Below, piece by piece: positions 1 to 64,000 of a stretch of 64,000 nucleotides of DNA (within the stretch, counting starts at the first letter, position 1; the number at the start of each line of letters is the position of its first letter). The notes below the pieces were generated by a model. The model saw nothing but the letters and a program-made list of their open reading frames with translations, was not told the DNA's origin and did not search any database. Source of the stretch: a virus (Duplodnaviria; Caudoviricetes). The stretch is taken from IMG/VR virus record IMGVR_UViG_3300033121_000711, positions 28,713 to 92,712 of that record. One strand, 5' to 3'. The position numbers and the translations under genes were made by a program.

Positions 1-1884
1 GGCCGATTTCTCGACCAATAATTGTTGATTGTAAATAAAATAATTACGTTCCATTTCATGTAATCCGTAATACTTAATATTGTATCGTAGGATTACTAGG
101 TTATTATTGTTTTGCTTATAATCTGATTTCCAAGCTGCTTTTACTTTGGTTATAAGATCTTCTGTCTCAGTATAAGAAACTTCTAATGTCTGTTCTATAA
201 TGTCAGATTCTGTTATAGTTGTAACTGCTGTTGATTTCTTAGATAAATATTTAATATGAAAGACATTGTTTTTCAACCAAACAATACAACGTGATTGATA
301 AGCAATATCTTGGATAAGACTTATAACATTTGGTCGGTCTAATAAAGCAAAATTAGAAGGATAGGCAGCTAGTAGACTTTGAACTTCATTGAAGCTAGTT
401 GTATCATAAGTATGATCTGAATACGTATCAATAAGCCATTTAATAATTGTTACAGTATTTGGCCCTATTGGGCTTGTGCATGTTACATATAGTTCATCAT
501 CCCAGCCGAGACTATCACCATTAGCATCGTTTAGCGAAGACAATGCGTTAGGCACTACAATCATTGTTACTGGTAATGTGCCAAAACTGCATTGTGTCGT
601 ATAATATAGATTTGTAGGAACTAGAGATAATTGTTTTATGCCACCATAATCTCTGTAAGCGTAAACAAGTTTCACTGTAACTTGGATTGTGGCAGCTACA
701 ATGTATCTAATATAATCAGGTTCTTCATCAACATCCCCGGCAACTAATCCAAGGATAAGTCTTTGACCGGCAGGATTCCAGAAGAATTTATCTCTAGCTA
801 TATAGAGTGGTGGATCTTCAGAGCCTGCTTCTGGCGGTTCAATGTTTTTATATTTCTCAGTCTCTGGGTGTTCAGTTGAAGTGATATGGAAAGAATCGCC
901 AAGAAAATATCCTCGATACGTTCCAGATCCTATTCTATAATTACGTTCAACTCCTTGACGGAAAACTGATCCGTTAGTAACACCTATAACATTTTTATTA
1001 TAAGTTTTCTGTTTGTTTAAAATTGTTTGAAGTGCATCATTATTATCTTTGATCTTTTGAGCTTGCAAAAGATATTTATTGCCTTGATCTAAATATTGTT
1101 TAGCCAATCCACTATAGTATCCAGTACCTTCTTCAATAGATGCGAGATCGTCCAACTCTCCAAGTTTTCTTGCAGTATAAGAAGCTTGCAGATAACCTAA
1201 TAAATAGATTTGTGCTAGAGATGCAGCGTAATCAGATTGCTTAACCTGATCTGCAATATGTGGTTCAATAGAGGGATCTTCAATACCGTGATCGTCAGTT
1301 GTCGTAGAGTCTGCGGCATCGCCTTGACGATCTTTATAAGGGATATCATCTATTCGTGTAGCCGGTAATTTTAAAACAGTGCCAAAAATTAACGGCCAGA
1401 CTTTGCCTATCTGATCTTGAGGTAGATTAGAAAACTGTCCTTCTTCTGGTGAGAATCCAACTTCAATATCCGAAGCTTGCGAAATCACTGAAAAAGTTAA
1501 TGTTCTATCTGACTCTTTCCATATTACAGGTGAGGCGATTATACCAGAAAAAAGAACAAACTTATCTGTTATAGGTATGCCTGAAAACCATTGATAAATT
1601 GTTACTTTCTTGCGATGTATATCTACATTGTTAAAATATTGTTTCATCTGTCCGTCACTATCATCTAATGTGACGGTAACATTTTGTGACGTACCGCTTT
1701 TGCTGACATTAAGAACATCATCAAAAGCTGAGATACTTAAAATTCTCCCTTCAATCCCCTCAAAAGTTTTATCTCCATAAATTTTAGTCGAGTTTGTATT
1801 CCATTCAATCTCAACTAAACAGATAGGCTCTGTTCCAGTTTTTTGCTGTAGCTTTGTAAGACTGGCTGTTGATATAGTTCTCAC
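1..1884 (-). CDS. Large tail/baseplate-region structural protein, truncated at window edge (not in ORF track)
   Basis: GTG at 1884 overlaps the upstream TGA (GTGA) and reads MRTISTASLTKLQQKTGTEPICLVEIEW...; lies downstream of the tape measure gene. Only the N-terminal part was translated by hand. Confidence 0.7.
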   Translation of the reverse strand, partial: MRTISTASLTKLQQKTGTEPICLVEIEWNTNSTKIYGDKTFEGIEGRILSISAFDDVLNVSKSGTSQNVTVTLDDSDGQMKQYFNNVDIHRKKVTIYQWFSGIPITDKFVLFSGIIASPVIWKESDRTLTFSVISQASDIEVGFSPEEGQFSNLPQDQIGKVWPLIFGTVLKLPATRIDDIPYKDRQGDAADSTTTDDHGIEDPSIEPHIADQVKQSDYAASLAQIYLLGYLQASYTARKLGELDDLASIEEGTGYYSGLAKQYLDQGNKYLLQAQKIKDNNDALQTILNKQKTYNKNVIGVTNGSVFRQGVERNYRIGSGTYRGYFLGDSFHITSTEHPETEKYKNIEPPEAGSEDPPLYIARDKFFWNPAGQRLILGLVAGDVDEEPDYIRYIVAATIQVTVKLVYAYRDYGGIKQLSLVPTNLYYTTQCSFGTLPVTMIVVPNALSSLNDANGDSLGWDDELYVTCTSPIGPNTVTIIKWLIDTYSDHTYDTTSFNEVQSLLAAYPSNFALLDRPNVISLIQDIAYQSRCIVWLKNNVFHIKYLSKKSTAVTTITESDIIEQTLEVSYTETEDLITKVKAAWKSDYKQNNNNLVILRYNIKYYGLHEMERNYFIYNQQLLVEKSA

Positions 1885-2249
1885 AAGTCCACCTGAAATG
1901 AGAAGCCAGCCTGATAGTCTTCCACACCTTCTTGGGAGACTTCGTCAGCCGGAGTTGTTATAATACAGTTGTTTAAAGTCCGACCTTCATAATCTAGTAT
2001 AGTTATTTTTTGACCTAAGCTATTTCTCATAAAGGTTAAAAGATTGTACAAATCGTTTTGAGTTAAATAGCTGAACTTCCAAGTATACGTCACAAACTTA
2101 GGCCAATTGCTATCACGAAAAATTACTAAATCACCACCTCTAGTTTTCCTATTTATTCTACGTATCTCTACAGACTCTTTGTCATTAAAATCTGGATTTC
2201 TCAGTGTTACACTATTTAGTCCGTAAGTCAAAGTAATCATTATGAACAC
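1881..2249 (-). CDS. Putative distal-tail-like structural protein
   Basis: Position after tape measure; resembles the C-terminal domain of 17596..19302. Confidence 0.5.
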   Translation of the reverse strand: MFIMITLTYGLNSVTLRNPDFNDKESVEIRRINRKTRGGDLVIFRDSNWPKFVTYTWKFSYLTQNDLYNLLTFMRNSLGQKITILDYEGRTLNNCIITTPADEVSQEGVEDYQAGFSFQVDL

Positions 2250-2779
2250 TCCGGTGCATTAGGCCCTGTCAATGTTGGAAGTGTTATATAGTATTTGTCA
2301 TAATCTTCTATAATACCGACACCGTAAGAAGATATAACTAAAGTTTGAATTATTTCTATATTTCTTATAACCGTGTAAGTTGCTTCTTGTGTAAATGTTA
2401 TTGTTTGTATTGCAGCTTTACAATTATGTACTGTTACTGATTGTTCAATATCTAAAGTATGAGTAATTTGCTCATACTCAACAACTTTAGCTACTTGACC
2501 TATAATCAAATACTGAACAATATCTTGTTGGCCAGCTGACTTATGCCCGCCTTGATGCAGGTCTAAAAACTGAGTAACTGAAATATTGTTGATAGATTTT
2601 CTTACAGAGACGTTTTGAGATAAATGTAAAAAATTTGCGACGCTTAAAAACTGTCTATAGTTTTTTGCACTATCCGTTAAAACTAAAACTTGATCAACGA
2701 AAAGACTTGTTGGGAAATATTTTGAATTTCCCTGATCAAGAGCTAGAAACTGTACCACCTTCAATTCGTACACTGCCAT
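2240..2779 (-). CDS. Virion protein with QxLxLxQ beta repeats
   Basis: Repeats QFLALDQ, NFLHLSQ, QFLDLHQ, HTLDIEQ, QTITFTQ; tail module context. Confidence 0.55.
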   Translation of the reverse strand: MAVYELKVVQFLALDQGNSKYFPTSLFVDQVLVLTDSAKNYRQFLSVANFLHLSQNVSVRKSINNISVTQFLDLHQGGHKSAGQQDIVQYLIIGQVAKVVEYEQITHTLDIEQSVTVHNCKAAIQTITFTQEATYTVIRNIEIIQTLVISSYGVGIIEDYDKYYITLPTLTGPNAPECS

Positions 2780-3038
2780 CGATATCCTCCAGATCTAATG
2801 TTTGTCCACGAAGATCGTGATGACAGTCATTTAAGAATTCGATTTTACCTTCTTTAACATAATGGTGACAATGAATAATTTCACCACGCCGACTATAACC
2901 TTCAGCTAAAATTGACGGTGAAAATGTTGGCCTATCTAAATCGCCATTCCATTCCCAAATCTTTGAACTGATTTCATGCTCTATGCGACAGCCTGGACAA
3001 TTATAGGAAACAACACTACCTGATACTTTAACTTTCAT
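2736..3038 (-). CDS. DUF6527-like small Cys/His protein
   Basis: CPGC..H, WxWNG..xPTFSPSIL, CHxYVxxGxI motifs; probable start ATG 3038 with GGAG RBS. Confidence 0.6.
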   Translation of the reverse strand: MKVKVSGSVVSYNCPGCRIEHEISSKIWEWNGDLDRPTFSPSILAEGYSRRGEIIHCHHYVKEGKIEFLNDCHHDLRGQTLDLEDIDGSVRIEGGTVSSS

Positions 3039-3054
3039 TTTGACTCCAGAAAGC

Positions 3055-3095
3055 AAAATAGGCGAGCCGAGCGAGTGCCCGGCTCGCCTATTTTT
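3055..3095 (-). terminator. Intrinsic terminator hairpin, possibly bidirectional
   Basis: AAAATAGGCGAGCCG...CGGCTCGCCTATTTT immediately after the stop of 3098..3649. Confidence 0.7.
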
Positions 3096-3097
3096 AT

Positions 3098-3649
3098 TTA
3101 CGCATTCAGCGTGTAAGTAACTTTCAACTGGTCTCCATTGACTACCGGAACGTCGGCAGTAAACAGAGCTGTAGACCAAAGATAGCCAGTCGTTCCACCT
3201 TTAGTATTGTTACTGGTGATAAAGATACCCTTAACCGTGCCACTAGAAGACACGTCAAAAGTAGCAGGAGTACCATTAGTCACAGATTGAGAAGCCGCAG
3301 CGTCAGAGCCCCAAGCCACGCGATTGGATTGGCTATAGCTTGTGAACTCTGTCCAGCCACCGTGACTATTCATCACGTCTGTAGCAGCTAATGCACTGTA
3401 ACTTGTCAAGTTGATAAGACCAATATACCAACTGGAATTAGCAACTTGCGTTTCATCGTTGAACATGACATCGAAAAGAAGGTTCTTGCCTTGATTTACG
3501 ATATCATTAAAAATTGTATAATGGTCGTAGAATTTACCTTCACGAAAATGATCGATATCAAATCGACCTCTAAGATCCAGCTTTTGTCCTTTAGGACGCT
3601 CTTGCATCTTAAGAAACATGGAACCATTTTCAAGTACGATTTTATTCAT
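3098..3649 (-). CDS. Virion structural protein (paralog of 17024..17599)
   Basis: WYIGL...DVMNSHGGWTE..Y..SNR...NNTKGGTTG.L motif shared with 17024..17599. Confidence 0.65.
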   Translation of the reverse strand: MNKIVLENGSMFLKMQERPKGQKLDLRGRFDIDHFREGKFYDHYTIFNDIVNQGKNLLFDVMFNDETQVANSSWYIGLINLTSYSALAATDVMNSHGGWTEFTSYSQSNRVAWGSDAAASQSVTNGTPATFDVSSSGTVKGIFITSNNTKGGTTGYLWSTALFTADVPVVNGDQLKVTYTLNA

Positions 3650-3652
3650 CTT

Positions 3653-6600
3653 TTATCCTAAATTTATTGTACCACGCCGGATACCGCGACGTAGACCTTG
3701 TGCAATGTTTCTCAACGATTGTCCGTCAGTTTGACCGCCAGACACATTAACAGTTATATCGCCAACATTTGTAACGGGGCCACCGTTATTCATATACTTA
3801 GGCATACCGCCAGAATTCATAGCTCTAAGTAAAGGTGCAAACATTTTGGTTGCATCTTCATTCATTACATATTCTTTTTTACTCAACATGGCAGGCACGT
3901 TATCGCTACCTCTCGGCACGAAATTAACAAAACCGCCATATTTCATATACTCTGGAGGCTTACCGCCAAACATACGACCTTCAGCCGGTACGTTTGGTAA
4001 AGCATCTATAGGATTTAGCCCTGGTTGATTATTAAGAGCATTATTTATACGTTCAAGTTCATTAGCATAATTTGCGGCTGCATTAGCTAAAGTTTGAAAA
4101 TTAGATTGTACAACAGGTGTTGAATTAATAGATGCTTCAGCCATAGCCCTTAAAGCACCGGGGACATTTTTTAGGCGTTGATCCAAATTAGCGGCCGTAT
4201 TTAAAGCAGCATCTAATTTGTTTTTAGTTTGCTCTATACTTGTAGCAGCTGTAACTAAATCTTGACCAACACCTGTAGATAGTCCTATCTGATCTTTTAC
4301 AGATCTACCTTTATCTGCACCAAAAGATATTTTATCTGGACTTCCAAGATTACGTAATCTAATATATTCCAATGTTGCAGCGTTAAGAGCTTCAATAGCT
4401 TGACGTACTTTGTTAGCGTTTTCAACAGTACGTCCACCAGAGGCGTTAAATGCATCTCTTGCAGCTTTTAAATCGTCAACTTTTTCTAAGGCTTTATTGC
4501 GAGCTGGTTCAGATTCTTTATCGGTTCTTATACCATCTATCTTAATAGGCTTATCAAGACTGGCTTTAAAGACATCTATTTGACGATTAACACCACTGAG
4601 TAGTCTATCTATTTCAGTAGTTTCTTGCCTAATCTTTTCTTGAGCTTTAGTCGCTAAGTTTTCAATATTTTGAATATCTCGTCCAGCACCTTCTTGAATC
4701 TTTTGAGCAGATTCAACATTTTGTGCTGTTCGTATTTGATTGATAATGCTATCTCTTTGCTTTTGCAAATCGATAAAGACTTGGAATCCTCTTCCAGGAT
4801 CTGAATCTTGGGAAGCTAATTCTAATATCTTTTTACGTCGAGTTTCAAACTCGCGTAAAGCACGTTCAGTACCTTCAGGGCCTTTATACTCATTCTTTAA
4901 TTTACCTTCTTTATTGAAGACATCAATCTTCTCAAGAAGCATAAATTGTTGTTGCAGAAGACGTATACGTTCACGTTCTTTAGCTGCAAGCGACTCTTGC
5001 TGTTTTTGCTTATCGCTCTGTACTTGACGATATTGCTCTTCTAAAGCTAATCGTTCTTGTGTCAGAGAATTTATCTGAGATTCAATATCTTTTGTTCTAA
5101 CTGTGAACTCGTAACGAGCTTGACCGTCAGGGCCAATTGTTGGTGCTACTTGTCCTTGTTTTACCCGGAACTCAAACTGTTTTCTTTCATTCTCAGTTTG
5201 TTTCTGGAATAATTGAGACTGTAACTGTTGAACATCGTTAAATAGTTTTCGACCTTCTTCAGCACCTTCTTTAGTGCCTTTAGCAAACTCTTCTCTAGCT
5301 TGTGCAGCTAGTTGTAGAATTCTTGCTTTTAATAATTCGATCTGTTGATCGTTAGCTATAAATCCTGTAAAATTGTCTTGATTGCCAGGACTTGCAAATT
5401 TTAATTTTTCGTTAAAAATTGCATTAGAGCCACGTCTTGGTAGATCTTCAGATTCTCTCAAACTTTGACGGATCTCAGACTTAGCTCTGTTAGCTTCTTC
5501 ATTGAATCTAGAAACATTACGACGAAGACTTTCAAAATATGTACCAGAACTTGTTTTAAGATTCTCAGTTATAGCTTTCAGATTATCTGTAGCTACAACC
5601 TTAAGTCTATTAGCTTCTTTCAAAACGTTCGTAGAGAAAGTTAAAACAGTTTGGAATCTTTTCTTATACTCTTCTTTAACCTTTTCAGTTGTTTGACTTA
5701 CACCTTTTTCTTCAAGTTCACCAATACCTTTACGAACTTTTTCAGCTTCTATAGATGCTTGTTTAGATTTTGAAATCACATTGTCTAAAGCATCAAGCTG
5801 CTTACTAAAGATTTTATCTCCAACATAATAGCTTCCCCCAAAAGCTATAGCTAAAGCGGCAACTGGTGTAGCAGCAGCTAATGCTGCTTTTGTTACAGCC
5901 CCTAATCCTGTTAACATAGCAGGAAAAGAAGTTGTGCTTAAATAAGTGTAAGCTACACTTAGAGCTGTAGTAGTTGCTGTCAGCGTTCGCTTAGCCAAAG
6001 AAGATGCAGCAGTTAGAGCTATTTCAGTTTGCATTGCCGGGTGTAGAGCTATTAAAACACCTCGATAAGCAATATACCCACCAATAGTTAATTGGATAGT
6101 AGCTAATAAGCCTTTAGCAGCATTGGCTGCACCACCCATACCTTCAACAATACGTACTAATCCTTTTAAGAACGGCTCACCAAAATCTTGCTCAAAATAA
6201 TTGCGAAGTTGAATCATCTGTTGGGCAGCTCTTTGTCCCGGAGATTCTTGAACTTCTTTTTTAGCGTTCTCGTACTCTTTTTGAGCTCCTGTGATCTTTC
6301 TTAAAGAATCTTGGAAGTCATTAAAGGCCCCACCAGTAAGACCGACAGTTCCTCGAATAGCTCGAATCTGTCCGAGCAAGTCACCAATCCTACCAGTACC
6401 TTTAGCTGCTTCTTGATCTAATTTCTGTAATACTCCAGCAAATCCAAAAGTAGCAATAGCTGCCGTACCGCTAGAAACACCCCACTCTTCAAAAAGCTTC
6501 TTCATCTCATCTGTAGGACGGATAAGCTTTAAAAGAATATTTTGAATAAGTGTGCTAGAGTCGTTAAATTTAATACCGCGATTTGTTAATACTGCAATAG

Positions 6601-8098
6601 CAGCAGATACTTCTTCTAGCTTGACACCTGCATCGGAAGCAATTGTACCGACACGTCCAAACGTATCAGCCATTTCGCGTGCTCTAACACGACCTAATTC
6701 AATCGTCTTAAATAAGATGGCTGCAATACGTTCAGTATCAGCTAAAGGTAACTGGAAACTCTTTAAAGCACCAGAAAGTAAGTTCACGGAATCTGTAGCT
6801 GTACTAACACTAGCTTGCGAGAAGCCTAAAGCAGATTCTAAGAACTTAAAAGATTCTGCACCTTTAGCTACCTGGTTCGATAATGTTTGATAAGCTGCTT
6901 CTGCAACGTCAGATTGAGTTCTACCAAAAGCATTAGAAAGTTCTGTAATACTGCTGGACCATCGTTGTGTCGATAATTGTGCATCTTGCGAGATAGTTCT
7001 GATCTCAGCAATTTGCAGCATGAATTTTTGAGCTGCTGCAACTGATGCTATAATCTCACCTTCAAATGTCGCAAAAATACGCTTCAATAATTGAGCTTCA
7101 AGTAATCTTAAAACACCGCCAAGACTGATAAAGATGCTTTTTGTTTCAGCTACTGCTTTATCAGTTTTCTTGAAGCCTTCTATAATAGTTCTAAGACTAT
7201 TTGTCAATCTTTGTTCATCAGTTGTAAGATCCGGAATAACTTTCTTAGGATCTGCTTTAACTGTCGCTAAAATTTCAGCAAAACGCTGAACGCTGACAGC
7301 ACCTGAAGAAACAATGGCTTTAACTCTAGCAATTGCAGCTTCAACTTGAGAAATCTTAGCAGGGTTGACATCTTCAAATTTAAAATTAGATTTTAAGACT
7401 TCCCCTACTTCTCGACTTTGAGCTTGTTGTTGATTCTTTTTGATTGCAGCATCAACAAGTCTCTTCTGAGCGTTCTCCTCCTCTTTTGCTGCTGCAACAA
7501 CTTTCTTAGCGGCTTTTTCTCTAGCATCTGCTGTACGATCTATTTGATTTTGTATAGAGCGTAAGGCCCTGACAATCTTAGCTTCTTCGGCTGTTAATCC
7601 TGGAAACAGAGCTTTAGGGTCTTTGCTGAACTGATCTAATATTCGTTGAAAAGAATCAAGTTCAACTTTACCGCTTGCTACTAGATCTTTAATACGTTGT
7701 ATAGCTGAATCTACTGTATTCAAACTACCAGAAGGTAAGCCTCTACCCGTATTAAAACTTTGATCTAAGATAGATTCGACTTGACTGCCTTTAGCGGCAG
7801 TCGCAGCTACTGCACCAGCGTCTTTAGCTTCTTTAATAGATCTGGCAGCTTTAACAACTTTTGTGTTTAAAACTTCCCAACCTGTTGCAACTTTCTTTAA
7901 AGTTGCTTCAACTTTATCACCTTCGGCAGTTATTCCACCGAAGACTTGCTTAACGATTTCACCCTCTTTATTGGCTATCGCCATTTTTCTAAAGAGGCTT
8001 TCAACTGTCGATGAATTCTTTTGTAATGCTTCTATAAGTTCGTTGGATGCTGATTTAACATCAGTAACATCCATACCGATTTGAATTATCTGAGCCAC
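3653..8098 (-). CDS. Tail tape measure protein
   Basis: 1481 aa, Ala/Lys/Gln-rich helical; TP901-like core (VAEAAYQTLS...LEEVSAAIAVLT); C-terminal PRGSDNVPAMLS..EYV motif; downstream of tail chaperone. Confidence 0.9.
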   Translation of the reverse strand: MAQIIQIGMDVTDVKSASNELIEALQKNSSTVESLFRKMAIANKEGEIVKQVFGGITAEGDKVEATLKKVATGWEVLNTKVVKAARSIKEAKDAGAVAATAAKGSQVESILDQSFNTGRGLPSGSLNTVDSAIQRIKDLVASGKVELDSFQRILDQFSKDPKALFPGLTAEEAKIVRALRSIQNQIDRTADAREKAAKKVVAAAKEEENAQKRLVDAAIKKNQQQAQSREVGEVLKSNFKFEDVNPAKISQVEAAIARVKAIVSSGAVSVQRFAEILATVKADPKKVIPDLTTDEQRLTNSLRTIIEGFKKTDKAVAETKSIFISLGGVLRLLEAQLLKRIFATFEGEIIASVAAAQKFMLQIAEIRTISQDAQLSTQRWSSSITELSNAFGRTQSDVAEAAYQTLSNQVAKGAESFKFLESALGFSQASVSTATDSVNLLSGALKSFQLPLADTERIAAILFKTIELGRVRAREMADTFGRVGTIASDAGVKLEEVSAAIAVLTNRGIKFNDSSTLIQNILLKLIRPTDEMKKLFEEWGVSSGTAAIATFGFAGVLQKLDQEAAKGTGRIGDLLGQIRAIRGTVGLTGGAFNDFQDSLRKITGAQKEYENAKKEVQESPGQRAAQQMIQLRNYFEQDFGEPFLKGLVRIVEGMGGAANAAKGLLATIQLTIGGYIAYRGVLIALHPAMQTEIALTAASSLAKRTLTATTTALSVAYTYLSTTSFPAMLTGLGAVTKAALAAATPVAALAIAFGGSYYVGDKIFSKQLDALDNVISKSKQASIEAEKVRKGIGELEEKGVSQTTEKVKEEYKKRFQTVLTFSTNVLKEANRLKVVATDNLKAITENLKTSSGTYFESLRRNVSRFNEEANRAKSEIRQSLRESEDLPRRGSNAIFNEKLKFASPGNQDNFTGFIANDQQIELLKARILQLAAQAREEFAKGTKEGAEEGRKLFNDVQQLQSQLFQKQTENERKQFEFRVKQGQVAPTIGPDGQARYEFTVRTKDIESQINSLTQERLALEEQYRQVQSDKQKQQESLAAKERERIRLLQQQFMLLEKIDVFNKEGKLKNEYKGPEGTERALREFETRRKKILELASQDSDPGRGFQVFIDLQKQRDSIINQIRTAQNVESAQKIQEGAGRDIQNIENLATKAQEKIRQETTEIDRLLSGVNRQIDVFKASLDKPIKIDGIRTDKESEPARNKALEKVDDLKAARDAFNASGGRTVENANKVRQAIEALNAATLEYIRLRNLGSPDKISFGADKGRSVKDQIGLSTGVGQDLVTAATSIEQTKNKLDAALNTAANLDQRLKNVPGALRAMAEASINSTPVVQSNFQTLANAAANYANELERINNALNNQPGLNPIDALPNVPAEGRMFGGKPPEYMKYGGFVNFVPRGSDNVPAMLSKKEYVMNEDATKMFAPLLRAMNSGGMPKYMNNGGPVTNVGDITVNVSGGQTDGQSLRNIAQGLRRGIRRGTINLG

Positions 8099-8108
8099 CT
8101 GAATCTCC

Positions 8109-9041
8109 TTAGAGTGTTAAATTGGACTTTGAGCCAGATCCAGGATAAGGAGTCATTTTGGCTCCGCGAATATTACCAACAGGGAGTAAAGGAGTGCCAA
8201 ATCTACGACGATAACTTGCAGCAGTATTTGTCCCACCCTTACCGACTTGTGAACCTTTTAAATAAATGAATTGTGATGTTAAAATTTCTGTGATATATGG
8301 ATACCTTGACGCCGCTTTTTCTAAATAATTCAATGATGCTTGGAATCCAGCATCAAGACTACGCCAAGGAGCACCTATGATTCTAGAATAAAAATCATTG
8401 ATTCTATAGTAACTGATACCTATATCGAAATTGATTTTACAAGTTGTTCCCGATATTTTGAAAACATCACCAATATCTTTAGGGTTAACAAATTTAAGAG
8501 CATTTGCAGTTGTTTTTAAAACTCTTTGCTTTTTAGCGTAGTAATAATATTCGTTGAATCTCAGATTCTTTAATCTTTTTTCTGTTGTTTTATTTTTTCG
8601 GTACTTTTTCAATGAGGCTCTAACTTCTCGTTGATACTGTCGTCTTTGAGCTTCTTGGCCTGAAGGACTGATTGGTGGTCTTTTATTTCTAGGATCCTTT
8701 TTTGGATCTTCTTCTTTTGGCTTAGCTCTATATCTTGTTAAATGCTCAAAAACTTCTTTTGCAGCTGTTCCTGGTTCTTCCCCTTCTAAAGAGGCACTAT
8801 TAAGTAATGCTGAGAGTGCAGGATTTAAGTCGTTTTTATTGTTTCTACCGTAAGCTCTTTTAAGAGGCTTAAAAGCACTTCTTAAGAAGCCTGTCCTCAT
8901 AGGAATTCTAGGAAGACAGGCTCTTAAGAAAGCTTTTAACGCCCCTCGCATCTCTTGAAGTAAAAATCTATCAAGAGACTTATCTACAGCTTTACCGCTG
9001 TGTAAAGTCCATAGTTCAGCAGTTGCTGTAAATAGTGGCAT
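8109..9041 (-). CDS. Basic hypothetical protein, possibly HK97 gp10-like tail component
   Basis: PxRTGFLRS motif; Lys/Arg-rich; ATG coupled to the upstream TAA. Confidence 0.4.
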   Translation of the reverse strand: MPLFTATAELWTLHSGKAVDKSLDRFLLQEMRGALKAFLRACLPRIPMRTGFLRSAFKPLKRAYGRNNKNDLNPALSALLNSASLEGEEPGTAAKEVFEHLTRYRAKPKEEDPKKDPRNKRPPISPSGQEAQRRQYQREVRASLKKYRKNKTTEKRLKNLRFNEYYYYAKKQRVLKTTANALKFVNPKDIGDVFKISGTTCKINFDIGISYYRINDFYSRIIGAPWRSLDAGFQASLNYLEKAASRYPYITEILTSQFIYLKGSQVGKGGTNTAASYRRRFGTPLLPVGNIRGAKMTPYPGSGSKSNLTL

Positions 9042-9256
9042 TAGAATACTCCAAGTTGCTTTGCTTCTTCGATTTGTCTAATCTGATCGTAAGACAGTAA
9101 CATTGCTTGTGTTTGCACGTTACAGCTATTCCAATCAGTTTCCACATCCGGTGGTCTTATGCCAAAACGCTCGCAGCTACGCCAAATAGAGTATTCCATT
9201 GTCCTACCATCAGGAATCACGCACTTAAGGACTCCTGCTCCATTGAAAGTAAAAAA
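9041..9256 (-). CDS. -1 frameshift extension of the tail chaperone (gpGT-like)
   Basis: -1 frame open from the slippery site to TAA 9041-9043 (TFNGAGVLKCVIPDGRTMEYSIWRSCERFG...KQLGVF*), filling the gap to the next ATG. Confidence 0.75.
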   Translation of the reverse strand, partial: FFTFNGAGVLKCVIPDGRTMEYSIWRSCERFGIRPPDVETDWNSCNVQTQAMLLSYDQIRQIEEAKQLGVF

Positions 9257-9693
9257 CGATTTCTTGCCTCATCAAGCTTATCTTGATTAAGGCAATTTGC
9301 AGAAGCAACTCCATACTGAATAATATTAATTTCTGTACTATTAAATCCGGAGGCTTTAAGTTCAGTTTGCCAATTTAACCAAGTTTCTGGCTTATTGATA
9401 TCTACAGTCTCCCACTCCAATTCTGGAGTAACTTCGAGAGATTTCAATATCATGTAAGCATAACGCATTTCTTGATATTGCTTAATAGCTTCTTTATAAC
9501 GTGTATCGTTATACTCTTCACGTCTTTCGCCACCGGGAAGTAAGACTTTAGGTGGCTTTGGCTCTTGAACTGTATCTGTAAAAGGCTTCATGTCTAATAC
9601 AGCTTGAGCTTTGAAAACTAGATCACCATCCGGGCGAGGGATGATGATCCATTCATAATTGGCTCCTGCAATCTTTTTACCTTTAAGCTTCAT
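9217..9693 (-). CDS. Tail assembly chaperone (gpG-like)
   Basis: Follows the tail tube genes; slippery T TTT TTA near the 3' end. Confidence 0.8.
   Translation of the reverse strand: MKLKGKKIAGANYEWIIIPRPDGDLVFKAQAVLDMKPFTDTVQEPKPPKVLLPGGERREEYNDTRYKEAIKQYQEMRYAYMILKSLEVTPELEWETVDINKPETWLNWQTELKASGFNSTEINIIQYGVASANCLNQDKLDEARNRFLLSMEQESLSA
9250..9256 (-). promoter_or_regulatory. Programmed -1 frameshift slippery heptamer TTTTTTA
   Basis: X XXY YYZ pattern in the correct phase (CGT TTT TTA). Confidence 0.75.
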
Positions 9694-9702
9694 AAATCCT
9701 CA

Positions 9703-10788
9703 TTAGAACGGATAGACGCCGCTACGAGTTGTTGTAGGTTCAGTAATATTACACTTACCAGAAACACTCACTTGTCCTTGCTTGAGATCGTGCCCAAGAT
9801 CTTCATAGCGGAAATCTTGGAGACGATAAATTTCCTTATCTATATCGCTGCAAGGTGGCGTATAGACGATAACAATATCTACAGCGTAAGGCTCGCAAAG
9901 ATCTGCCGAACTAGATATCCAGTCAGAAGCTTCGCCCCGCTTTTTCAGTGCATCTTCAATACTGGGAGCTTCACCTGTGTCAGCACGAAGGAAGACCCAA
10001 GTGAAATCAAGTTTCACTTCAACAGGCTCTTCGTCTCCAAGCTTAACAGTATCGAGTGTGCCTCGATCTTTTGTATACTGTATCGATCGCTTCTCGGTCC
10101 ATTGGACATTGCCTTCACCAACACGGATATGTAATTGATTTGGCAACCAATGGATCGTAGCATCATCAGCAACAGTATCACCTAACGCAGGCGTGAAAGT
10201 AATACTTGTAGTATTACTTAGCGTTTCACTGTGTGCTGTCACAGTGTGTGCAACGCCAGGATCGCCATCAACCCAGAAACGATCGCCAGTAACAACAGCC
10301 CCTGTAGAGCCGTCCACCAGCATAGTCGTTGTAGCCGCAGCATAGTCAAGTGATGCTGTGCTAACAGTAGGAAAGGCACCAGATCCGGGAGCAGCGATAG
10401 ACATATCGTATGTCAGGGTTGTGATTCCCGAAGCATACAATGTTTGAGTACCTGCTCCACCACCATCTGTGCTAATATAGAGCTTACGACTAACTGCACC
10501 TGTAGGTAGTGCAGGGAAAGTTACACGCGGAATGTTACCGGAAGAGACAACAATACCGCTAGTAGCTGAACTCCTAAGAGTTTCACCGTAAGCTGTGACA
10601 AGTGTGTAAGAGATAAGGTATGTGCCCGCAGCCAGCGATCCACCACTAGCCCCACCACCAGTTGCTGAAACTGTTGGTGCAGATGTTGGATCTGCGAGCT
10701 TATGATTGACTAATGTTGTGCCTGTAACAGAACCGTCGTGTCCATCTTCAATATAGATGTCACAGTTTTTAAGATCAAGTTGAGCCAC
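9703..10788 (-). CDS. Tail tube protein paralog 2 with extra FN3/Ig-like insertion
   Basis: N- and C-termini nearly identical to 10799..11539; about 110 aa extra insert (GGSLAAGTYLISYT...RKLYIS). Confidence 0.7.
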   Translation of the reverse strand: MAQLDLKNCDIYIEDGHDGSVTGTTLVNHKLADPTSAPTVSATGGGASGGSLAAGTYLISYTLVTAYGETLRSSATSGIVVSSGNIPRVTFPALPTGAVSRKLYISTDGGGAGTQTLYASGITTLTYDMSIAAPGSGAFPTVSTASLDYAAATTTMLVDGSTGAVVTGDRFWVDGDPGVAHTVTAHSETLSNTTSITFTPALGDTVADDATIHWLPNQLHIRVGEGNVQWTEKRSIQYTKDRGTLDTVKLGDEEPVEVKLDFTWVFLRADTGEAPSIEDALKKRGEASDWISSSADLCEPYAVDIVIVYTPPCSDIDKEIYRLQDFRYEDLGHDLKQGQVSVSGKCNITEPTTTRSGVYPF

Positions 10789-10798
10789 TTAATGCTCC

Positions 10799-11539
10799 TT
10801 AGGATGGGTAAGTTGCAGCTCGTGTTGTGGTCGGCTCTGTGATATTGCACTTACCGGAAACGCTCACTTGACCCTGCTTAAGATCATGGCCAAGGTCTTC
10901 GTAACGGAAGTCTTGGAGACGATAAATTTCCTTATCAACGTTGTCGCAAGGCGGCGTGTATACCACCACGATATCAACTGCATAAGGCTCGCAAGGATCT
11001 GCCGAACTAGAGACCCAGGCAGAAGCCTCACCACGTTTCTTGAGAACGTCTTCAATACTCGGAGTCTCGCCAGTATCGGCCTTTAAGAAGACCCAAGTGA
11101 AATCAAGTTTCACTTCCACTGGTTCTTCATCGCCAAGCTTAACAGTGTCAAGAGTTCCACGATCCTTTGTATATTGGATCGAACGCTTCTCGGTCCACTG
11201 CATATTACCTTCACCAACTTTGATTTGCAGTTGGTGACTTAAGAAAGTAATAGCAGCATCATCGACAACACTAGCTCCAAGAGCCGGAGTAAAAGTAATA
11301 CTCGTAGTATTACCTAATGTCGCAGATGAGGATGTGATTGTGTGAACCAACCCGGTGGTGTCTCCAGCAACAGTGAACCTGTCACCAACAGTGACAGTTC
11401 CAGTACTACCGTCAACAGCCATTGTGGCCACGCCGCTAGCGTATCCAGCACCGTTATTCACTAGCATTGAGCCAGTGATTGTACCATCGTAACCATCTTC
11501 AATGTAAATATCGCAATTTTTCAGATCGATCTGTGCCAT
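10799..11539 (-). CDS. Tail tube (major tail) protein paralog 1
   Basis: Between the tail terminator-like gene and the chaperone; beta-rich, Thr/Gly/Asp-rich. Confidence 0.7.
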   Translation of the reverse strand: MAQIDLKNCDIYIEDGYDGTITGSMLVNNGAGYASGVATMAVDGSTGTVTVGDRFTVAGDTTGLVHTITSSSATLGNTTSITFTPALGASVVDDAAITFLSHQLQIKVGEGNMQWTEKRSIQYTKDRGTLDTVKLGDEEPVEVKLDFTWVFLKADTGETPSIEDVLKKRGEASAWVSSSADPCEPYAVDIVVVYTPPCDNVDKEIYRLQDFRYEDLGHDLKQGQVSVSGKCNITEPTTTRAATYPS

Positions 11540-11542
11540 CTG

Positions 11543-12016
11543 TTACACCTCTAAGTACATGCAATAACTGGCTTGCACCATTGATTGCATCTCTTTGACG
11601 TCTGGATTAACTTGACCTAAATGGTCAACTTGTGGGCTAGGATTATCTTTATCGGTGATTATTTGCATACACCCTAACATGGATTCATCATCGTCCACAC
11701 CTGTACCAAATTTATACATTTTGATGGCTTTTTCAAAAGCAGCCATCATAATACCGACGTTGGTATGTAAGGTGTGTATACTATTATCGTTCCTTTTATG
11801 CACTACTAAGATATTGATTGTGACTTGAATTTCCCACCAATTTTTACTTCTTTCCCATAAGTACGGACCATTTAATCTGAACTCGAAATAATCTGAAAGG
11901 TCCGCAGTTTTTGCATCATCGCCTTCAATGAAGAGAGTGATTCCTTCTCTTTTTGAATCAAAATGCTTTGTGAATGATGCAAAAATCCATCGAGCCCAGT
12001 TTTTATCTACGGCCAT
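11543..12016 (-). CDS. Putative tail terminator/completion protein
   Basis: Size and synteny only. Confidence 0.45.
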   Translation of the reverse strand: MAVDKNWARWIFASFTKHFDSKREGITLFIEGDDAKTADLSDYFEFRLNGPYLWERSKNWWEIQVTINILVVHKRNDNSIHTLHTNVGIMMAAFEKAIKMYKFGTGVDDDESMLGCMQIITDKDNPSPQVDHLGQVNPDVKEMQSMVQASYCMYLEV

Positions 12017-12505
12017 TTAAAGTTCTCCTATTCCTGATTGTGAGAGTCTCAGGGTCTGGTGAACTATGGCTTCATGAACTTCGTTCGGTATAGAGCCTCT
12101 AAGGTGATTTACGAGAAGTTGATAGCCAAGATCTTGTTCTATAAGCTCTATTTTAACAATTTCAAATTTCTTATGTTGATACACGAAGTAATCATCCTGC
12201 CGGATTTCAAATCCGGCAGGAAGATCATTACCATCTATTAAAACGTGCTTAAGATCCTGATCTTGAAAACCACCGTAAGAAAATTCTCTGGCAGATTTTA
12301 AAAGAGCTGAACCGTAGAAGCCTAAAGATTCAGCTTTAAAAGGTATAACGACACATCGATCAATAGCGTATTTGACTCGGGTAATGGATTTACTACCCGA
12401 TTCTAAATTTGTTGTGCCAGGAGTTATTCTATAGAGTGCTCCGGAATATCCAAAATCCATTTTTAATTGATATAAAACTCGGCGTAACAAGACCAGGTTA
12501 TTCAT
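12017..12505 (-). CDS. Putative head closure/stopper protein
   Basis: Synteny; beta-rich; ends in a QTLRLSQ motif. Confidence 0.45.
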   Translation of the reverse strand: MNNLVLLRRVLYQLKMDFGYSGALYRITPGTTNLESGSKSITRVKYAIDRCVVIPFKAESLGFYGSALLKSAREFSYGGFQDQDLKHVLIDGNDLPAGFEIRQDDYFVYQHKKFEIVKIELIEQDLGYQLLVNHLRGSIPNEVHEAIVHQTLRLSQSGIGEL

Positions 12506-12506
12506 T

Positions 12507-12812
12507 TTAAGCCTCGTCTTTTGTTAATATTTGATTATTTTTTTCGACTAATACTAAAATTTTTTCACTTGTAGCTTCAAGAGCTTCAAGCTTTGCATTC
12601 TTAATATCCAGGATTTTAGAAACTCTTTTAAGAACTCTGGCATTTATCTTGTTTGTTTTCTTGCTCTCTTCAACCATCTCGATATGGCTTTTAGCAATAG
12701 GCTTCACTATTTCTTTAGCGAGCCAGACAAGAGTCAACCAGAAACCGGCACCTAAAAGTCCAGTGCCGACTATAGGAGCTCCAACACGTTCAACTGCTGA
12801 CCAAAAGTCCAT
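12507..12812 (-). CDS. Membrane protein (holin-like candidate)
   Basis: One N-terminal TM segment followed by a coiled coil. Confidence 0.4.
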   Translation of the reverse strand: MDFWSAVERVGAPIVGTGLLGAGFWLTLVWLAKEIVKPIAKSHIEMVEESKKTNKINARVLKRVSKILDIKNAKLEALEATSEKILVLVEKNNQILTKDEA

Positions 12813-12829
12813 AATTAACTCCTGGCTTC

Positions 12830-12866
12830 AAAAACCAGGGAGCCATCTAGTAGATGGCTCCCTGGA
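12830..12866 (-). terminator. Intrinsic terminator after major capsid gene
   Basis: CCAGGGAGCCATCTA-C-TAGATGGCTCCCTGG followed by TTTTT on the minus strand. Confidence 0.8.
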
Positions 12867-12872
12867 AAGAAA

Positions 12873-14273
12873 TTAACCAAGGAGCACAGCCCCAAGATTC
12901 GTGTCCAGCACCTTGACACCCATGAGCATGTCAAGAGTAACCAAGTGACCCTGCGAAGAACCATTATAAGTAATGGTCGCACGCATGGAAAGGCCATTGT
13001 TATTGATGACAGCAGAAGCCGCACCAACACCTGCTCGGGGCATGTTGAGAGGACGGACCACCAGAGCAACAGCGTCTCGGTGGAAAGCAAAGTTATACTG
13101 GCCAGCCGGACCGATATTCACAGGAGCATCGTCAGCAATAGCAGCTTCCAGAGCACGATCCAGGAGGAGGCTAGTTGTAGTAGCTTCCATGACCGTGTAA
13201 ATGGCAGCCGAGCCAGAAGCTCCGAAAGACACGATCTGGCCAGTCTTAGGAGCAACCGTGAAGCCGTCAATAACGATCGGCTTTGTCCAACCAGCAGCGT
13301 AACCAGCTCCTAAGTTAACGGCACCCGGAGTGTAGAAAGTGATAACAGCATCGTTAACAACAGCTGCACCCAACGGATAACGGAGAGTAATACTGGTTGT
13401 ATTGCTCAGCGTTTCGCTATGAGCCGTAACCTGATTGGGGCGATCATCGCCAGCAATCTTGAGCCATGTCCCAGTCGCGATAGCACCAGTGATACCGTCA
13501 ACAGTCAGAGCACTTGTCGTGCCCTTAGCATAGCCGGAGCTATTGTTGATAGCACCAGTGCTCGTCGTGTTACCAGTAGCAATATCTGCCATATTCTGGC
13601 ACATATAGTTACTGAAGCCAAACTTACGGCCGAGGAAAGCCTCAGCCTGAGCTGTACCATCGTCACCAGTGTCCTGAGCATTCGTGAACTCAGACAGGCT
13701 AAGGGCGATGGTTTCGCCGCTTGGGCACCAAATCAGGTTACGCCCTTCAGGGTAAGCCTTATTGATGTTCATGATGTTACGAGTGTTAAGGATACGATCC
13801 TTAACATTGGAGCTCGAAAGACCACCAAGCGAGCCGTAAGTATTAGCCAGGAACTGACTGTACTGGCCAAGCACGACCTTATCAACGAATCGAGCCTGAG
13901 CCAGAACGGCTGGCTTAAGATAGATTTCGACCAGATCCTTGAAAGCGTAAGATTCTTCGCCGTCCATGATCATGAACGAAACGTGAACGTGCTGATCGAG
14001 CTTGACCTGCACGTCAGTGCTGGTAGCGTCCTGAACGGTAACGCTATCAGTAGTAACCTTACGCTTTGCACTGAACTCACCAGGGCGGCGAGTATGAACG
14101 ATATCGCCAAACTTAGCGAACTCGTCCCTGAAATCTCGATGCACAAGGTTGGCAACAACCATGTGCTCTTCGAGAATAACCAAAGACTCGTTAGCCCACA
14201 TTTCTGGGATAAGAGCATCGACATCGTTCGAGTAAACGTTGATGACAGCATTAGCAAGAATGAACGTATTCAT
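12873..14273 (-). CDS. Major capsid protein (P22 coat/gp5-like) with inserted decoration domains
   Basis: IPEMWA.E.L..L, V.RDF..E.AK.GD.V, C-terminal NFAFHRDA..LV.RPL and D.LMGVK.LD motifs; downstream of scaffold. Confidence 0.85.
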   Translation of the reverse strand: MNTFILANAVINVYSNDVDALIPEMWANESLVILEEHMVVANLVHRDFRDEFAKFGDIVHTRRPGEFSAKRKVTTDSVTVQDATSTDVQVKLDQHVHVSFMIMDGEESYAFKDLVEIYLKPAVLAQARFVDKVVLGQYSQFLANTYGSLGGLSSSNVKDRILNTRNIMNINKAYPEGRNLIWCPSGETIALSLSEFTNAQDTGDDGTAQAEAFLGRKFGFSNYMCQNMADIATGNTTSTGAINNSSGYAKGTTSALTVDGITGAIATGTWLKIAGDDRPNQVTAHSETLSNTTSITLRYPLGAAVVNDAVITFYTPGAVNLGAGYAAGWTKPIVIDGFTVAPKTGQIVSFGASGSAAIYTVMEATTTSLLLDRALEAAIADDAPVNIGPAGQYNFAFHRDAVALVVRPLNMPRAGVGAASAVINNNGLSMRATITYNGSSQGHLVTLDMLMGVKVLDTNLGAVLLG

Positions 14274-14282
14274 TTTAAATTT

Positions 14283-15113
14283 TTACCCTTTACGTCCAAG
14301 ACCCATCTCCTTACGCATTTTTCGCCATTGCTCAGGAGTTGCAGTCTTAGGATCAATTGTTCGTCCACCAGCACCACGATTGCCAGAAGCTCCAATGCCT
14401 CCAGCAACACCGGACTTGAATAGATTGCCGTATTCATCGGCTCTATCCTTCATCCGCTTAAGAGCCTCTTGGATTGTGAGATCCAGAGTAACAGGCTTTC
14501 CTTCCTTATCAGTATCGTTAAAGCGAACTTTAGCGACAAACTCATCAGGAACTGGATTGCCTTCAGAATCTAACACCTCGACTAAGCGAGTATTACCTTT
14601 TAGAATGGTAACAATTTGAGTAGGGTTGAAAGCTTCAGCCCTAACAGCCTCGTCCATAATGGAGCGAGTAATGGTTGCACTGACGAATCGATTCTGCCAA
14701 GAATCTCGCTCGCCAGAGACTTTTTCAAGGATGCTCTTATGCTCATTCCTGAGCTTTTCTTGCTCTTTACGAGCAAGCTCTTCTTTAGTAAGAAGCGAGT
14801 TATTTAACTCTTCGATACGTCCTTGGAGTTCGGTCTTTTCCTTATCGGAAAGGCCTTTAGATTTCTTGAACCTTTCAAGCTCTGCGACAGTGACTTCAAC
14901 TTGTTTTTGATGTTTTCGGCGATCCTCTGCCAACATCTTATTTACTTGTTCTTGTGTAAATACTTTATTCCTATCTTCTTTTTTCTCTTCCTTCTTTTCG
15001 CTATCATCATTCAGGCCTTCATTGTTCTGGCCTTCATTGTTCTGGCCTTCCTCACCATCATAGACAAGGATCCAAGAAGCCGAGAGCTCGAAATTAGAAT
15101 ACCGCATAATCAA
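14283..15113 (-). CDS. Capsid scaffolding protein
   Basis: FTQEQVN motif, long coiled coil, NLFKS..GG C-terminus; directly upstream of MCP. Confidence 0.75.
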   Translation of the reverse strand: MIMRYSNFELSASWILVYDGEEGQNNEGQNNEGLNDDSEKKEEKKEDRNKVFTQEQVNKMLAEDRRKHQKQVEVTVAELERFKKSKGLSDKEKTELQGRIEELNNSLLTKEELARKEQEKLRNEHKSILEKVSGERDSWQNRFVSATITRSIMDEAVRAEAFNPTQIVTILKGNTRLVEVLDSEGNPVPDEFVAKVRFNDTDKEGKPVTLDLTIQEALKRMKDRADEYGNLFKSGVAGGIGASGNRGAGGRTIDPKTATPEQWRKMRKEMGLGRKG

Positions 15114-15155
15114 TCCTTTAACCCGTGACTGTTAATTGATTTGCAAAGCTCACGG

Positions 15156-16010
15156 TTACTTTGCACGCAGCAAATTAAAATAAATTTGATCTGCGTCGTT
15201 GTAGAAACTCAACCACAAGGCACCAGTAGGCTTTGGCGGCTTGCCTGTTTCAATATGCCAACCGCCAAAGCCGTCACTGTACTCGTCTTTATAGGTAGGA
15301 ACTTGAACGTGTATTTGTTCATCATCATAATGATTATGATTACTGTCTATTCGAGTCCTACTAATTGGAACAATCCACTCGTCATGCGTATGACCAGATA
15401 ACACGATTTGAGCATCTGGTAAATATACAGCTTTTCTATTAGATTGTATAACACCTCTAGTTACTGGGCCACCGCCACCATAACCGTGTATATACCACAA
15501 TCTTATATGTTGCGTCTTTTTTGTTTTAATATTATGGAACTCAAAAACTATCCAACCGGAATAGCCTCCGTTATAGATTTTTGAGTTTGTTTCTCTATTA
15601 AGTTCTTTAACTAGATTACTGGTTAAATTAACTTCGTGCTTTTTCAAAATCGATGTTTCATGATTACCCATACCAATCATTATAAATTGTTTGGCATAAG
15701 GTTTGAACCATGTCGTTGCGGTTTTAACTAAAGAGTCTAAATAATCATCAACTTGATGTATGGATCTTATTGATGCCTTATTTGCTCTTTTATCGAACTT
15801 GCCTTGCATGGCACAGAAGAAATCACCAATATCTATGACACCTGCCCCATACCTTTTAGCTTGATCTAAATGCTTTTTCTGCTTTATCCAATCAGATCTT
15901 GGGTTATCCCAATGCCTATCACCTGTTAGTAAAAATCTTTGATCAAGCTCATTTTTATAGTCAACGCGAACTATTGAAATATTTCGTTCTCGTTGGCTTA
16001 CTTTGTACAC
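15156..16010 (-). CDS. Calcineurin-like metallophosphoesterase
   Basis: GDRH, IGD, GNHE, HG, GHTH motifs; probable GTG start at 16010. Confidence 0.8.
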   Translation of the reverse strand: MYKVSQRERNISIVRVDYKNELDQRFLLTGDRHWDNPRSDWIKQKKHLDQAKRYGAGVIDIGDFFCAMQGKFDKRANKASIRSIHQVDDYLDSLVKTATTWFKPYAKQFIMIGMGNHETSILKKHEVNLTSNLVKELNRETNSKIYNGGYSGWIVFEFHNIKTKKTQHIRLWYIHGYGGGGPVTRGVIQSNRKAVYLPDAQIVLSGHTHDEWIVPISRTRIDSNHNHYDDEQIHVQVPTYKDEYSDGFGGWHIETGKPPKPTGALWLSFYNDADQIYFNLLRAK

Positions 16011-16831
16011 TACAACCTCGTAAATGAAATCTCTTGCGGATCTCGTACATAAGGTCTTATATAATTCCAAGCTGAAGCACTGGGTATCCCAGCTCTCATA
16101 TGTTCCGGTATATACTCTCTATTGTAATTTGTCGTTACTGATGAATATTTATGGCTTTGATGTGATAAATTATCGGCTTCAATATCTGGATCCCAACCAT
16201 CTAATAGTCTATCTGCTATTATGTATGTGGCAAATTTAATATCATCAGGAACATTTACATCTGTCGTTGTTGTCACTTCACTTGTGATAGGGTCTGTGTA
16301 AGTATTTTTCCTGGGGAATTGTAGTACTTGTAAGCTACTGGCTTTTTCTCCGGAAAAATTTAACCTATCAATTATTCTTGTAGCGTCTACTAACGCTTTA
16401 CTTTTATTGTCTACGCTACTAGCTTTCCACTTTTTGCCTTTTAGCGAATTACTAAAAAATACATCACCACCATTGACGTTCCCATAATAACTGAAGCTAA
16501 TAGCATCATCTGGCAAAGTTGAATCGCTTGCCACAACCAAGAAGGTATCGCCGAAGGCTTCCGTCGTAACAGAAGACTTATAGCGAGTGCGAATAACGTC
16601 GCCAGGATTATTAAGTAGTGCTGAACTGATTGAAGCGTAGTAGCGGCCGTATGATACAGCTGTAAGTGTTGTAATACCACTCGGGTTAAAAGCTTCACCA
16701 TTTATGCTGTACTCGGGTTGGCCACCAGCTTCAGAAAGAGCAGGACTTACTAAGTCAAGTAGCCTAACATCAAAGTAGGCTCGCAGTAACTCAGTATCTG
16801 TCTCTCCTACTTTGATGTTTCGGATTGCCAT
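16010..16831 (-). CDS. Head-tail adaptor-like protein (DnaT-like domain)
   Basis: KALVDATRIIDRLNF.G.K....Q.LQFPR and VP.DIK.A motifs. Confidence 0.6.
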   Translation of the reverse strand: MAIRNIKVGETDTELLRAYFDVRLLDLVSPALSEAGGQPEYSINGEAFNPSGITTLTAVSYGRYYASISSALLNNPGDVIRTRYKSSVTTEAFGDTFLVVASDSTLPDDAISFSYYGNVNGGDVFFSNSLKGKKWKASSVDNKSKALVDATRIIDRLNFSGEKASSLQVLQFPRKNTYTDPITSEVTTTTDVNVPDDIKFATYIIADRLLDGWDPDIEADNLSHQSHKYSSVTTNYNREYIPEHMRAGIPSASAWNYIRPYVRDPQEISFTRL

Positions 16832-16832
16832 A

Positions 16833-17024
16833 TCATTCCTTGTATATTAATGATCTTACTGCACAATCTTTGGCTTCGAGTAGTTTGCGTAAAGCTACCG
16901 TACTTTCTGCGTTATGTGGTAAATTCTGGCATAAAGTATAAGCCATTACCTTAAAATGTGTTGCCACTTCTTTAAGATTATATGGAAGATGATCGCATTC
17001 AAAAAATTGTAATAGACGCTGCAT
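16833..17024 (-). CDS. Small helical hairpin protein, possibly Acb2/Tad1-hairpin related
   Basis: LQFF..DHLP...LP.N.E.TVALRKLLEAKDCAVR pattern. Confidence 0.4.
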   Translation of the reverse strand: MQRLLQFFECDHLPYNLKEVATHFKVMAYTLCQNLPHNAESTVALRKLLEAKDCAVRSLIYKE

Positions 17025-17599
17025 TATGCACTCGTTTGAGTTAAAGTAACAGTGACGTTAAGAGTATCGCCATTAACAACAGCTCGCGAAGATCCGAAAT
17101 CTCCACCACCATAAAGCGTGCCAGTTGTGCCGCCCTTGGTGTTGTTATCGGCTAAAAAGCAACCATAAACAGTCGAACTGCCATTGATATTGAAAACAGC
17201 TTTGCTAGCTGAATTATCAACAGCTCCTGAAGAAATAGATCCGGGTGTAAATGTCGGCCTATTGGAATCGGAGTATGGCGTAATTTCTGACCAGCCACTA
17301 TGAGTACCCATAGTGTCTGCGGCAATCATTGAGCCTGTACCTTTTAGTCCAACATACCAAGCAGGGCTAGCAAGACCTGTCTTAAAAGTCGCATCAAGCA
17401 ACTTATTAAGTCCAGCAGTCACAACAATATTGTAAAAATGATCTTTCCAGCGTAGCTTAGGAGTCTCACGCTTCTTACCGTTTTTATGGTAATTACTCCA
17501 GCACTCGACATCGTAACGTGTGCTAGAGAGAACTTTAAATTCGTTAGGAACGCCTGGACGATCAACTAAATTTAAGCAGTTTGAAACAATCTGATTCAT
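17024..17599 (-). CDS. Virion structural protein (paralog of 3098..3649)
   Basis: WYVGL...DTMGTHSGWSE..Y..SNR...NNTKGGTTG.L. Confidence 0.65.
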   Translation of the reverse strand: MNQIVSNCLNLVDRPGVPNEFKVLSSTRYDVECWSNYHKNGKKRETPKLRWKDHFYNIVVTAGLNKLLDATFKTGLASPAWYVGLKGTGSMIAADTMGTHSGWSEITPYSDSNRPTFTPGSISSGAVDNSASKAVFNINGSSTVYGCFLADNNTKGGTTGTLYGGGDFGSSRAVVNGDTLNVTVTLTQTSA

Positions 17600-19302
17600 C
17601 TTTTAATTCCTTCAAATTCTAAGGTAACGTCTACACGTTCACCTTTTGGTTGCCAACGTGCCGCATGAACAAATTCAAAAGGATTATTGGTAAGGTAGAC
17701 GAACCAGGTTTCACCCTTCCAATTACGCAATGTTATTAACTCGCTTGAATGCTCTTCTAAAAACTTTCTCAATTCTATGGCTTTATAAGTACCTAGATTG
17801 AAACTGTATTTTAGTTTTTGCGTGGTTGTTTTCTTTACGTAGGTGAATGTGTCTCCCGTCATTGTTTTCTTAAGATTCAATTCACCTGTATAATTTTGAG
17901 TGTCCCCGAATAAAGGACAGGGTAGTATAATAGATTTTGCTGGGGTTCCTAAAATCACCATACATTTAGTAGGTATCAAAACAACGTCTACTAAAGGTTG
18001 ATTATATTGGAACTGTCCATTAGATCCTAAAATCGGTGCACTAACTTGTCGTGGCACGTTAAATACTAAAGTTTGTGCAACGCTTAAATTATATGTAGCC
18101 TGTCTTCCAACAGACTGTGTAAGATTTAGAGTTTGCGTTACGCTACAATTTATAACTTTCACGCAGGTCGCAGTTTGAGACAAATTCAACGTGTGCGTTG
18201 CAGCTCTAAATCCTATAGCCTCTTGTGTTAGGCTTATAGTTTGACTTACAGTTTTATTGATAATTTTTTGGACAGTCGCCGATTGAGTAAGTGCTAAAGA
18301 GTGTGTTGCTATACCTGTAGTCTTACTCAGTGTTGCTTCTTGAGTTAATTCTAAGCTTTGAGTGACTGTTCTATTAAAGACTCCACTACAACTTGCACTA
18401 AATCCACTTACACCTTCAGGTGTTTGTGATTTGTTGGAATCCATCTCAAAACTAGATGCAAAACTTGCAATAGCTGTAGTGACATATAAAATATCGTAAT
18501 AATTTTCAACATTTACAAACCCTACGCTTGTTAATGTTAAAGAATCTACTGTTTCTATAAGATTCGACCTAGCGATATCAGCTACACCTGCAATAGTTAA
18601 AGTAATACCGCCAGTATAAATATTGCTAGTAGTAAAATCACTAATGCCGTCAATAGTTAAAAGCAGATTTTGAAATCTTACTTCAGTCTGTGTAATATCT
18701 GAAACACCATCAATACTGACAGGATCTTCAGTATAACTAAATCCAGGCAATTGGCTTACACTTGAAGATCCTAAAATTTCAAACTGATTATAAAGTAATT
18801 GCCCACTCAGAACGGTGAAATTACTTAATCCAGCTATACTTAATGTCGGTCTATGATCTAATAATGCAGTTTCAGTGATATTGCTTACACTTGAAATACT
18901 TAAAGTATGGCCGAAAGATCCTATGTTAGCTATTGTTACATCTGCTACAGAGTCTATGCTTAAATCTCTGTCATAATTATTACCATCAACTTCTGTCAAT
19001 ATTGAGCCTATACCAGCTATAGTTAGCGTCTCTGGGTAAGAAGCTCCAGCTAATATAGTGAAATCGCTTATACCATCAATCGACAGCGTTTTATCGTAAG
19101 GTATACCGCCAGAAAAAGTAAAATTACTTACACCTGCGGTTGTTATAGTTGGATTGTATATGCTTCCAGCTGTACTTTGATCTATTGCAGATGTTCCGCC
19201 GATTGTGAGATCGCGTTCAAAAACTGTGCCTGAAGTAGCTGTCATACCTGGCTGCATATTTCCAGGCATTGAACTACTTGTGCCAAGTACAGATGTTAGC
19301 AT
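17596..19302 (-). CDS. Fibre-like virion protein with LxIxGxS and QxLxLTQ repeats and a C-terminal distal-tail-like domain
   Basis: Two internal repeat types; C-terminus resembles 1881..2249. Confidence 0.55.
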   Translation of the reverse strand: MLTSVLGTSSSMPGNMQPGMTATSGTVFERDLTIGGTSAIDQSTAGSIYNPTITTAGVSNFTFSGGIPYDKTLSIDGISDFTILAGASYPETLTIAGIGSILTEVDGNNYDRDLSIDSVADVTIANIGSFGHTLSISSVSNITETALLDHRPTLSIAGLSNFTVLSGQLLYNQFEILGSSSVSQLPGFSYTEDPVSIDGVSDITQTEVRFQNLLLTIDGISDFTTSNIYTGGITLTIAGVADIARSNLIETVDSLTLTSVGFVNVENYYDILYVTTAIASFASSFEMDSNKSQTPEGVSGFSASCSGVFNRTVTQSLELTQEATLSKTTGIATHSLALTQSATVQKIINKTVSQTISLTQEAIGFRAATHTLNLSQTATCVKVINCSVTQTLNLTQSVGRQATYNLSVAQTLVFNVPRQVSAPILGSNGQFQYNQPLVDVVLIPTKCMVILGTPAKSIILPCPLFGDTQNYTGELNLKKTMTGDTFTYVKKTTTQKLKYSFNLGTYKAIELRKFLEEHSSELITLRNWKGETWFVYLTNNPFEFVHAARWQPKGERVDVTLEFEGIKR

Positions 19303-19314
19303 TTAAGGCTCCAT

Positions 19315-20271
19315 TTACTGCTCCACCCAGCTAAGGATATTGAAGTAGCTTCCGTAACTATTAGCCACGGCACCGTAAATAAATGAATCGTGAGTCGCTA
19401 AAAAGTCTGTTTTACTTTTTGTAGCCCATGTAATAAAATTAAAACCATCGTAAGAACTTCTAAAATGGAAGTTTGAAGAATCGGCTTCAAACTGTAACCA
19501 TAAAAGATGTCGTGACGCCCAAGTAAAATCTTGACCATCATTTAAAGCACTATCAGCATAATCGCTATTATAGCTTGTGGCCGTATTCATTTTAATGATT
19601 CTCATGGCACCATTCCATGAGTGGCCAAAGAATATAAATTTACCTGTACCGCTATCTCTTGGACCAAATCCAAAGGCTATACCATTACCATGCGTAACAT
19701 TACAGCCCATTGTAATAGTATACGTTCCTGATTTTGACTTTGATCTTATGCTAAAATCAGTATCTCCTGTAGGAACGTATAAAGAATGCATAAGACCGTT
19801 AGCTAAAGTTGTAGCTCCACTAGCTTGACGAACCCAAGAAAAACCTGAGTCGTCGTGAGGAGTCATCAACCAAGAAGGTCCGTAAGTATACCAAGCAGAT
19901 CCATCATCAAAATGCCTATGCGGACCGTCCGTGTCAAAGAAGTGTCTTCCTTTAATTCCGGCCGCAGGTCTATACGCTCCGGCTCCAAATCCAAGAAGAT
20001 CGCCTCTCCATTGATCTAAAGAATCTGCTGTTATTATATGCGATATAGTCGCCCCATTAGTGTGAGACGCTGCTGTAGTGTCTTCAAGTCCGCGTTCTAT
20101 AGTAAAAGTTGTTCCTGATACTGCTGTTACTTTCATGATTTCAGAATCTATAACAATTCTGAAATCTCCGCTTGTAGGAAAAAGTGCAGCAGACGTTACA
20201 ACTAATGAAGTTACAGAGCTATTTATCGTACCATTTAATGTGGTAGTCGCGTTATTACTGTATTTTTCCAT
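19315..20271 (-). CDS. Virion fibre/receptor-binding-like protein
   Basis: N-terminal NNA.TTL...IDSEI.KVTA..GTT.TI.RG...T.AASH..GA domain; aromatic beta-rich lectin-like C-terminus. Confidence 0.55.
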   Translation of the reverse strand: MEKYSNNATTTLNGTINSSVTSLVVTSAALFPTSGDFRIVIDSEIMKVTAVSGTTFTIERGLEDTTAASHTNGATISHIITADSLDQWRGDLLGFGAGAYRPAAGIKGRHFFDTDGPHRHFDDGSAWYTYGPSWLMTPHDDSGFSWVRQASGATTLANGLMHSLYVPTGDTDFSIRSKSKSGTYTITMGCNVTHGNGIAFGFGPRDSGTGKFIFFGHSWNGAMRIIKMNTATSYNSDYADSALNDGQDFTWASRHLLWLQFEADSSNFHFRSSYDGFNFITWATKSKTDFLATHDSFIYGAVANSYGSYFNILSWVEQ

Positions 20272-22010
20272 TATTTAATTTTCCCTTCATCTTTCATAGG
20301 ATCCTTAGATTTTTTCTTTTCTTCGGATCCGCTATTGAGGTTAGGATCTGCTTCAATAATTCCACGAGCAGCACCGTTAACCATACCGTTATTTTCTTGC
20401 TGAGACTTAGCAATCCGTGCTAGACGATCAGCATGATTATCAGCAGCTTTATCGGGTGTACCTTTAGGATACCCTAAAAGATCTGCTGCTAATTCCAGAT
20501 CTAAAATACCAAGTTCAACAGCTTTTGAAATTACTTCTGGATCTGGTGAAATAGCTTCAGCACTTTCAATTTCTCTAGAAATTTTGTCAAATGTTTCTGT
20601 TTCAATTTGACGGCTTATTGTAAGTTCTGCAATTCTCTTACAAATTTCTTTTTGAAATTTCTTTGAAGGCACAACGTATAAAAGCTTTGTCAAATCATCA
20701 GCTTCTTTACGGCGTTCTTCTTCAGTCTTTATAGAATAGTTAGTAGGATAGTAAATAGTTGCAGGTTCAATGCTTTCATACATTGACCAATAATCTGCAA
20801 CTTTACGCTCCATGTTTTCCAATTCGAGTCCGATATAACTTAGACCGCTCTCTAATCCTTGACGATCCATTCCTTTAGATTCGGCACTAGCCATCTTTGG
20901 CGAAAGATTGGTTACAGCAAGATTAACTAATTGCCGCATTTCGGCTTTCATTTGTTCTTGCTTTTCCATTGATGCTTTTAAAGGCTCAGAAGACGGATGT
21001 ATAAAAGCAGGTCGTTCCATACCTTTAGGGTAACGACGACCGCGACTAACACCTACCCGAACTTCTGTTTGCTTACCTTCAGCCGCATCACCACTCTCGC
21101 CGCCTTGAGTATTTCCAGGCTTTCTGATGAATTCATTCATAGCTCTTGGCTCAAACATTTCCGTATAAAAAGGAAAGTTTGAACTTAAAGCGTAAGCCAT
21201 ATCTGATGAAGCTAGATTGAGCAAGCCAACTTGATATTTTGAAATTTCAGCAAGAAGACTATCGCTCAATTCGCAAACAAGAAAAGGTATTCGATCAATT
21301 TCAAGTTCTATAATTGAATCTTTGCTTTTAATGCCATCTTGGTCCGTTTCCATTCCGGACTCATTATAAAACTGAAGTTGAACATGGCCATTATCAATCC
21401 ACATTCTTCGGTATCTGCTAGTTGTACCGTTAGGGAGACCGGTCTTATCATCATAGGTATTGTAATAGTCTCGAAGGAGCACATTTGAGAATTCATTTGT
21501 ATTTGCAGATTCATCATAGCACCAGCTACAAATGTCTTCAGCTCTGTATAAATAAATGTAAGGTCTTACATTTCTTGTTTCAGCTACTGTTACGCCAGAA
21601 ATTGGTGGCATATCAACATATACACCAACTTTAGCCATAGTTAAAAGTTCAGGTAGAAGACTTCTACCTATAAATGAATTCATGGATGATCCTAAAAGAT
21701 CGACACCTCCCATATGCCCTTCTACTGCCAACTTGTAACTATCAGAACCACCTCTGCGACTGATATCTACTAAGCGTTGGAAGATTGAATTCTTGATTTC
21801 ATCGACAGCTTCTTTGGCAAAGCTGGGATTGTAGGTCATCTTCTTTCGACGGGCATAATCTTCTGGTTGTTCTCTTGAAGAGAATTTTTCCAGATATCTA
21901 TCGATAAAGTTTTGACCACCCTCGTATGTATCTCGCCAAAGTTCCCAGTCGCGGTATCGTTCCTCATATAGAGGGTGACGGATTTCCGCAACAGTTTTCT
22001 GAATCGCCAT
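20271..22010 (-). CDS. Portal protein
   Basis: HP.Y......W...RD.YEGG and E..EDY..R motifs; 579 aa; downstream of TerL. Confidence 0.85.
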   Translation of the reverse strand: MAIQKTVAEIRHPLYEERYRDWELWRDTYEGGQNFIDRYLEKFSSREQPEDYARRKKMTYNPSFAKEAVDEIKNSIFQRLVDISRRGGSDSYKLAVEGHMGGVDLLGSSMNSFIGRSLLPELLTMAKVGVYVDMPPISGVTVAETRNVRPYIYLYRAEDICSWCYDESANTNEFSNVLLRDYYNTYDDKTGLPNGTTSRYRRMWIDNGHVQLQFYNESGMETDQDGIKSKDSIIELEIDRIPFLVCELSDSLLAEISKYQVGLLNLASSDMAYALSSNFPFYTEMFEPRAMNEFIRKPGNTQGGESGDAAEGKQTEVRVGVSRGRRYPKGMERPAFIHPSSEPLKASMEKQEQMKAEMRQLVNLAVTNLSPKMASAESKGMDRQGLESGLSYIGLELENMERKVADYWSMYESIEPATIYYPTNYSIKTEEERRKEADDLTKLLYVVPSKKFQKEICKRIAELTISRQIETETFDKISREIESAEAISPDPEVISKAVELGILDLELAADLLGYPKGTPDKAADNHADRLARIAKSQQENNGMVNGAARGIIEADPNLNSGSEEKKKSKDPMKDEGKIK

Positions 22011-22180
22011 TAGTTCCTCACAATGTTGCGGTCTGTAAATCTAAATAATCCATCATTGTAGACAAAACAGATGATTGGTGTTGCTACTACTAAATATACC
22101 CCGTGATTTATTACTGCAAGTATTTTACCTTCGATGATTCTACCATCAAAGGTACGAAACTTTTTTACAACACCAATCAT
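22010..22180 (-). CDS. Small hypothetical protein (56 aa, not in ORF track)
   Basis: MIGVVKKFRTF...RN*; fills the TerL-portal gap with overlapping start and stop codons. Confidence 0.5.
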   Translation of the reverse strand: MIGVVKKFRTFDGRIIEGKILAVINHGVYLVVATPIICFVYNDGLFRFTDRNIVRN

Positions 22181-23832
22181 CAGTAAGCTTCCGTTATGTC
22201 TTGCGGATTTGCCATACCCATAGCAAAAGGTAGTGCAAGTTCCGAGTAATTTCTCGCGTGTGCGTAATGATCTTCATCGCTTCCTTTAATATATCTTCCA
22301 ATAATATTACCGTTTCGATCTTTCTCATAGACTCTAACTTGAGATTTTAAGTTAGCTCTAACTTCATGATCGATATCGCAAGGTAATTCTATTGTTTTAT
22401 GTCTGAACCTACCTAAAGATAGATCCAGCCAAGAAGTTCTATCGACTGTTATTGTAGGTTCTTCATCTTTACCTACATGGATTTGTTTACCTTGAACTCC
22501 TTGGCCGTAAAAGCACATTTTAACTAGATTATGGAATCTAGAAGCAAATTCATAAGCTTTACGTCTTTCAGGATTTGCATCTATTACGCAAAAATTTACA
22601 CTAAAACGAAATATGAGTTCGTCCAGTTCTTCAAAATTCTTTACTTTACCGTACCATATCGTTTTAGCTCTTGCTAAAACATTTAAATCGTTTGAGTTAA
22701 CATCTCCAGGTAGATGCCATGTATCTACCCAACAGTGTAACCATCTACCAACGTCAACACCGAAAGTAACAACACCTTCAGACGGTCCTGTTAAATATCT
22801 TTTATAGTTACCAATACATTGATCTATGTCAGAGTCTGAAACGCCTGCACCTTCAACAATGTGAGGCAATCCTAGCTTAGAATTATAAAATTCTTGCTCT
22901 TCGGCTTGATCTCTCCGAGACCTTAGATAGCTTTTCGCTAAAGATACCGGAGAAACCGTCGAAGAATAAAGTTGATTAACATGAAAGCCTCGAGAAGTTC
23001 TGTTACTATATGTGGGAACCCACTCAGCTTTTTGCAGCCATTCATGTTTTGTTTCGTGTTGCAGCTTACCGCCACACTCTTTACACTTTATGAAAGAATT
23101 AACAACAGTTTCGTCGTTAACGTCTTCGCCAGTTATTTCGAGACATTGTGGAAAAACAAGCTCTGTAAATCGATTACAGCAAGGACATTTAAAAAAGAAA
23201 TGTTCTTGTGTGGTATCTATAAATAATTTATTGATACCGTATTTTGGTATTGTTGGTGTACTGATCGCCAAAACTTGCTTTTCAACTTGACCGGCAGCAC
23301 GCTCAACAGCCAGCGGAATATTATCTTGATCCATTTCGTCAACTTCGTCAAGAATGATGAAGCCAACTGGAATAGATTTTAGACCGCTGCGAGACTTGGA
23401 ACCACGAATATAAAGATTCGTGGTTCCTGCTCTTTTATGTCCTACGTTTTTAACGTCTGAAAATAATTTAGTCAAGTGTGGAGATAATTCTAAGGCAGGA
23501 TCAAATCGGGCAGCAGAAAAATCTGAAGCATCAGGTGTCTGAGCAGGCAGAACGTAAAGGCAATCAATACCTTTAACATCGATTGAGAAGAAAGTACGGT
23601 TAAGTGCGTATTCCGTAAATCCCATCTGTGCTGATTTTTGGCCGACAATCATTTCTTCATCGGCATCATGCATTGACCTTAGCCAAGGGTGATATTTAAA
23701 AGACCAAGGGCCTGGATAAGGTCGAGCCATTACTCTACAAGCTATACTCCAACGAGAGCAGCTTGTTAATGACTTTCTTTTTAATCCTGCCGAAATTCTT
23801 TCAGCTAGCAATTGTGCTAGTTTGTGTGTCAT
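22180..23832 (-). CDS. terL: Terminase large subunit, lambda GpA family
   Basis: KSAQMGFTE Walker A, ILDEVD Walker B, ISTPT, CPCC...CKEC zinc motif, GVDVG nuclease motif. Confidence 0.9.
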   Translation of the reverse strand: MTHKLAQLLAERISAGLKRKSLTSCSRWSIACRVMARPYPGPWSFKYHPWLRSMHDADEEMIVGQKSAQMGFTEYALNRTFFSIDVKGIDCLYVLPAQTPDASDFSAARFDPALELSPHLTKLFSDVKNVGHKRAGTTNLYIRGSKSRSGLKSIPVGFIILDEVDEMDQDNIPLAVERAAGQVEKQVLAISTPTIPKYGINKLFIDTTQEHFFFKCPCCNRFTELVFPQCLEITGEDVNDETVVNSFIKCKECGGKLQHETKHEWLQKAEWVPTYSNRTSRGFHVNQLYSSTVSPVSLAKSYLRSRRDQAEEQEFYNSKLGLPHIVEGAGVSDSDIDQCIGNYKRYLTGPSEGVVTFGVDVGRWLHCWVDTWHLPGDVNSNDLNVLARAKTIWYGKVKNFEELDELIFRFSVNFCVIDANPERRKAYEFASRFHNLVKMCFYGQGVQGKQIHVGKDEEPTITVDRTSWLDLSLGRFRHKTIELPCDIDHEVRANLKSQVRVYEKDRNGNIIGRYIKGSDEDHYAHARNYSELALPFAMGMANPQDITEAY

Positions 23833-24175
23833 AATCTAACTCAATCATTCGCGTAATATCTGTTGCAACTAAAGAAAATCTTATTTGCTTGAAGGCTTTA
23901 GCTAATCTTAAGCCTAATTATTCAGCAGTTTCTAAAACTTCTTTTGGTTGCTTTGGAAATCTAGGGTAATTTATTAAATGAATTCTAACACAAGGTTCAT
24001 TACCGGACGTGTAAATACAAGTCTCTAGACCTAAAGTTACACCTAACCCCACGACGTCACAAAAGTTTTGACAAATTTCTTTAGCTTCGTCTACAGTGTG
24101 TAATGGACCGCTATAGCCTTCTTTTAAGCCTACAACAATATCAACTTCATATGTTGGGATATCAATTCTTTTCAT
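23801..24175 (-). pseudogene. Phage hypothetical gene interrupted by an in-frame TAA at 23918-23920
   Basis: Frame continues past the stop (LGLRLAKAFKQIRFSLVATDITRMIE...) to TGA at 23801. Confidence 0.45.
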
Positions 24176-24707
24176 TTTTAATCTCAGCCTTTACATTAAT
24201 AATCGCTGAGATAATTTCATTACTGATACTATCAATAATGTCATCATCGGTAATATGGGCACTAATGATTTTGACAATCGTTGAAGCAATTTGAATGGCT
24301 GCTGCCTTGTCTAACAACATACCTGTAGAAGCTTCAAGTCGATGGCAGCTTGAAACTAATTTTTCAAGTTTCATAGCTAGATCGGAAATCTTCGACGAAT
24401 ACATGAGTAGCGACTGTGAATCCTCGCACATATTCACAGTTTCTTCCATCAAGATTCGGAGAATACCGATCTCTTCTCTCAACGACTTGATATTTGTGTC
24501 TTCAGCAAAGTTAGACATACGGTCACGCCATTTTGCGAGACGGTACATCTTATCGTTTTTCTTTTCTATTTCGTGTTGTATGTTCCCACCATGTATAATG
24601 CAGTAATTGCTTCCTTTAGCTTTCCGCATATTACATTGGGATTTTTTGAACATTCCTTGACAGCGTTCAGGGCTGTCATCTTCAACCCTAGTATAATCAT
24701 TTGCCAT
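24162..24707 (-). CDS. Putative terminase small subunit
   Basis: C..C..C..HGG motif, SLREEI.ILR helix; upstream of TerL. Confidence 0.6.
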   Translation of the reverse strand: MANDYTRVEDDSPERCQGMFKKSQCNMRKAKGSNYCIIHGGNIQHEIEKKNDKMYRLAKWRDRMSNFAEDTNIKSLREEIGILRILMEETVNMCEDSQSLLMYSSKISDLAMKLEKLVSSCHRLEASTGMLLDKAAAIQIASTIVKIISAHITDDDIIDSISNEIISAIINVKAEIKNEKN

Positions 24708-24720
24708 GAATCAGCCCTTT

Positions 24721-24758
24721 AAAAAAGGGTCGGGGAGTCGCGTCAACCTCCCCGACCC
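24721..24758 (-). terminator. Intrinsic terminator
   Basis: GGGTCGGGGAG...CTCCCCGACCC followed by TTTTTT on the minus strand. Confidence 0.7.
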
Positions 24759-24824
24759 CGACCTGCATGGTAGCGGCGTAGCTACCATTTCCTTATAGAA
24801 ACAATCTATAAGTCATTGCAAGTG

Positions 24825-25136
24825 TCAATCACCACCAGGACCTGCCGGAATAGGTAACAAAGTAACAGATCCTTGCAGCTTAATATCCCAAGGTATCGGC
24901 GGAGCACCATAATTCACAAGGAATACTTCGGCCGTTATATATCCAGATTTCGTGCACACTGCCCGATATTTTCCTGGATTTACAGTCCGAGTATCTCCTC
25001 CATGCCAGTAACCATCAAGACCTGTATCTGCCTCTACAAGAAAATCGCCATTATCGCGATAGACAGTAATATGCACTCCAGGTAACACGTTACCGTTAGA
25101 GGCAAACGAGAAAAGAGTCAGGTCAACACTGGCCAT
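24825..25136 (-). CDS. Carboxypeptidase-regulatory/transthyretin-like beta-sandwich protein
   Basis: GNVLPGV.ITV...TG.DG......PG.Y....TKSGY motif. Confidence 0.5.
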   Translation of the reverse strand: MASVDLTLFSFASNGNVLPGVHITVYRDNGDFLVEADTGLDGYWHGGDTRTVNPGKYRAVCTKSGYITAEVFLVNYGAPPIPWDIKLQGSVTLLPIPAGPGGD

Positions 25137-25693
25137 TAGTAGCTCCGAAATTGTGCTGCACCACCGCAGTAATTACCGGCATTCTGCTGTAGCACGATGC
25201 TTTGCGTGCAAGCTGTTTCAGCTTGCACAACCGGCTGAGTGATAACCTTTTGCGTTACAATTTTCTCTGTAACGATTGGCTGACTTACCACAACATTTTC
25301 AGTCGGGGTTGTATAAGCCACCTGCTGAGCAACAAAAGGTGCAGCGTAAAATCGTTGACGAGCAACAAAAGGTGCAGCGTAAAATTGCTGATGAGCAACA
25401 AAACGCTGACGAGCAACAAAAGGTGCTCGGTAAGCAGAAAACTGCTGAGCAACAAAAGGTGCCCGACCAACAACAACACGGGCAACAGGAGTGTTAACAA
25501 CAACTCGGGCTCGCGGAGTAAAACCGAAAGCCGCAGCTGTAACACGGAAAGGGAAGCCAACAACTCGATTGATTCCGCGACCAATAGCTGTAGCTACAGG
25601 GAAAGGTCGCCGAACTTGAACTTGAACCTGCTGAGCATCAGCAAACATTGCGAAACAGAGCAGGAACAGAAAAGCCAAAATGAACTTCTTCAT
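25136..25693 (-). CDS. Secreted low-complexity protein with APFVA(Q/R)Q repeats
   Basis: Signal peptide MKKFILAFLFLLCFAMFADA; four APFVA repeats. Confidence 0.65.
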   Translation of the reverse strand: MKKFILAFLFLLCFAMFADAQQVQVQVRRPFPVATAIGRGINRVVGFPFRVTAAAFGFTPRARVVVNTPVARVVVGRAPFVAQQFSAYRAPFVARQRFVAHQQFYAAPFVARQRFYAAPFVAQQVAYTTPTENVVVSQPIVTEKIVTQKVITQPVVQAETACTQSIVLQQNAGNYCGGAAQFRSY

Positions 25694-25696
25694 CTT

Positions 25697-26362
25697 TTAC
25701 CTCTTTGCGTTTTTTGCCCATTCATAGAAAAGCTTAATTTCTTCGTCTGTTAGAGCTTTTCCACCTTTAGGCATTTCACCACTATTTGCCAGACCAAAAC
25801 TTTCCCAAACTTTACCAGATGGTAGATCATTTAACTTACCATCTGCGGTGACAAGCTTTGTATACTTGCTATTGACACCGTGACATTTTACGCACGAGTT
25901 ATTGATAACTTTCAAAAGTGTTTCATTTTGATAGTTACCAGGTTTTGGCTCCTGCGTATCCGGCTTGCTACTATCACCTGTTGGGGAGGTAGAATTCTGC
26001 GTAGCAGGTCCGGTTGGAAGACGACCAGTCCCGTTGCTGGTATTTTGTTGTAAGCGTAGCAATCGACCGACAATAGCGTCAGCTAACAAGCTTTGCTGGG
26101 CAGCACTGTCGATTGAGTAGTAATGATCTCGGTGCACTTCCACCTGTATTGCTTTAGGCACAAGTACAACGTTTTCATAATATGGCTGGTAATGGCCTTG
26201 ATTGTATGTATACAATTGGCCGTAATTACCACTAACGTACTTATGATAACCACCATTATGTTGATAGTACAAAGTACCATGCTGTATCCTTCGGACACCG
26301 CAAGTTTCGCTTACAACAAAAGGAGTTATTAAAAGTAACACCAAAATCGCGAATGTCTTCAT
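25697..26362 (-). CDS. Exported protein with a C-terminal monoheme c-type cytochrome domain
   Basis: Hydrophobic N-terminus from ATG 26362; SCVKCHG, G.MP, L..EE......W. Confidence 0.7.
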   Translation of the reverse strand: MKTFAILVLLLITPFVVSETCGVRRIQHGTLYYQHNGGYHKYVSGNYGQLYTYNQGHYQPYYENVVLVPKAIQVEVHRDHYYSIDSAAQQSLLADAIVGRLLRLQQNTSNGTGRLPTGPATQNSTSPTGDSSKPDTQEPKPGNYQNETLLKVINNSCVKCHGVNSKYTKLVTADGKLNDLPSGKVWESFGLANSGEMPKGGKALTDEEIKLFYEWAKNAKR

Positions 26363-27891
26363 TTTTTGCTCGCATCCAATTGATAGACAATTTCTTTGTA
26401 ACCGTCTTTTTCCCATGTCCTTCTGGGGATCGTCATTCCCTTTAAGAGCATAGCTATACGAGCTTTTGTACTTTTAGATCCTACAAGCTTGAACACGTCT
26501 TCAGTTACTCCAATCTCTTTAGCTGCGACAGTTAAAGAAACTGGACTATCATACTCGTCTCTCCAAGCTTTTATATTTGCTGCATTTTCGCCGGCTTTAA
26601 AACCGCTAGTACGAGCAATAAATTTAGAGAAACGAGTCTGTTCGTGTTCTAATTTGTCCTCCCAATCCAAGAAAAAGCCTTTAGCATCTATTGCATCTCG
26701 CTTATTCTTGAATTTAATATCTATGCCAGCTTTTAGCATCTCTGTTACGAGATTTCGTGGCGTGATAAATTTTTGTTCATGACAAATAAAACAAGATCCT
26801 GGAGTACGAACACGGGAATCAAACTTTAAATCGCTTGTGTCTGTTGCAAATCTATTATCTGCAACTTCTACAATATTTCCTTTTGAGTCTACCAGTAAGG
26901 CTGCCATGCCACCGGCTGGCAAATCTGTTAAAATTTCACCAGCATCAAACTCAAAATCTTTATTTAAAGTCTCTGCAAAATCACGTGTTCCGCTAGTTTC
27001 TTTCACGTCAAATGTTTTGTAGTACGATCCCATTGAGGTTATTATACGTTCTACTAAACGATTTTGTCGTGCTACAATGGATACTCCGTTCTCCATTCCT
27101 TCAACTACTGCTCCATGCCTTGTATCTATTTTGAACTCTTTTAAGTGCTCTCGAAACTTATCGACAGCGAAAATTCGCTCAAAATCAGCCTCATTTTTAG
27201 GAAATTTTACAAATTTCCCAGAAGTTATAGGCTCAGGTGTTTGAAGAACGCACTTATTGTTCAAATAGTAACCCGCAGGGTAGGCAGATCCATCTGCGTT
27301 TTTACCTGCTGGACTCCACTCAGAGCCTGCTGGAGGACTACGTGGAAATCTAAATCTGCTAAATAATAGATCGTAGTATGAGGAAGATCTATCTGATTCC
27401 ATAGTTTCACGGAAGAACCAGTCAGCTCTAACAATCGCCTCAGCATGAAAGCTTTTAGTATCTTGCTCAATACCTATCATCTTTCTTAACAGAAGTGCAG
27501 TAGCATTATCTACTGCCGGTTGAACAAAATACGGTTCTCTTCTTGCTACAGCAGAAAAAGCTTCTTTAGACCATCCAAAATCTCGTAGATCTATTGCAAA
27601 AAGTAGGCCATCTGATCCGGGTACTTCATTTGCAAAACTTGTAGCAGTTTCTAGATGAAGTTGATTGATCCAGAAACGCATAGTTTTAACACGTTTTGCT
27701 GCATCTTTCACATGGTAATAAGATAAATATCTTAAATATTCTGCGTCTTTGCCTTGTTTTTGCGAGTATTTATAAGCCAATTCCGCGTGATCGTTAGGGC
27801 AAACTGGATTGACATCCTGTTTACCAGAAGCTAGGAAAATAAATGAGAGCAAAATGAAGACGCCCAAGACGAATTTCATGGTCGTCTCCAT
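26359..27891 (-). CDS. Exported protein with CxxCH motif (planctomycete-like)
   Basis: Signal peptide; RYLS, VRADWF, NRLVER, FDAGE, SCFICH motifs. Confidence 0.6.
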   Translation of the reverse strand: METTMKFVLGVFILLSFIFLASGKQDVNPVCPNDHAELAYKYSQKQGKDAEYLRYLSYYHVKDAAKRVKTMRFWINQLHLETATSFANEVPGSDGLLFAIDLRDFGWSKEAFSAVARREPYFVQPAVDNATALLLRKMIGIEQDTKSFHAEAIVRADWFFRETMESDRSSSYYDLLFSRFRFPRSPPAGSEWSPAGKNADGSAYPAGYYLNNKCVLQTPEPITSGKFVKFPKNEADFERIFAVDKFREHLKEFKIDTRHGAVVEGMENGVSIVARQNRLVERIITSMGSYYKTFDVKETSGTRDFAETLNKDFEFDAGEILTDLPAGGMAALLVDSKGNIVEVADNRFATDTSDLKFDSRVRTPGSCFICHEQKFITPRNLVTEMLKAGIDIKFKNKRDAIDAKGFFLDWEDKLEHEQTRFSKFIARTSGFKAGENAANIKAWRDEYDSPVSLTVAAKEIGVTEDVFKLVGSKSTKARIAMLLKGMTIPRRTWEKDGYKEIVYQLDASKK

Positions 27892-27896
27892 TTTAT

Positions 27897-28682
27897 TTAA
27901 GCTACGAGTTTTGTTAACCTATAACCATCGACCGATAACTTGCCATTTTCAAATCGAAGGATATAATTTTCGTTTTCGTTTGGTTCGGATGGTGGAGCTG
28001 GAGGCCCGTACCTAGCTTGCATCTCAGCGACATCACCAGCTTGCGGCGTAAAAATGTTTTGAGAGTGCGTCGGAGCTAAAAGATTACCTGCCCCGATATG
28101 ATTCATGCCCAAAGCATGTCCAAGTTCGTGACACATTACCCTGACTATGTCTAATTGATTCCCATTACGAGGACCATCAAAAATAGCCCAACTATCACGA
28201 GTATCGTACCACTGACGGCATTGTCGAGTGTTACCGCAAGGTAATTCTGATTCTGCAAGCACGCCAAACTGACCGTCAATTGCTCGCGTGTCCATCACGA
28301 TTCGAGCGTTTGGATTTCCTGGCGTGTACTCTGGACGAATACCTGCTACTTTAGCCCAGCGATTTAACGCTTCAGCAGCACATTCAACGTATTTTTGCTT
28401 ATCAAAGCCCGGAAGAACAGCCACTACATCCCAACTTATGTAACCATCCGGCCACTTACAACGATTAGCTTGGGCCTGCATTGTATCTGGATGCTTACAG
28501 AATCGAATCTCTTGCAAGTGATTGATGATGTCACCAATACTAGAGAGACCGTGGAAAGCAGCGTACAATTTTTGCAGAATACTTAACTGCTGATCTGTTA
28601 ATTTATCAAGAGTCTCTTCCAATGTTGAATAGATTTGCCAACCAAATTGGAAGAGACGTATGATTTGTGTGTTTCTATCCAC
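27897..28682 (-). CDS. Matrixin/M10-family zinc metallopeptidase
   Basis: HELGHALGMNH zinc motif; RFCKHPD cysteine-switch-like; DG..GVLA. Confidence 0.85.
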   Translation of the reverse strand: MDRNTQIIRLFQFGWQIYSTLEETLDKLTDQQLSILQKLYAAFHGLSSIGDIINHLQEIRFCKHPDTMQAQANRCKWPDGYISWDVVAVLPGFDKQKYVECAAEALNRWAKVAGIRPEYTPGNPNARIVMDTRAIDGQFGVLAESELPCGNTRQCRQWYDTRDSWAIFDGPRNGNQLDIVRVMCHELGHALGMNHIGAGNLLAPTHSQNIFTPQAGDVAEMQARYGPPAPPSEPNENENYILRFENGKLSVDGYRLTKLVA

Positions 28683-29247
28683 TGTGATGTACTTCCAAGG
28701 TTATGTAATCAACTTGAGCAGTAGCAAATTCAATAGCTACGTGAGCTGAGATTGATATGCCGAATCCAGGGTGATTAACTTTTTCTGGCGTCCATGCGTA
28801 ACCCCACATCTCTGTAGGTCCGCCATAAGTTATTATCACTCCTGCTGCTGGCCACTCGTTACCGTAATCTCTTAAATCGTTGCCTACTTTGACTCCGGCG
28901 TCCCACAGTTTGACTTCCCAATCACTGCTTACAGTTGTGTTTGTAATTGCTTTTTTATGTACAACAGCCGTTATGCCTGTGATTGTTTTTGCCGGGTCTA
29001 TATTAAAATTGAATCCACTAACGTACAAATCTTCAACGATCACATCGTCCCGAGTAACCGTAACGGAAGCATACGTCCCATCAAGAGCAAAAACATTATT
29101 TGTGTTAATCCATGAATACTCACCAACGAGTGTAGGTTGACTTGATGCTACACTCCCTGGTCCGGGACCTGCATAATTTGTGTAAGATACCGAACGTCTT
29201 TTTGTAAAAAGATTCAGGTATTTAGATAGTGTGAACGGGTTTTTCAT
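28675..29247 (-). CDS. Putative capsid spike/fibre with carbohydrate-binding-like domain
   Basis: Leader MKNPFTLSKYLNLFTKRR shared with 29244..30002; FNFNI....TI.GI and YGG....WG..WT motifs. Confidence 0.5.
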   Translation of the reverse strand: MKNPFTLSKYLNLFTKRRSVSYTNYAGPGPGSVASSQPTLVGEYSWINTNNVFALDGTYASVTVTRDDVIVEDLYVSGFNFNIDPAKTITGITAVVHKKAITNTTVSSDWEVKLWDAGVKVGNDLRDYGNEWPAAGVIITYGGPTEMWGYAWTPEKVNHPGFGISISAHVAIEFATAQVDYITLEVHHSG

Positions 29248-30002
29248 AACGAATACTTCTCAGTTAAGTATGCTGCAACGGTATCACGATCAGTTTCAGG
29301 TAAAACGCTATTGTATATTAGTAATGCGGCCAAATCACCATTCCACAGATTAGTTGTAGGTGATATTGCTGCCGAGCCAGATACTAAAAATCCGTTTGTA
29401 CCAGTGGTAATATTTCTATTAGCGGTCCCCGTTGACGCACCTAACTTCACATCAATCGTCATGTTACTGCCTGATGGTCCGGCAGACCACCAGATAAATA
29501 AGCCCCACGCTGTCGTATAAGTTACTCCAGTAGATTGTTGCCCTGTTCCTGCTTGTAGCAGGGACAGAGCTGCAACAGAATTATGACATAATGTTGCAGA
29601 ACCTGAAGAAGCATGTGAGGTTAATGTTTTTGTTGCATTTGTGTTATTAGCTTTTGCAACCTGAAAGACTGTAAAAGCCGAATTTAATGGCAGATAACCT
29701 GAACGATACAACGAATCATCTGACCCATCAAAACGTAAAACAGGATAACCATTAAATTGTAATAGTGGCCGTCTAGCATCTGATTGTGCTGTTACGTGGC
29801 GATTATTACCAGATTGATCAAGCCATGTTCCAACTGGATCTGTAGCTACACTTGCCACGGTCACATGGCTAGATCGTTCTTGATATAAGCCAAAATCTGT
29901 TTCTAACCACAGATTTAAGCCAGAGATTTGTGATGGCGTAAAAGTTCTACGTCTTTTCACAAATAAATTTAATGTCTTCGACAGTGAAAACGGATTTTTC
30001 AT
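29244..30002 (-). CDS. Putative capsid spike/fibre with LamG/ConA-like domain
   Basis: P.QISGL.LWL, VGTW.DQSGN, FDG.DD, G.....LIYN..L.......V..YL..KY. Confidence 0.65.
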   Translation of the reverse strand: MKNPFSLSKTLNLFVKRRRTFTPSQISGLNLWLETDFGLYQERSSHVTVASVATDPVGTWLDQSGNNRHVTAQSDARRPLLQFNGYPVLRFDGSDDSLYRSGYLPLNSAFTVFQVAKANNTNATKTLTSHASSGSATLCHNSVAALSLLQAGTGQQSTGVTYTTAWGLFIWWSAGPSGSNMTIDVKLGASTGTANRNITTGTNGFLVSGSAAISPTTNLWNGDLAALLIYNSVLPETDRDTVAAYLTEKYSL

Positions 30003-30265
30003 ACTATGATCCAGAATATTAGATCGCCATTAGTTCCAGCTAATGCGTAAAGATCTGAAAGATTGGCTCCCGGAAGAAAGATACCGTCTCCGGGAGCCAA
30101 TTGGAAGCCTTTTGTAGCCGAAACATTACTTTTGCCGATATACATATTAGTTGAATTATCGGCGTCTGCTTTTAACTGTATGCCAGAGATTAGTGGACTT
30201 GGTGTATTGGTATAGATTTGAGTAGCAGTTGAATTCGAGATTTCAGTCGATCCAAACTCTAGCAT
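29999..30265 (-). CDS. Small beta-sandwich decoration/spike-base-like protein
   Basis: Probable start ATG 30265 with GAGGA RBS; IQLKA...N...YIG...VS...GF.L.PG. Confidence 0.5.
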   Translation of the reverse strand: MLEFGSTEISNSTATQIYTNTPSPLISGIQLKADADNSTNMYIGKSNVSATKGFQLAPGDGIFLPGANLSDLYALAGTNGDLIFWIIV

Positions 30266-30353
30266 TTCAATATCCTCATTGCAAGCCAGGGGCTGCAATT
30301 CTTACACAAGATATTTGCAGATCACCCCCTTTACTGCTATTTCTCTCATATCT

Positions 30354-30478
30354 GTGCACGCTTTTTGGACCAAATTTTGACAGTGTTAGTTCCCTCATAT
30401 AGAGATACTGCCTTTTACAGAAAATTTCTACAGCTATTTTTGGCCCAAAAAGCGTGCACGCGTACCGTAGGTACGCGT
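30354..30478. repeat. Left cluster of TGGYCCAAAAASCGTGCAC motifs plus ACGCGTACC/GGTACGCGT inverted repeat
   Basis: Copies at 30354-30374 (reverse) and 30437-30460 (forward). Confidence 0.75.
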
Positions 30479-30562
30479 AAAATCAAATCCGTTTCAACTT
30501 TTTAGTAAATTTTTTCTTAAAAGTGTCGTATAGGTAGGTGAGGGTATAAATTTTTTAGATTT

Positions 30563-30590
30563 GATTTTCAAAATCGCGATTTTGAAAATC
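30563..30590. repeat. Perfect 28-bp palindrome within an A/T-tract repeat region
   Basis: GATTTTCAAAATCG|CGATTTTGAAAATC, followed by AAAATGC x3 and TTGTTTCT repeats. Confidence 0.85.
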
Positions 30591-30956
30591 GCGATTTTGA
30601 AAATGCAAAATGCAAAAATGCTTTTTGTTTCTTGCTCTTGTTTCTTGTTTCTTGTTTAAAAATTTATAATTCTGGCATAGAGTGGGGCACCGGCTGGACC
30701 GCTGTACACTGCCATTTTCACAGCTGGCCACGCTCCCCTCCTGGGGGCCTAACCGGGGACTTGCTTTCAACCCTGGCAGTATGATATAATGGGGGTGTAA
30801 GGAAGAGAGGGTGGCTCGTGGGAGCCAGACGGAGAGCGAGTGCCACGCGTTACTCACAGTGGGAGTGCGTGCCTTTCTCAGAAGAGCCTAAGCTGGCTCC
30901 CCACAAGCGAGCCCTTTCAACCTTGCAGGGGATAACTACGTCAAGAGGGTCATGCT

Positions 30957-31094
30957 ATGTACATCTGGGAGGTAGGGGTTGACGGTGATACCGTCGGCGG
31001 TATCTACACGCAAACATCGTGCATCTTCAACGCTATCGTAGTGGCCCGTGAAGCGTTCGGCCCGAACGCTGTCCCATTCATCATCTGGAGGTAA
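30957..31094 (+). CDS. Small hypothetical protein (45 aa, not in ORF track)
   Basis: MYIWEVGVDG...FIIWR*; upstream AAGAGG. Confidence 0.4.
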   Translation: MYIWEVGVDGDTVGGIYTQTSCIFNAIVVAREAFGPNAVPFIIWR

Positions 31095-31274
31095 CGCTTA
31101 GCGGCGTCGGCACCGTGATCGTCGCGACCTATCTGGTGGTCGCGATCGTGGCCTGGGGGTCAACCCGCCCATGACCCTAGGCATCATCGTCGCCCTTGTC
31201 GTGATCGAGCGGATTGTCGCGAGCCGAGACGTTCGGCTCGCGGAACGGCACCGGGAAATTTTTTGGAGGAACGC

Positions 31275-31303
31275 TTGACAGCCGGCCGTTACTGGCCTAA
31301 GAT
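31275..31303 (+). promoter_or_regulatory. Sigma70-type promoter
   Basis: TTGACA-17 bp-TAAGAT. Confidence 0.65.
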
Positions 31304-31309
31304 GTATAT

Positions 31310-31690
31310 ACCGGGAAAGGGAACGCACAGCGGTTCGAGTCCGCTACCCGGGCCTTGCCCACACCTTGTCTTGTTAAGGAGTCCGCGTAGCTTTTGAGGA
31401 TCATGATCCCTAGCGGTCGTGTATCCGTGGTCTAGCGAACCTTCTAATTGGCGAGCCGTCCGGAACGGTCAACCCCGGTAGGGGAGATACGGGCCAAGCC
31501 GTGTGAACTGCTGTGTCACGGTAGGCTTATGAGGCGGGATACGCTGGTGACATTGAAAGCCAGGAACCGCTGACACCTTGTCCGCAAGGGAGCAATACGG
31601 AACCGCCGACCGTGGTGAAACTCCACGGCCAAGGAGCGGTCCCGGTATAACCGGGGGATAGGCAAAGGGGCTGGACTCTTAACTCTTAAG
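31310..31690 (+). ncRNA. Candidate structured non-coding RNA/leader starting with a tRNA-like T-arm minihelix
   Basis: No long ORF; AGCGG-TTCGAGT-CCGCT enclosed by CCGGG/CCCGG; several GC hairpins. Confidence 0.35.
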
Positions 31691-31705
31691 AGAAAGGCCA
31701 GTCCG

Positions 31706-32146
31706 ATGATTACCAGCTATAAGAACCAAGTCTGCGTCCGTGAGTCAGTCGAAATGGGTCGGACCTACGAGATCCGCTTCTACACTAACCCGGAAGGGGA
31801 GGTCTACGGTATCAGCGTCTCGCTGGCCACCAGCGGGAACTGGAACTGGACGAAGAATGTCGGGTCGTATGACGACTGGCAAATTAAGACTCGGGTCGAA
31901 GATGCGGCCATCGAGGCCGGACTCACGATCCCGGCGTACCTCTGGTACGTCGAGCCAGAATGCGAAAGTTTCTGGCTTGTCGTAATCAACGAGAACATGA
32001 ACGACTTCAATGCTCGGGTCGTCAACGATACCGAGTACATCCCGTTCACAAACGAGCGTATCTACACCGCATGCCGAGAGCTGGATACGGCTCTCGAACA
32101 ACTCGAGGAAGCGAAAAGCTACCTCGCAGAACGTTTCGGTCGCTAA
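31706..32146 (+). CDS. Hypothetical early protein
   Basis: ATG with AAAGG upstream; GC-rich third codon positions. Confidence 0.7.
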   Translation: MITSYKNQVCVRESVEMGRTYEIRFYTNPEGEVYGISVSLATSGNWNWTKNVGSYDDWQIKTRVEDAAIEAGLTIPAYLWYVEPECESFWLVVINENMNDFNARVVNDTEYIPFTNERIYTACRELDTALEQLEEAKSYLAERFGR

Positions 32147-32242
32147 TCACCTCAGTCCAGCCTCTCTGCCTGTCCCCCCTGTTGTACATGGGAATAGCGT
32201 AGGATCCGTACAAACGGGCCGTCAACAGAATGGACGGTCAAG

Positions 32243-32533
32243 ATGTACGAGACATATACTTCTGACGGCGAATTTCTGGAGTTCTACGATAGCGTCATGG
32301 ACGCTATCCTAGGGACTCTGAAATACTGGCCTGAGGACAACAACCCTAAGACGGTCGTTGTCCGTAACCCGGAAGGCATAGACCTTGCCACGATAGCGGC
32401 AAGGTCATGTTATGAGGCGGTAGTAGTAACGGCCGACCACATTGAAGTGGTCAGCCAGATTAACTACTGCGATGGCCGCATCGTCGCGACAACCATGCTA
32501 AGAAATGGCCATCAGTTCAAGATCAACCACTAA
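32243..32533 (+). CDS. Hypothetical early protein
   Basis: ATG-started ORF filling the loop of the second inverted repeat. Confidence 0.65.
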   Translation: MYETYTSDGEFLEFYDSVMDAILGTLKYWPEDNNPKTVVVRNPEGIDLATIAARSCYEAVVVTADHIEVVSQINYCDGRIVATTMLRNGHQFKINH

Positions 32534-32712
32534 CAGGGTTGACGGCCCGTCTGTACGGATCCTACGTTGGGTGTGGTGTCTCCGCCAATACCCCGGATAG
32601 TATAATCCCGGATTTTCAACATCAGAGTTTCTACTATCCGGTAGACTGCGTGTGCAGTCTACCTTAACTATGTTCGAGCCGGTTGGCTCGAAACTGTTCA
32701 GGAGTGTATATC

Positions 32713-33801
32713 ATGGCGAAGAACATCACGAAAACCGTTTCGATCGACACCTTGATCGTGGACTTCAAGACCAATGTGCGTCTGGCGTCCAACTACGATC
32801 TCCCGGCAATGGAGCAGTCCATTGTCGAGAAAGGGAGGATCGAGGATGCGATACATGCCAGACTGTGTGACGGCGTTGTCCTTCGGGGTAATCGTCGCAC
32901 GCTCGCAGGGCAGAAACTGCTGAAGGATCCCGCCACCCCGCAAGAGGTGGTCGCTAACCTGAAAAAGGTCGTCGTGATCTATCACGACGTGGCACCGGGA
33001 TCAGCGGAGGAGCTGTCCATTGTCCTCGATCACGGTAGCCAGAAGAAGCTGTGCAAGACGGAAGTCTTGTTGAGCGTCTGGCGGCTCGATCGCCAGTTCC
33101 AGAGCGAGATGCAGATCATCAACCGACTGTACTTCGCTCTGGCGGAGTACACTCGTCGCCAGGAAAAGGCGATCGAGGCTAGCAAGATCGTGTCTCTCAA
33201 GGAGAGGCAGGACTACCTCCGATCGTGGTTGCACGGAACCGTCGGCAACTATATGTTGGCCGGCAACAAGATGGGCGAGTACGTGCGTCAGCAGATGGAA
33301 TTGACCCACATGGCCGAAGACGGCCTACTCCCGCAAGGTGTTACGGTCGAGTGCAAGATCGACCGGACTAGAATGACGAAACTGTCCGCCGCGAAAGAAG
33401 CGGACAGCGACGCCAAGAAGGGCGGAAAGGGCTGGACGTACGAGGCTGGCGGCGAGAAGTTCAATGAACTTCTCGAAACGTTCAAGGCCGAGGATCGTGG
33501 CGAAGTCGAGAAGGAGAAGAAAAGCCGGCCTTCCCCGAAGGAGTTGAAGGATCGGGCAAACTCCTTCAAGAGCCCTGCCATCAGGTCTGCCCTGATGGTT
33601 GCGGCCGGAGAGGTTGAACACGGCAAGGATCTCGTGGAGCTGGATGACCGTCTGCATCGTATGCAGATGGTCACGGATACGCTGTCCAAGCGTATCGGAG
33701 AGATCGCCGACGAAAAGATCGTTGCCCTCATCAAGGCCATCATCGGCGATGGACCGGCCGGTGAAATTGAATTGGCGATCAACAAGATCGTCGGCAAGTA
33801 A
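32713..33801 (+). CDS. ParB/Srx-like N-terminal domain protein
   Basis: I..LIVD...NVR....L..M..SI...G....I.....VVLRGNRR..A; start 32713 with AGGAG RBS. Confidence 0.65.
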   Translation: MAKNITKTVSIDTLIVDFKTNVRLASNYDLPAMEQSIVEKGRIEDAIHARLCDGVVLRGNRRTLAGQKLLKDPATPQEVVANLKKVVVIYHDVAPGSAEELSIVLDHGSQKKLCKTEVLLSVWRLDRQFQSEMQIINRLYFALAEYTRRQEKAIEASKIVSLKERQDYLRSWLHGTVGNYMLAGNKMGEYVRQQMELTHMAEDGLLPQGVTVECKIDRTRMTKLSAAKEADSDAKKGGKGWTYEAGGEKFNELLETFKAEDRGEVEKEKKSRPSPKELKDRANSFKSPAIRSALMVAAGEVEHGKDLVELDDRLHRMQMVTDTLSKRIGEIADEKIVALIKAIIGDGPAGEIELAINKIVGK

Positions 33802-33859
33802 AGTAAGTTAGCCCCTATCCGGGGTATTGACGAAGCCACCACACCCAAAAGGAGGAAGT

Positions 33860-34036
33860 ATGAGTGCATGGGCATACGTCAAGAAAGATCTTGACGTATG
33901 GCGGTACTGTATGAGCCGATACTTCGCACTATGCGAACGTATCGGCGGAACCGAATGTGCAAAAAGGTGTGTTCGACACCTTTTCAAGAGATGTGTCGCG
34001 GAACAGGTTCACACAATCCTGGAGTTAGTATCATGA
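33860..34036 (+). CDS. Small hypothetical protein
   Basis: AGGAGG RBS before ATG 33860. Confidence 0.55.
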   Translation: MSAWAYVKKDLDVWRYCMSRYFALCERIGGTECAKRCVRHLFKRCVAEQVHTILELVS

Positions 34037-34197
34037 AGATCCAGACGACTGGTAGGTTCATCAGTGTTTGCGAGCCCAACCAAGGTCGCACGTATGATGA
34101 AAATGGGCGTTTGCTTACGCGATCGCTCGTTACTGGGCGATCCCGCAAGCTGAACAAAAAGCTTCACGCACGCAAACTAAGGCGTGAAGTTATTTAG
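34033..34197 (+). CDS. Small basic hypothetical protein
   Basis: ATGA overlap; GGAG RBS. Confidence 0.5.
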   Translation: MKIQTTGRFISVCEPNQGRTYDENGRLLTRSLVTGRSRKLNKKLHARKLRREVI

Positions 34198-34284
34198 TCC
34201 ACATCCGGGGTAGCGATCATCCCCCGCTACTGAAACATAGGGGATGAACGGAGACACCACATTTGTTTCCCGGAGTGAAAAAGC

Positions 34285-34488
34285 ATGAAACGTCTCATAA
34301 CGTTTGATATCGGAGACCGTTTCCGGTATCAGAACTGTATATTCGAGGTGAAAGAGTTCGTATACAATAACGGACTCTTGTCCCATTTGGATTGTATCCT
34401 GGTGAGGTTTTTCTCAAACAATAAGTGGGTCTTTCCCGCAAACATTGTTGAGCAATTCTCACCGGAATTGCTTGTGGAGCTCAAATGA
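34285..34488 (+). CDS. Small hypothetical protein
   Basis: GGAG RBS, ATG. Confidence 0.5.
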   Translation: MKRLITFDIGDRFRYQNCIFEVKEFVYNNGLLSHLDCILVRFFSNNKWVFPANIVEQFSPELLVELK

Positions 34489-35192
34489 TAATGTTTACAC
34501 TGTTTCTGGGCATAATTCTGTATATTGTGCTCAGAATGCAAAAGTAAACCCGTGAGCCTAGCTAAACTAGGTGGTTCCGTGTTTATTGAAAACGGAACCA
34601 CGAGTCAAGGAAAAGCTACATGCTGATAATCACCCCGAAACAATGGAATGAGGCTACAATAAACGCCAGGTTGCGTTCATTGGGCTACTGTGAACTACGA
34701 TATGTTCAGGTATATCGGTTCAATATACCGCATACTTGAAATGCTCCCGGAGACGGTTCATTGTATCCGTCTAATGTGTTGAGGATTGGTGTATCACGGA
34801 ACAAAAAGCCGTGAATATACCAAACAACGTCGTAGTGAAAAAAGTCAATAGGTTATTCCGGGAGCATGTTTGGGTAGATTCAGACGGTAACGTCTGGGAT
34901 TATCCGAAAGACGATTGCGTAAAAAAGGAGGTATACACTGCGAATTAATCGGAACGCTCTATTGGAAACTTTTGGACTACCCCAAAAAATTCCGGCAGAG
35001 TATACGGCGGTTTTCTACAATGTGGAAAACTGGTCGTTTTGTAAGACTTATAGCGAGCGTGAACTGATCGGGACAATTTTGTCATTCTCCCGTCTCGGAA
35101 AAAGAAACATCGTGTTTATGTTGAATGTTCTTGCGGTCGTTTGATAACGACTGGCAAGTTCAAACAACACAGGTGCCTAAAGGCACGCAAAT

Positions 35193-35228
35193 AAAAATGG
35201 CCGGTATTGTACAATACCGGCCATTTTT
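35193..35228. terminator. Perfect 36-bp palindrome, likely bidirectional terminator at the strand convergence
   Basis: AAAAATGGCCGGTATTGT|ACAATACCGGCCATTTTT. Confidence 0.7.
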
Positions 35229-35266
35229 TGATTTGACCAAGCTAACTAGCTTGGTCCAAGCCAATT

Positions 35267-35612
35267 CGTGCACGCTTTTTGGCCCAAAATCCGTGCACGG
35301 TTTTTGGGCCAAAATTACCCTTTTTACTCTTTCAAAGTCATATTATTTCTGTGTGTAGTAAGGTAGTTATAGGAAAGAATAGAATTAATATAATTCGACT
35401 TAGGTAACGGTAAAACGGCCTTATCCTGGTGAACCCGTAGGGGTCGCTCCTGCTGGAATGCCGTCCCAGTGAAACAGGTTGCCCCGGAAAGGCATCCCGT
35501 TAGGTTATCCAGGTGATGACTCGACCAAACAAAACGCTCCACAGAGACGTGCATATGGTGGTCCAAAAACCGTGCACGACCCCGTCCAAAAGTGGCCCAA
35601 AAAGCGTGCACG
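35267..35612. repeat. Right cluster of TGGYCCAAAAASCGTGCACG motifs
   Basis: Copies at 35267-35314 (two, overlapping), 35559-35578 and 35593-35612. Confidence 0.75.
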
Positions 35613-36116
35613 CACTAACGTGCCAAAGCTTTAATCTGCTCTGGTGTAGCAATCTCTATCAAATCACCTTTAGCAATCCGTAACACTTCAGCAAACATTT
35701 TAAATCTCTCCGAATCAGTCTTATAGGTAGCTTCAAAAAAATCCTCTGTAATAGGTGAGTTCAAACGCCTCATCGATTGTAAGACCCAATCGACCATACC
35801 TATTAACACTGCATTTTATTGGCTGCCCAATTCTGCCTTCAACATTGAAACGCATATTGTTGACTGCAACCAACTCTGCTAGTCGTTCAAAATCCACAAG
35901 CTACTCCATAAATTATGCGACCACAAAGCATACTAGCATGCTCATTGACAAAGCTATCAAAGTATGCTTGTGGGCTAGAAGCTAATTGATATCTCTTACC
36001 GTTTAAAGTTATCTGTCCTTCAATACGCCACTCTTTATATCCTAAGATTTCAACAATCTTTTCTCTAGTGGCCTCACCTATCACCTCTTCGATCTTACCA
36101 TCTACAGTGATTTTGA

Positions 36117-36551
36117 TCATAACGTATCCTTAATGTAATCTACAAGCTGTAATGGCAATTCCGCCTCCTTAATGCTCAAAATGGCAATTGCAACTTTGAG
36201 TTTCATGAAGAATCCATCATAGTACACATTGTAATTACCCCTCACTCTCGATAAAACTTGCACCATATCCACCACATTGATCACCAAATCATTTCCCTCA
36301 ATCCGTATAAGCACATCCTCAGTAGGTGAGAAAGTGAGGATACGTTCCTCAGAGTAATAACAGCTAGTGAAATAGTTCCTAGTCTTTAAGATCTTAGCAA
36401 TGTTTGTTGAACATTGGGCTGCAAGATCTATAAGCCTATCAGTAGCATCCTTATTGGAAACTAATCTGGGTATCATGTTATTATTGGACCACCTATAATG
36501 CCGTAGAATACGCATCTTATCTTTATAACTTATATCTTCAATTTTTAACAT
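36117..36551 (-). CDS. Hypothetical protein
   Basis: ORF in a tightly packed minus-strand run. Confidence 0.55.
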   Translation of the reverse strand: MLKIEDISYKDKMRILRHYRWSNNNMIPRLVSNKDATDRLIDLAAQCSTNIAKILKTRNYFTSCYYSEERILTFSPTEDVLIRIEGNDLVINVVDMVQVLSRVRGNYNVYYDGFFMKLKVAIAILSIKEAELPLQLVDYIKDTL

Positions 36552-37186
36552 ACCTTATCCTTAATCATATCGATCAAAACTTTACTTATATATCCATCAG
36601 ATTCAACCATCCTAACAGCAATAATAGCTAGTGGTATACTCATAGTATGTTACCCGTCAAGTTTTACAGGGAACATTTTATTCTTGACTCTTCTCAAAAT
36701 TATAGCTAGCGGTTCCAGTGGTTTCTCAGAATGTACAACCATTAAATAATTTGGGCCAGAAATTGAAACTTCTAACACGCTATCTACATACAAAATCCCT
36801 TTCTCTTTATGCATACGTGGGCCTTGAAAATCCTGAATAGACCAAAAGTTTTGAAGCTGGCGGTAAGAATGCATAACCAGCGGAATATTAAAAGCTTTCC
36901 AAATGATAAGGGCGATTCTGAAATCAGGAGCTAAGAATGTAAGCTTCATAAAAAAGCAGACCGTTTGCACGGTCTGCCCCTGGTTAAACAAGATGTCCAA
37001 GATTATGTGGAACTAATCTGCTTTGAAGCAGTAGTCTAGCTTTTTCTTTGATCCTGGCTGTGCTCTCTAATCGCTGAACCTCTCTCAATTTTGCATCAGT
37101 CTTAGGACCATGCAAAGATCCTTCTTCAATGATCAGAGAGACTAGCTCATCGACATTGAGCAACATCCACTCATACTGGTTCAAAG

Positions 37187-37627
37187 TCATTTACCCGTAC
37201 TCCCAAAGCCACCACCACGATCTACAATATCCAAAACCTCAACCATTTGAACTTGAGGCCTCTCAACGTTTAAAAACAGAACTTGAACAATTCGGTGCCC
37301 AGCTTTCCATTCAAACTTCTGGGCTGTGCTGTTCCATAGCACAACACCCCACTCATTCCTATAATATGGGTCAATAACACCAGCGAAACGGTGAATACCT
37401 TTATTGCCCATGCCGGAACGATCCATCAAAATGCCAGCATAGCCAGGGGTAAAAGCTGAAGCGAATCCAAGCTTCACTAACTTTCTCTGTAACGGATCTA
37501 GGAATCCATCTTCCGGAACATATAGGTCGAAGCCTACAGCTTCAGGATCCACTAATACGCCTTCTTCATTAACTCCCCTAGTCGGAGCCCTAAAATTCGG
37601 ATGTAATGCTTTAACATGAAAATACAT
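37187..37627 (-). CDS. dut: Trimeric dUTPase
   Basis: GFDL, RSG, GVID..YR.E, RIVQ, RG.GFGSTG motifs. Confidence 0.92.
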   Translation of the reverse strand: MYFHVKALHPNFRAPTRGVNEEGVLVDPEAVGFDLYVPEDGFLDPLQRKLVKLGFASAFTPGYAGILMDRSGMGNKGIHRFAGVIDPYYRNEWGVVLWNSTAQKFEWKAGHRIVQVLFLNVERPQVQMVEVLDIVDRGGGFGSTGK

Positions 37628-38016
37628 TATAAATATACCTCTAGAATCTTAGCTACTTCCCGATCCAAAGTTTCACAATCCCGCGTCCAATCGACCTGAT
37701 CGTAACTTAACGACCGATAGAACACAACATAGCCTGAAAGTGTTTGAACAACACTCTCATCTGATGCTTGAAACTCCCAAGAATGCATCTTAACAGCTAA
37801 GGTTAAAACAGTTTGCCCTTTTTTGAGCAAGCTCAAATCTTTACGCTCAAAGCCTAATTGAACGTAAGAATCAAGAAGCTCATTAACATAGCAAGTTAAC
37901 TTAGTACCTATTATCTCTCGATATTTTTTATTTTCTTCAATAATACGTAATCTTGCAGCTTCTTTAGCCTTACGTTCAGCGGCTAATTGAAGTGCAATAT
38001 CAACCGATTTTGCCAT
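37627..38016 (-). CDS. Hypothetical protein
   Basis: Coupled ORF. Confidence 0.55.
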   Translation of the reverse strand: MAKSVDIALQLAAERKAKEAARLRIIEENKKYREIIGTKLTCYVNELLDSYVQLGFERKDLSLLKKGQTVLTLAVKMHSWEFQASDESVVQTLSGYVVFYRSLSYDQVDWTRDCETLDREVAKILEVYL

Positions 38017-38521
38017 CTCTATACGCCTTTTGTAGAAGTTGAACGACCATCAAAGCATCACTAACAGCATCATGATGCTCTAACATAGGCAATCCAGCAC
38101 GCTGCATACAAGTTTTAAGATTCGGTGGCTCGATATCATCGTGATGCAGATAGTACATCGTAGGATCCAAAACTCTTTGATGGAATTTAACTTGATCCCA
38201 TCCCTTAATCTTTCGCAAAAATCTGAGATCAAAAGTTCCAAGATTCTTACCAGCGAATACATTAACTGAGCCCACCCAGTTTGAAAGTATTCTCGGGAAC
38301 TTATTGATATCAATATAATCCGTACACGTTAACATAGCAGCTATCAATCTCTGATTAAGATTGATAGCGTAAGGCTCGCCAATAATTAATGGCGTGTAAA
38401 ACTTCCATCGGTTCGAGTCATATACATTTTCAAAATCCGCAATGACCGCACCAACTTCCAGAATCTGACAAACATGCTCATCAAGACCAGTGGTCTCGAT
38501 ATCAATACTTACGAACTTCAT
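38000..38521 (-). CDS. DEDDh 3'-5' exonuclease
   Basis: SIDIETTG, N..FD..FL, HDA..DA; probable start 38521. Confidence 0.85.
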   Translation of the reverse strand: MKFVSIDIETTGLDEHVCQILEVGAVIADFENVYDSNRWKFYTPLIIGEPYAINLNQRLIAAMLTCTDYIDINKFPRILSNWVGSVNVFAGKNLGTFDLRFLRKIKGWDQVKFHQRVLDPTMYYLHHDDIEPPNLKTCMQRAGLPMLEHHDAVSDALMVVQLLQKAYRDGKIG

Positions 38522-38668
38522 TTTGATACGCTCCAAAATCGAAGACATTCTTAGGATCAACTCTCTCGCCGAAATTGCCAAGAAAAACTTGCTGTCCTGA
38601 ATTAAACAGTTCAAGCATGAGATTGAACTGTTCTTCAGTCATCTTATAAACAGAGCCAAAACAAATAA

Positions 38669-39250
38669 CTATCTTCTCCATTTGAGTGTTACCGTCTCAG
38701 GTTGTGATGCTAGTTTTTCCGACATATTGTTACGATCGATACTTCGTAGCCAGGGAAATTGAACATACAGCTTCTTACAAATTTCAGGTCTAACACGTTC
38801 CTGTTTACCTTTATAGAATGGTTCAGCGAGTAACGCTCTGGCAATCCCTAGGTCAATATCCATTCCTACAACTGCTTTAACACAGTCTAAGGAACTGACT
38901 TCCGACTCGAAGCCAATCATCTGGGAATCTGGTGTCGGGTTATTAACAACCAGATCATATATTGGTGGTATAGGTATAGGTCCACGCAAGACAAAAGCAA
39001 AACTGTAAGAATCTTGAAGCTTATCCCAGTCTGGTGGAAAGGCTTCTTTCTGCTCGAACATAAAATCCAGAGTGGTGAATTTAACACCATACTCTCTAAG
39101 AACTTTACTGGCCCGTCTTCGGCAAGATTCTTGAGTCGATCGTGAAAACTTACGAATAATGATTCTAATATCCGCAAACTCGGCCCACCAATCCGAGCCA
39201 CAAAGTCTGGGATTCCTATAAAATCTGCTATCAACAGCTTGGACAAACAT
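38669..39250 (-). CDS. Hypothetical protein
   Basis: Coupled ORF. Confidence 0.55.
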   Translation of the reverse strand: MFVQAVDSRFYRNPRLCGSDWWAEFADIRIIIRKFSRSTQESCRRRASKVLREYGVKFTTLDFMFEQKEAFPPDWDKLQDSYSFAFVLRGPIPIPPIYDLVVNNPTPDSQMIGFESEVSSLDCVKAVVGMDIDLGIARALLAEPFYKGKQERVRPEICKKLYVQFPWLRSIDRNNMSEKLASQPETVTLKWRR

Positions 39251-39675
39251 TAGACGATCCTTCTGGCTTTATACCTATCGTTGATGATAATAGCTTCAAG
39301 CGTACTAATAAGCTTCTTCTTGAAGCGTATCATGCCTTCAACTACATCCATAGGGTAGTAAGATTTCCATTCCCAATCCTGATGCTTGTGAGGTTCACGA
39401 TTAACAATCTCTCCTTCCCACTCTTTAATATAGTAAAAGAATATGACTTTATTTCGCAGATCCTCAAATCCAATAAAAATAATCTTTTTAGCAGTAATAC
39501 CAGTCTCTTCTAAAAGCTCCCTAGCTACTGCTTCTTCAAGACTTTCATTGGATTCGGCTTTACCGCCAGGTGGCGTGTAACGACCATCGTCAGCACGCCT
39601 AGCGAATAAAGTCTTACCATTCTGCATAACAATAGCTGAGACGATAACTTTTTTCATAGCTTGAAAAGTTCCCAA
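39250..39675 (-). CDS. Nudix hydrolase
   Basis: Nudix box GGKAESNESLEEAVARELLEETG. Confidence 0.9.
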   Translation of the reverse strand: MGTFQAMKKVIVSAIVMQNGKTLFARRADDGRYTPPGGKAESNESLEEAVARELLEETGITAKKIIFIGFEDLRNKVIFFYYIKEWEGEIVNREPHKHQDWEWKSYYPMDVVEGMIRFKKKLISTLEAIIINDRYKARRIV

Positions 39676-40532
39676 GTCTTAGGGAAAGACGCCTTAATGT
39701 ATTCACCCACACCATTGGCAAACATACGGATCTCATACTGTGCATCTGGAGCCATTCGTAGCGTAAGAAATGCCAGCCAGTTTCGTAGATCCGTACTAGC
39801 CATCATACGCGAGTAACGTCCTACAGTGACAGCTAATCGAGCAAGTTCTTTTGGGATACCAATAGACAATCCATATTGATAAATATTCTCACCAACATGG
39901 TAATAGTCAGACATTATATCAAGCCACTTAAGAGCTTTCTCGTGAGTAAGCTCATCAGCTCCCACAATCTGACCAGCTTGACGATTCTTGCCATTAACCA
40001 TTAAACAGCGTTCAACTGTTGGCAAATAATCATTAGGCGGTAGCGGGGTGTAGCGGGCGGACATTTCATTATAAGATTGAGTCCTGTGACGATGCCATTC
40101 CCGGAACACCATAATAGGGGCTTGAGCAGTGATTGTCATGCCAGCCATCTCAAAAGGTGTGGCATGTTTCTTTGTCCAGAGGAAATTAAGAAGCTTTTGA
40201 TCACCAGCCAATTGACCTTTACCGTTGCAAGTGAAACATGGTAGATTTTTCATAACCTCAATATATCTACCAGGAACCAGAGCACCATGCTCCCACCTTG
40301 GAGATGTAGCCCATTCTTTAACGGCTTGTATAGTAAGACCTGTACCATTACAAGCTTCACAAGTCTCAGGTCCCCATCCAAGGAATCCCTTACCGGTGCT
40401 CATACGAGCAGCTTCTACAATCCTTTCATCCGACCCCCATGCTTCTTCAAATTCGAGATAACCGTGATCAAGAATATTCTGGCGGTTCGTCCCCATTTTT
40501 CCACCAATCACTTTCGTCTCTAGTCTCAACAA
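39654..40532 (-). CDS. thyX: Flavin-dependent thymidylate synthase with a zinc-finger-like insertion
   Basis: ThyX motif RHRTQSYNEMSARY; HATPFE, ELAR, HAQ-like DAQYEIR. Confidence 0.92.
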   Translation of the reverse strand: MLRLETKVIGGKMGTNRQNILDHGYLEFEEAWGSDERIVEAARMSTGKGFLGWGPETCEACNGTGLTIQAVKEWATSPRWEHGALVPGRYIEVMKNLPCFTCNGKGQLAGDQKLLNFLWTKKHATPFEMAGMTITAQAPIMVFREWHRHRTQSYNEMSARYTPLPPNDYLPTVERCLMVNGKNRQAGQIVGADELTHEKALKWLDIMSDYYHVGENIYQYGLSIGIPKELARLAVTVGRYSRMMASTDLRNWLAFLTLRMAPDAQYEIRMFANGVGEYIKASFPKTWELFKL

Positions 40533-40889
40533 TTGTTATAGAATTAACAGATGCACGACCAACTAAGAATCCAAAGAAACAAGCAAGAAATCCTACAAAA
40601 ACTAAGTCAGCCCAATCTGACTGCACGGTATTCTCTCCGTGAAAATCCGCACCGTTGAATCAGATGTTCTATGAACAATAAAGACAAGTCTCCGGTGCAG
40701 TTGTACTGTTTCTGATAACTTTCTAATACCAGTAAGTACCTTTTCAACCACTCCCTGTGATCGCCGTAGCATACAATATTAGGCGTTTCACCGCATAGTT
40801 TTTTGATTGCATCGATCCATTTATCGTACTCAGCTTTTATGTCAAAGTCATCTGGACCTTGTAAGATAAAAGAACCAAGAAGACAGAAA

Positions 40890-41282
40890 CTAACTTGATA
40901 TAGCATTTGAGAGTAGTATCTTTATAGTTGTTTGAAAAGCTTCTAAAGAAGTAGACACATGAATGATATCTTCAATATCATAAAACAACGTCTTATTATT
41001 CGGATCAACATCGACCAGAATAATTGGCTTTTCGCAAGTTAACGCGACACCTAATTCTATATGAGATCCACGACCACCAGGCATTAACATTATGAACACT
41101 TCGCATTCCTCAATAGCTTCAATCATAGCTAATGGGCAAGGATTTGAAGTATTCACCCAATCATAAGCTTGGACTATACCGATCTTAGCGAATTCTTTCT
41201 GCCAAAACTGTACCTCATCCACGTCTTTAAGACTAGCAGAGATATATACTTGACGCCTACACCCAGTAAGTAATGAACTCAT
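40890..41282 (-). CDS. Nucleoside 2-deoxyribosyltransferase-like protein
   Basis: VYISAS; AIEEC.VFI....GGRGSHIELG.A....KPI. Confidence 0.65.
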   Translation of the reverse strand: MSSLLTGCRRQVYISASLKDVDEVQFWQKEFAKIGIVQAYDWVNTSNPCPLAMIEAIEECEVFIMLMPGGRGSHIELGVALTCEKPIILVDVDPNNKTLFYDIEDIIHVSTSLEAFQTTIKILLSNAISS

Positions 41283-41801
41283 GATCTCTCAATCTCCCTG
41301 CCCAAGCTGGGACTTTACACATGGGCTTCCAGTAATATCGGATAGACTTATACTTGCAAGGCTTATTGGCATTAAGAATCAAATTCTCAACAATTTGAAA
41401 CTTTTCATCATAAGTAAAAGCTCGCTTAGTACCTATGTGGTAGACGACAATGATTATTTTCATCGCACAGCCCGTATAATGGCATCTGCCATACTATACC
41501 TCTCTTTCATTTCATAAAGGAATTGTTTCACAGGCTCATCAGGAAATAGATTTTCAATTCCTGGTGGCTTGGGCATAAGCATTGCCAGAAAATCTCTTAA
41601 AGTTATAGATACTTCTGTTTTGCTTGTGAACTCCCTAGTCATCACTCAACATCCTTCTTCGCATTTCTTCTAATTTTTTCTCAAGCTCAAACAGTTCTTC
41701 TACATCCTCAGTCCAACCGCAACGTGGACAAGGAGGCATTGAAGTTACAGGGCCAACCCAACCAAATCTTTTACCGCATTTTGGACAAGTTGCATCGTTC
41801 A

Positions 41802-42212
41802 TTAGTATACCAGATAAGGGAATTGCTCACTAACTAATAGATTGCCTAACATTAGCGGACTAGGCAATCTACACCATCTGAACCACTGCCAGACTTCACA
41901 TTTATCTGGTTCCATGACTTTAGCTTCACCACTAGTATGTAAAGCCATCATGAAAATGGTTACATAGTGTTTGTTCTCTTCCGGGTAGATTGTGTTCACG
42001 GTCGTGAAATATCTAAGATCATGGATCTTAAGATCAGGACCGCATTCTTCGTGAATCTCACGACGAGCACAATCTTCAAACGATTCTTTGTATTCGAGAT
42101 GGCCACCGGGTGAGGACCAGTGGCCAGCACAATGATTACCTTTACGTTTGTGTAAAAGCAACTCATCTCTATTACGGAAAATCAAAACACCTAATCCTAC
42201 TTGGGGACGCAT
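41802..42212 (-). CDS. Nudix hydrolase (NUDT15/NUDT1-like)
   Basis: RPQVG.GV, PGGHLE..ESFE.CA.RE..EE, HYVTIF, EPDKC..W.W. Confidence 0.9.
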   Translation of the reverse strand: MRPQVGLGVLIFRNRDELLLHKRKGNHCAGHWSSPGGHLEYKESFEDCARREIHEECGPDLKIHDLRYFTTVNTIYPEENKHYVTIFMMALHTSGEAKVMEPDKCEVWQWFRWCRLPSPLMLGNLLVSEQFPYLVY

Positions 42213-42742
42213 AATATTCTCATACCTTTATAAAAAGGTCCAGGACTTCTTAGAAAATCTAACCACCAACGATCACAATCAACATCTTCAAGAGCATCAG
42301 CTAGTAACTGAAGCCAAAAAGTGTTTGGTTCTGTGAGCCACAAATCGATATAGTTGAGAACAGTAGGGGTATACCAGTCATGACACACTGGATGGGTGAA
42401 ACTTTTATAAATTTTGTTGTTCTTTTTCATGCAAACTGATGCTTGAACAACTGCTTGCGTCGTCAAGAAAGCGTATTTTAATTTATTCTTTCTGAGAAGT
42501 TGCCTATACATACACGCACAAGCCCATAAGTCGTATTGAATATCTGGATCATCTTCAGCTTCAAAATCTAGTAAGAGCGAGTGATAAATACCTTCTATGC
42601 GTTTCTTTTGAATTTTACCATCTATAAAAAGTTCAGCAAGTTCTAGCTCTTTTGAATTTGGTAACTCTTTCACAAGAGCTAAGCAGAACAGATCAAGATT
42701 TTCAATAGATTCTAGAACGTTTTTAGGTAGCCAATTAGGCAT
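42197..42742 (-). CDS. Protein with Gemmataceae-type C-terminal LADALE motif
   Basis: W.TPTV...LLADALEDVDC....L..LRSPGP. Confidence 0.6.
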   Translation of the reverse strand: MPNWLPKNVLESIENLDLFCLALVKELPNSKELELAELFIDGKIQKKRIEGIYHSLLLDFEAEDDPDIQYDLWACACMYRQLLRKNKLKYAFLTTQAVVQASVCMKKNNKIYKSFTHPVCHDWYTPTVLNYIDLWLTEPNTFWLQLLADALEDVDCDRWWLDFLRSPGPFYKGMRILCVPK

Positions 42743-42755
42743 ATTCTATCTCCAT

Positions 42756-42897
42756 TATAGATTGCGGGATTTGAACCCACGGTCCCCAGCGTATCAGTTA
42801 CGGCTTTGCAACCAGGGATCTTGCTCGTATTCACATTTAGTCCGAAGATCTAAGCATAACCTTACGGTATCAAAGATCCACACTCATGCAAATCTAT
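42756..42897 (-). ncRNA. Oversized tRNA-like RNA (142 nt)
   Basis: Acceptor ATAGATT/AATCTAT-A; T-arm GTGGG-TTCAAAT-CCCGC; expanded central arms. Confidence 0.45.
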
Positions 42898-42903
42898 ACC
42901 ATG

Positions 42904-43413
42904 CTACATCATTAGCAGCATACTAAGAGCGGTCAAAATGCCGTGTGCTTCAAGCATTAAATCTTGAGCACCATCAACAAGATAGGTTACACTATCTTCA
43001 TCATCGCTAGTCCACCAACCAGCAGCATAAAGACATTGATTACAGCAATCTGCCCAACGACTTTCATCGTAGGCCAAACTTGCAGCATTAAGATTAGCCA
43101 ATCCTGAATTATAGGATTCGTTAGCTTCTCCTAGTGCATTATACGCAAGATCCATTAGATTGTAAGCATCGTTCAAATACTCCTCAAGATCCTCAAGAGG
43201 AATATTACCTTGGTACGCAAGGTATGATGCGTATACCGTATTGTACTCGATGTCGAGACCCTCGTAAGCATCGACACCCTCGTCATAGACCTCAATTGCA
43301 GCAGCCTGTTCTTGGAGGGCAAGAATTTTCGCATTAAATGCGTCTTGTGCTGTCTGCCCAAACAGAGGCTGGATAACCAAAAGCAATGCGAGCAAAACAA
43401 ATCGAAACATCAC
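42904..43413 (-). CDS. Secreted acidic helical protein
   Basis: Signal peptide; Asp/Glu/Tyr/Ala-rich, almost no basic residues. Confidence 0.6.
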   Translation of the reverse strand: MMFRFVLLALLLVIQPLFGQTAQDAFNAKILALQEQAAAIEVYDEGVDAYEGLDIEYNTVYASYLAYQGNIPLEDLEEYLNDAYNLMDLAYNALGEANESYNSGLANLNAASLAYDESRWADCCNQCLYAAGWWTSDDEDSVTYLVDGAQDLMLEAHGILTALSMLLMM

Positions 43414-43883
43414 TTTCCCTTTCTACAGGAACAGGTAACAACTTGACCATTATCGGGCGAATACCACTGACCTTCGTCGCGACAGGCGATACACTTATAC
43501 ATTCTAGGACCGCCTACTTTTGGCGGATTTTCTAAAAGACTTTTCTCTAGCTTTATTAGAGCTTCTTCAATAGTATCGCCTTCGACTTCACGCTCAAGAG
43601 TATTACCGTCAAAGATGTAATACTGAGCCATCCAACCATCTACAGTATAAAGTATTTCAATCGTTTGATGGAGTTGCACGAATCTGTCGAGGCTCATAAT
43701 TTTTTTCTCCAATACCAATGCTTCGTGAAAGTGATAGCGTCAACATACTCCTCTAAAGTATAGTTACGCCAATCATCAAGAGCATTGTATATGTTATAGC
43801 AATGACGATATTGTTCATCATAACCAATATCTTCGATATTAGGAATCATTTTAGTAAGTTCTGCTAAAATGCCTATATAATCG

Positions 43884-44951
43884 TCAGGACTCATACTTTC
43901 TCCAGTAGCGAGCTTCTTTAGGAATACCAGAATCCGTTAGCTCGCGATACTTGAAAGTGATAATAGATCCTCGAGGGAATTTAGGATTGTAAAACGTCTC
44001 AGGTATAATTTCACCTGGATGCGAACAACCATATTCAAAAGCATTATCTGCCGGATTTATACCTACGACACTCATAACACGTTCATCGTCAGTGAATCCA
44101 GAAAGTTCAAAAGTGTGCCCTTTGAACTTACAAATCAAGGCACCCATCTTACCAAGTAATTTGCTACCTTTATCGGTCTCACGACCCCAAGTGTAGCCAG
44201 TTACTACAGCTTCAGCATCGAGTAATGTCTTGATTTTCAATAATGTTCTTGATCTTTGTGGTGCCCACAAACTCATAGGGTTACGCACCATAATACCCTC
44301 AGCACCTGATTGGGTGATAAGGTCAAGTTGTCTGGAAAGTTCCTCCTCAGCCTCTGCTCCTCTATGGTGTAGAGTGTGCTGCTTGTGAACGTTAAAAACT
44401 TCGTTTCTTTCTCCACGTTCTCGAAGCCATTCGTAGACGTATTTAAATTCCCATCTTGCTGGCTTGATTGTGGGCAGCCATCCAAGTTTTGACAAGACAT
44501 TTACAAAACTCTTTCTAAAGTTTGTATTGTCAATCTCGCCATTAGAAAAGATAACGTGTGATGGCGGGCTATCAAAAGCCATATAATAGACGTTAGACCA
44601 TCCACTATCAGGAGTTAGTTTCTTGACCGTGGAAATCAATTCTTGAAAAGAATTACGTCCAATATACAACTCGCCATCGAGAAAGAAATTTGGCATTTTA
44701 TCAAGCCACCAATCAGGGGCTTGAATAGGCTTACCGTACCTACTCCAAAGTCCGGTAGCTTTTGGTGCCGTCACATAACGACCGTCTTTTTCAGTGTTTG
44801 CGAACGGCACATCGGTAGTCAATAGACCACGAGTTATACCACCGTCCCAAAAAGCACGACAACCGTCAAGCTTTTCAGACCACATCCATGAACCAATAGG
44901 CTCGTTACCTTTACGTGGATGTGCAAGCATTAAGAATTCGCGTTTTGCCAT
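43884..44951 (-). CDS. lig: ATP-dependent DNA ligase
   Basis: SEKLDG.RA.W, LDGEL, EGIM.R, LLK.K, TFKY..LT..G.P motifs. Confidence 0.9.
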   Translation of the reverse strand: MAKREFLMLAHPRKGNEPIGSWMWSEKLDGCRAFWDGGITRGLLTTDVPFANTEKDGRYVTAPKATGLWSRYGKPIQAPDWWLDKMPNFFLDGELYIGRNSFQELISTVKKLTPDSGWSNVYYMAFDSPPSHVIFSNGEIDNTNFRKSFVNVLSKLGWLPTIKPARWEFKYVYEWLRERGERNEVFNVHKQHTLHHRGAEAEEELSRQLDLITQSGAEGIMVRNPMSLWAPQRSRTLLKIKTLLDAEAVVTGYTWGRETDKGSKLLGKMGALICKFKGHTFELSGFTDDERVMSVVGINPADNAFEYGCSHPGEIIPETFYNPKFPRGSIITFKYRELTDSGIPKEARYWRKYES

Positions 44952-45638
44952 GTTACCCCAAATAAGTGAAGCTCGTCTCGGTGGATTGGAAAATATCTGC
45001 CTAAAACACCATCAGCTCTATTCAAGTATTCACAAAAATTTATAGCCTCTTCTAAAGTAGGTGCGGTTTGCAATGTCATTTTTACAGTATTTTTAAGCAT
45101 CCTAAAAATGTAGTACATACTTAAGTTCGTAAAGTCTCTACTGTAATATCCGCGAAAAAAGAAGTTATTTCTACATCTGGTTCATCTTCACTTGCGAATT
45201 TAACATTTAAAAGCTTAAAGCCTAAGTCTCTAACATGCTTTTCACAAGCTTCTTTGATTTCAGCCTCTGAGAGAGTCAACATTATACGCATACTATTCTC
45301 CATCACAGTTTGGACAAGGTATCCAACGAGTTTTAATACCTACCGCACGATCATTAGCTGATGGTAAACACTTTCTACAACCAGCTTTACGGGCTTCTTT
45401 ATAATGATCGCAACATTTAAGACCTAGAAATTGTAAAATCGTTTTTACAGTCTCACGATCAAAAATATCTAAAGGAACAATTCGACGTTTCTCTAATATG
45501 ACTGGGACATTTCTAAGATGCGGTAAATGTTTCCTTAATAAAAGTCTCACTTTAGATGGTATGTTTTTAACATACACAGGTTTTCTTATAGGTGGTAGTT
45601 CGCCTTGATCTTTCAAAAAATCTAAAGCGACCATCCAA

Positions 45639-46198
45639 TCATCTATCGATAATATTGTTATACCAGACATAAAATTCTTCTTTTGTTTTACCTTCTGGCA
45701 AATCCAAAGTAATAACAGGCACCCATTCATTATGGAGAAACGACCAGGTTACTTTTGTAACTCTTAACTCGACTCGATCTCCACTCCAGAACTGGGCAGA
45801 CTGAATAAAATCGCCAATCCTGGGCAGAATTGGTAAAGTTTTAGGCCATATTTCATGCTGACTCAAGCTTAAGAAGATTTGACAAACTACTTTCATATGA
45901 AATAACTTTTTCCTTTCTCGGTTATCTCACCGTACCATGTGTAAAAATGGGTCAGATTTTCAAATCTTGTAGGTACAGTTAATTCGATTTTAGGATACCA
46001 AATCTTTTTTCCGTTTGGTTGCTTCAATACAATAGATTCCTTCCAAACTATCCTACAAACTGCAAGTTCTAGTCTACGACCTTTTGACCAAGTATAACTT
46101 GATTCGATAAGATCGCCTACATGAGGTAGAGCCGGCAATTCATCCGGCCAGATTTCACAAGATAACAGATCAAGATTTGTGACACAAGCTACGTACAT
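45639..46198 (-). CDS. Two tandem paralogous hypothetical proteins (45639..45896 and 45893..46198)
   Basis: Both share EIWP..LP.LP..GD.I.S...WS and EL.V....W. Confidence 0.6.
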
Positions 46199-47148
46199 TT
46201 ATACGTTACCTTTACATCTGTCATATTGCCAAGGAACAAATGACTATTAACGAACACTGGCGGTCGTCGAATACGTTTGCGAAGTGATCCATTAGGACCA
46301 TATGGCTGATTACAGTAGTGTCCACGTCGAAGATGTGGATGAACCTGTTCACCAGTATCTTTAGCTTCTTTATCTGTTACAACCTTTCTCGTGTACAATA
46401 CCGGGGTTTGATCGATTGTGTAAACAATCGGATGCATTTTGAGTTCAAGCTCTGCATCTTTTTCATGACCTGTCTTCTTTTTTGACCGTCGCTGAAGACG
46501 ATCATAATGTGATGGATTTTGAGGACCAACTCTTTTAGTCCCAAACTCATCAAGAAGTAGACAATAATTTAAAGCAATTTTGACAGCTTTAACAAAAGCC
46601 TCACCTAAGAGTTCAAAATTACCCTCTAAGCGTTCTACAATATAATCTTCAAGTGTTTGACCGTCTCTAGGAAGCCATACACTATTGATTTTATCAGACT
46701 CGCTATCAATAGCATTAAAGAATATCAACCTCTCCTCTTTGAAATGTTGCAAAATAACAGTATCAACTGTGTTACCGTTAGATAATACAAGCTGTTTTGA
46801 AGCTTCCTCAGGAAGCTCAATCACAACTGTTGGAAAAGGTTGATTGTAATCGTCAAACTCAATATTTAATGTCGTATGTAACGACATTAAAGCTTGCATA
46901 GCAGTTGGACGGAAGACTTTGATTCCGCGACCAAAAAGCTCGGCGTCTAAAAAAGCATCAATAGCGTTATTGTTTTTATCTAATGGATACGGTACAACCT
47001 TTTGAACTAAATGTTTAGGTATTTTGTAGAAGACTTCAGCATCGGCATCGCCAGTTCTTTTGATGTTTACTAGATCTTTTTCAGCTAAAAGTCCAGCCAT
47101 TGTAACATAGCCTTTAGGCAATTTTTGAATATACTTTAAAATACTCAT
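46189..47148 (-). CDS. Phage hypothetical protein with PHxRRGH motif
   Basis: HPHLRRGHY.NQPYG C-terminal motif. Confidence 0.6.
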   Translation of the reverse strand: MSILKYIQKLPKGYVTMAGLLAEKDLVNIKRTGDADAEVFYKIPKHLVQKVVPYPLDKNNNAIDAFLDAELFGRGIKVFRPTAMQALMSLHTTLNIEFDDYNQPFPTVVIELPEEASKQLVLSNGNTVDTVILQHFKEERLIFFNAIDSESDKINSVWLPRDGQTLEDYIVERLEGNFELLGEAFVKAVKIALNYCLLLDEFGTKRVGPQNPSHYDRLQRRSKKKTGHEKDAELELKMHPIVYTIDQTPVLYTRKVVTDKEAKDTGEQVHPHLRRGHYCNQPYGPNGSLRKRIRRPPVFVNSHLFLGNMTDVKVTYKCT

Positions 47149-47836
47149 TAGATCTCAACCTCAATAGTGTAAGGAATAGTTAATTTTAAATAGTGCGGCT
47201 TTATATATTGAAATAAAACCAGCATAACTAAAAATATCGATAGCTGCATAACTATCAGTGCAATCTAGATCGTGATATTCGCCCTGTGTAATGTTATGTG
47301 CAGTTGGAAAAAGTCTTTTGATGGCTGTTAATAGCGGCTTTTTCGTAGCCAAATCTTCTTTAGTGACATTAATTTCAAATTTCATAAATATCTGACGTTC
47401 CCCAAGGAGGTGTACCTTTAACAACAAAAACATCACCTTCACGGATTTTTACTAACAGTTCACATTCTTCTTTAGTTATATTGTATTTTGTAATATTGTA
47501 CTCCGCCTCTTTTAATAAAGTGATTTGTGTTTTATTGATAAGCACTCCATTTGTTATTCTGGCGAATTTAATCAAAGAGCTATAAGCTTCACGTTCTTCT
47601 AAACACTCCCAATACTCGGTCGAGTCTTGAGTGCGGGCAGAACACTCGTAAAGACCGTTAAGTTTTCTTAAAATGTTGTACATATTGTTGTATCCTAGCT
47701 TTTTCAAGCGGTGAAAATAGATCTGGATAAAATTGATCTAAGATCACTTTAACAAATATATCCAGATTTTTAGTTTCTGTGGGACGTATCAGTTCTAGAC
47801 AGAAGGAAAATCCAGGTACAGTGTCTAGAAAATCTC

Positions 47837-48079
47837 TTAAGTACACAATCTATTAAAATCCTTTTCTGTGAACTTGCTGAAACATTCAAAATACGGCTTA
47901 AATGGATTCTTTAAATGACATTCTTTGAACTTTAAGCCGGAACGACAAGGACATTTTTGATTTCTACCTACCTTTGGTTGGTTCTTAAGAGGCGTGCATG
48001 TTAAAACTTGATTCTTAGTTTGATTCTTAGTTTGATTTTCACTTAGTAATAAGGCTAATGCAATGGCAGCTATCCTCAC
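47837..48079 (-). CDS. SEC-C motif protein
   Basis: KVGRNQKCPCRSGLKFKECH. Confidence 0.75.
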   Translation of the reverse strand: MRIAAIALALLLSENQTKNQTKNQVLTCTPLKNQPKVGRNQKCPCRSGLKFKECHLKNPFKPYFECFSKFTEKDFNRLCT

Positions 48080-48495
48080 TTTGACTTACCTTTCTCAGTA
48101 TCGATAACTTTTTGAAGAGCATCCACATGAGCTTGTATAGAATCTAAAACATAATCACTCATTCGAGTTTCATTTTCTTCAGACCTCCTTCTTATGAAAT
48201 TATCCATAGCAGTAAAACCTCTAACGAACCAATTGTCAATTGTAGCAAGAGTTGTAGTTCCTTTTGGATCTTTCTCCGGTACTGGTTGATTTTGAATTGT
48301 ATCGTTAAGATCGCTTAACTGTTTTATATACAATTGAAGCAAATCTCTTGACCTGGCACTCAGACCAAAAGGCAACGCCAATCTCGCTTCAATAATATGA
48401 ATCAGCCCTCCAAATCCACGAACAACCCAGTAATCAAAATCTGACATTTTTACTGGCATTACGCGTTTTCCTGTTGAAATTCTTGATAGAACCAA
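48076..48495 (-). CDS. Hypothetical protein with internal duplication
   Basis: DYWVVRGF / DNWFVRGF repeat. Confidence 0.5.
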   Translation of the reverse strand: MVLSRISTGKRVMPVKMSDFDYWVVRGFGGLIHIIEARLALPFGLSARSRDLLQLYIKQLSDLNDTIQNQPVPEKDPKGTTTLATIDNWFVRGFTAMDNFIRRRSEENETRMSDYVLDSIQAHVDALQKVIDTEKGKSK

Positions 48496-48937
48496 TAACT
48501 CTCTTAGCTGCTGAACACACGTTCTGTGCAGTTATTGGCCCGTGAGCCTGGATCGCATCTTTTAAAGATCCAGCAATTTCACGTTCAAACGACCCACGAA
48601 GACTAATATCGATCTCTTCAGCAAGAGTGAAATTTGTATTCCAACGGATATTTCGCTCTTTAGCTTCCTCAATCAAAGTGAAAAATTCCGGATCGACAAA
48701 GTCTTTCCATGTTTGAGACTTAGTCAATTCTTTACAGCTTTTCAAGAAATGCCTAAAATGAGGTATAGCGTCTGCCTGCATTTCATGGTAGACCCAAAGA
48801 GCAGCTTGACGTCTATACTCTGCAAGCTTTTGTAATCCAAGTAACAGTAAAGACACCTCATGATCTGAAAACGTAGACAATGGCTTATCCAGCCATTTTC
48901 GGATATTTTCGCTTTTACCTAGATAAATATCATCCAC
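48434..48937 (-). CDS. Hypothetical protein
   Basis: Coupled ORF. Confidence 0.5.
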   Translation of the reverse strand: MDDIYLGKSENIRKWLDKPLSTFSDHEVSLLLLGLQKLAEYRRQAALWVYHEMQADAIPHFRHFLKSCKELTKSQTWKDFVDPEFFTLIEEAKERNIRWNTNFTLAEEIDISLRGSFEREIAGSLKDAIQAHGPITAQNVCSAAKRVIGSIKNFNRKTRNASKNVRF

Positions 48938-49141
48938 GGATATACGCCTCGTAAATTGAGTTAGTGATGGCGACAGGACAAGGTACTATAGCCATCTCAG
49001 GATCTACTTCGTTATTTTTGCAAAACTCCACAGCTTCGTGTATAGATTTAAAAAGACCCCAAGGTGTATTGAACCAAACTTCCCATTGGGTAATACGCTC
49101 ATCGATATTACCCAATAGGATTTTATTACCATCAAAAACAA

Positions 49142-49624
49142 TCATTCTATCCCGTCCAAAAAATGAGCCGTATTATTAAAAATACGGGCAAGTTGATCGC
49201 TTATGCCAAAACGTTCTCGGTTGATTGAGATACTCTTAAGCAAATTACCGCCGGAATGACGTTCACCACTAGCCTTCCAATCCACAAGCATTTCGACAAG
49301 ATCAATCAATGTCATATCATTAATACCTTCTTTGAAATGTTGTGGATGGTGCCGATTCTTGGCATAATGGTGCTCTAAAGCCTTGTCCACAAAAGCTAGA
49401 CTTTCTTTGTATTCAGGACTATTGTAAACAATATCCTTTAACGGTTGAGCCTTACTAAGAATAGTAACTTCTGGCTCATCAAGTTTTGATTGATCGTGTT
49501 TCTCAGCTCGTTTTAGAAGCTCAACAATTACAGTATTGAGCAGGTTACGAACACGTTCAATATGACGCATCGTTTCAAAGTTATACGCACGTTCTTCAAC
49601 AGTCAACATAAAATCAACCTTCAA
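49142..49624 (-). CDS. DUF5662-like (HD-related) protein
   Basis: HI..V, HD.SK, HHY..NRHHP.H, EM..DW motifs. Confidence 0.75.
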   Translation of the reverse strand: MKVDFMLTVEERAYNFETMRHIERVRNLLNTVIVELLKRAEKHDQSKLDEPEVTILSKAQPLKDIVYNSPEYKESLAFVDKALEHHYAKNRHHPQHFKEGINDMTLIDLVEMLVDWKASGERHSGGNLLKSISINRERFGISDQLARIFNNTAHFLDGIE

Positions 49625-50009
49625 AGAATTCTATACCAGTTAAAAGCCTATACGCCTTAATCCAAACACTTTTCTTATCGCTCTCAGACATGAAATCTGT
49701 TTCTTTATTCCACGTCTCTAAAAAAGCGTTATTTAAAAGCTTCTCAGCTAATTCTGCAAAATACTGTTCCCTAGAATTTAGGGCATTTTTGATTTTATTA
49801 GCTTCACATGCTTTTGCACATAGACAAACTGTTTGAGTGACTTTATATACAACTTTATACGGAAATTCTTTAGAGTCGTTATCTTTGATATCGTACATCG
49901 TCTCTCCGAAGTGCCAAGCCTACGAGGGGCTTTCCTCAGCGTTTGTCGATCGCTGGCGTTCGGGAACACTTTGCCCTCGCGTTCCAATACGGGTAGGTCT
50001 ATCTAACGC

Positions 50010-50321
50010 ATGACCCAGTAGCGCAAGCCCCGCTTCACCTACGGAGTGTGAGGAGGAAAGCTTACACATTGGGTCGTTACTCCCTCAATCCTCCAAGGAA
50101 CAGGCCCTTATCGATGACCTGTGTACGGTGCCCCGCTTCACCTACGGAGCGTGAGGAGGAAGGTTAGCAGCACCAGGCGTTACTCTGGAAGATGGTCGTT
50201 CTCAACGCCACCTCAATCCTCCAAGGAACAGGCCCTTATCGATGACCTGTGTACGGTGCCCCGCTTCACCTACGGAGCGTGAGTTTTCTGATTAGGTCGT
50301 TACTCCAAGGAACAGGCCCTT
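50010..50321 (-). repeat. Three tandem conserved units with variable cores (candidate structured RNA array)
   Basis: Identical 73-bp blocks at 50083-50155 and 50211-50283; partial copies at 50027-50058 and 50303-50321. Confidence 0.85.
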
Positions 50322-50526
50322 TTCTATTTCCTAACTACTGTCACATCGGCTTTTTGAGTCAATGTAACATCAGCCTTTTGAGTTGCAGAATTTAGCTTAT
50401 CACACCACTCAGAAGCATCCTTACCGTCCTTGAAAGCAGCCAGTGGTATCCGATCAGATTCCTTAGCCACAATAACACTGAAGCCAGGAAGATCGGTCGC
50501 CGGAAGACAAGTGTAAATGTGATTCA

Positions 50527-52005
50527 TTATTTAACCCAACCAAGAAATTCCATTGAACGAGTTACTGCCACATACTTCAAGCGATTCTCTTCTTCCAACA
50601 TCCATTGACGCTCAGAAGAACGTGGATGAGGGAGAAGATCTGGTCGCAGAATCCAAACATTAGTAGCTTGCAATCCTTTAGACTTGTGGATAGTCATAAG
50701 ATCCACACCGTCATGAGGTGTATCACTAAAAATGTTTTTCATGTTTTTTAACACAGTACCGACATCAGGGGCATTATTAGATAATGCTCGAATCGATCTA
50801 CATCGATCCTCCAGATTAACGATTTCACTGTCGCGACGAAGCTTAGCTAATTGAGCACTTCGTTTCATCTGGTAATCAATCAATCTGGTCGTAAATTCAT
50901 CGATAGGCATACCTTTCTTATATTCAGAAACAAAATTGATAACAATCTCTAGTAATGTTCCAAACTCCCTTCCTCTAACTTTAGATGGGATACCCATCTC
51001 TGTTAAGGCGATCTGTGTTGAGATCAACTCGTCAGTTGTTCGACAGATCGCGAAATCTTTTGGCTTGACCCTCTTCATAAAGTTGTTTTTATTGAACTCA
51101 TCAACGACACCTTCAGCAGCAGTAGGTGCCCATTCAATACGTGGAACGATTTTCTTAGCTTCACGGACAACAGCTTTTGGGCACCGATAGCAAATACTAA
51201 GAGGTAACTCTTTAGCATTTGTCTCTTGAAGAAAGTCTTTAAAGATGCCAGGGGCTGCACCCTTGAATCCGTAGATCGTTTGATCTGGATCGCCGATCGC
51301 ACAAAACTGCCCGCCAACAGCGGCAGCTTTCATAAGCTCATACTCGATAGGGCAAGTATCTTGAAACTCGTCAAGCACGACTTGATCGAAAACAGGTATA
51401 GGCCAACCAAAATGGATTGGCATATACTTTTGATCGTCAAAATCGTAATGAGCTTGATGCTCGATAGTAGCTTTGAATGTATCCAAAGCACACTGAGTAA
51501 AAGCTTCTTCAAGTGGAGTTTCCAGATTATAGTAATTAATAATGTCTGAAAGTCTCGCCGATGCTTCTTCCGGTGAGTGAATATTCAAATTCTTGAATAA
51601 GGACACTAGGCGTTTGATTGGCCCTTTCCAAGTATTGAAACGCTTAACATCTGCTTCGTCTTCAAGATTAGGCTTGTAGACGATAAATTCTAGAACTTTC
51701 TCTGTCTTTTCTTTATCTAGCTCTGGAAGACTTTTAAGATTCCTAGAGCAAATACCCCAACCGAACCCATTAAAGTTCGCATATGTAACACCACGCAAGC
51801 CCGCCTTCAAGCCTTTAGCTTTGAATTCGTCTCGAATGCTAGTATTAAAAGCACCTAGCAGCGTGGAAGTCCCAACCGGAAGTTTTGCAATCGCATTTAA
51901 TGCTGATGTCGTTTTACCGCTACCTGCAACTGAAATTACAGCAGAATTACCAGCGTAATTTGCGAAATGCTCGTTGATAGCGATTTGATACTTATTTAGT
52001 TCCAT
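50527..52005 (-). CDS. UvrD/Rep-like SF1 helicase
   Basis: AGSGKTT, LDEFQD, GDPDQTIYGF, YRCP, TIHKSKGL, YVAVTR. Confidence 0.92.
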   Translation of the reverse strand: MELNKYQIAINEHFANYAGNSAVISVAGSGKTTSALNAIAKLPVGTSTLLGAFNTSIRDEFKAKGLKAGLRGVTYANFNGFGWGICSRNLKSLPELDKEKTEKVLEFIVYKPNLEDEADVKRFNTWKGPIKRLVSLFKNLNIHSPEEASARLSDIINYYNLETPLEEAFTQCALDTFKATIEHQAHYDFDDQKYMPIHFGWPIPVFDQVVLDEFQDTCPIEYELMKAAAVGGQFCAIGDPDQTIYGFKGAAPGIFKDFLQETNAKELPLSICYRCPKAVVREAKKIVPRIEWAPTAAEGVVDEFNKNNFMKRVKPKDFAICRTTDELISTQIALTEMGIPSKVRGREFGTLLEIVINFVSEYKKGMPIDEFTTRLIDYQMKRSAQLAKLRRDSEIVNLEDRCRSIRALSNNAPDVGTVLKNMKNIFSDTPHDGVDLMTIHKSKGLQATNVWILRPDLLPHPRSSERQWMLEEENRLKYVAVTRSMEFLGWVK

Positions 52006-52626
52006 TTCGGATCTCCAGCGATAATCTCTTTAGGGCAGGCGAAAACTTTAACACAACTTCTAGCCCAATAGTACAGTTTCCCGTTTGAATAAATGATTGG
52101 TACAGCTCTCCAACCGTAAGGCAGCTCTACCAAACTAAGCACTTCGTTGCTCACACATTTACAGATGCCGCACTGTGCAATGAGTTTCATTTTGAGAAGT
52201 TATCCTTGTATTCAATTAAGATATCCATTAAAGTTAGTATCAGCTTCAACTCTAAAGGATAAATAGTATTCGTATAGACAAGATCAACACCTTTGTTAGG
52301 GTTGAGCACGATTGTACGATCATTGTCTAACTCAATGACAATTCTCTTAATCATTTACACTACCCATAAATAAGAGTTTTCGATTTTAATCTTAATCAAG
52401 CTGTACTTGTTCCACTCTTCGATTAAGAGTTCAAGTATTTCTCGCTTATCTTTTTCAGTTAGGCGAGAAAGCTTATAATGTCGTTGCACCGGTTCTAAGT
52501 GGGCACCGCCCATTATATCCCAATAAGTTATTTTATTAACTTGGAAGCCATTATTAACTAATGGCATAGCTTCAACATCTGCATTACTCCATTTACAGGT
52601 TACGGACGTAATTGTTCTTACAGGCA

Positions 52627-53253
52627 TTATATGCGACCTTTCAAAATATGTTGAATAAGCGGGCAACTAACACCGTGAAAGCCGGATCTAAAATGATCGG
52701 CTTCAAACATTAAATACTCATCTTCTAAAGCGTCAGCTAAGATATTGACAGCTACAGTATCTGATAAATCAAAAACTCTAAAAGCTAAGCTTCTAATAAG
52801 CTCGCTATATTGTTCAGCCGCCGGAGAAAGATCTGTAAAAGCATGTTTTTGTATCTCTTGAATATTTAGTTTTCGACTTACTATTAAGCTGTTCTCGTGT
52901 AGAAAATTATTGTAGTCAGCACCTTTCAAATTTTTTGCAAACTTATGACTTTTTCGTAAAGAGAAAGAGCCATTAAATTCACTAAATTTGCTCAGTTTGT
53001 TAAGATCATTTTCCAAGCTGTTTAGACAATTCTTAACAAACTTACTTGCTAAGTACGGGTAATATTGGTCGTCGTAGTTACGCCACTTCCATTTATCCAA
53101 CCCGAAAACTAAGCTCCTTGAAGCTGAGTTCTCTTTCGCAAGTTTCCATACCTGATTACAAACTCCGATCTTGTCTTCAAAGAATGGTTTCATCTGTTCT
53201 GCCAAAGCCAGATGAAACCATTTCCATCTAAAAATCTCCATTTTCCAATCCAA
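52627..53253 (-). CDS. Protein with Gemmataceae-type LADALE motif
   Basis: ILADALED......HFR...H...C.....IL. Confidence 0.55.
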   Translation of the reverse strand: MDWKMEIFRWKWFHLALAEQMKPFFEDKIGVCNQVWKLAKENSASRSLVFGLDKWKWRNYDDQYYPYLASKFVKNCLNSLENDLNKLSKFSEFNGSFSLRKSHKFAKNLKGADYNNFLHENSLIVSRKLNIQEIQKHAFTDLSPAAEQYSELIRSLAFRVFDLSDTVAVNILADALEDEYLMFEADHFRSGFHGVSCPLIQHILKGRI

Positions 53254-53442
53254 TCAAGTTTTGTGTTGTAGGCGATAGACTTCCTACAACATTATACTGC
53301 ACTTTTTTGGAAAAGTCAACAGAATTCTTAAAATGATTTGATTTTAAATTATCTGCACAAGAGACGCAGATACCGTGAGTGGTACTCGAATCCGAATATG
53401 GGGGCTTAACCCCCATATTCACTTTGCACCAAGCACAAACAC

Positions 53443-53841
53443 TTACCATTTTAATTTTACCGTTAGTATTTTTTTCATCCGATGTTCACAATCGGCAACG
53501 TCAAATAATCGCTTATGCAAAACTGCTAGAATAAATTTTTCGTAAATCTCGTCTCTAACACTTCTAGCACTTTCCCAATCTTCTTCGATAATAGCTTGAT
53601 TAAGTGTACTTTCGAGATTTCGCAAATCATTGAATCCGAACTCGAACTCCTCTTTAACGAGCGGGTAAAGATCTGTTTCAAACTTACCCAATGCAATCTT
53701 TGTACGGCACAATTGACAAGTTTGTGAATACGAGCCTAAATTTTCTTTGCAAACTTTAATAGGTGTAAGTTCGCTAACAATCTTATTAGCACAGCCGATA
53801 CAATAAAAACGATTACGAATCAAATAGCCGATAGTGCTCAT
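53443..53841 (-). CDS. Zinc-ribbon plus UVR (UvrB/C) motif protein
   Basis: CxxC...CxxC; L.QAI.EEDWE.A..VRDEI. Confidence 0.55.
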   Translation of the reverse strand: MSTIGYLIRNRFYCIGCANKIVSELTPIKVCKENLGSYSQTCQLCRTKIALGKFETDLYPLVKEEFEFGFNDLRNLESTLNQAIIEEDWESARSVRDEIYEKFILAVLHKRLFDVADCEHRMKKILTVKLKW

Positions 53842-54386
53842 AATCCCAGATTCTCCCCAATAATTTCAACAGTCTTTTTACAATTAGCATGATGCTTGTT
53901 CCAAAGTCTTGGAACATGGCAAATCTTACCGTTATTATAATTAGCAAAAGAATCTAAATTCGCATCCCGATCATCAATAAGCATATGGTTAGGATTTGAA
54001 AGTAGATGTTTCAATGATCCGAACATATGTCCACTGGGACGACTATAATGTCTAGGCAAATGTCGCTCCATCCAGCGAAGCTTACCTGAATGACATCCGT
54101 AATTTTGAGACGGTGATGTAACGATGACTACATTCTTTTGGCCAAAACGGGCTTCCACCATCTTTAAAATGGTTTCACCGTCATGAGTCCATTCGAGCTT
54201 TGCCCAGAATTCTTCATTCATAGGCTTCCAAAAAGCTGCGTCAGACATTCCGAGAATACTTACAAAGTCCCATTGTCCGTAATGGTCTTTATAAAGTTCT
54301 TCAGTAGTCATCTTCAAATTATGCACTTCGAGACTACCTCGAACAAAATCGACAATAACGCCATCCATATCGAGTAAGCCGATCAT
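53838..54386 (-). CDS. HAD-family 5'(3')-deoxyribonucleotidase (NT5C-like)
   Basis: LDMDGVIVDF, TSP, K..W, LIDD. Confidence 0.85.
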   Translation of the reverse strand: MIGLLDMDGVIVDFVRGSLEVHNLKMTTEELYKDHYGQWDFVSILGMSDAAFWKPMNEEFWAKLEWTHDGETILKMVEARFGQKNVVIVTSPSQNYGCHSGKLRWMERHLPRHYSRPSGHMFGSLKHLLSNPNHMLIDDRDANLDSFANYNNGKICHVPRLWNKHHANCKKTVEIIGENLGL

Positions 54387-54636
54387 TACACGAACCCTTT
54401 CTCTCTGATCTTCTTAACAAACTCAGGTAAAATTGTCTCTGGCTTTTCAACAAAATAGTGTAATGGTCCTAAAATATTGACAGCTAGGTCAATCATCTCA
54501 GATGTTGTTAAATATTTCGTATCAACGTCAAGAAGCACTCTCTCACGTTGAATATAGAAATTTACACAAAGCCTACAACTTGACTCTTGTAGCTCGATTA
54601 CGACTTCATCGTCTTTATATACAGGGTATACATTAC

Positions 54637-55182
54637 TCATCTTGAATACAAAGCCTCATCAATAGTTGCTAACTTGCCGACAAAATCTCCACTAGCTTCG
54701 TAAAGCTTAGCTGCAAGCCAAAGCTTATAATTTATTATGCGTCCTTCGATTTCAATATCTTTTTGAGCTAATCCAAAGTCTAACGACAGCCAAGTTGTCA
54801 ACAACATGACTTCGATCTGTATAGGCGTATCAAAATCTATAGAACACTCAAAAAGATTACAATCAACATCTTTTGTTACACTGAAGCTTATAGATCCTTT
54901 CCTTGGAGGGAATAAAGTTATCGGTATGTTACCAATCATACCGTATCTATCTAACTTAACAGAACATTTAAAGTAATTTAAATAAGCTTCAATATTTGTT
55001 TCTGCGTTTTGATTACGAGTATTATCTCTTAACGCTTTAGACCATCTAGACATAGAGCCTAAGAATATCGGATAAGAGACTCGAATTCCGAAAGTGGAAC
55101 TTCTAACATTATAGCCATTAGCTAGTAATGCACCTACAACTAATGTTGTGGGCTCATTATACTCGTCAATATTTAGTTTCAT
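54637..55182 (-). CDS. Hypothetical protein
   Basis: Coupled ORF. Confidence 0.5.
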   Translation of the reverse strand: MKLNIDEYNEPTTLVVGALLANGYNVRSSTFGIRVSYPIFLGSMSRWSKALRDNTRNQNAETNIEAYLNYFKCSVKLDRYGMIGNIPITLFPPRKGSISFSVTKDVDCNLFECSIDFDTPIQIEVMLLTTWLSLDFGLAQKDIEIEGRIINYKLWLAAKLYEASGDFVGKLATIDEALYSR

Positions 55183-55193
55183 TTAACAGTTGT

Positions 55194-55790
55194 TCACTTA
55201 CGTGTTATACAAGTAGAACAAAAACACCAGTTAAAATTCTTTAACATATACTTATGGCAAAATCCTAATTCTGCTCTTTTATAAATCTGGCAGACTCTCT
55301 GTTTAGAGAATCCATACAGTTCACCAATAGCTTTTGAATTTAAGCACTTTAAATATCGTAATCGAATAATGTCCCCGTCACGGCCGGGGACAGCCTCTAA
55401 ACACTCTTTAAGTTGTTCGTATACAATATTTGGCTTAAGGATTGTAGTGTCTTCAATCTCTAAATTAATACCTCCAAGATAAAGATGCTTATGGATCCAA
55501 TGGAAACTTTTCCAGTTATCCCAAAACGGGCGAATCAATAACAGCTTAGTAAAAGTGTATGAATATATACGTCTTTTAATAATCGTTATTGCGTAGTTAC
55601 TAAAAGAACTTTTGTTGCTGTCATAAGTCTTAACCGCAATCCACAAAGCCATAAAGCATTCTTGTTCTAAATCCTCCCAATCAAAACGCAAATAACGTCT
55701 TACCTTAAACATTTTTAAGGTATGAAATACAAGCCCACGGTTTCGGTCGAAAAAGATTTCATCTTCCGACATATTTAAATCTCGGTCCAA
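55194..55790 (-). CDS. Sigma-70 family RNA polymerase sigma factor
   Basis: Region 2 EDLEQE...ALW.AV..YD.....FS.YA; region 4 II.LRY......IG...G.SK.RV.QI. Confidence 0.8.
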   Translation of the reverse strand: MDRDLNMSEDEIFFDRNRGLVFHTLKMFKVRRYLRFDWEDLEQECFMALWIAVKTYDSNKSSFSNYAITIIKRRIYSYTFTKLLLIRPFWDNWKSFHWIHKHLYLGGINLEIEDTTILKPNIVYEQLKECLEAVPGRDGDIIRLRYLKCLNSKAIGELYGFSKQRVCQIYKRAELGFCHKYMLKNFNWCFCSTCITRK

Positions 55791-56061
55791 TATTTGGAAT
55801 ATCTTCTAAAAATTCGGATAGAAGTCTTGTTGCCTCATGTTGATCGTCATCTAATGCAATATAGTGAACGTGTATCTTAGGCCAATCACTAGAAGGCCGA
55901 ACAAATCCTAATACCTTATAAAGACCTCCTTTAAAATGACGGTAAACACCACCAACAACTACATCGCGTGGACAAATAAATTTGACCAAAACTTCGGCAA
56001 AACTACCCAAATCGGCGTTTGGATGTTTAGTTAAAAAGTCTCGAATAATAGGATTCATCAC
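55759..56061 (-). CDS. DUF1653-like protein
   Basis: G.YRHFKGG.Y.V; R...EF......RF. Confidence 0.75.
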   Translation of the reverse strand: MMNPIIRDFLTKHPNADLGSFAEVLVKFICPRDVVVGGVYRHFKGGLYKVLGFVRPSSDWPKIHVHYIALDDDQHEATRLLSEFLEDIPNIGPRFKYVGR

Positions 56062-57125
56062 TTTCTCCTGATAATAATACCTGCGGCAATCATTTTCTTA
56101 TTCAATTGGTATGGTTGAAGGCTATCTGGAGTGTAGACCATACTAACTGAAGAAGGTTCAAAAGGGTGAAACGTGAAGATATTATCATCTCCACGTACAC
56201 GGCCATACCAATCTCGTTGAAAATCAAAATCTCCAGCTTCTTTCATAGTATTCGTGTGACAACGCATACACTGAACATTGTTAACACGAACAAAACCACC
56301 AGTATAATCCTTAGGAACAATATGAAAATCTTCCTTAGTTGTAGGAGCAAAGCCAGGGATTTTACCATTACGTATCCATACAGATTCCCTAGCTGAAACA
56401 AAAGGCTTCAAGAGCATCTTTCGTACAACTTCATTAGGCAATTTACCGAGAGTCTGGATTGCGGAATCAGATTCAAAAACTGTTTGATCTGGATGGGTGC
56501 TCTTAATCTTTTGGTTCTCAATAGAATATTCAATCTTTGTTGCTCCAAGCCAATCTTGCATCTGTTGAAAACTGCTAAAAGGTCGATAAGCATTCATTCG
56601 CCAAGCCCCGCTATCTTTAGTACGGGTACGAATATCGAATGTATACCAACGACCTTTAGGCTCTTGAAGCAAGAGAACTTCACCAACAATAGACTTATCC
56701 GGGAATCGCCATCGGAGATTACGCTCTTTAATTGTATCTGTAATCTCTTTATTATGGGTCAATCTTCCAGTCACAGCTGTAATATGCTCCTCCCAGCACA
56801 CAATCGGACTGGGAAGTGAAAGGAAATTGAACTTTTTAAAGTTAGTTGATCGGTGAGTTCCAGCAGCTGCAAGCCACGGGAACTCACGATTAGGATTACC
56901 AAAAGGCTCAGAGCGATTAGCTGAAATGTTTAGTTTTGTTGAGATCACTGTACCGGAATGTTGATGTGCTGGTGGGATTTCGGTATCAGTGTAAAACACA
57001 AGATTCTTACGTTCAAGAATCTCTTTCAGAGTAACATCTTCTGTCTTAGGCAGAAGCGACCTGTAATAGGTATCGTCTTTAACCAGTTGACCAATAGTGC
57101 AAGCAACAACAAGTGAATACAACAT
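56058..57125 (-). CDS. Exported protein with CxxCH motif
   Basis: Probable start 57125 with GGAG RBS; hydrophobic N-terminus; QCMRCH. Confidence 0.6.
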   Translation of the reverse strand: MLYSLVVACTIGQLVKDDTYYRSLLPKTEDVTLKEILERKNLVFYTDTEIPPAHQHSGTVISTKLNISANRSEPFGNPNREFPWLAAAGTHRSTNFKKFNFLSLPSPIVCWEEHITAVTGRLTHNKEITDTIKERNLRWRFPDKSIVGEVLLLQEPKGRWYTFDIRTRTKDSGAWRMNAYRPFSSFQQMQDWLGATKIEYSIENQKIKSTHPDQTVFESDSAIQTLGKLPNEVVRKMLLKPFVSARESVWIRNGKIPGFAPTTKEDFHIVPKDYTGGFVRVNNVQCMRCHTNTMKEAGDFDFQRDWYGRVRGDDNIFTFHPFEPSSVSMVYTPDSLQPYQLNKKMIAAGIIIRRK

Positions 57126-57151
57126 TGTAACACTCCAGAGAAAGGCGACAG

Positions 57152-57221
57152 TGGCCAGAGAAGGAATCGAACCTTCATGATTATGAGCTTTTGGCACATA
57201 ATCTACACCATGCGTCTAGCC
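57152..57221 (-). ncRNA. Degenerate tRNA-like element
   Basis: Acceptor GGCTAGA/TCTGGCC-A; T-arm GAAGG-TTCGATT-CCTTC; aberrant D and anticodon arms. Confidence 0.45.
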
Positions 57222-57518
57222 AATACATGGTCGGTGAATCTCCCCTAAACGATTCACCCGCCCTGAGTCTTTTGATTTAAGACCCGCCACCCGGTTCATT
57301 GGTACTTCTACGCCTTGTATGGGCTTGTACCGCGACGTAGTTGCCATTGGCACCCAAGAACTACCATGTATAAAAAATGGTGTTTTATGAGACACGGAAC
57401 AACACCAAACCGCTCTCTCTCTCGATTACACTTTTACAAGCTCTCTATCGCTTCTCAGCGATACTTGTAAAACGGATTTTGCAATATCGGGCTTCTGCAA
57501 AATCAGACGATCCGGTCT

Positions 57519-57992
57519 TCACCCCGGCCGGACACTACTATTTAAAATCGCTTTTAACTGGTTGATGAACCAGTAACTTGTTATTTTATCACCAGTCAAC
57601 AAACGCCTATTGTGGAGAATAGACCTTTTAGGTGTACAGCTGTAACGTAAGCGTATACCTTCCGGACAAATATTGCCCACAATCTTGTTGATTGATTTAC
57701 GTCTACTAAGAGAAGGGAAACTGATTACATGATGCCTTAAAATATCTTTACGGCATTTAAGAGCCACCCTAACAGCTCTTGCAAGCAATTTACGCTCTTT
57801 AGCCTCACCAAATTTAAGAACAGCATCTATAGCTGTTTGTAACCGTAAAGTATCAAGATCTTTTAGACGGCGATAATAGATAGCCCATTCAGGCTTTCCC
57901 GAGTTAAGCTCCTCGATCGCGTCAGCCATAATCAAGAAAGAAGAAGGACAGCCATTAAGCCCATCGATAAAAAGCGGTAAAAGCATAAGCAC
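57519..57992 (-). CDS. Protein with TIGR02996-like N-terminus
   Basis: P....LIMADAIEE...P..A...R. Confidence 0.4.
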   Translation of the reverse strand: MLMLLPLFIDGLNGCPSSFLIMADAIEELNSGKPEWAIYYRRLKDLDTLRLQTAIDAVLKFGEAKERKLLARAVRVALKCRKDILRHHVISFPSLSRRKSINKIVGNICPEGIRLRYSCTPKRSILHNRRLLTGDKITSYWFINQLKAILNSSVRPG

Positions 57993-57995
57993 CTC

Positions 57996-58032
57996 AAAAA
58001 ATGGTCAGGGATTGCACCACCCGTCCCTGACC
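57996..58032 (-). terminator. Hairpin plus T-run downstream of tRNA-Ile
   Basis: GGTCAGGGA...TCCCTGACC-ATTTTTT. Confidence 0.55.
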
Positions 58033-58143
58033 CTTATTCTCGTTTTAGCAGCCCTTCTACACCCGTGGTCGATGTAGAGTCTGGTTAGGCCCTATACAGC
58101 TTAGGCACTAACAGTAGATTAGGTATCGAACACTGCACCTAAA

Positions 58144-58216
58144 TACCCCAGGCTGGAATCGAACCAGCGACCCCCGGCTTATAAGGCCGATGCTCTAACC
58201 ACTGAGCTACTGGGGC
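58144..58216 (-). tRNA. tRNA-Ile (anticodon TAT), CCA not encoded
   Basis: Full cloverleaf GCCCCAG...CTGGGGT-A; anticodon loop CT-TAT-AA. Confidence 0.9.
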
Positions 58217-58306
58217 ACATAAATGACTGCTTATCCCGTCCTAGGTTGCAACACGCAAGGGCAGACCGAGACTTAAAATCCGCCCATAAGCAGTCATTTA
58301 TTTCAA

Positions 58307-58624
58307 TTACTTGGGCTCAGGCTGCCCAGGAGTAATCACGACGATTGCAGCTTCACCGGCGACAACTTCAATATCGAGGACACCAGTAATTTCCTTAAGA
58401 CCGGCACCAAGGTCTGCATCGGCTTTAACAATCAACTGGCTCGTGCCAACTGGACCTTTAGCCGAGATGGTGGCAGACATACCATTCTCGCTAACAGTAA
58501 GATCCAAAACGTCGGAATTTGAAACCGACCAAGATGGTGCACCGTCAACATTAGCAGGATTGCCACCTGCACTCTGAAAAGAAACACCAACCGTAACCTT
58601 CTGCCCATCAGTAAGCTGGTACAC
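58307..58624 (-). CDS. Ig-like beta-sandwich protein
   Basis: Probable GTG start 58624; GNPA.VDG.P.WS.S, ADADLG.G motifs. Confidence 0.55.
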   Translation of the reverse strand: MYQLTDGQKVTVGVSFQSAGGNPANVDGAPSWSVSNSDVLDLTVSENGMSATISAKGPVGTSQLIVKADADLGAGLKEITGVLDIEVVAGEAAIVVITPGQPEPK

Positions 58625-58703
58625 TGTGGAACTCCGAAAAAGACAAACAACGGGACCAAAAGTGAACACTACTTTTGGCTTTTTCTTTCTGCAAAAAAGA
58701 AAG

Positions 58704-59222
58704 TCAAGCATCTTCAGCATACTTTCCAAGTGGTTCAGGCGTGTCGAGATCGACAACTATGTGAATCCTTTCCGTTTTACCTGAATTATATACAGTGTGC
58801 TGTAGCCAGTATGGAACCGGACCATACCAGTAGCCTAATGCAAAGTGCATCCCTTCACTTTTATCCATACCTTCGTGCCAAAATCGGCACCCAACATTTG
58901 TCTGTATAGCTAAATGCCAACGCTCGACTGTTGGCTTAGTACGTTGATACCTTGTTGGCTTGATCCAATCCCGGTGAACTGGAACAATCACACAAGGCTT
59001 TAATTTATTGATCATCAAATTTAGAAGTTCTTGCTCACGTTGCTTTTGAACTTCTAAAATTGCTTTGTGTAAGTTCGGGTAATCGTGTATATTCTTAGGA
59101 ATACCATCTGATGCTTTGTAAGCCATCTCAGCACCAGACCCGTCAAGTTGAAATTGAAGCCGTTCAACCTCCTCTAAAAGAGCTGGAATTTGAACCCAAG
59201 TGTGCCAAGCTTTTTCAATCAT
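58704..59222 (-). CDS. Asp/Asn beta-hydroxylase-like 2OG-Fe(II) oxygenase
   Basis: HRD, R.HLAI.TN, HTVYN.G..ERIH...D. Confidence 0.75.
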   Translation of the reverse strand: MIEKAWHTWVQIPALLEEVERLQFQLDGSGAEMAYKASDGIPKNIHDYPNLHKAILEVQKQREQELLNLMINKLKPCVIVPVHRDWIKPTRYQRTKPTVERWHLAIQTNVGCRFWHEGMDKSEGMHFALGYWYGPVPYWLQHTVYNSGKTERIHIVVDLDTPEPLGKYAEDA

Positions 59223-59563
59223 TTGAGAGCACCAGTGAGGAACTTTTTAAAGTTTTCAAGATCTTCTTTCGTATACCACCTAACTATGTATCTAATACAG
59301 GTAAGCTGTAAATAGTCTACATATATTTTGATTCCTCGCTCCAGATTATCTTCTTGTCTAGCCAATTCAAAGATCCTTAAAATAGATTTTAAGGATCTTT
59401 GATTGTTAACCGTAAAAGTAACATACGAAGATTCTGGTCTTCCATCATGACCTTCGCAACAGTACAACGTTCTTACACTTTTGTAAGAATTTAACCACTC
59501 AATAATGGGGACGATTTTTACATCGATCTCAACAGGTAACATCATAATTTTAAATTTGTGCAT
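59219..59563 (-). CDS. TYW3-like fold protein
   Basis: D.KI.PII..LN....VRT..CC.GH; start placed after the tRNA. Confidence 0.45.
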   Translation of the reverse strand: MHKFKIMMLPVEIDVKIVPIIEWLNSYKSVRTLYCCEGHDGRPESSYVTFTVNNQRSLKSILRIFELARQEDNLERGIKIYVDYLQLTCIRYIVRWYTKEDLENFKKFLTGALK

Positions 59564-59578
59564 AAAAGTTCCTTTCAA

Positions 59579-59651
59579 AGCTATCGGTGGGAGTCGAACC
59601 CACAACCTGTTGATTACAAATCAACTGCTCTGCCAATTGAGCTACGATAGC
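59579..59651 (-). tRNA. tRNA-Thr (anticodon TGT), CCA not encoded
   Basis: Full cloverleaf GCTATCG...CGATAGC-T; anticodon loop TT-TGT-AA. Confidence 0.92.
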
Positions 59652-60091
59652 TAGGGTATTACCCGTTATCTAGCACATCATTAATCCAATCAATACCACA
59701 TTTAACTTCATGACCATCATCTTCAACAACAAAAATTCCATCAGATGGTTCAGGTGCTAATTTCTCTTTTGCTTCCGTATATTCTTCTGCCTCGATTTGT
59801 TTTTTGAATACGCCATCTCTAGAATACAAACGATAACAGTAAGCCATAATAAATTATCTTTAATTCAAGTTAAGAGAATCGAACCCACAATTTGAAATTG
59901 TGGGTTCGATAATATACTGGTGCCGTGGTTTTTCAAGCTGACCAGTAACAGCTTTCATGTCCACGCTTGTTATCGCGTTGCAATAGTTACTCGAAAAGCT
60001 TAGTGGCCTTAACTATTGCAATGACCACTCACGGCTAGGTCTGCGTGTGGTCGGCCACTAATTTGTACTTGAGGATTTCTCCTCAAGTGTA

Positions 60092-61633
60092 CTACTCCCA
60101 ACGGTCGATAGTGAAATCCATAGTAGAATAGTCTTCCAACGTAATCTTAGGATTAACGCTGTAATTCATATTCTTCACAATCAGAACACCGTTAGCGTCA
60201 CTTTCCAAGTGACCAGAAATAATTGTTGTTTGGCTATGAGCTTCAATAACTCTTTTAATCTCGTGAAGCTCAGCCTTCAATATTTCAGGGAACAAGCCAC
60301 CGCCTTTATGGGTTTCAACTCTCTTAGCCCCTTGAACGACTAAAAAAGCTCCAGGTTCTTCGCCTTTAAATTCTCGATCCCAGAAGCAAGGCTTCTCGAA
60401 GACACCTTTCACTTCAACCCAAGTTTCTGGCATCAAGTTCCACATCTTACAATGAGAGCCACCGTTAAACATGAACCAAGAAACAGGGTTGCGATTTTCC
60501 GGAAAATCCCATTTAAGGACTGGCGGACTATTCTTATCAGCAGCAGTAACCAATCCGTAATAATTACCGATTGATGCTACCTTGTATTCGATTTTTGTTG
60601 CTTTCGCAAGCCACCGTTCTTTAAAGAGAGACCAAGTCATGATTGTGGCTGGTAGCTTGAGAGGCTTAACATTATCGCTTTTAGTTTTCAACTTATCGAA
60701 AACTTTAACCTCAAGCTTAGGTGCCATCTCCGTAGGACGCCAAAGCCATGCTTTGACATCCTCCATCTTGGCAAAGACACGAGAAAGAGAAGCTGTAATG
60801 CCAAGTTTCTCAACAAGCTTTTCTGCTACCTCGATCTGATTATCAGATGGAGGAGCTGTAGGGCGTTGGTACTGTAGTGGGTGCATCTTTCTGTTCCATC
60901 TCTTAGAGATGGATTCAAAATCATAACCTCCCTTAATGTCATCCAACAACGTACCAATCACAGTGTTTTTGATATGTGCCCAACCTGCCGGAGCATTAAG
61001 GACAGTATACCAAACAATATCCCGACTACCTTTGTTTTTGTAAGCTTCAAGAAACCATTTGGCCATTTCCAGGTTCTTACCTGAACGGTCAAGAACATCC
61101 GCCTCAAGTACCCGAATAGCTTGCTGAATCACTTCAAGTTTGTAGTCCACAAAACTACGCATCAACAAAATGTAATCTTGCTTACGTTCGGCTCGAAGCT
61201 TGTTAGCTTCCTCTTCAAAATAAACAGACATGCTAGTATGGCCAGAGAGATGCGACCACTCGCCTGTTTTTGGTGTTCCCCAGATAGAGGAAGTATTGTA
61301 GAATACTCCAGTGACCTGAGAGTTTCTAATCTCTTCGGTAAGCTTTCTAACTGATTTAGCAAAGAATCCATCAATATTGACAGGCCAAACAGTCGGCTTA
61401 ACCAATCCATGCTTATCTAACGTAACAAGCCCGCCGTAATTTTCGATGAATTTCTTGCAAGTTTTACAATTGTAATGCTGTTGATCTGATGGCAAATTTT
61501 TCAAGAAAATGTAAAACAAATCAGTAGCATTAGTCGTGAATACATTATTTTTGGCTTGTACAATCTGATGGTTAACCTGTTCACTGAAATTTGCGTATGC
61601 GAAATCCGAAGAAACATGCGTGACAGTCTTCAT
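60092..61633 (-). CDS. Large hypothetical phage protein
   Basis: 513 aa; QHYNC..C..FI..YGGLV motif. Confidence 0.7.
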   Translation of the reverse strand: MKTVTHVSSDFAYANFSEQVNHQIVQAKNNVFTTNATDLFYIFLKNLPSDQQHYNCKTCKKFIENYGGLVTLDKHGLVKPTVWPVNIDGFFAKSVRKLTEEIRNSQVTGVFYNTSSIWGTPKTGEWSHLSGHTSMSVYFEEEANKLRAERKQDYILLMRSFVDYKLEVIQQAIRVLEADVLDRSGKNLEMAKWFLEAYKNKGSRDIVWYTVLNAPAGWAHIKNTVIGTLLDDIKGGYDFESISKRWNRKMHPLQYQRPTAPPSDNQIEVAEKLVEKLGITASLSRVFAKMEDVKAWLWRPTEMAPKLEVKVFDKLKTKSDNVKPLKLPATIMTWSLFKERWLAKATKIEYKVASIGNYYGLVTAADKNSPPVLKWDFPENRNPVSWFMFNGGSHCKMWNLMPETWVEVKGVFEKPCFWDREFKGEEPGAFLVVQGAKRVETHKGGGLFPEILKAELHEIKRVIEAHSQTTIISGHLESDANGVLIVKNMNYSVNPKITLEDYSTMDFTIDRWE

Positions 61634-61642
61634 AATTACACC

Positions 61643-62002
61643 TTACCAAGAATAGTTTTGAAATTTATTCAAATCAACTGGCAAATGATCTTCTGGGATT
61701 GTGAAACCATTTGCCTTGAGTATACGATTCTTTTCCGAGATAACTTCGTTAGTTATCTTGATCTCGCTTTTATGAAGAGCTTCTCTAATACTTTCTGTAG
61801 ATAGACGTAAAAGAAGCTCGCAAAAACTTGAATCGGCTTTAGCAATCAGACCTAAAGAATTTTTAAGTCTAATCATAGTGCCAAAAGTGTTATCCAATAC
61901 GTCAGCTTCAAGAAGCTGACGTATACAATCTTCTGCAACTTTTTGCGTAGAGAGCATCATTAGCCAGTCGTTAGACTTACGCTTAAAGTTTCGGAACGCC
62001 AT
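61643..62002 (-). CDS. Hypothetical protein
   Basis: Coupled ORF. Confidence 0.55.
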   Translation of the reverse strand: MAFRNFKRKSNDWLMMLSTQKVAEDCIRQLLEADVLDNTFGTMIRLKNSLGLIAKADSSFCELLLRLSTESIREALHKSEIKITNEVISEKNRILKANGFTIPEDHLPVDLNKFQNYSW

Positions 62003-62384
62003 TCAGAAATCTTACAGTCATACGCTGACCGATAATAGCGTCCCGGTAATCACAATCAATTGTTAACAACATCCCTGAATCTAGGACAAGTTCAATCAAC
62101 GTACCTGCGACACCAGTTACTGTCGCCCTAGATAAGTCTCCCCAATCACCAATCTCTTTCCTCACTTTCTCATCAGTTGTAAATGATCCGGTACTAGCCA
62201 TACCAAGATTACGTAACTTCAGAAAAAGACCTTTAAGCCATTTGATTTCTTCCTCTCTCGCATCGATTTGGATGCGTTGCATTGGCGTTAGGTCTCGTTT
62301 CAAGGGACGTTTTTGACCGCAAAACATACATTTTGTTTTGCTTAATCCTTGACAAATTCTACAAGCCACTGAATTAAGTTTCAT
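61983..62384 (-). CDS. Zinc-finger-containing hypothetical protein
   Basis: CRIC...CMFC N-terminus. Confidence 0.55.
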   Translation of the reverse strand: MKLNSVACRICQGLSKTKCMFCGQKRPLKRDLTPMQRIQIDAREEEIKWLKGLFLKLRNLGMASTGSFTTDEKVRKEIGDWGDLSRATVTGVAGTLIELVLDSGMLLTIDCDYRDAIIGQRMTVRFLNGVPKL

Positions 62385-64000
62385 TAGCTTCTCTCAGAAT
62401 TCTAAAGCCACAGGTATCACCTCCAGCTAGTAAATCCCAATCTCTTACAGCTATTTGGGTGCCTATATCACACCAACAAGCACCTCGAATAGCGGGCAGA
62501 AAATCAACATCATCTAAAACTCCTTCAGGATCCGAAAGCCCAGAAAGTTGTATCGAAGATCCGGATTCAGTCGATCTCGATATATGAAACCCCGACTGAA
62601 CCAACTGCTGCCCCGAAGAACGAAAGTTGGCATCTAAAATTCCTTCAAGATCCGGAATCCTAGATAACTCCTCTGCATTCTCTGCTTTAACATACGTCGT
62701 CGTATGCTTAATTTCGTTCCCATACTGCACCAACTGTTGCCCCGAATCACGAAAGTCAGCGTCTGTTAAGACTTCACCTCCTTCAGAATTCGGAAGCCCA
62801 GATATTTGCTCTTTTGTTGTGTTGTGGCTTTCCAATACATTTCCATCTTGCAGAATGTACTCCGATCGAACCAACTGCTGCTCCGGAAAGACAACGTCCG
62901 TTAAGACTCCACCTCCTTCAAAATCCGGAAGCCCACATCCGCTAACCAAGGCTTCCTCATGCACATCAGTATCGAGTGACGTATTTGATGTTTCGATGGC
63001 AGACTGTTCCAACCGCAACTCAGAATCACGAAATCTAACGTCCGTTAAGACTTCACCTCCTTCAGGATTCGGAAGGCGAAATATTCGTTCCCGTTCCAAG
63101 TTCTGGTGTAACAGGCAATCATCATCTTGCAATGTTCGCCCACATCGAACCAACTGCTGCTCCGGAAAGATGGCGCCTAAAGCGTCACCTCCTTCAGGAT
63201 TCGTAAGCCGAGAAATTGGTAGTCGTGTACTATCAGGATTCTCGATCGTTCGATTATCCGACAAGCCACTCCTACTGTGGAGTAACTGCTGCCCCGAATC
63301 ACGAAAGTCGGCCTCTAAAATTCCTTCAGGATTCGGAATCCTTGCTCGCGAACTGGAAGCGGAGACGTTCGCCTGCAAGGTAGAACAAGCTTCGTGAACC
63401 AACTGTGACCTCGAATCACGAAAGTAGTCTAAAACTCCTTCAGAATTCGGAAACCCACATCTTTCCAAAATACCGACGTTCTCATTACTATCATCGGTTG
63501 CACACTGGCCCAACTGCCCCCTCGAAGGACTCTGAAAGTAGTCTAAATCTCCTTCAGAATCCGAAAACCCACATCTTTCCAAAATACCGACGTTCTCTTC
63601 ATTGCTGTTACTGGATTTAGAGTCATCCAACCGCTGCCCCGAACGGCGAAAGTTGGCGTCTAAAACTCCTTCAGAATTCGGAAACTCGCATCGTTGTACA
63701 TCTGAGACATTTCTATCCGATGGAACATTGGGCAATTCCGTCCTAGACTGTTCCAGCCGCCGCCCCGAATGGTCCAGAAAGTAGTCTAAATCTCCTTCAG
63801 GATTCTGAATCCCGTGTCTATCCTCGGTAAAGTTGCTTCCATTATCGCCCGTCTCGCTGCTGGGCAATTCCGTCCTAGACTGTTCAAACCGGCTCCCCGG
63901 CGGCGAGCGAAAAAAATCTAAATCTCCTTCAGGATTCTGAATCCTACGCTGGTCATCCTCGCTACTGGCGATACTCGTTTCGCTGTTAACATTCTCCCCA
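62374..64000 (-). repeat. Array of at least 13 cassettes (114-144 bp) encoding FGE-sulfatase/CLec C-terminal 'RGxSW...GFRILKE*' segments
   Basis: Conserved TTC-CGA-ATY-CTG-AAG-GAG block and TTTCGTGATTCGGGGCAGCAGTTGG-like block flank unique cores. Confidence 0.85.
62374..64000 (-). CDS. Stop-free ORF overlapping the cassette array (5' end beyond window); translation uncertain
   Basis: Frame open from the window edge to TAA 62374; ends in frame with the last cassette (AIRGACW...GFRILRE). Confidence 0.4.
   Translation of the reverse strand, partial: GENVNSETSIASSEDDQRRIQNPEGDLDFFRSPPGSRFEQSRTELPSSETGDNGSNFTEDRHGIQNPEGDLDYFLDHSGRRLEQSRTELPNVPSDRNVSDVQRCEFPNSEGVLDANFRRSGQRLDDSKSSNSNEENVGILERCGFSDSEGDLDYFQSPSRGQLGQCATDDSNENVGILERCGFPNSEGVLDYFRDSRSQLVHEACSTLQANVSASSSRARIPNPEGILEADFRDSGQQLLHSRSGLSDNRTIENPDSTRLPISRLTNPEGGDALGAIFPEQQLVRCGRTLQDDDCLLHQNLERERIFRLPNPEGGEVLTDVRFRDSELRLEQSAIETSNTSLDTDVHEEALVSGCGLPDFEGGGVLTDVVFPEQQLVRSEYILQDGNVLESHNTTKEQISGLPNSEGGEVLTDADFRDSGQQLVQYGNEIKHTTTYVKAENAEELSRIPDLEGILDANFRSSGQQLVQSGFHISRSTESGSSIQLSGLSDPEGVLDDVDFLPAIRGACWCDIGTQIAVRDWDLLAGGDTCGFRILREANET

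Follow-up and report, generated by a model that had tools for sequence, protein, structure and literature searches.

The phage and its plus-strand module

The window considered here is a stretch of 64,000 nucleotides, corresponding to bases 28713-92712 of a viral contig of 92.7 kb (92,712 bases) rated 99% complete, which belongs to an uncultured siphophage of soil. On the left, the minus strand carries the genes for the tape measure, major head, portal and large terminase proteins, and on the right, again on the minus strand, lie those for a helicase, a ligase and a thymidylate synthase. Between both blocks there is a module of plus-strand genes (about 30690-35230), whose left 3.6 kb show a G+C content of 55-60% versus 41% for the genome. 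A blastn comparison of this module with 50,697 phage records gave no match, and a search of Rfam at a permissive threshold offered nothing credible.

Judged from its sequence, the best sigma-70-like promoter of the module is the probable start of a transcript holding the three helices described below. The structured leader that follows matched no Rfam family, and ARAGORN called no tRNA in it (Table 1). At the other end, a palindrome with a run of T residues would probably act as a bidirectional terminator closing the module, and no terminator-like site was found on the plus strand between the arms of the helices. A TATAAT box at 32602-32607 was also considered as a promoter and discarded, as it lacks a -35 element and relatives do not share it. 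The motif GTGCACGCTTTTTGGCCCAAA occurs in inverted copies at both borders of the module, and also at the borders in relatives; the border palindrome reads TTTTGGNCCAAAA.

Three cistrons, each within its own helix

An earlier note on this DNA had described three consecutive genes, each lying between the arms of its own inverted repeat, and both the repeats and their pair counts proved exact to the base in a new repeat search and recount. The core arms of helix 1 (31653-31677/32154-32178) comprise 25 nt (88% matched, with 22 Watson-Crick, two G-U and one A-C pairs), those of helix 2 (32198-32226/32538-32566) 29 nt (97%, 28/29 paired, or 29/31 when extended), and those of helix 3 (32567-32600/33815-33848) 34 nt (91%, 31/34 paired). 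The direct contact between the arms of helices 2 and 3, at the junction 32566/32567, is likewise as first reported. The minimum free energy (MFE) fold of 31310-34300 includes all three helices and lengthens helix 1, with bulges, to 31641-31676/32155-32192. With its 3' arm extended in this way, the three helices follow each other almost without interruption, separated by 4 and 0 nt. Calculated for the arms only, the duplex energies are -62, -57.5 and -53.7 kcal/mol for helices 1, 2 and 3, respectively.

The helices are 25-36 bp long, and the arms of each one are 311-1214 nt apart. All arms are wholly intergenic, and each pair tightly brackets one ORF together with its ribosome-binding site: the 3' arms start 7, 4 and 13 nt past the stop codons of the genes within helices 1, 2 and 3, and the 5' arms end 28, 16 and 112 nt ahead of the corresponding start codons. 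In helices 2 and 3, the enclosed ORFs fill 92-94% of the loop.

Such repeats are not expected by chance. When inverted repeats with a loop of at least 100 nt were counted in 200 shuffles of the GC-rich module, the best reached 20 matches and none reached 22, versus the 22, 29 and 31 observed. Moreover, a scan of all 92,712 bases for repeats with 18/20 matches and loops of 150-3000 nt returned these helices, copies of the border motif and one 20-nt pair elsewhere, so that the genome-wide check proposed in the earlier note uncovers no other gene-flanking repeat of such quality in the 92.7 kb genome. Chance and artefacts of assembly were both rejected, as the same layout recurs in JGI, Logan, ENA and NCBI assemblies.

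Table 1. Features of the helix-bearing part of the module, with window positions
Feature	Positions	Strand	Basis
Best sigma-70-like promoter of the module, TTGACA-17-TAAGAT (probable)	31275-31303	+	10/12 consensus matches only
ORF-free, GC-rich structured leader, opening with a tRNA-like T-arm/acceptor minihelix	31310-31640	+	Sequence read
Helix 1, 5' arm (core 31653-31677)	31641-31677	+	Repeat search, fold, duplex energy (-62 kcal/mol)
Gene 1, 146 aa, no family	31706-32146	+	ORF; Pfam and PHROGs blank
Helix 1, 3' arm (core 32154-32178)	32154-32192	+	Repeat search, fold, duplex energy
Helix 2, 5' arm	32196-32226	+	Repeat search, fold, duplex energy (-57.5 kcal/mol)
Gene 2, 96 aa, no family	32243-32533	+	ORF; homologue comparison
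Helix 2, 3' arm, abutting helix 3	32538-32568	+	Repeat search, pair count, fold
Helix 3, 5' arm (anti-R): inverted R copy plus private inner part	32567-32600	+	Repeat search, comparison
5' UTR of the ParB-like gene, three local hairpins	32601-32712	+	Inverted repeats
ParB/Noc/KorB-fold protein, 362 aa, GNRR motif	32713-33801	+	AlphaFold, Foldseek, homologues
Helix 3, 3' arm; outer 16 nt (33833-33848) are R, followed by AAAGGAGG and the gene 4 ATG	33815-33848	+	
Genes 4 (33860-34036) and 5 (34033-34197), ATGA overlap; unit between R3 and R3'	33860-34197	+	
Local hairpin (34217-34224/34240-34247), then AAC and the second R element (R3')	34217-34261	+	Repeat search
Perfect 22-nt overlapping palindrome and T-run (probable terminator)	35193-35228	.	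Repeat listing, sequence

The enclosed genes

Neither Pfam nor PHROGs matched a family to the small genes of the module. Gene 1 has a sole relative among the loci compared below (in L009, 50% identity over 88 aa), whereas homologues of gene 2 were found in three of them, namely L009 (89%), L024 (34%) and L008 (32%), each one within a helix of its own.

The third gene, for which the best start is the ATG at 32713 behind an AGGAG, was labelled ParB-like in the earlier note, a label that Pfam does not support and the fold does. Pfam ParB_N gave a weak match (E 0.007) below threshold in just one of 19 family members, and a sequence search of the PDB with the family profile gave no match. On the other hand, an AlphaFold model built from 19 homologues (pLDDT 88) was aligned by Foldseek over about 230 residues, with a probability of 1.00, to the N-terminal and DNA-binding domains of ParB, Noc and KorB (5k5d, 6sdk, 7bnr, 7ng0 and 8qa8; E 4e-4 to 5e-3), so that the enclosed protein combines the N-terminal ParB fold with a helix-turn-helix domain. 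Its GNRR motif is invariant among the homologues and stands at a position that corresponds to the arginine patch of ParB. In the 5' UTR of this gene, the first local hairpin (32595-32641) competes with the inner end of the 5' arm of helix 3.

Conservation of the helices in relatives

A total of 49 homologues of the ParB-like protein were found, with identities of 35-89% and mostly in soil metagenomes, several of them in contigs of 86-97 kb. A search of IMG/VR for the locus with the single protein found none, and a profile search revealed two loci in IMG/VR and eight in metagenomes. The comparison set comprised 18 non-redundant loci that were fetched (labelled here with an L), the most distant of which encode ParB-like proteins with 36-44% identity. 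The layout is common to all 18: small genes form a module on the plus strand, with blocks of minus-strand genes on either side.

The earlier note had asked whether the stems are kept around homologous genes, and this is the case. In 18/18 loci the ParB-like homologue is enclosed by a helix of 13-36 bp, of at least 18 bp in 17 of them, with sequences that differ from one locus to another. Complementarity without gaps was scored for the flanks of each homologue, 420 nt upstream against 160 nt downstream, instead of using RNAduplex on flanks of 260 x 200 nt, which over-extends the helices and separates cognate from non-cognate flanks poorly. The cognate flanks showed a mean of 21.9 (minimum 13), and the non-cognate ones 8.2 +/- 1.4 (maximum 15). 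In the same line, the gene 2 homologues of L009, L008 and L024 each lie within a helix of about 30 bp, different in sequence in each case, which abuts the 5' arm of helix 3.

Compensatory changes, which the earlier note had proposed to look for, were found for helices 3 and 2, the two to which this evidence refers, as the one relative of gene 1 lies on a truncated contig. For helix 3, besides the cognate scores, 17 loci were aligned between the outermost bases of the two arms, which fixed a common register. Standard pairs occupy 86% of the cells of this alignment, a share that drops to 64% with partners shuffled among sequences and to 36-45% in slid registers. Changes on both sides were observed at 29/33 pairs of the helix, and none of 500 shuffles attained any of the four measures used. 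The outer 10 pairs keep a conserved sequence (GGGTAYGG...), while the inner half is conserved as pairing only, its two strands being unalignable between relatives. Such a preservation of pairing in spite of differing letters indicates that the helices are a selected fold.

Two columns within helix 3 depart from regular pairing. Column 25 is unpaired in half of the sequences, and column 22 is non-canonical in 10/16 of them, in nine cases as a pyrimidine-pyrimidine opposition whose letters differ between loci. A persistent mismatch with changing letters is a selected feature of the folded molecule, and plain homogenisation of two repeats would not leave one behind. In the window, the conserved mismatch places 32579 opposite 33836.

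In at least nine relatives another helix ends 18 nt or less from the 5' arm of helix 3, and this adjacent slot, of varying content, holds a gene 2 homologue in four loci and other small ORFs elsewhere. In L006 the slot is reduced to 63 nt, its arms resembling those of L024 and L008. Longer series also exist, such as a string of three enclosed units in L016 and one of six units in L011, with arms 5-9 nt apart, all inside an outer helix 2.9 kb wide.

A repeated element with a single inverted copy

Three findings go beyond the earlier note: the maintained mismatch just described, a repeated element (R), and the sole inverted copy of this element, located in helix 3. One member of R makes up the outer 16 nt of the 3' arm in helix 3; the element occurs in the intergenic regions of the plus strand. 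Among the relatives, L008, L010, L021, L022, L023, L025, L026 and L027 carry 4-7 copies of it, always on the plus strand and in a constant order, with a GC-rich hairpin of variable sequence followed by (C)AAC, R, a spacer of 5-25 nt, a Shine-Dalgarno sequence and ATG. The AAC...CGTA part of R was also considered as an ECF-sigma promoter, a reading that was rejected by eye, since its spacing of about 8 nt falls short of 16-17.

Each genome holds R in inverted form just once, as the 5' arm of helix 3, whose sequence equals the consensus of the direct copies. Secondary partners of this arm consequently lie behind later genes; L021 has four of them, L022 and L026 have two more, and L006, L010 and L025 have one each. 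The window holds two R copies, the primary partner and the one at 34240-34261, which offers the 5' arm of helix 3 an alternative duplex (22 nt, 82%, -36.7 kcal/mol).

RNA or DNA as the folded molecule

The earlier note took the G-U pairs of the stems as a sign of pairing at the RNA level, an argument that does not hold. A tally of the cells outside Watson-Crick pairing in about 42 gene-enclosing stems from the 18 loci gave 31 G-U, 29 A-C and 39 others, and the helices of the window, read on the plus strand, contain 2-3 G-U and 4 A-C. The duplex energies are equal for RNA of either strand, and a minus-strand RNA or a single-stranded DNA would fold equally well. With a tally close to even and equal energies on both strands, wobble pairs mark neither the strand nor RNA versus DNA. 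These numbers are what mutation only would produce in helices so long that a single weak pair costs little.

Other features argue for RNA in an indirect way. The helices are confined to one operon and are all on the coding strand, their arms bracket exactly the segment from ribosome-binding site to stop codon, the 3' arm directly precedes the next ribosome-binding site, local hairpins stand further downstream where a 3' arm would be, and a mismatch is maintained in helix 3. The conserved pairing is most likely that of a folded messenger RNA, with each gene closed off in a loop of its own. The earlier reading is thus supported in part: the repeats are selected, covarying pairing elements within one predicted plus-strand transcription unit, the weight given to G-U pairs does not hold, and the circularisation discussed below lacks support.

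Possible roles and alternative readings

We lean, with little more than even confidence, towards selected long-range mRNA helices that govern the access of nucleases to single cistrons. The module would be transcribed as one polycistronic plus-strand mRNA, in which each helix of 25-36 bp may loop out one cistron together with its ribosome-binding site. The likeliest use of the helices would be the control of host ribonucleases, either as substrates or as shields, a proposal suggested by their size, which falls within the mapped range of RNase III substrates. A cut within a helix would yield single-gene messages with their 5' and 3' ends clamped together and shielded from exonucleases, and a helix left uncut would also shield the ends and insulate the folding of each cistron. 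The 5' arm of helix 3 could pair after the ParB-like gene or, more weakly, with 34240-34261, giving rise to alternative loops. As the phage encodes neither RNase III nor RtcB, a host enzyme would have to act, a self-contained system of cutting and ligation was dropped, and the circularisable messages contemplated in the earlier note find no support.

The distribution of R allows another interpretation at the RNA level, possible albeit unlikely in our opinion, in which no processing occurs and the anti-R arm works as a regulatory switch that sequesters R copies or selects which cistrons are closed, tuning the translation or the stability of the genes after the ParB-like gene, with helices 1 and 2 as simple insulators. 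R stands 5-25 nt ahead of the ribosome-binding sites of successive genes, on the plus strand only and in several copies (4-7 in eight relatives), and its only inverted copy, which matches the consensus of the others, is precisely the 5' arm of helix 3. Moreover, secondary partners are conserved in the window and in L006, L010, L021, L022, L025 and L026, and a local hairpin competes at both ends. However, the window holds two R copies only, and a strong preference for one partner follows from the 14-20 additional private base pairs of the primary pair. A bolder version, which we regard as improbable, would turn this arm into a built-in anti-repeat able to pair in cis or in trans with any available R copy. 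If true, a double-strand-specific nuclease would be directed to the junction, and base pairing would set the sites where the operon is cut or closed. Such a mechanism would formally resemble the pairing of tracrRNA and repeat during the maturation of CRISPR RNA, here applied to messenger RNAs.

The remaining readings place the pairing in DNA. It is rather unlikely, in our view, that the arms mark a slot for gene exchange, folding in single-stranded DNA during replication or recombination, or guiding template switching, in a way that promotes the gain, loss and exchange of the enclosed genes, with templated correction, instead of selection on RNA, maintaining the complementarity. The absence of strand asymmetry in the mismatch types, the varying content of the slot beside helix 3 (at least nine relatives) and the unalignable inner halves of this helix would all fit with such a slot. 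Nevertheless, inverted repeats yield inversion and not excision, and simple homogenisation would hardly account for a mismatch whose place is fixed while its letters vary. In addition, the arms respect the signals for translation as well as a single transcription unit, and the module showed no recognisable recombinase. The invertible cassettes that the earlier note had offered as an alternative, with phase variation through recombination between the arms, do recall the anatomy of known invertible segments, where a gene is flanked by inverted repeats. They are nonetheless very improbable here: the ParB-like gene and its plus-strand neighbours keep the same relative orientation in all fetched loci, which come from independent assemblies, the arms differ from gene to gene, and no match to an invertase, an integrase or any other recognisable site-specific recombinase was found in the module. 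Integron cassettes, which have a local attC hairpin after each gene and an IntI integrase, do not correspond to this layout either, as the arms lie on both sides of the gene and no integrase was recognised in the module.

Comparison with known systems

A close parallel is found in bacterial rrn precursors, where RNase III processing stalks flank the 16S and 23S rRNAs. In both cases the flanks of a long unit form a helix of about 25-30 bp, the units come in series and the pairing covaries. A stalk of this type is a helix of about 20 bp or more made from the flanks, its pairing kept by compensatory change; those of the phage measure 25-36 bp, with -54 to -62 kcal/mol, and show such changes in helices 3 and 2. 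Unlike the rRNA stalks, the phage helices enclose protein-coding cistrons, their cleavage is only a proposal, and the outer half of helix 3 is shared with a repeated intergenic element. In the early transcript of phage T7, the RNase III sites are local hairpins between cistrons. Double-stranded RNA elements, predicted ones in the present case, punctuate the cistrons of a phage polycistronic transcript in both instances, but the strands here flank the gene at 311-1214 nt from each other and do not make a local intercistronic stem-loop, although local hairpins are also present past the ParB-like gene.

Within messenger RNAs, bacterial RNase III was reported to cut intramolecular duplexes of 10-36 bp in B. 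subtilis, with up to 505 nt between cuts (PMC11780869). The phage helices (25-36 bp) are similar in length and are also intramolecular, with arms hundreds of nucleotides apart, but the B. subtilis examples are scattered single cases in host mRNAs, whereas here each cistron of the module is bracketed from ribosome-binding site to stop codon, and the loop of helix 3 (1214 nt) exceeds the B. subtilis maximum of 505 nt (PMC11780869). Another B. subtilis message, the hbs mRNA, shows a 14-bp pairing between its 5' and 3' UTRs that modulates cleavage by RNase Y (PMC5737220). The ends of one message pair in both systems and modulate the access of an endonuclease, as reported for hbs and as proposed for the phage. 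The hbs case, however, involves 14 bp in a monocistronic host message, compared with 25-36 bp in tandem helices that would lie inside a polycistronic transcript of the phage. The mapping of long-range pairing in bacterial mRNAs has only just begun, and the known examples are scattered host cases and the rRNA stalks. In the present phage, a whole operon is built of cistrons, every one with a private helix that closes it, and this layout is kept across the family, which makes it a natural system for studying the end-to-end pairing of messages, including questions such as processing, protection, insulation and the choice of cistrons. In this line, RNA insulators dedicated to single cistrons could be useful parts for synthetic operons.

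A last comparison concerns R itself. Cluster K mycobacteriophages carry start-associated repeats, the SAS and extended SAS (ESAS), ahead of start codons (PMC3203893). Like R, the SAS is an asymmetric repeat that precedes the start codons of non-structural genes in one orientation, often behind a hairpin-forming inverted repeat and a CAAC-rich linker, and with a single copy on the opposite strand. The relatives, and the window with its two copies, thus share with SAS/ESAS the same layout only: the Shine-Dalgarno sequence is part of the SAS but follows R, the sequences are unrelated, and R does not correspond to the SAS proper (GGGATAGGAGCCC, a repeat containing the Shine-Dalgarno sequence). In the genome of Adephagia, extended complementarity enclosing a gene was not detected for the reverse SAS copy, and the SAS layout itself was confirmed. 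The phage helices offer a testable idea for these mycobacteriophage repeats, where one copy likewise lies on the opposite strand.

Composition and Borders of the Module

The module of gene-enclosing helices lies in a GC-rich island (window 30690-34300) with 55-60% G+C, compared to 41% for the genome, and the ParB-like gene shows a GC3 of 0.75. The backbones of most relatives have 55-65% G+C, and the module is also richer in G+C in the lower-GC relatives L021, L025, L026 and L027. This pattern suggests that sequence was recently exchanged with relatives of high G+C content, or that RNA structure constrains the base composition.

Inverted copies of a border motif, the core of which (TTTTGGNCCAAAA) is in itself a palindrome, bracket the module on both left and right (see Table), and the motif also occurs at the module flanks in the relatives L006, L008, L021 and L022. 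The motif may serve as a promoter or operator, or as a parS-like site at which the ParB/KorB-fold protein loads. The AT-rich stretch at the left border contains tandem TTTTGAAAATCGCGA and TTGTTTC repeats together with a 33-nt near-palindrome.

The second promoter-like site, which is absent from the output of the promoter scanner, precedes a 45-aa ORF (30957-31094). The structured leader opens with a short acceptor-like stem followed by a canonical T-arm (GGTTCGAGTCC), and neither ARAGORN nor Rfam gave a call for it.

Features of the module, its relatives and phage Adephagia
Feature	Sequence	Coordinates	Details
Border motif GTGCACG(C/G)TTTTTGG(G/C)CCAAA	Window	30354-30374, 30439-30459, 35263-35312, 35555-35617	Inverted copies
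AT-rich stretch	Window	30551-30660	Left border of module
Second promoter-like site	Window	30752-30781	Extended -10; TTGCTT, 18 nt, TGaTATAAT
Structured leader	Window	31309-31640	ORF-free; directly 3' of best promoter
Outer helix	L011	4314-4349/7224-7259	36 nt, 33 Watson-Crick pairs
'Empty' helix 2	L006	4819-4843/4907-4931	63-nt loop, no gene
Complementarity around gp75	Adephagia (L028)	30302-30321/30853-30872	20 nt
Complementarity around gp91	Adephagia (L028)	37770-37790/38081-38101	20 nt

Helix Variants in Relatives and Complementarity in Adephagia

The outer helix of the related locus L011 spans 2.9 kb and holds five gene-enclosing helices inside. Full nesting of the whole set is impossible, since the 3' arm of this outer helix falls within the next unit's loop. 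In the relative L006, the 'empty' helix 2 adjoins the 5' arm of helix 3, and its arms resemble those of L024 and L008.

Gene-enclosing complementarity is also found in the Cluster K mycobacteriophage Adephagia, where successive extended start-associated sequences yield it around gp75 and gp91. In this case the complementarity is a by-product of repeated palindromes, which could nonetheless pair at the RNA level.

Follow-up and report, generated by a model that had tools for sequence, protein, structure and literature searches.

Alternative C-type-lectin-fold tips in a shifted frame of a phage gene, possibly sampled by serial +1 frameshifting

In the variable proteins of DGRs (the Treponema TvpA type, with Mtd of a Bordetella phage as the paradigm), it is the C-terminal ligand-facing segment of the C-type-lectin fold that varies. 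Alternative variable parts, mostly without start codons, lie beside an expressed gene in Neisseria pilE/pilS, Borrelia vlsE, Mu Gin, P1 Cin and the R64 shufflon. Alternative protein ends can also arise during translation. The -1 frameshifts of lambda G/GT, T7 10A/10B and dnaX tau/gamma provide a fixed N-terminal part with two alternative ends at a set ratio, and have an SD-like element upstream. In +1 frameshifting on UUU, known from UUU_Ynn in E. coli, Yersinia YopN-TyeA, a Mesorhizobium ICE activator and PA-X, tRNA-Phe on an in-phase UUU_C can re-pair to UUC, and the new frame brings a different C-terminal part (PMC5009743). UUU_Ynn is especially +1-prone in bacteria and is also the YopN-TyeA shift site, while the +1 site of influenza PA-X is UCC_UUU_CGU (PMC5009743).

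Here we describe a locus in a Caudoviricetes phage that resembles each of these systems in part. The window is a 64,000-nucleotide stretch of IMG/VR record IMGVR_UViG_3300033121_000711 (positions 28,713 to 92,712 of the record). All thirteen units that the initial annotation had placed on the minus strand of window 62374-64000 (C1-C13) were recovered there. As it had reported, most of them have no start codon, and C2-C12 each run free of stops to a single terminal one. The features are as follows, in window coordinates unless marked otherwise. Frame 0 is the frame of the long ORF, and E-values are those of a tail HMM derived from 49 related phage FGE proteins, using their C-termini.

62374..63999, minus strand: carrier frame (frame 0), 541 open codons that continue the FGE-core gene (locus L001)
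Contig 1004, outside the window, minus strand: start of the frame-0 gene (locus L001)
Contig 176-179: C1 slip site, ACC_UUU_CGA
63918..64000, minus strand: 3' part of C1, +1 frame, stop TAG; its start and slip site lie beyond the window
63786..63917, minus strand: C2, +1 frame, 43 aa and TAG; TTTC at 63912-63909; E = 0.003
63660..63785, minus strand: C3, +1 frame, 41 aa and TAG; TTTC at 63780-63777; E = 0.0056
63543..63659, minus strand: C4, +1 frame, 38 aa and TAG; TTTC at 63651-63648; E = 0.15
63429..63542, minus strand: C5, +1 frame, 37 aa and TAG; TTTC at 63537-63534; E = 1.5e-5
63315..63428, minus strand: C6, +1 frame, 37 aa and TAG; TTTC at 63423-63420; E = 0.38
63177..63314, minus strand: C7, +1 frame, 45 aa and TAG; TTTC at 63306-63303; E = 0.016
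63045..63176, minus strand: C8, +1 frame, 43 aa and TAA; TTTC at 63168-63165; E = 0.65
62901..63044, minus strand: C9, +1 frame, 47 aa and TAA; TTTC at 63033-63030; E = 2.6, the weakest cassette
62766..62900, minus strand: C10, +1 frame, 44 aa and TAA; TTTC at 62889-62886; E = 0.023
62634..62765, minus strand: C11, +1 frame, 43 aa and TAG; TTTC at 62754-62751; E = 0.0036
62514..62633, minus strand: C12, +1 frame, 39 aa and TAG; TTTC at 62625-62622; E = 1.7e-6
62374..62514, minus strand: C13, the terminal cassette, frame 0, IRGACW...GFRILRE, four further residues and TAA; E = 0.48
62374-62376, minus strand: TAA that ends frame 0 after C13

C1-C12 carry the motif F..RGxSW...GFRILKE followed by a stop, all in the +1 frame relative to frame 0, and C13 carries the same peptide motif in frame 0. 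C2-C12 are 114-144 nt long, every one a multiple of 3, and end in TAG in eight cases and in TAA in C8-C10. This array exceeds chance. The 3' end of C13 overlaps the ATG of the next gene (62384). The gene neighbourhood consists of early and DNA-metabolism genes and lies outside the tail module.

C1 is truncated by the end of the window, and its remainder was found at the start of the contig. There, contig 145-1004, just upstream of the array across the contig junction, encodes an FGE-sulfatase/C-type-lectin core. As the contig ends inside the repeat and holds duplicated stretches (contig 1-76 is identical to window 63368-63443, and contig 68-144 recurs as the last 77 nt), the number and order of units near C1-C6 are ambiguous. 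A variant at the contig start joins C1 directly to C6, with C2-C5 absent. A contig that both starts and ends within the array might be taken for an assembly or sequencing artefact, broken inside a repeat and wrong in its frames or unit order. We consider this very unlikely, since 12 units independently agree in offset, in multiple-of-3 length and in leaving frame 0 open, the +1 relation between the core and C1 lies within uninterrupted sequence, and the 77-nt overlaps suggest a de Bruijn assembly of short reads, a procedure in which indel errors seldom arise.

The core scores 125 bits against PF03781, where the cut-off is 23.3, and aligns to positions 7-197 of the 255 in the profile; it also matches phrog_18508 at 6.9e-50. 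In frame 0, the N-terminal 276 residues comprise a TIGR02996-like helix and then the FGE core. The core and the 541-aa open frame share one frame, and C1-C12 are +1 to both, even within the single locus L001. Beside the core, frame 0 lacks the last segment of the fold (RGGSW...GFR). This segment has 12 copies in the +1 frame, and a single frame-0 copy stands 541 codons further on. The initial annotation had envisaged an acceptor gene elsewhere; the sole FGE core of the genome instead stands immediately before C1 within one gene that wraps around the contig end.

Reading the gene in +1 at its first in-phase TTTC yields P0001, a product that aligns colinearly with 31 relatives and retains the invariant tail residues R280, G306 and R308. 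Among 2531 six-frame peptides of the genome, the tail HMM ranked cassettes in the top six places and all 12 within the top 25. This bears out the earlier view of the units as C-terminal ligand-facing segments of the FGE/C-type-lectin fold. The proposed match to an FGE/CLec C-terminus thus stands for the tail HMM and falls for the Pfam FGE model, which reaches no single cassette. Pfam searches assigned no family to single cassettes, C13 or the 541-aa frame-0 product, and in Pfam and NCBIfam searches of P0001 the FGE match stopped short of C1. When the core and C12 were modelled as two chains, C12 docked into the core with a score of 0.94 (best of three controls, 0.10). Of solved complexes, 58 of 80 attained that mark, as did 2 of 110 mismatched pairs. 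Contacts agreed to at least 97% between runs, with a partner pLDDT of at least 92. The model speaks for compatibility only, as a known fold is split here and the high score may stem from resemblance to solved FGE structures. The cassettes have no conserved Cys pair, so a binding role is assumed for them, not an enzymatic one.

We next considered the constraint on the two overlapping frames. Over 495 codons, frame 0 is free of stops. When synonymous codons of the cassette frame were permuted (n = 5000), the mean number of stops was 21 and the minimum 8; with the codon usage of the genome, the mean was 36 and the minimum 19. The frame-0 product is polar and acidic (GRAVY -0.80, z -5.2 against the permutations; net charge -48) and rich in disorder-promoting residues (z +6.4), although P-values from these permutations overstate independence because the units have common ancestry. 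Judged by these comparisons, frame 0 is held open by selection, and we infer that the stretch forms a disordered linker. A homologue search of 5.8 billion proteins with the frame-0 product returned no match within 297-947 aa. The cassette frame shows constraint of its own. The claim that variation in the conserved block is mostly synonymous was upheld, with 8 of 13 inferred changes synonymous in the cassette frame and none of the 13 in frame 0. Differences between units number 1134, 888 and 1255 at the three codon positions, and codons with a single difference divide into 399 synonymous and 389 non-synonymous. Roughly 480 cassette codons hold no internal stop, whereas about 16 would be expected were only frame 0 constrained. 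By these substitution and stop counts, the cassette frame is under purifying selection.

NNT-TTC stands at the start of 12/12 cassettes, across five different preceding residues; in permutations about 4 of 12 starts had it, with a maximum of 10 in 20,000. In all 12, TTT_C is in the 0-frame phase and lies 5-14 nt past the previous +1-frame stop, and TTTC is invariant despite turnover at synonymous sites. The 541 codons contain 16 in-phase TTT_C sites, about 30 per 1000 where the genome-wide rate is 4 per 1000, and the 274 upstream core codons contain none. Four extra copies lie within cassettes, where slipping would yield truncated products. UUU_CGN, as in PA-X, is present at 8 of 13 sites. The 0-frame A-site codons are mostly CGN. 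Among the Arg codons of the phage, CGT is the most frequent, and a 'hungry codon' could be claimed only for a known host. An invariant SD-like AAGGAG precedes every cassette, 11-20 nt upstream of UUU; the SD spacing that stimulates the +1 shift in prfB is 3 nt. No conserved RNA structure was found 3' of the slip sites (mean z -0.29). This slip-site evidence comes from one genome, as an FGE gene that would allow comparison across relatives is absent from all 18 terminase-kin phage records (45-72% identity; two are complete).

With frame 0 open as a polar linker and 12 cassettes lying +1 behind an invariant UUU_C, the arrangement points to tip selection during translation. We propose, with somewhat more confidence than doubt, that one of 13 tips is chosen for a single FGE/C-type-lectin-fold domain, encoded by an accessory phage gene, through programmed +1 frameshifting at serial sites. 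At each site, P-site tRNA-Phe on UUU would re-pair to UUC in a fraction of ribosomes, and the slip-site Phe would be common to both frames. Slipped ribosomes would read that cassette and stop, giving the core, the linker and tip k. Those that do not slip would proceed to the next site, and those that never slip would finish on C13, the default C-terminus reached by no shift. The predicted outcome is a mix of up to 13 isoforms with differing ligand-facing surfaces from unchanged DNA.

Isoforms of this kind would hold up to about 500 linker residues between the core and the last strands, which is structurally unusual.

Other decoding and transcription events were considered as well. Stop-codon read-through of the cassette frame was ruled out, as the core is in the other frame, as were transcriptional slippage, since a run of seven T occurs in C2 only, and -1 shifting, since the third (-1) frame of the array strand has stops throughout. 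The tRNAs (Leu-TAA, Ile-TAT and Thr-TGT) include no suppressor, and promoter- or terminator-like sites are no more frequent than chance.

The two frames could also be read more simply, with frame 0 alone translated, as core, long linker and C13, and C1-C12 as unexpressed leftovers of tandem duplication that are young or quickly diversified. Frame 0 is clearly selected, and its product resembles a designed linker. Tandem repeats expand readily, the second half of C4 is nearly identical to C5, segments were recently common to C4/C5 and to C8/C10, and the assembly holds the C2-C5 deletion junction. C8-C10 look degraded: the R-G of RGxSW is lost in all three, C8 has FRSSSW in its place, and C9 reaches only the E-value of 2.6 given above. 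The CRSAxR scaffold that relatives have in mid-cassette is degenerate in many units, and from these losses some cassettes may be in decay. Yet unexpressed leftovers would not be expected to lack stops over some 480 codons, to change mostly synonymously in +1 with every one of those changes non-synonymous in frame 0, or to keep TTTC while synonymous sites turned over. The common +1 frame and the multiple-of-3 lengths of twelve dead units would need explaining, and another phage array (L201, below) repeats the design with canonical slippery heptamers. On this evidence we think it unlikely that C1-C12 are leftovers.

A further phage, L020 (a 100%-complete record with no RT), shows how such tips might act without any shift. 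Its FGE core ends just before the RGGSW strand and is followed by six tail mini-genes of about 60 aa, each with GAGGAG and an ATG or GTG overlapping the previous stop. By this parallel, small separate cassette peptides might supply in trans, one by one, the end that the truncated core lacks, with frame 0 a separate matter. AAGGAG stands ahead of every cassette in our array, the ATG of C12 lies 7 nt after it, and the two-chain model of core and C12 passes (0.94 versus 0.10, with the same caveat of likeness to solved folds). However, C12 is the only one of C1-C12 with its own ATG at the cassette start, and C3-C5 hold no ATG, GTG or TTG at all. The starts in C2 and C8 are internal and would remove the RGxSW strand, and the sole candidates in the other units are GTG or TTG 15-18 nt from the SD-like motif. 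Peptides in trans would also leave unexplained the open and polar 541-codon frame 0, the invariant TTTC and the position of C13 in frame with the core. We regard them as rather improbable. The suggestion of decoy micropeptides fails because most units are without start codons.

The initial annotation had favoured a silent library of interchangeable tips. Its description of start-less alternative tips was retained, while exchange at the DNA level was not, as it leaves the open, polar frame 0 and the invariant UUU_C unexplained. In such a library, recombination would move a cassette to an expressed position (C13 or beside the core), and frame 0 would be open only so that ribosomes reach C13. The layout is like that of pilS or vls donor arrays, and the junction of the C1 end with the C6 start at the contig start, via a 9-nt common word, suggests variants in unit number within the population. 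Conversely, the longest exact identity between C13 and any other unit is 9 nt, too short for homologous exchange, and most unit pairs have identity runs of 8-15 nt. The flanks drift synonymously, whereas known systems have conserved flanks. Deleting whole units, each of them a multiple of 3 in length, leaves every cassette out of frame with the core. The 99%-complete genome contains no reverse transcriptase (PF00078), no serine or tyrosine recombinase, resolvase/invertase or integrase, and no template-like copy or other cassette-like DNA, and the array contains no inverted repeats. With neither enzyme nor substrate, gene conversion, inversion and RT-mediated exchange are unsupported, as is the exchange by gene conversion, deletion or RT that had been put forward. 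We judge use of the library at the DNA level to be highly improbable, and the related idea of a DGR acting in trans, with the cassettes as its variable regions or stored products, to be scarcely credible. For the latter, RGGSW...GFR is the usual variable region of FGE-type DGR targets, and many of the relatives used for the tail HMM resemble such targets. Against it are the absence of an RT, a template repeat or a second copy from the 99%-complete genome, and the pattern of variation: cassettes differ by indels and at non-adenine positions, AAG never varies, and those residues of the scaffold that a DGR would leave untouched are not conserved.

Tip selection by serial frameshifting gains a parallel in a second array (L201, IMGVR_UViG_3300017963_000204), in a record in which no RT was found. 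There, an FGE core without a tail in frame 0 is continued by a 1081-aa open polar acidic carrier, with 12 stop-terminated tails in the -1 frame and a last tail in frame 0. An in-phase C_CCU_UUN heptamer precedes each tail, accounting for 12 of 12 CCCTTT occurrences. Both arrays thus have a tail-less FGE core, an open acidic carrier, shifted stop-terminated tails, a slip signal on the starting Phe codon close behind the previous stop, and a frame-0 tail at the end. They differ in direction and signal (-1 and C_CCU_UUN in L201, +1 and UUU_C here) and in GC content (65% versus 47% here). Because no DNA similarity or synteny with L201 is detectable, the arrays arose separately or diverged long ago. 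All 19 relatives of L201 have ordinary in-frame tails. With our array as the query, blastn matched none of 50,697 phage records, and a degenerate block-B pattern had no matches in IMG/VR. A similar pattern in metagenome contigs returned no array and 119 single, evidently chance matches, the pattern being too loose. Apart from one match to L025, this phage has no other genes in common with 79 core-related loci. The -1 version in L201 and the mini-gene version in L020, both in unrelated phages, would point to repeated and convergent invention. Whether phages have a retroelement-free route to many specificities on one lectin-fold scaffold, through tails in shifted frames sampled by serial frameshifting, is to us an evenly balanced proposition.

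If ribosomes do slip as proposed, one 2.5-kb gene would yield up to 13 binding proteins in fixed ratios, where known programmed frameshifts give two. This would be a third phage route to a diverse ligand-binding surface, beside DGR mutagenesis and DNA cassette switching, needing no enzyme and leaving the DNA unchanged, and a translational counterpart of alternative splicing. The locus also offers a clean case of dual-frame constraint, as its genome is AT-rich and its frame 0 is nevertheless free of stops. Gene callers report nothing but a long orphan ORF and do not recognise the true ends of the domain, and similar arrays have probably been overlooked. An engineering use that suggests itself is the expression of binder libraries from a single transcript.

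In the literature searched, we found no description of serial frameshift tail arrays. Like pilE/pilS, vlsE, Gin, Cin and the shufflon, the locus sets mostly start-less variable parts beside an expressed gene, but it has no conserved recombination flanks, recombinase or inverted orientation, and the open frame of the expressed gene itself threads the cassettes. With DGR variable proteins it shares the fold and the varying segment, and by analogy its purpose is probably the same, namely many binding specificities on one scaffold. Unlike them, it has no RT, template or adenine mutagenesis, and its 13 versions are hard-wired and would be sampled by ribosomes. The -1 frameshifts of lambda, T7 and dnaX likewise combine a fixed N-terminal part and an upstream SD-like element with alternative ends; they have two outcomes, whereas the shift here would be +1 with 13 outcomes that are interchangeable versions of one structural element. 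In its signal the gene resembles +1 frameshifting on UUU, with the in-phase UUU_C and a new frame that brings another C-terminal part. No known stimulator was seen at its known spacing here. The known cases have one site and two products, while this gene has 12 serial candidate sites with paralogous endings of 37-47 aa and an open carrier between them.

Reading the minus strand one base downstream of the frame common to the FGE-sulfatase/C-type-lectin (FGE; PF03781) core and the 541-codon ORF (frame 0) revealed 12 back-to-back units, C1 to C12, in the +1 frame, all of the form (T/S/P)F-x3-RGxSW...GFRILKE followed by one to four residues and a stop. The units measure 114-144 nt, all multiples of three, and none has an internal stop. 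A thirteenth unit, C13, shows these motifs in frame 0 and terminates the gene, and the third frame is stop-rich over the array. As a Pfam search of single cassettes gave no match, we built a tail HMM from 49 related phage FGE proteins, using their C-termini. Among 2531 six-frame peptides of the genome, cassettes took the top six places and all 12 fell within the top 25 (C12, 1.7e-6; C5, 1.5e-5). The array of 13 variable cassettes described in the initial annotation is therefore upheld by unit geometry and by this ranking; the kinship with FGE C-termini that it proposed is recognised by the tail HMM and not by Pfam.

The source contig is 92,712 bp long and rated 99% complete, with the window as its final 64 kb and every gene on the minus strand. 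The array extends into the contig end, where the final 77 nt are identical to contig 68-144. The parts of the array gene at the contig start, and the gene that follows it, are:

Contig 1-144 (L001:1-144, the locus at the contig start): 67-nt spur and overlap region, compared with window 63368-63443 and 63924-64000.
Contig 145-1004, minus strand: start of the array gene, upstream of the 77-nt overlap.
Window 62384, inside the final codons of C13: ATG of the next gene, whose 133-aa product carries a CxxC...CxxC motif and has no family.

The only FGE-sulfatase domain in the genome lies within contig 145-1004 (125 bits, profile positions 7-197 of 255), with a weak TIGR02996-like helix N-terminal to it. 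This core and the 541-codon ORF share frame 0, and both overlap copies read via identical residues into the first "NPEG". The acceptor gene that had been sought elsewhere thus proved to be the opening of the array gene itself. The first 67 nt of the contig run from the C1 end directly into the C6 start via the common 9-mer CTGAAGGAG, so that C2-C5 (489 nt) are lost in frame. Such a junction must have read support in an assembly graph with k = 77. Unit number probably varies in the sampled population, the alternative being an unresolved repeat graph, and unit order near C1-C6 is not fully certain. That the array as a whole is an artefact seems to us highly improbable.

The array gene is surrounded by small early-type genes, a sigma factor and DNA-metabolism genes, while the tail module is far away, and a virion receptor-binding role for its product should not be assumed. 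All 18 terminase-kin records lack an FGE gene, which marks the gene as an accessory acquisition and FGE tail arrays as sporadic, lineage-specific expansions. The genome also encodes three tRNAs, Ile-TAT, Thr-TGT and Leu-TAA (window 58143-58217 and 59578-59652; contig 3035-3110), all serving A-ending codons and none of them a suppressor.

Both frames of the array are under constraint. When the cassette peptides were fixed and their synonymous codons permuted (5000 trials), frame 0 acquired a mean of 21 stops and a minimum of 8, compared with none observed in 495 codons; genome codon usage would give a mean of 36. If only frame 0 mattered, the +1 frame should contain roughly 16 stops; all those it has are at unit ends. 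This weighs against the cassettes being unexpressed leftovers, an explanation that we regard as unlikely. Homologue and Pfam searches found neither homologue nor family for the frame-0 product, which is more polar than its permuted counterparts (GRAVY -0.80 versus -0.56, z -5.2) and richer in disorder-promoting residues (z +6.4, same permutations). Its net charge is -48, and that of the cassette frame +55. Across the 21-nt GFRILKE block, we inferred 13 changes, eight of them synonymous in the cassette frame and none synonymous in frame 0; over all unit pairs, differences at cassette-frame codon positions 1, 2 and 3 number 1134, 888 and 1255. Selection acting solely on the long ORF is contradicted by the stop counts and these synonymous changes. 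Since C13 encodes this peptide in another frame, the tail motif is selected as protein rather than as DNA.

How, then, could the cassettes be reached? C1 to C12 all lie +1 to the core, including C1, which abuts it directly, and unit-wise deletions can never bring any of them into frame with it. Most units lack a usable start codon, and so their translation as separate mini-peptides that complement the core in trans is, in our judgement, quite unlikely. The first residue common with relatives is a Phe, with the Arg of RGxSW four residues further on. At this Phe every unit reads NNT-TTC in the cassette frame, equivalent to a UUU_C in phase with frame 0. Pro, Phe, Thr, Ser and Asp all occur at the preceding position, always with a codon ending in T, and the Phe codon is TTC throughout, despite a genome preference for TTT. 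Synonymous permutation yielded about 4 such sites in 12, with a maximum of 10 in 20,000 trials, a figure weakened by the common ancestry of the units. The site lies 5-14 nt past the previous cassette's stop, the sole position where a shift is productive, and that of C1 is the gene's first in-phase TTT_C. Eight of the 13 sites read UUU_CGN, resembling the influenza PA-X +1 site, UCC_UUU_CGU (PMC5009743).

We consider serial +1 programmed frameshifting somewhat better than an even bet as the explanation of the array. Ribosomes would translate the polar carrier frame, and at every UUU_C some would slip to UUC, read the cassette there and terminate; the remainder would go on, with non-shifters finishing at C13. 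The slipping itself, its efficiency and tolerance of the long linker are what we infer. Translation of the downstream 133-aa gene may be coupled to the frame-0 product alone. At the junctions (window 62514-63944), the ILKE codons CTG-AAG-GAG are near-invariant (AAG in 12 of 12; CTG or TTG only), contrary to the genome's preference for TTA/CTT, AAA and GAA. They form AAGGAG(G), a perfect Shine-Dalgarno core, for which pairing with the CUUUC of the following slip site is predicted in several junctions. Several observations count against the +1 reading. The invariant AAGGAG lies 11-20 nt upstream of the slip site, and the Shine-Dalgarno spacing that stimulates the prfB +1 shift is 3 nt. Moreover, no RNA structure was found 3' of the slip sites, the codons in the 0-frame A site show no obvious rarity in phage usage, and erosion is apparent in some cassettes.

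A +1 shift at the first slip site would yield P0001, a 313-aa product of the core and C1, which can be aligned over its full length with 31 relatives, the tail's invariant Arg, Gly and Arg included. We also modelled core residues 62-276 with C12 as a second chain, alongside three controls. The complex scored 0.94, with the best control at 0.10. Of 80 solved complexes, 58 attain that mark, as do two of 110 mismatched pairs. The pass may reflect likeness to solved FGE structures because the pair is a split of a known fold. Contact agreement between runs was at least 97% and partner pLDDT at least 92, with C12 contacting the core's WEWC strand and YRLP segment. The model shows a predicted fit of cassette to core and is silent on the route of arrival.

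The initial annotation had favoured a silent library serving gene conversion or reverse transcriptase-mediated exchange. Exchange of cassettes at the DNA level we hold to be very unlikely: a search of the genome found no serine or tyrosine recombinase, the array contains no inverted repeats, and C13 shares at most nine consecutive identical bases with any other unit, most unit pairs having 8-15. Synonymous drift in the flanks also runs contrary to the pattern of recombination-based cassette systems. Mutation by a diversity-generating retroelement (DGR) has next to no probability, as the 99%-complete genome contains neither a reverse transcriptase nor a second copy or template of the cassettes. 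One AAC-dense tract was considered as the AAC-rich template and ruled out because it has no similarity to the cassettes:

Window about 25388-25588, plus strand: up to 12 AAC per 120 nt, opposite the coding strand of ORF 25136-25693.

FGE tails are also multiplied in other phages, at three loci that have no other genes in common with the window's phage. Two of these are arrays:

L201 (IMGVR_UViG_3300017963_000204), about 850-4090 in + coordinates of the locus, minus strand: serial -1 array, 65% GC.
L020 (IMGVR_UViG_3300037484_000800), 4500-6100: split FGE gene and six tail mini-genes.

L201 has the same design as the array described here, but with a -1 instead of a +1 shift. Its FGE core shares frame 0 with a 1081-aa open frame, a carrier that is polar and acidic (GRAVY -0.78, net charge -32), with a high content of S, G and P. 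In the -1 frame lie twelve tails of 42-63 aa, each terminated by a stop, and the last tail is in frame 0. At each of the twelve, a C_CCU_UUN heptamer stands in phase 0-12 nt past the previous stop; CCCTTT is in slip phase in 12 of 12 cases in the array and occurs once in the other 10 kb. A G-rich, Shine-Dalgarno-like run precedes most tail stops. No reverse transcriptase was found in this record (69% complete) or in that of L020, a complete 43-kb phage. The L020 core terminates just ahead of the RGGSW strand, and each of its six tails of about 60 aa has its own GAGGAG and an ATG or GTG that overlaps the stop before it. The repeat period is 181 nt. Neighbouring tails are spaced at 178-181 nt, placing each +1 to its predecessor; a non-repeat stretch separates tails 2 and 3, and one tail is fused to an additional 100-aa domain. 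At the third locus (L011:4643-4999), a related FGE protein carries two complete RGGSW...GFR tails in tandem, in frame and with no intervening stop.

In the literature searched, we did not find a dozen serial shift sites leading to paralogous versions of one element and threaded by a selected carrier. Programmed frameshifts that yield two C-termini are textbook examples, as are variable proteins of the lectin fold.

Follow-up and report, generated by a model that had tools for sequence, protein, structure and literature searches.

We describe here a phage gene in which a truncated scaffold of a predicted binding protein is followed by a series of alternative end-pieces written in another reading frame. 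The locus is best explained, from its sequence, as a dual-coded cassette array within a single gene, and the reading that we favour, with a confidence slightly above even, is that the end-pieces would be reached by serial +1 frameshifting at UUU_C sites. This preference is based on the selection acting on both frames, on the presence of UUU_C in every entry window and on the parallel offered by a second array, L269. One mRNA would probably give rise to a ladder of 13 predicted binders. The window, i.e. the whole stretch of DNA that was analysed, comprises 64,000 nucleotides (positions 28,713 to 92,712 of IMGVR_UViG_3300033121_000711).

The carrier frame of the array (frame 0) is located on the minus strand at 62374-64000 and is stop-free for 541 codons up to the window edge, in agreement with the preliminary description, which had reported an overlapping frame open for about 540 codons. 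When the contig ends were joined, a single ORF of 828 codons was obtained, with an ATG start and no stop before its end; its 3' 541 codons are in the window and its 5' part, encoding the FGE-sulfatase scaffold, is found on the minus strand at the opposite end of the contig (L001:145-1004). Frame 0 encodes, in this order, an N-terminal region of ~75 aa, the initial four-fifths of an FGE-sulfatase / C-type-lectin-fold domain, a tether of 510 aa that is the off-frame reading of 12 cassettes, and a terminal end-piece, C1. The tether is acidic and hydrophilic (GRAVY -0.82, pI 4.4). The third frame (-1, equivalent to +2) contains 53 stops, and a -1 shift at this locus was rejected for this reason. 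Downstream, a gene of 133 aa (61983-62384, minus strand) has its ATG at 62384 and shares 11 nt with the end of the carrier ORF; it is therefore probably translationally coupled to frame-0 read-through.

Each of the cassettes read in frame +1 comprises RGxSW, 20-27 variable residues, GFRILKE and a stop, the latter being kept in every unit. The first one, cassette 0 (C13), adjoins the scaffold: its start and its UUU_C (L001:176-179) are at the contig head, and its 3' part is at 63918-64000 in the window. It is followed, on the minus strand, by 11 complete units, i.e. unit 1 (C12, 132 nt, 63786-63917), whose motif is degenerate (RGAGL for RGGSW), unit 2 (C11, 126 nt, 63660-63785), unit 3 (C10, 117 nt, 63543-63659), which hardly differs from unit 4 in its 3' half, unit 4 itself (C9, 114 nt, 63429-63542; RVLRGGSW...GFRILKEF, profile E 3e-6), unit 5 (C8, 114 nt, 63315-63428), unit 6 (C7, 138 nt, 63177-63314), unit 7 (C6, 132 nt, 63045-63176), unit 8 (C5, 144 nt, 62901-63044), unit 9 (C4, 135 nt, 62766-62900), unit 10 (C3, 132 nt, 62634-62765) and unit 11 (C2, 120 nt, 62514-62633), a canonical cassette (VLRGSSW...LGFRILKEF and stop, profile E 2.9e-6). 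All 11 lengths (114-144 nt) are divisible by 3, as had been noticed beforehand, the chance of which is (1/3)^11. The array is closed by C1 (62374-62511, minus strand; IRGACW...GFRILRE, stop at 62374-62376), which is readable in frame 0 because the segment after its TTT_C is 8 nt long, not 3 nt. As the source is a short-read metagenomic viral contig, part of the unit order and copy number may result from mis-assembly; the reasoning on frames is independent of unit order since all units are multiples of 3.

The scaffold is matched by PF03781 (FGE-sulfatase / C-type-lectin fold) with an E-value of 6.6e-36 and 124.7 bits, for a Pfam gathering score of 23.3, and this frame-0 match covers only positions 7-197 of the 255 of the profile. 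Judged from this profile, the frame-0 scaffold lacks the last ~55 residues of the domain. The closing segment RGGSW...GFR is absent after the scaffold in frame 0; it occurs 12 times in frame +1 and once, as C1, in frame 0. All 160 relatives retrieved carry an ordinary in-frame RGGSW...GFR end. Reading +1 at junction 0, with TTTC taken as one step, yields a protein of 313 aa that aligns at the R, G, G and R residues invariant in the family; the Pfam match was not lengthened over cassette 0 in this shifted product, nor was the domain match extended by Pfam analysis of single cassettes. A profile built from 35 normal C-termini recovered all 12 cassettes among the 2528 six-frame pieces of the genome, and the +1 cassettes agree with homologues in length and motifs when aligned. 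By sequence comparison, each +1 cassette is exactly the end-piece that is missing from the scaffold. An indel error at junction 0 was considered and rejected, as it would account neither for the in-frame C1 nor for frame 0 being open.

Tandem promoterless variant cassettes located beside an expressed copy are also found in vlsE/vls of Borrelia and pilE/pilS of Neisseria, and the silent vls array is largely open-reading. The +1 cassettes could similarly be silent donors for gene conversion or recombination into the expressed C1, frame 0 being open because the donors intervene between the scaffold and the expression site. We consider this unlikely, even if it fares best among the alternatives. 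It would account for cassettes with conserved flanks, for the position of C1 in frame 0 and for the mosaic nature of the units, half-units being common to units 3/4, 1/2 and 7/9. Recombination within the array does occur, since at the contig head cassette 0 is joined directly to unit 5, i.e. an in-frame deletion variant of 489 nt. C1 is nevertheless a poor recipient, because its longest exact identity with any unit is 9 nt (the best matches of the other units have a median of 26.5 nt) and its 5' flank differs in length by 5 nt. Moreover, no simple deletion puts a cassette in frame, because junction 0 is out of frame and the units are multiples of 3. In vls and pilS, unlike here, cassettes are not inside the expressed ORF in another frame. 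Neither a tyrosine or serine recombinase nor a reverse transcriptase (no PF00078 match) was found in this 99%-complete genome. Finally, such a donor role leaves unexplained the in-phase slip site present at every junction, both here and in L269. The preliminary description had also proposed that the open frame only prevents polarity over a silent array; this view does not explain why the carrier frame contains the scaffold as well as the terminal cassette.

Selection on the two frames was assessed by resampling, as the preliminary description had advised for the cassette frame. When the +1 peptides were kept and synonymous codons were resampled with the codon usage of the genome (1500 draws), 37.0±4.8 stops were expected in frame 0 (minimum 23) and none is seen. 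Conversely, when the frame-0 peptide and the conserved stops were kept, 12.1±2.9 extra stops were expected in frame +1 (minimum 3), and again none is seen. Frame 0 and frame +1 are thus both held open by selection. Within the GFRILKE block, changes are mostly synonymous in frame +1 (24 synonymous vs 3 non-synonymous), and almost all are non-synonymous in frame 0 (1 vs 38), as had been claimed for the carrier frame. The pattern of changes clearly points to protein-level purifying selection on the +1 cassettes.

These data bear on a second alternative, which we hold to be a little less probable still than a donor role, namely that only the 828-aa frame-0 protein is made, with a functional acidic tether or stalk, the +1 frames being a by-product of the origin of the repeat by duplication of the 3' end of the gene, or an unexpressed reservoir. 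Frame 0 alone combines a start codon with a continuous ORF, its codon usage is a little closer to that of the genome (-0.04, vs -0.15 for frame +1), the tether is hydrophilic and acidic, and translation of the gene downstream is probably coupled to the stop of frame 0. Against it stand the purifying selection in frame +1, with no internal stop where 12 were expected, the +1 stop kept in every unit and the lack of conservation of the frame-0 residues of the GFRILKE block.

The candidate slip site, TTT_C, is in phase at 13 of 13 junctions, including that between the scaffold and the first cassette. Twelve frame-0 copies are in the window (minus strand), at 63909-12, 63777-80, 63648-51, 63534-37, 63420-23, 63303-06, 63165-68, 63030-33, 62886-89, 62751-54, 62622-25 and 62499-502; each is located 5-11 nt past the previous +1 stop and 1-4 codons ahead of RGxSW. 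The UUU_C of junction 0 is the first in-frame one of the gene, none of the six TTT codons of the scaffold preceding C. In every productive window, UUU_C is the only re-pairing site. The codons before the junction TTT are ACC, TTT, TAC, AAC, TAC, TAC, GAC, ATC, AGA, GTC, GAC, AAC and GAT, and the site reads UUU_CGN in 8 of the 13 cases, among which 5 are exactly UUU_CGU. Neither the T that precedes TTC nor the C that ends it varies between junctions, and neighbouring synonymous sites do vary; this invariance could alternatively be caused by a need for Phe in both frames. Four more in-frame TTT_C are found inside units and one is that of the last, already in-frame junction, and a shift at any of these five would be abortive.

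A stimulator of frameshifting was searched for at the junctions, considering Shine-Dalgarno (SD) spacing, A-site codons and 3' structure, and none was found. An SD-like tract, GAAGGAG or GAAGGAGG, is present upstream of every junction TTT, at a spacing of 11, 14, 17, 19 or 22 nt, so that the TTT-C downstream of an SD-like tract announced by the preliminary description does recur throughout. An SD ~10-14 nt from the shift site favours -1 rather than +1 shifting. The +1 shift of prfB (RF2), to which the internal SD had been likened, depends on an SD placed 3 nt away from CUU and on a UGA as A-site codon. Both cases involve the +1 direction, a pyrimidine-rich P-site codon that re-pairs (here as proposed) and a purine tract upstream; the present spacing is in contrast longer and variable, the A-site codon is a sense codon, and the outcome would be product diversity instead of the autoregulation known for prfB, so that the analogy does not hold for the SD. 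The A-site codons (CGU, CGA, CGC, CCG, CUG and CAG) are not consistently rare in the phage, CGU being its commonest Arg codon, and no stop or slow codon was found in the A site of the junctions. No consistent 3' stimulatory RNA structure was detected in the windows after the junctions (mean z -0.42), and an Rfam search gave no match. Neither a frameshift-suppressor tRNA nor a tRNA for Phe or Arg was found in the genome, whose tRNAs are Leu-UAA, Ile-UAU and Thr-UGU only. Elsewhere in the genome, C comes next after 15.7% of TTT codons, vs a base rate of 17.9%; TTT_C is not avoided, and basal slipping must therefore be low. As no stimulator was found, any shifting would probably be inefficient, or else be driven by a stimulator that escaped this search.

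The SD-like tract ahead of every cassette also suggests a third alternative, in which the cassettes would be free peptides of 35-45 aa made from internal starts and completing the scaffold in trans. We regard it as quite improbable. At another locus, L019, a truncated FGE gene is followed by six overlapping mini-ORFs with their own ATG or GTG and an RGGSW...GFRL piece, which appear designed to act in this way, and in the present array unit 11 has AAGGAA, 6 nt and an ATG straight after the previous stop. Apart from unit 11, however, no unit possesses its own well-spaced ATG, i.e. a start codon is present at workable spacing in 1 of 12 cassettes; the others begin with ACT, ACG, AGG, GCG, CGG or CAG, and their nearest GTG is at least 15 nt from the SD-like tract or absent.

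The least credible alternative, to which we grant a very slim chance, is an assembly artefact, strain variants of one C-terminal region having been stitched into a false tandem array: the contig is short-read metagenomic, both its ends are inside the array and two alternative assembly paths exist, but single reads span the junctions because only ~50 nt of imperfect repeat separate different variable regions, alleles would precede the downstream gene and not another cassette start, the dual-frame properties hold inside each unit, and similar arrays are present on other contigs (L269 and L019).

Serial frameshifting receives an external argument from L269 (IMGVR_UViG_3300020197_000087), which, from its sequence, is an unrelated phage locus with the same layout, i.e. 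an independent analogue. It consists of a truncated FGE scaffold in the carrier frame, 39% identical to the present one, and five cassettes in the -1 frame (units of 144, 144, 150 and 153 nt), and it ends with an in-frame terminal cassette. A G_GGA_AAG heptamer, a textbook -1 frameshift signal of the phage lambda G/GT type, is in phase at 5 of 5 junctions, junction 0 included, with AGGA ~9 nt upstream; these junction copies represent five of the six copies found in the 14.6 kb of L269. Both arrays thus have a truncated scaffold, stop-closed cassettes that share a single alternative frame, unit lengths divisible by 3, in-phase slip sites and an in-frame terminal cassette. They differ in direction (-1 in L269 vs +1 here), in signal (heptamer vs UUU_C), in number of cassettes (5 vs 12) and in the GC-rich genome of L269 (GC content of 59%). 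In an AF2 model of the L269 carrier product guided by a homologue alignment, the scaffold and the terminal piece pack as a TvpA/FGE fold (Z 29-32, ~214-228 residues aligned) and the 240-aa tether is disordered; a single-sequence AF2 model of this carrier was meaningless (pLDDT 37).

Further relatives were sought using DNA patterns and proteins, and no close relative of the present array was found by these searches. A DNA pattern drawn from the conserved block gave one match, L081, judged to be due to chance, and no AT-rich array emerged from a second scan by pattern. The carrier protein had no match among 5.8 bn proteins and, among 1.84 bn representatives, only matched P0121, a low-complexity repeat protein. 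Among viral and metagenome contigs, relatives of the scaffold do not exceed ~50% identity, and each of them ends in the ordinary way; FGE genes of GenBank phages (Microcystis phages and others) are ordinary as well, and when longer proteins were searched for, multi-domain FGE proteins came up and not a single carrier.

According to the mechanism that we propose, peptidyl-tRNA-Phe on the UUU of a junction UUU_C would re-pair with UUC, resulting in a +1 slip. A fraction of the ribosomes would slip at a given junction, read the corresponding cassette and terminate; the others would move on to the following junction, and ribosomes that fail to slip anywhere would end with C1. The 13 predicted products, of 313, 357, 399, 438, 476, 514, 560, 604, 652, 697, 741, 781 and 828 aa, would have a common scaffold and a different binding end, and those bearing distal cassettes would fold with the tether looped out. 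In these distal products the fold would have to accommodate as much as 470 aa of tether, a feature that counts against the mechanism. The +1 shift at UUU_C into any cassette, suggested in the preliminary description, appears plausible as regards the truncated scaffold, the selected end-pieces, the placement of the sites and the example of L269, and lacks support as regards stimulators.

Such a site has precedents, as UUU_Ynn shows a particular tendency towards +1 shifting in bacteria (PMC5009743). Unstimulated +1 slippage at UUU_Ynn has been described in E. coli test genes, in Yersinia YopN-TyeA and in influenza A PA-X, the +1 site of the latter being UCC_UUU_CGU (PMC5009743). The present array resembles these cases in the tetranucleotide, in a conserved +1 ORF giving a new C-terminus and in the lack of an obvious stimulator. 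They involve one site and two products, whereas the sequence predicts here 12 productive sites in series that lead to versions of one structural segment.

Regarding the function of the segment, TvpA of Treponema and Mtd of a Bordetella phage are variable binding proteins of diversity-generating retroelements (DGR) with the FGE/C-type-lectin fold, and their ligand-facing variable region is the end-piece segment (PMC5758913). The array shares with DGR proteins the scaffold, the segment that is varied (the last ~45 residues, from RGGSW to GFR) and, presumably, the purpose of providing many specificities. It differs from DGRs in having no reverse transcriptase, template repeat or adenine-specific pattern: the cassettes vary in length and throughout their sequence, not by A-to-N changes. 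Diversity here is hard-wired in 13 versions and, if expressed, would be sampled in translation, whereas DGRs use mutagenic retrohoming.

We found no such layout in the literature, i.e. a truncated binder gene followed by serial out-of-frame end-pieces. Such binders, if made, go unseen in phage annotation because gene callers record nothing but the meaningless carrier ORF. Protein libraries might be encoded in a single gene on this model, and the idea can be tested directly through the predicted ladder of products. On a broader level, these arrays may represent a phage translational diversity generator, a proposal that we see as evenly poised: lectin-fold end-pieces would be sampled by serial frameshifting, the whole panel being made in each infected cell from one mRNA, and the device would have arisen with both -1 (G_GGA_AAG) and +1 (UUU_C) signals, the +1 form with its 13 products being the one described here. 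If true, a row of many programmed frameshift sites would here serve as a selector for the first time, and nature would offer an example of a fold that exchangeable last segments complete across a long tether. Provided that the products are indeed synthesized, they would constitute a third route to vary a viral binding protein, beside DGR retrohoming and cassette recombination, with a variation that would take place at the level of translation, free of mutation and reproducible in every infection.

On the minus strand, the ORF listing gave a 541-codon frame that ends with a stop at 62374 and has no other stop up to the window edge, together with a series of 32-42-aa ORFs in a second frame, every one ending in GFRILKE. 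The window is the 3'-terminal part of one 92,712-bp IMG/VR contig (L001), the final 77 nt of which repeat contig positions 68-144 exactly, so that the genome closes within the array; joining the tail to position 145 yielded a single 828-codon ORF with an ATG start at L001:1004. Contig positions 1-76 correspond to window 63368-63443, and the contig head (1-144) also matches window 63924-64000. The open carrier frame (frame 0) put forward in the preliminary description thus holds both to the window edge and across the contig join, and the 11 complete units following the first cassette all have lengths divisible by 3, as it had stated (132, 126, 117, 114, 114, 138, 132, 144, 135, 132 and 120 nt). 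The gene overlaps both neighbours by 11 nt (L001:994-1004, upstream stop and own start; window 62374-62384, own stop and downstream start), and translation of the 133-aa Cys-rich protein encoded downstream is probably coupled to read-through in frame 0.

Codons 1-276 encode an N-terminal region of about 75 aa and an FGE-sulfatase domain, whose match to PF03781 (E 6.6e-36) goes no further than profile position 197 of 255. The relatives fetched from viral and metagenome contigs, 160 in number and 33-52% identical, all continue in frame with RVLRGGSW, some 25 residues, GFRVV and, within a few residues more, a stop. In place of this end, frame 0 of the array gene has a hydrophilic repeat (PNPEG..LD..FRDSGQQL...), for which a Pfam search gave no family match and two very large protein libraries no relative. 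In frame +1, 12 of 12 units read (T)TF plus 1-3 residues, RGxSW, 20-27 variable residues, GFRILKE, 1-4 residues and a stop. When the six-frame pieces of the genome, 2528 in all, were searched with a profile made from the C-terminal ends of 35 ordinary homologues, all 12 cassettes were listed (nine at E < 0.1), and a single other piece scored so well; in alignment, the cassettes match the homologues in length and at the conserved positions R, G, W, G, F and R. If TTTC is taken as one step at the first junction, the result is a 313-aa protein whose tail falls on family-invariant columns; the Pfam local match to this product did not extend over its cassette (cassette 0). The terminal, thirteenth piece (C1, IRGACW...GFRILRE) lies in frame 0, and its segment after TTT_C measures 8 nt versus 3 nt elsewhere. 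A gene-conversion library with C1 as recipient is weakened as an explanation, as the exact identity of C1 with any unit is at most 9 nt and a genome search found no recombinase or reverse transcriptase.

Selection was assessed by resampling (1500 draws each). With the +1 peptides kept, the synonymous-codon shuffling suggested earlier led us to expect 37.0±4.8 frame-0 stops (minimum 23), and none was observed; with the frame-0 peptide and conserved stops kept, 12.1±2.9 extra +1 stops were expected (minimum 3), and again none was observed. The third frame has 53 stops. Across the 12 units, the 7-codon GFRILKE block has 27 differing sites in frame +1 (24 synonymous, 3 non-synonymous), whereas the 24-nt frame-0 window over it has 39 scored variants (1 synonymous, 38 non-synonymous), in agreement with the claim that conserved-block changes are non-synonymous in the carrier frame. 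The +1 peptides are thus under selection at the protein level, which is left unexplained if only a frame-0 protein is made; the selection on frame 0 itself acts mainly to keep it open. Moreover, L, K and E are written CTG, AAG and GAG despite a genome preference for other codons (usage 8%, 39% and 32%), and the T preceding TTC and the C of TTC are invariant at every junction; nucleotides fixed beyond the +1 coding need suggest that frame 0 or the RNA imposes a constraint. We regard it as very probable that the cassette array with its two frames is real and subject to selection.

The offset between scaffold (frame 0) and cassettes (frame +1) is present already at the scaffold/first-cassette junction, contiguous in the contig head, and, all units being multiples of 3, deletions between units cannot put a cassette in frame. 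The stretch in which a +1 shift would be productive, from after the preceding +1 stop to before RGxSW, covers 3-6 codons and in every unit holds exactly one codon able to re-pair in +1, UUU followed by C. The TTT-C described at each cassette start was thus recovered throughout, including at the first junction, which bears the gene's first in-frame UUU_C (0 of 6 scaffold UUU codons are followed by C). In bacteria, UUU_Ynn is described as particularly liable to +1 shifting, and the PA-X shift site is UCC_UUU_CGU (PMC5009743); UUU_CGN occurs here at 8 of 13 sites. Cassette expression is best explained by serial +1 slippage at UUU_C, to which we give slightly better than even chances and which would yield predicted products of 313 to 781 aa plus an 828-aa read-through product. 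Translation of the cassettes as free peptides from internal starts would fit unit 11 (window 62514-62633) and no other: this unit alone has AAGGAA, 6 nt and ATG straight after the preceding stop, and for its cassette a free 39-aa peptide is a possible further product. Junction 1 (window 63909-63918, minus strand GATTTTTTTCGC) has a run of seven T; entry into cassette 1, with its degenerate motif (RGAGL), might also come about there by transcriptional slippage or slipped-strand phase variation. In the contig head, cassette 0 is fused straight to unit 5, with units 1-4 (489 nt) deleted in frame. The fused parts have only 9 nt in common (CTGAAGGAG), so reads with that junction must exist; the deletion is probably an array length variant in the sampled population. 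An assembly artefact as the source of the array is at odds with the junction structure.

The proposal that ribosomes shift +1 into any cassette from one mRNA stands in part: UUU_C is in phase everywhere and the cassettes are selected, but no stimulator was found. The distance of the SD-like tract from UUU varies between 11 and 22 nt, and the proposed prfB analogy therefore fails. A-site codons at the junctions are ordinary sense codons, the 3' windows of the junctions gave no consistent RNA structure, and an Rfam search gave no match. UUU_C is not depleted in the phage's other genes (15.7% vs 17.9%), so unaided slipping must be rare, and a shift at the array's five other in-frame UUU_C sites would give abortive products. 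Nascent-peptide effects raise pheL +1 shifting to 15-60% (PMC3082878); a stimulator of this kind at the array is conceivable, as speculation. At the 12 junctions following a cassette, the frame-0 UUA that bears the +1 stop never varies; junction 0 has neither +1 stop nor UUA. The phage tRNAs are Leu(UAA), Ile(UAU) and Thr(UGU) (encoded at G000:C1:3035-3110 and window 58143-58217 and 59578-59652).

A pattern scan for two adjacent end-pieces, followed by screening, identified an independent parallel, L269 (IMGVR_UViG_3300020197_000087, 1900-3700; GC 59%), whose scaffold is 39% identical to that of the array. Its carrier frame holds a truncated FGE scaffold and, at the end, an in-frame cassette; the -1 frame holds five cassettes, all of them ending in a stop (units of 144, 144, 150 and 153 nt), and after the terminal cassette comes one more, in the third frame and with a Met of its own. 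All five junctions, the first included, have an in-phase G_GGA_AAG heptamer after the cassette-frame stop, with AGGA or GGGA about 9 nt upstream, and they hold 5 of the 6 copies of this heptamer in 14.6 kb. In the carrier product, Pfam matched the FGE domain as two stretches. An AF2 model guided by an alignment of homologues, and thus leaning on family likeness, had pLDDT of 92-98 for the scaffold (residues 1-190), 77-96 for the terminal piece and below 50 for the 240-aa tether; its confident parts (model range 3-476) matched PvdO (Z 32.5, 228 residues) and TvpA (Z 29.5, 214 residues), which shows only that the layout is structurally self-consistent in the model. Both loci share the architecture and a slip signal at the same place suited to the direction, -1 with G_GGA_AAG in L269 and +1 with UUU_C in the array, a combination hard to explain by recombination only; this parallel therefore raises our confidence in the translational reading of the array.

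Other loci stack end-pieces differently. In L019 (IMGVR_UViG_3300037484_000800, 5580-7862), the FGE gene stops short of the RGGSW...GFR piece and is followed by six overlapping 65-77-aa ORFs, each of which has an ATG or GTG of its own and contains one such piece; their spacing is 178-181 nt, so each is one frame off the preceding one. L194 (400-700) and L248 (7400-8000) have several RGGSW...GFR end-pieces in one frame without stops between, yet another way to stack alternative end-pieces. L266 (minus strand, 2189-2630) has three near-identical 170-nt units in three frames behind an FGE scaffold ending in a stop, which could be DGR repeats or another array type. We found no description of such arrays in the literature on DGRs and frameshifting. 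Since the last ~45 residues of the fold form the ligand-facing variable region of the DGR variable proteins Mtd and TvpA (PMC5758913), the cassettes would, by analogy, vary the binding surface.
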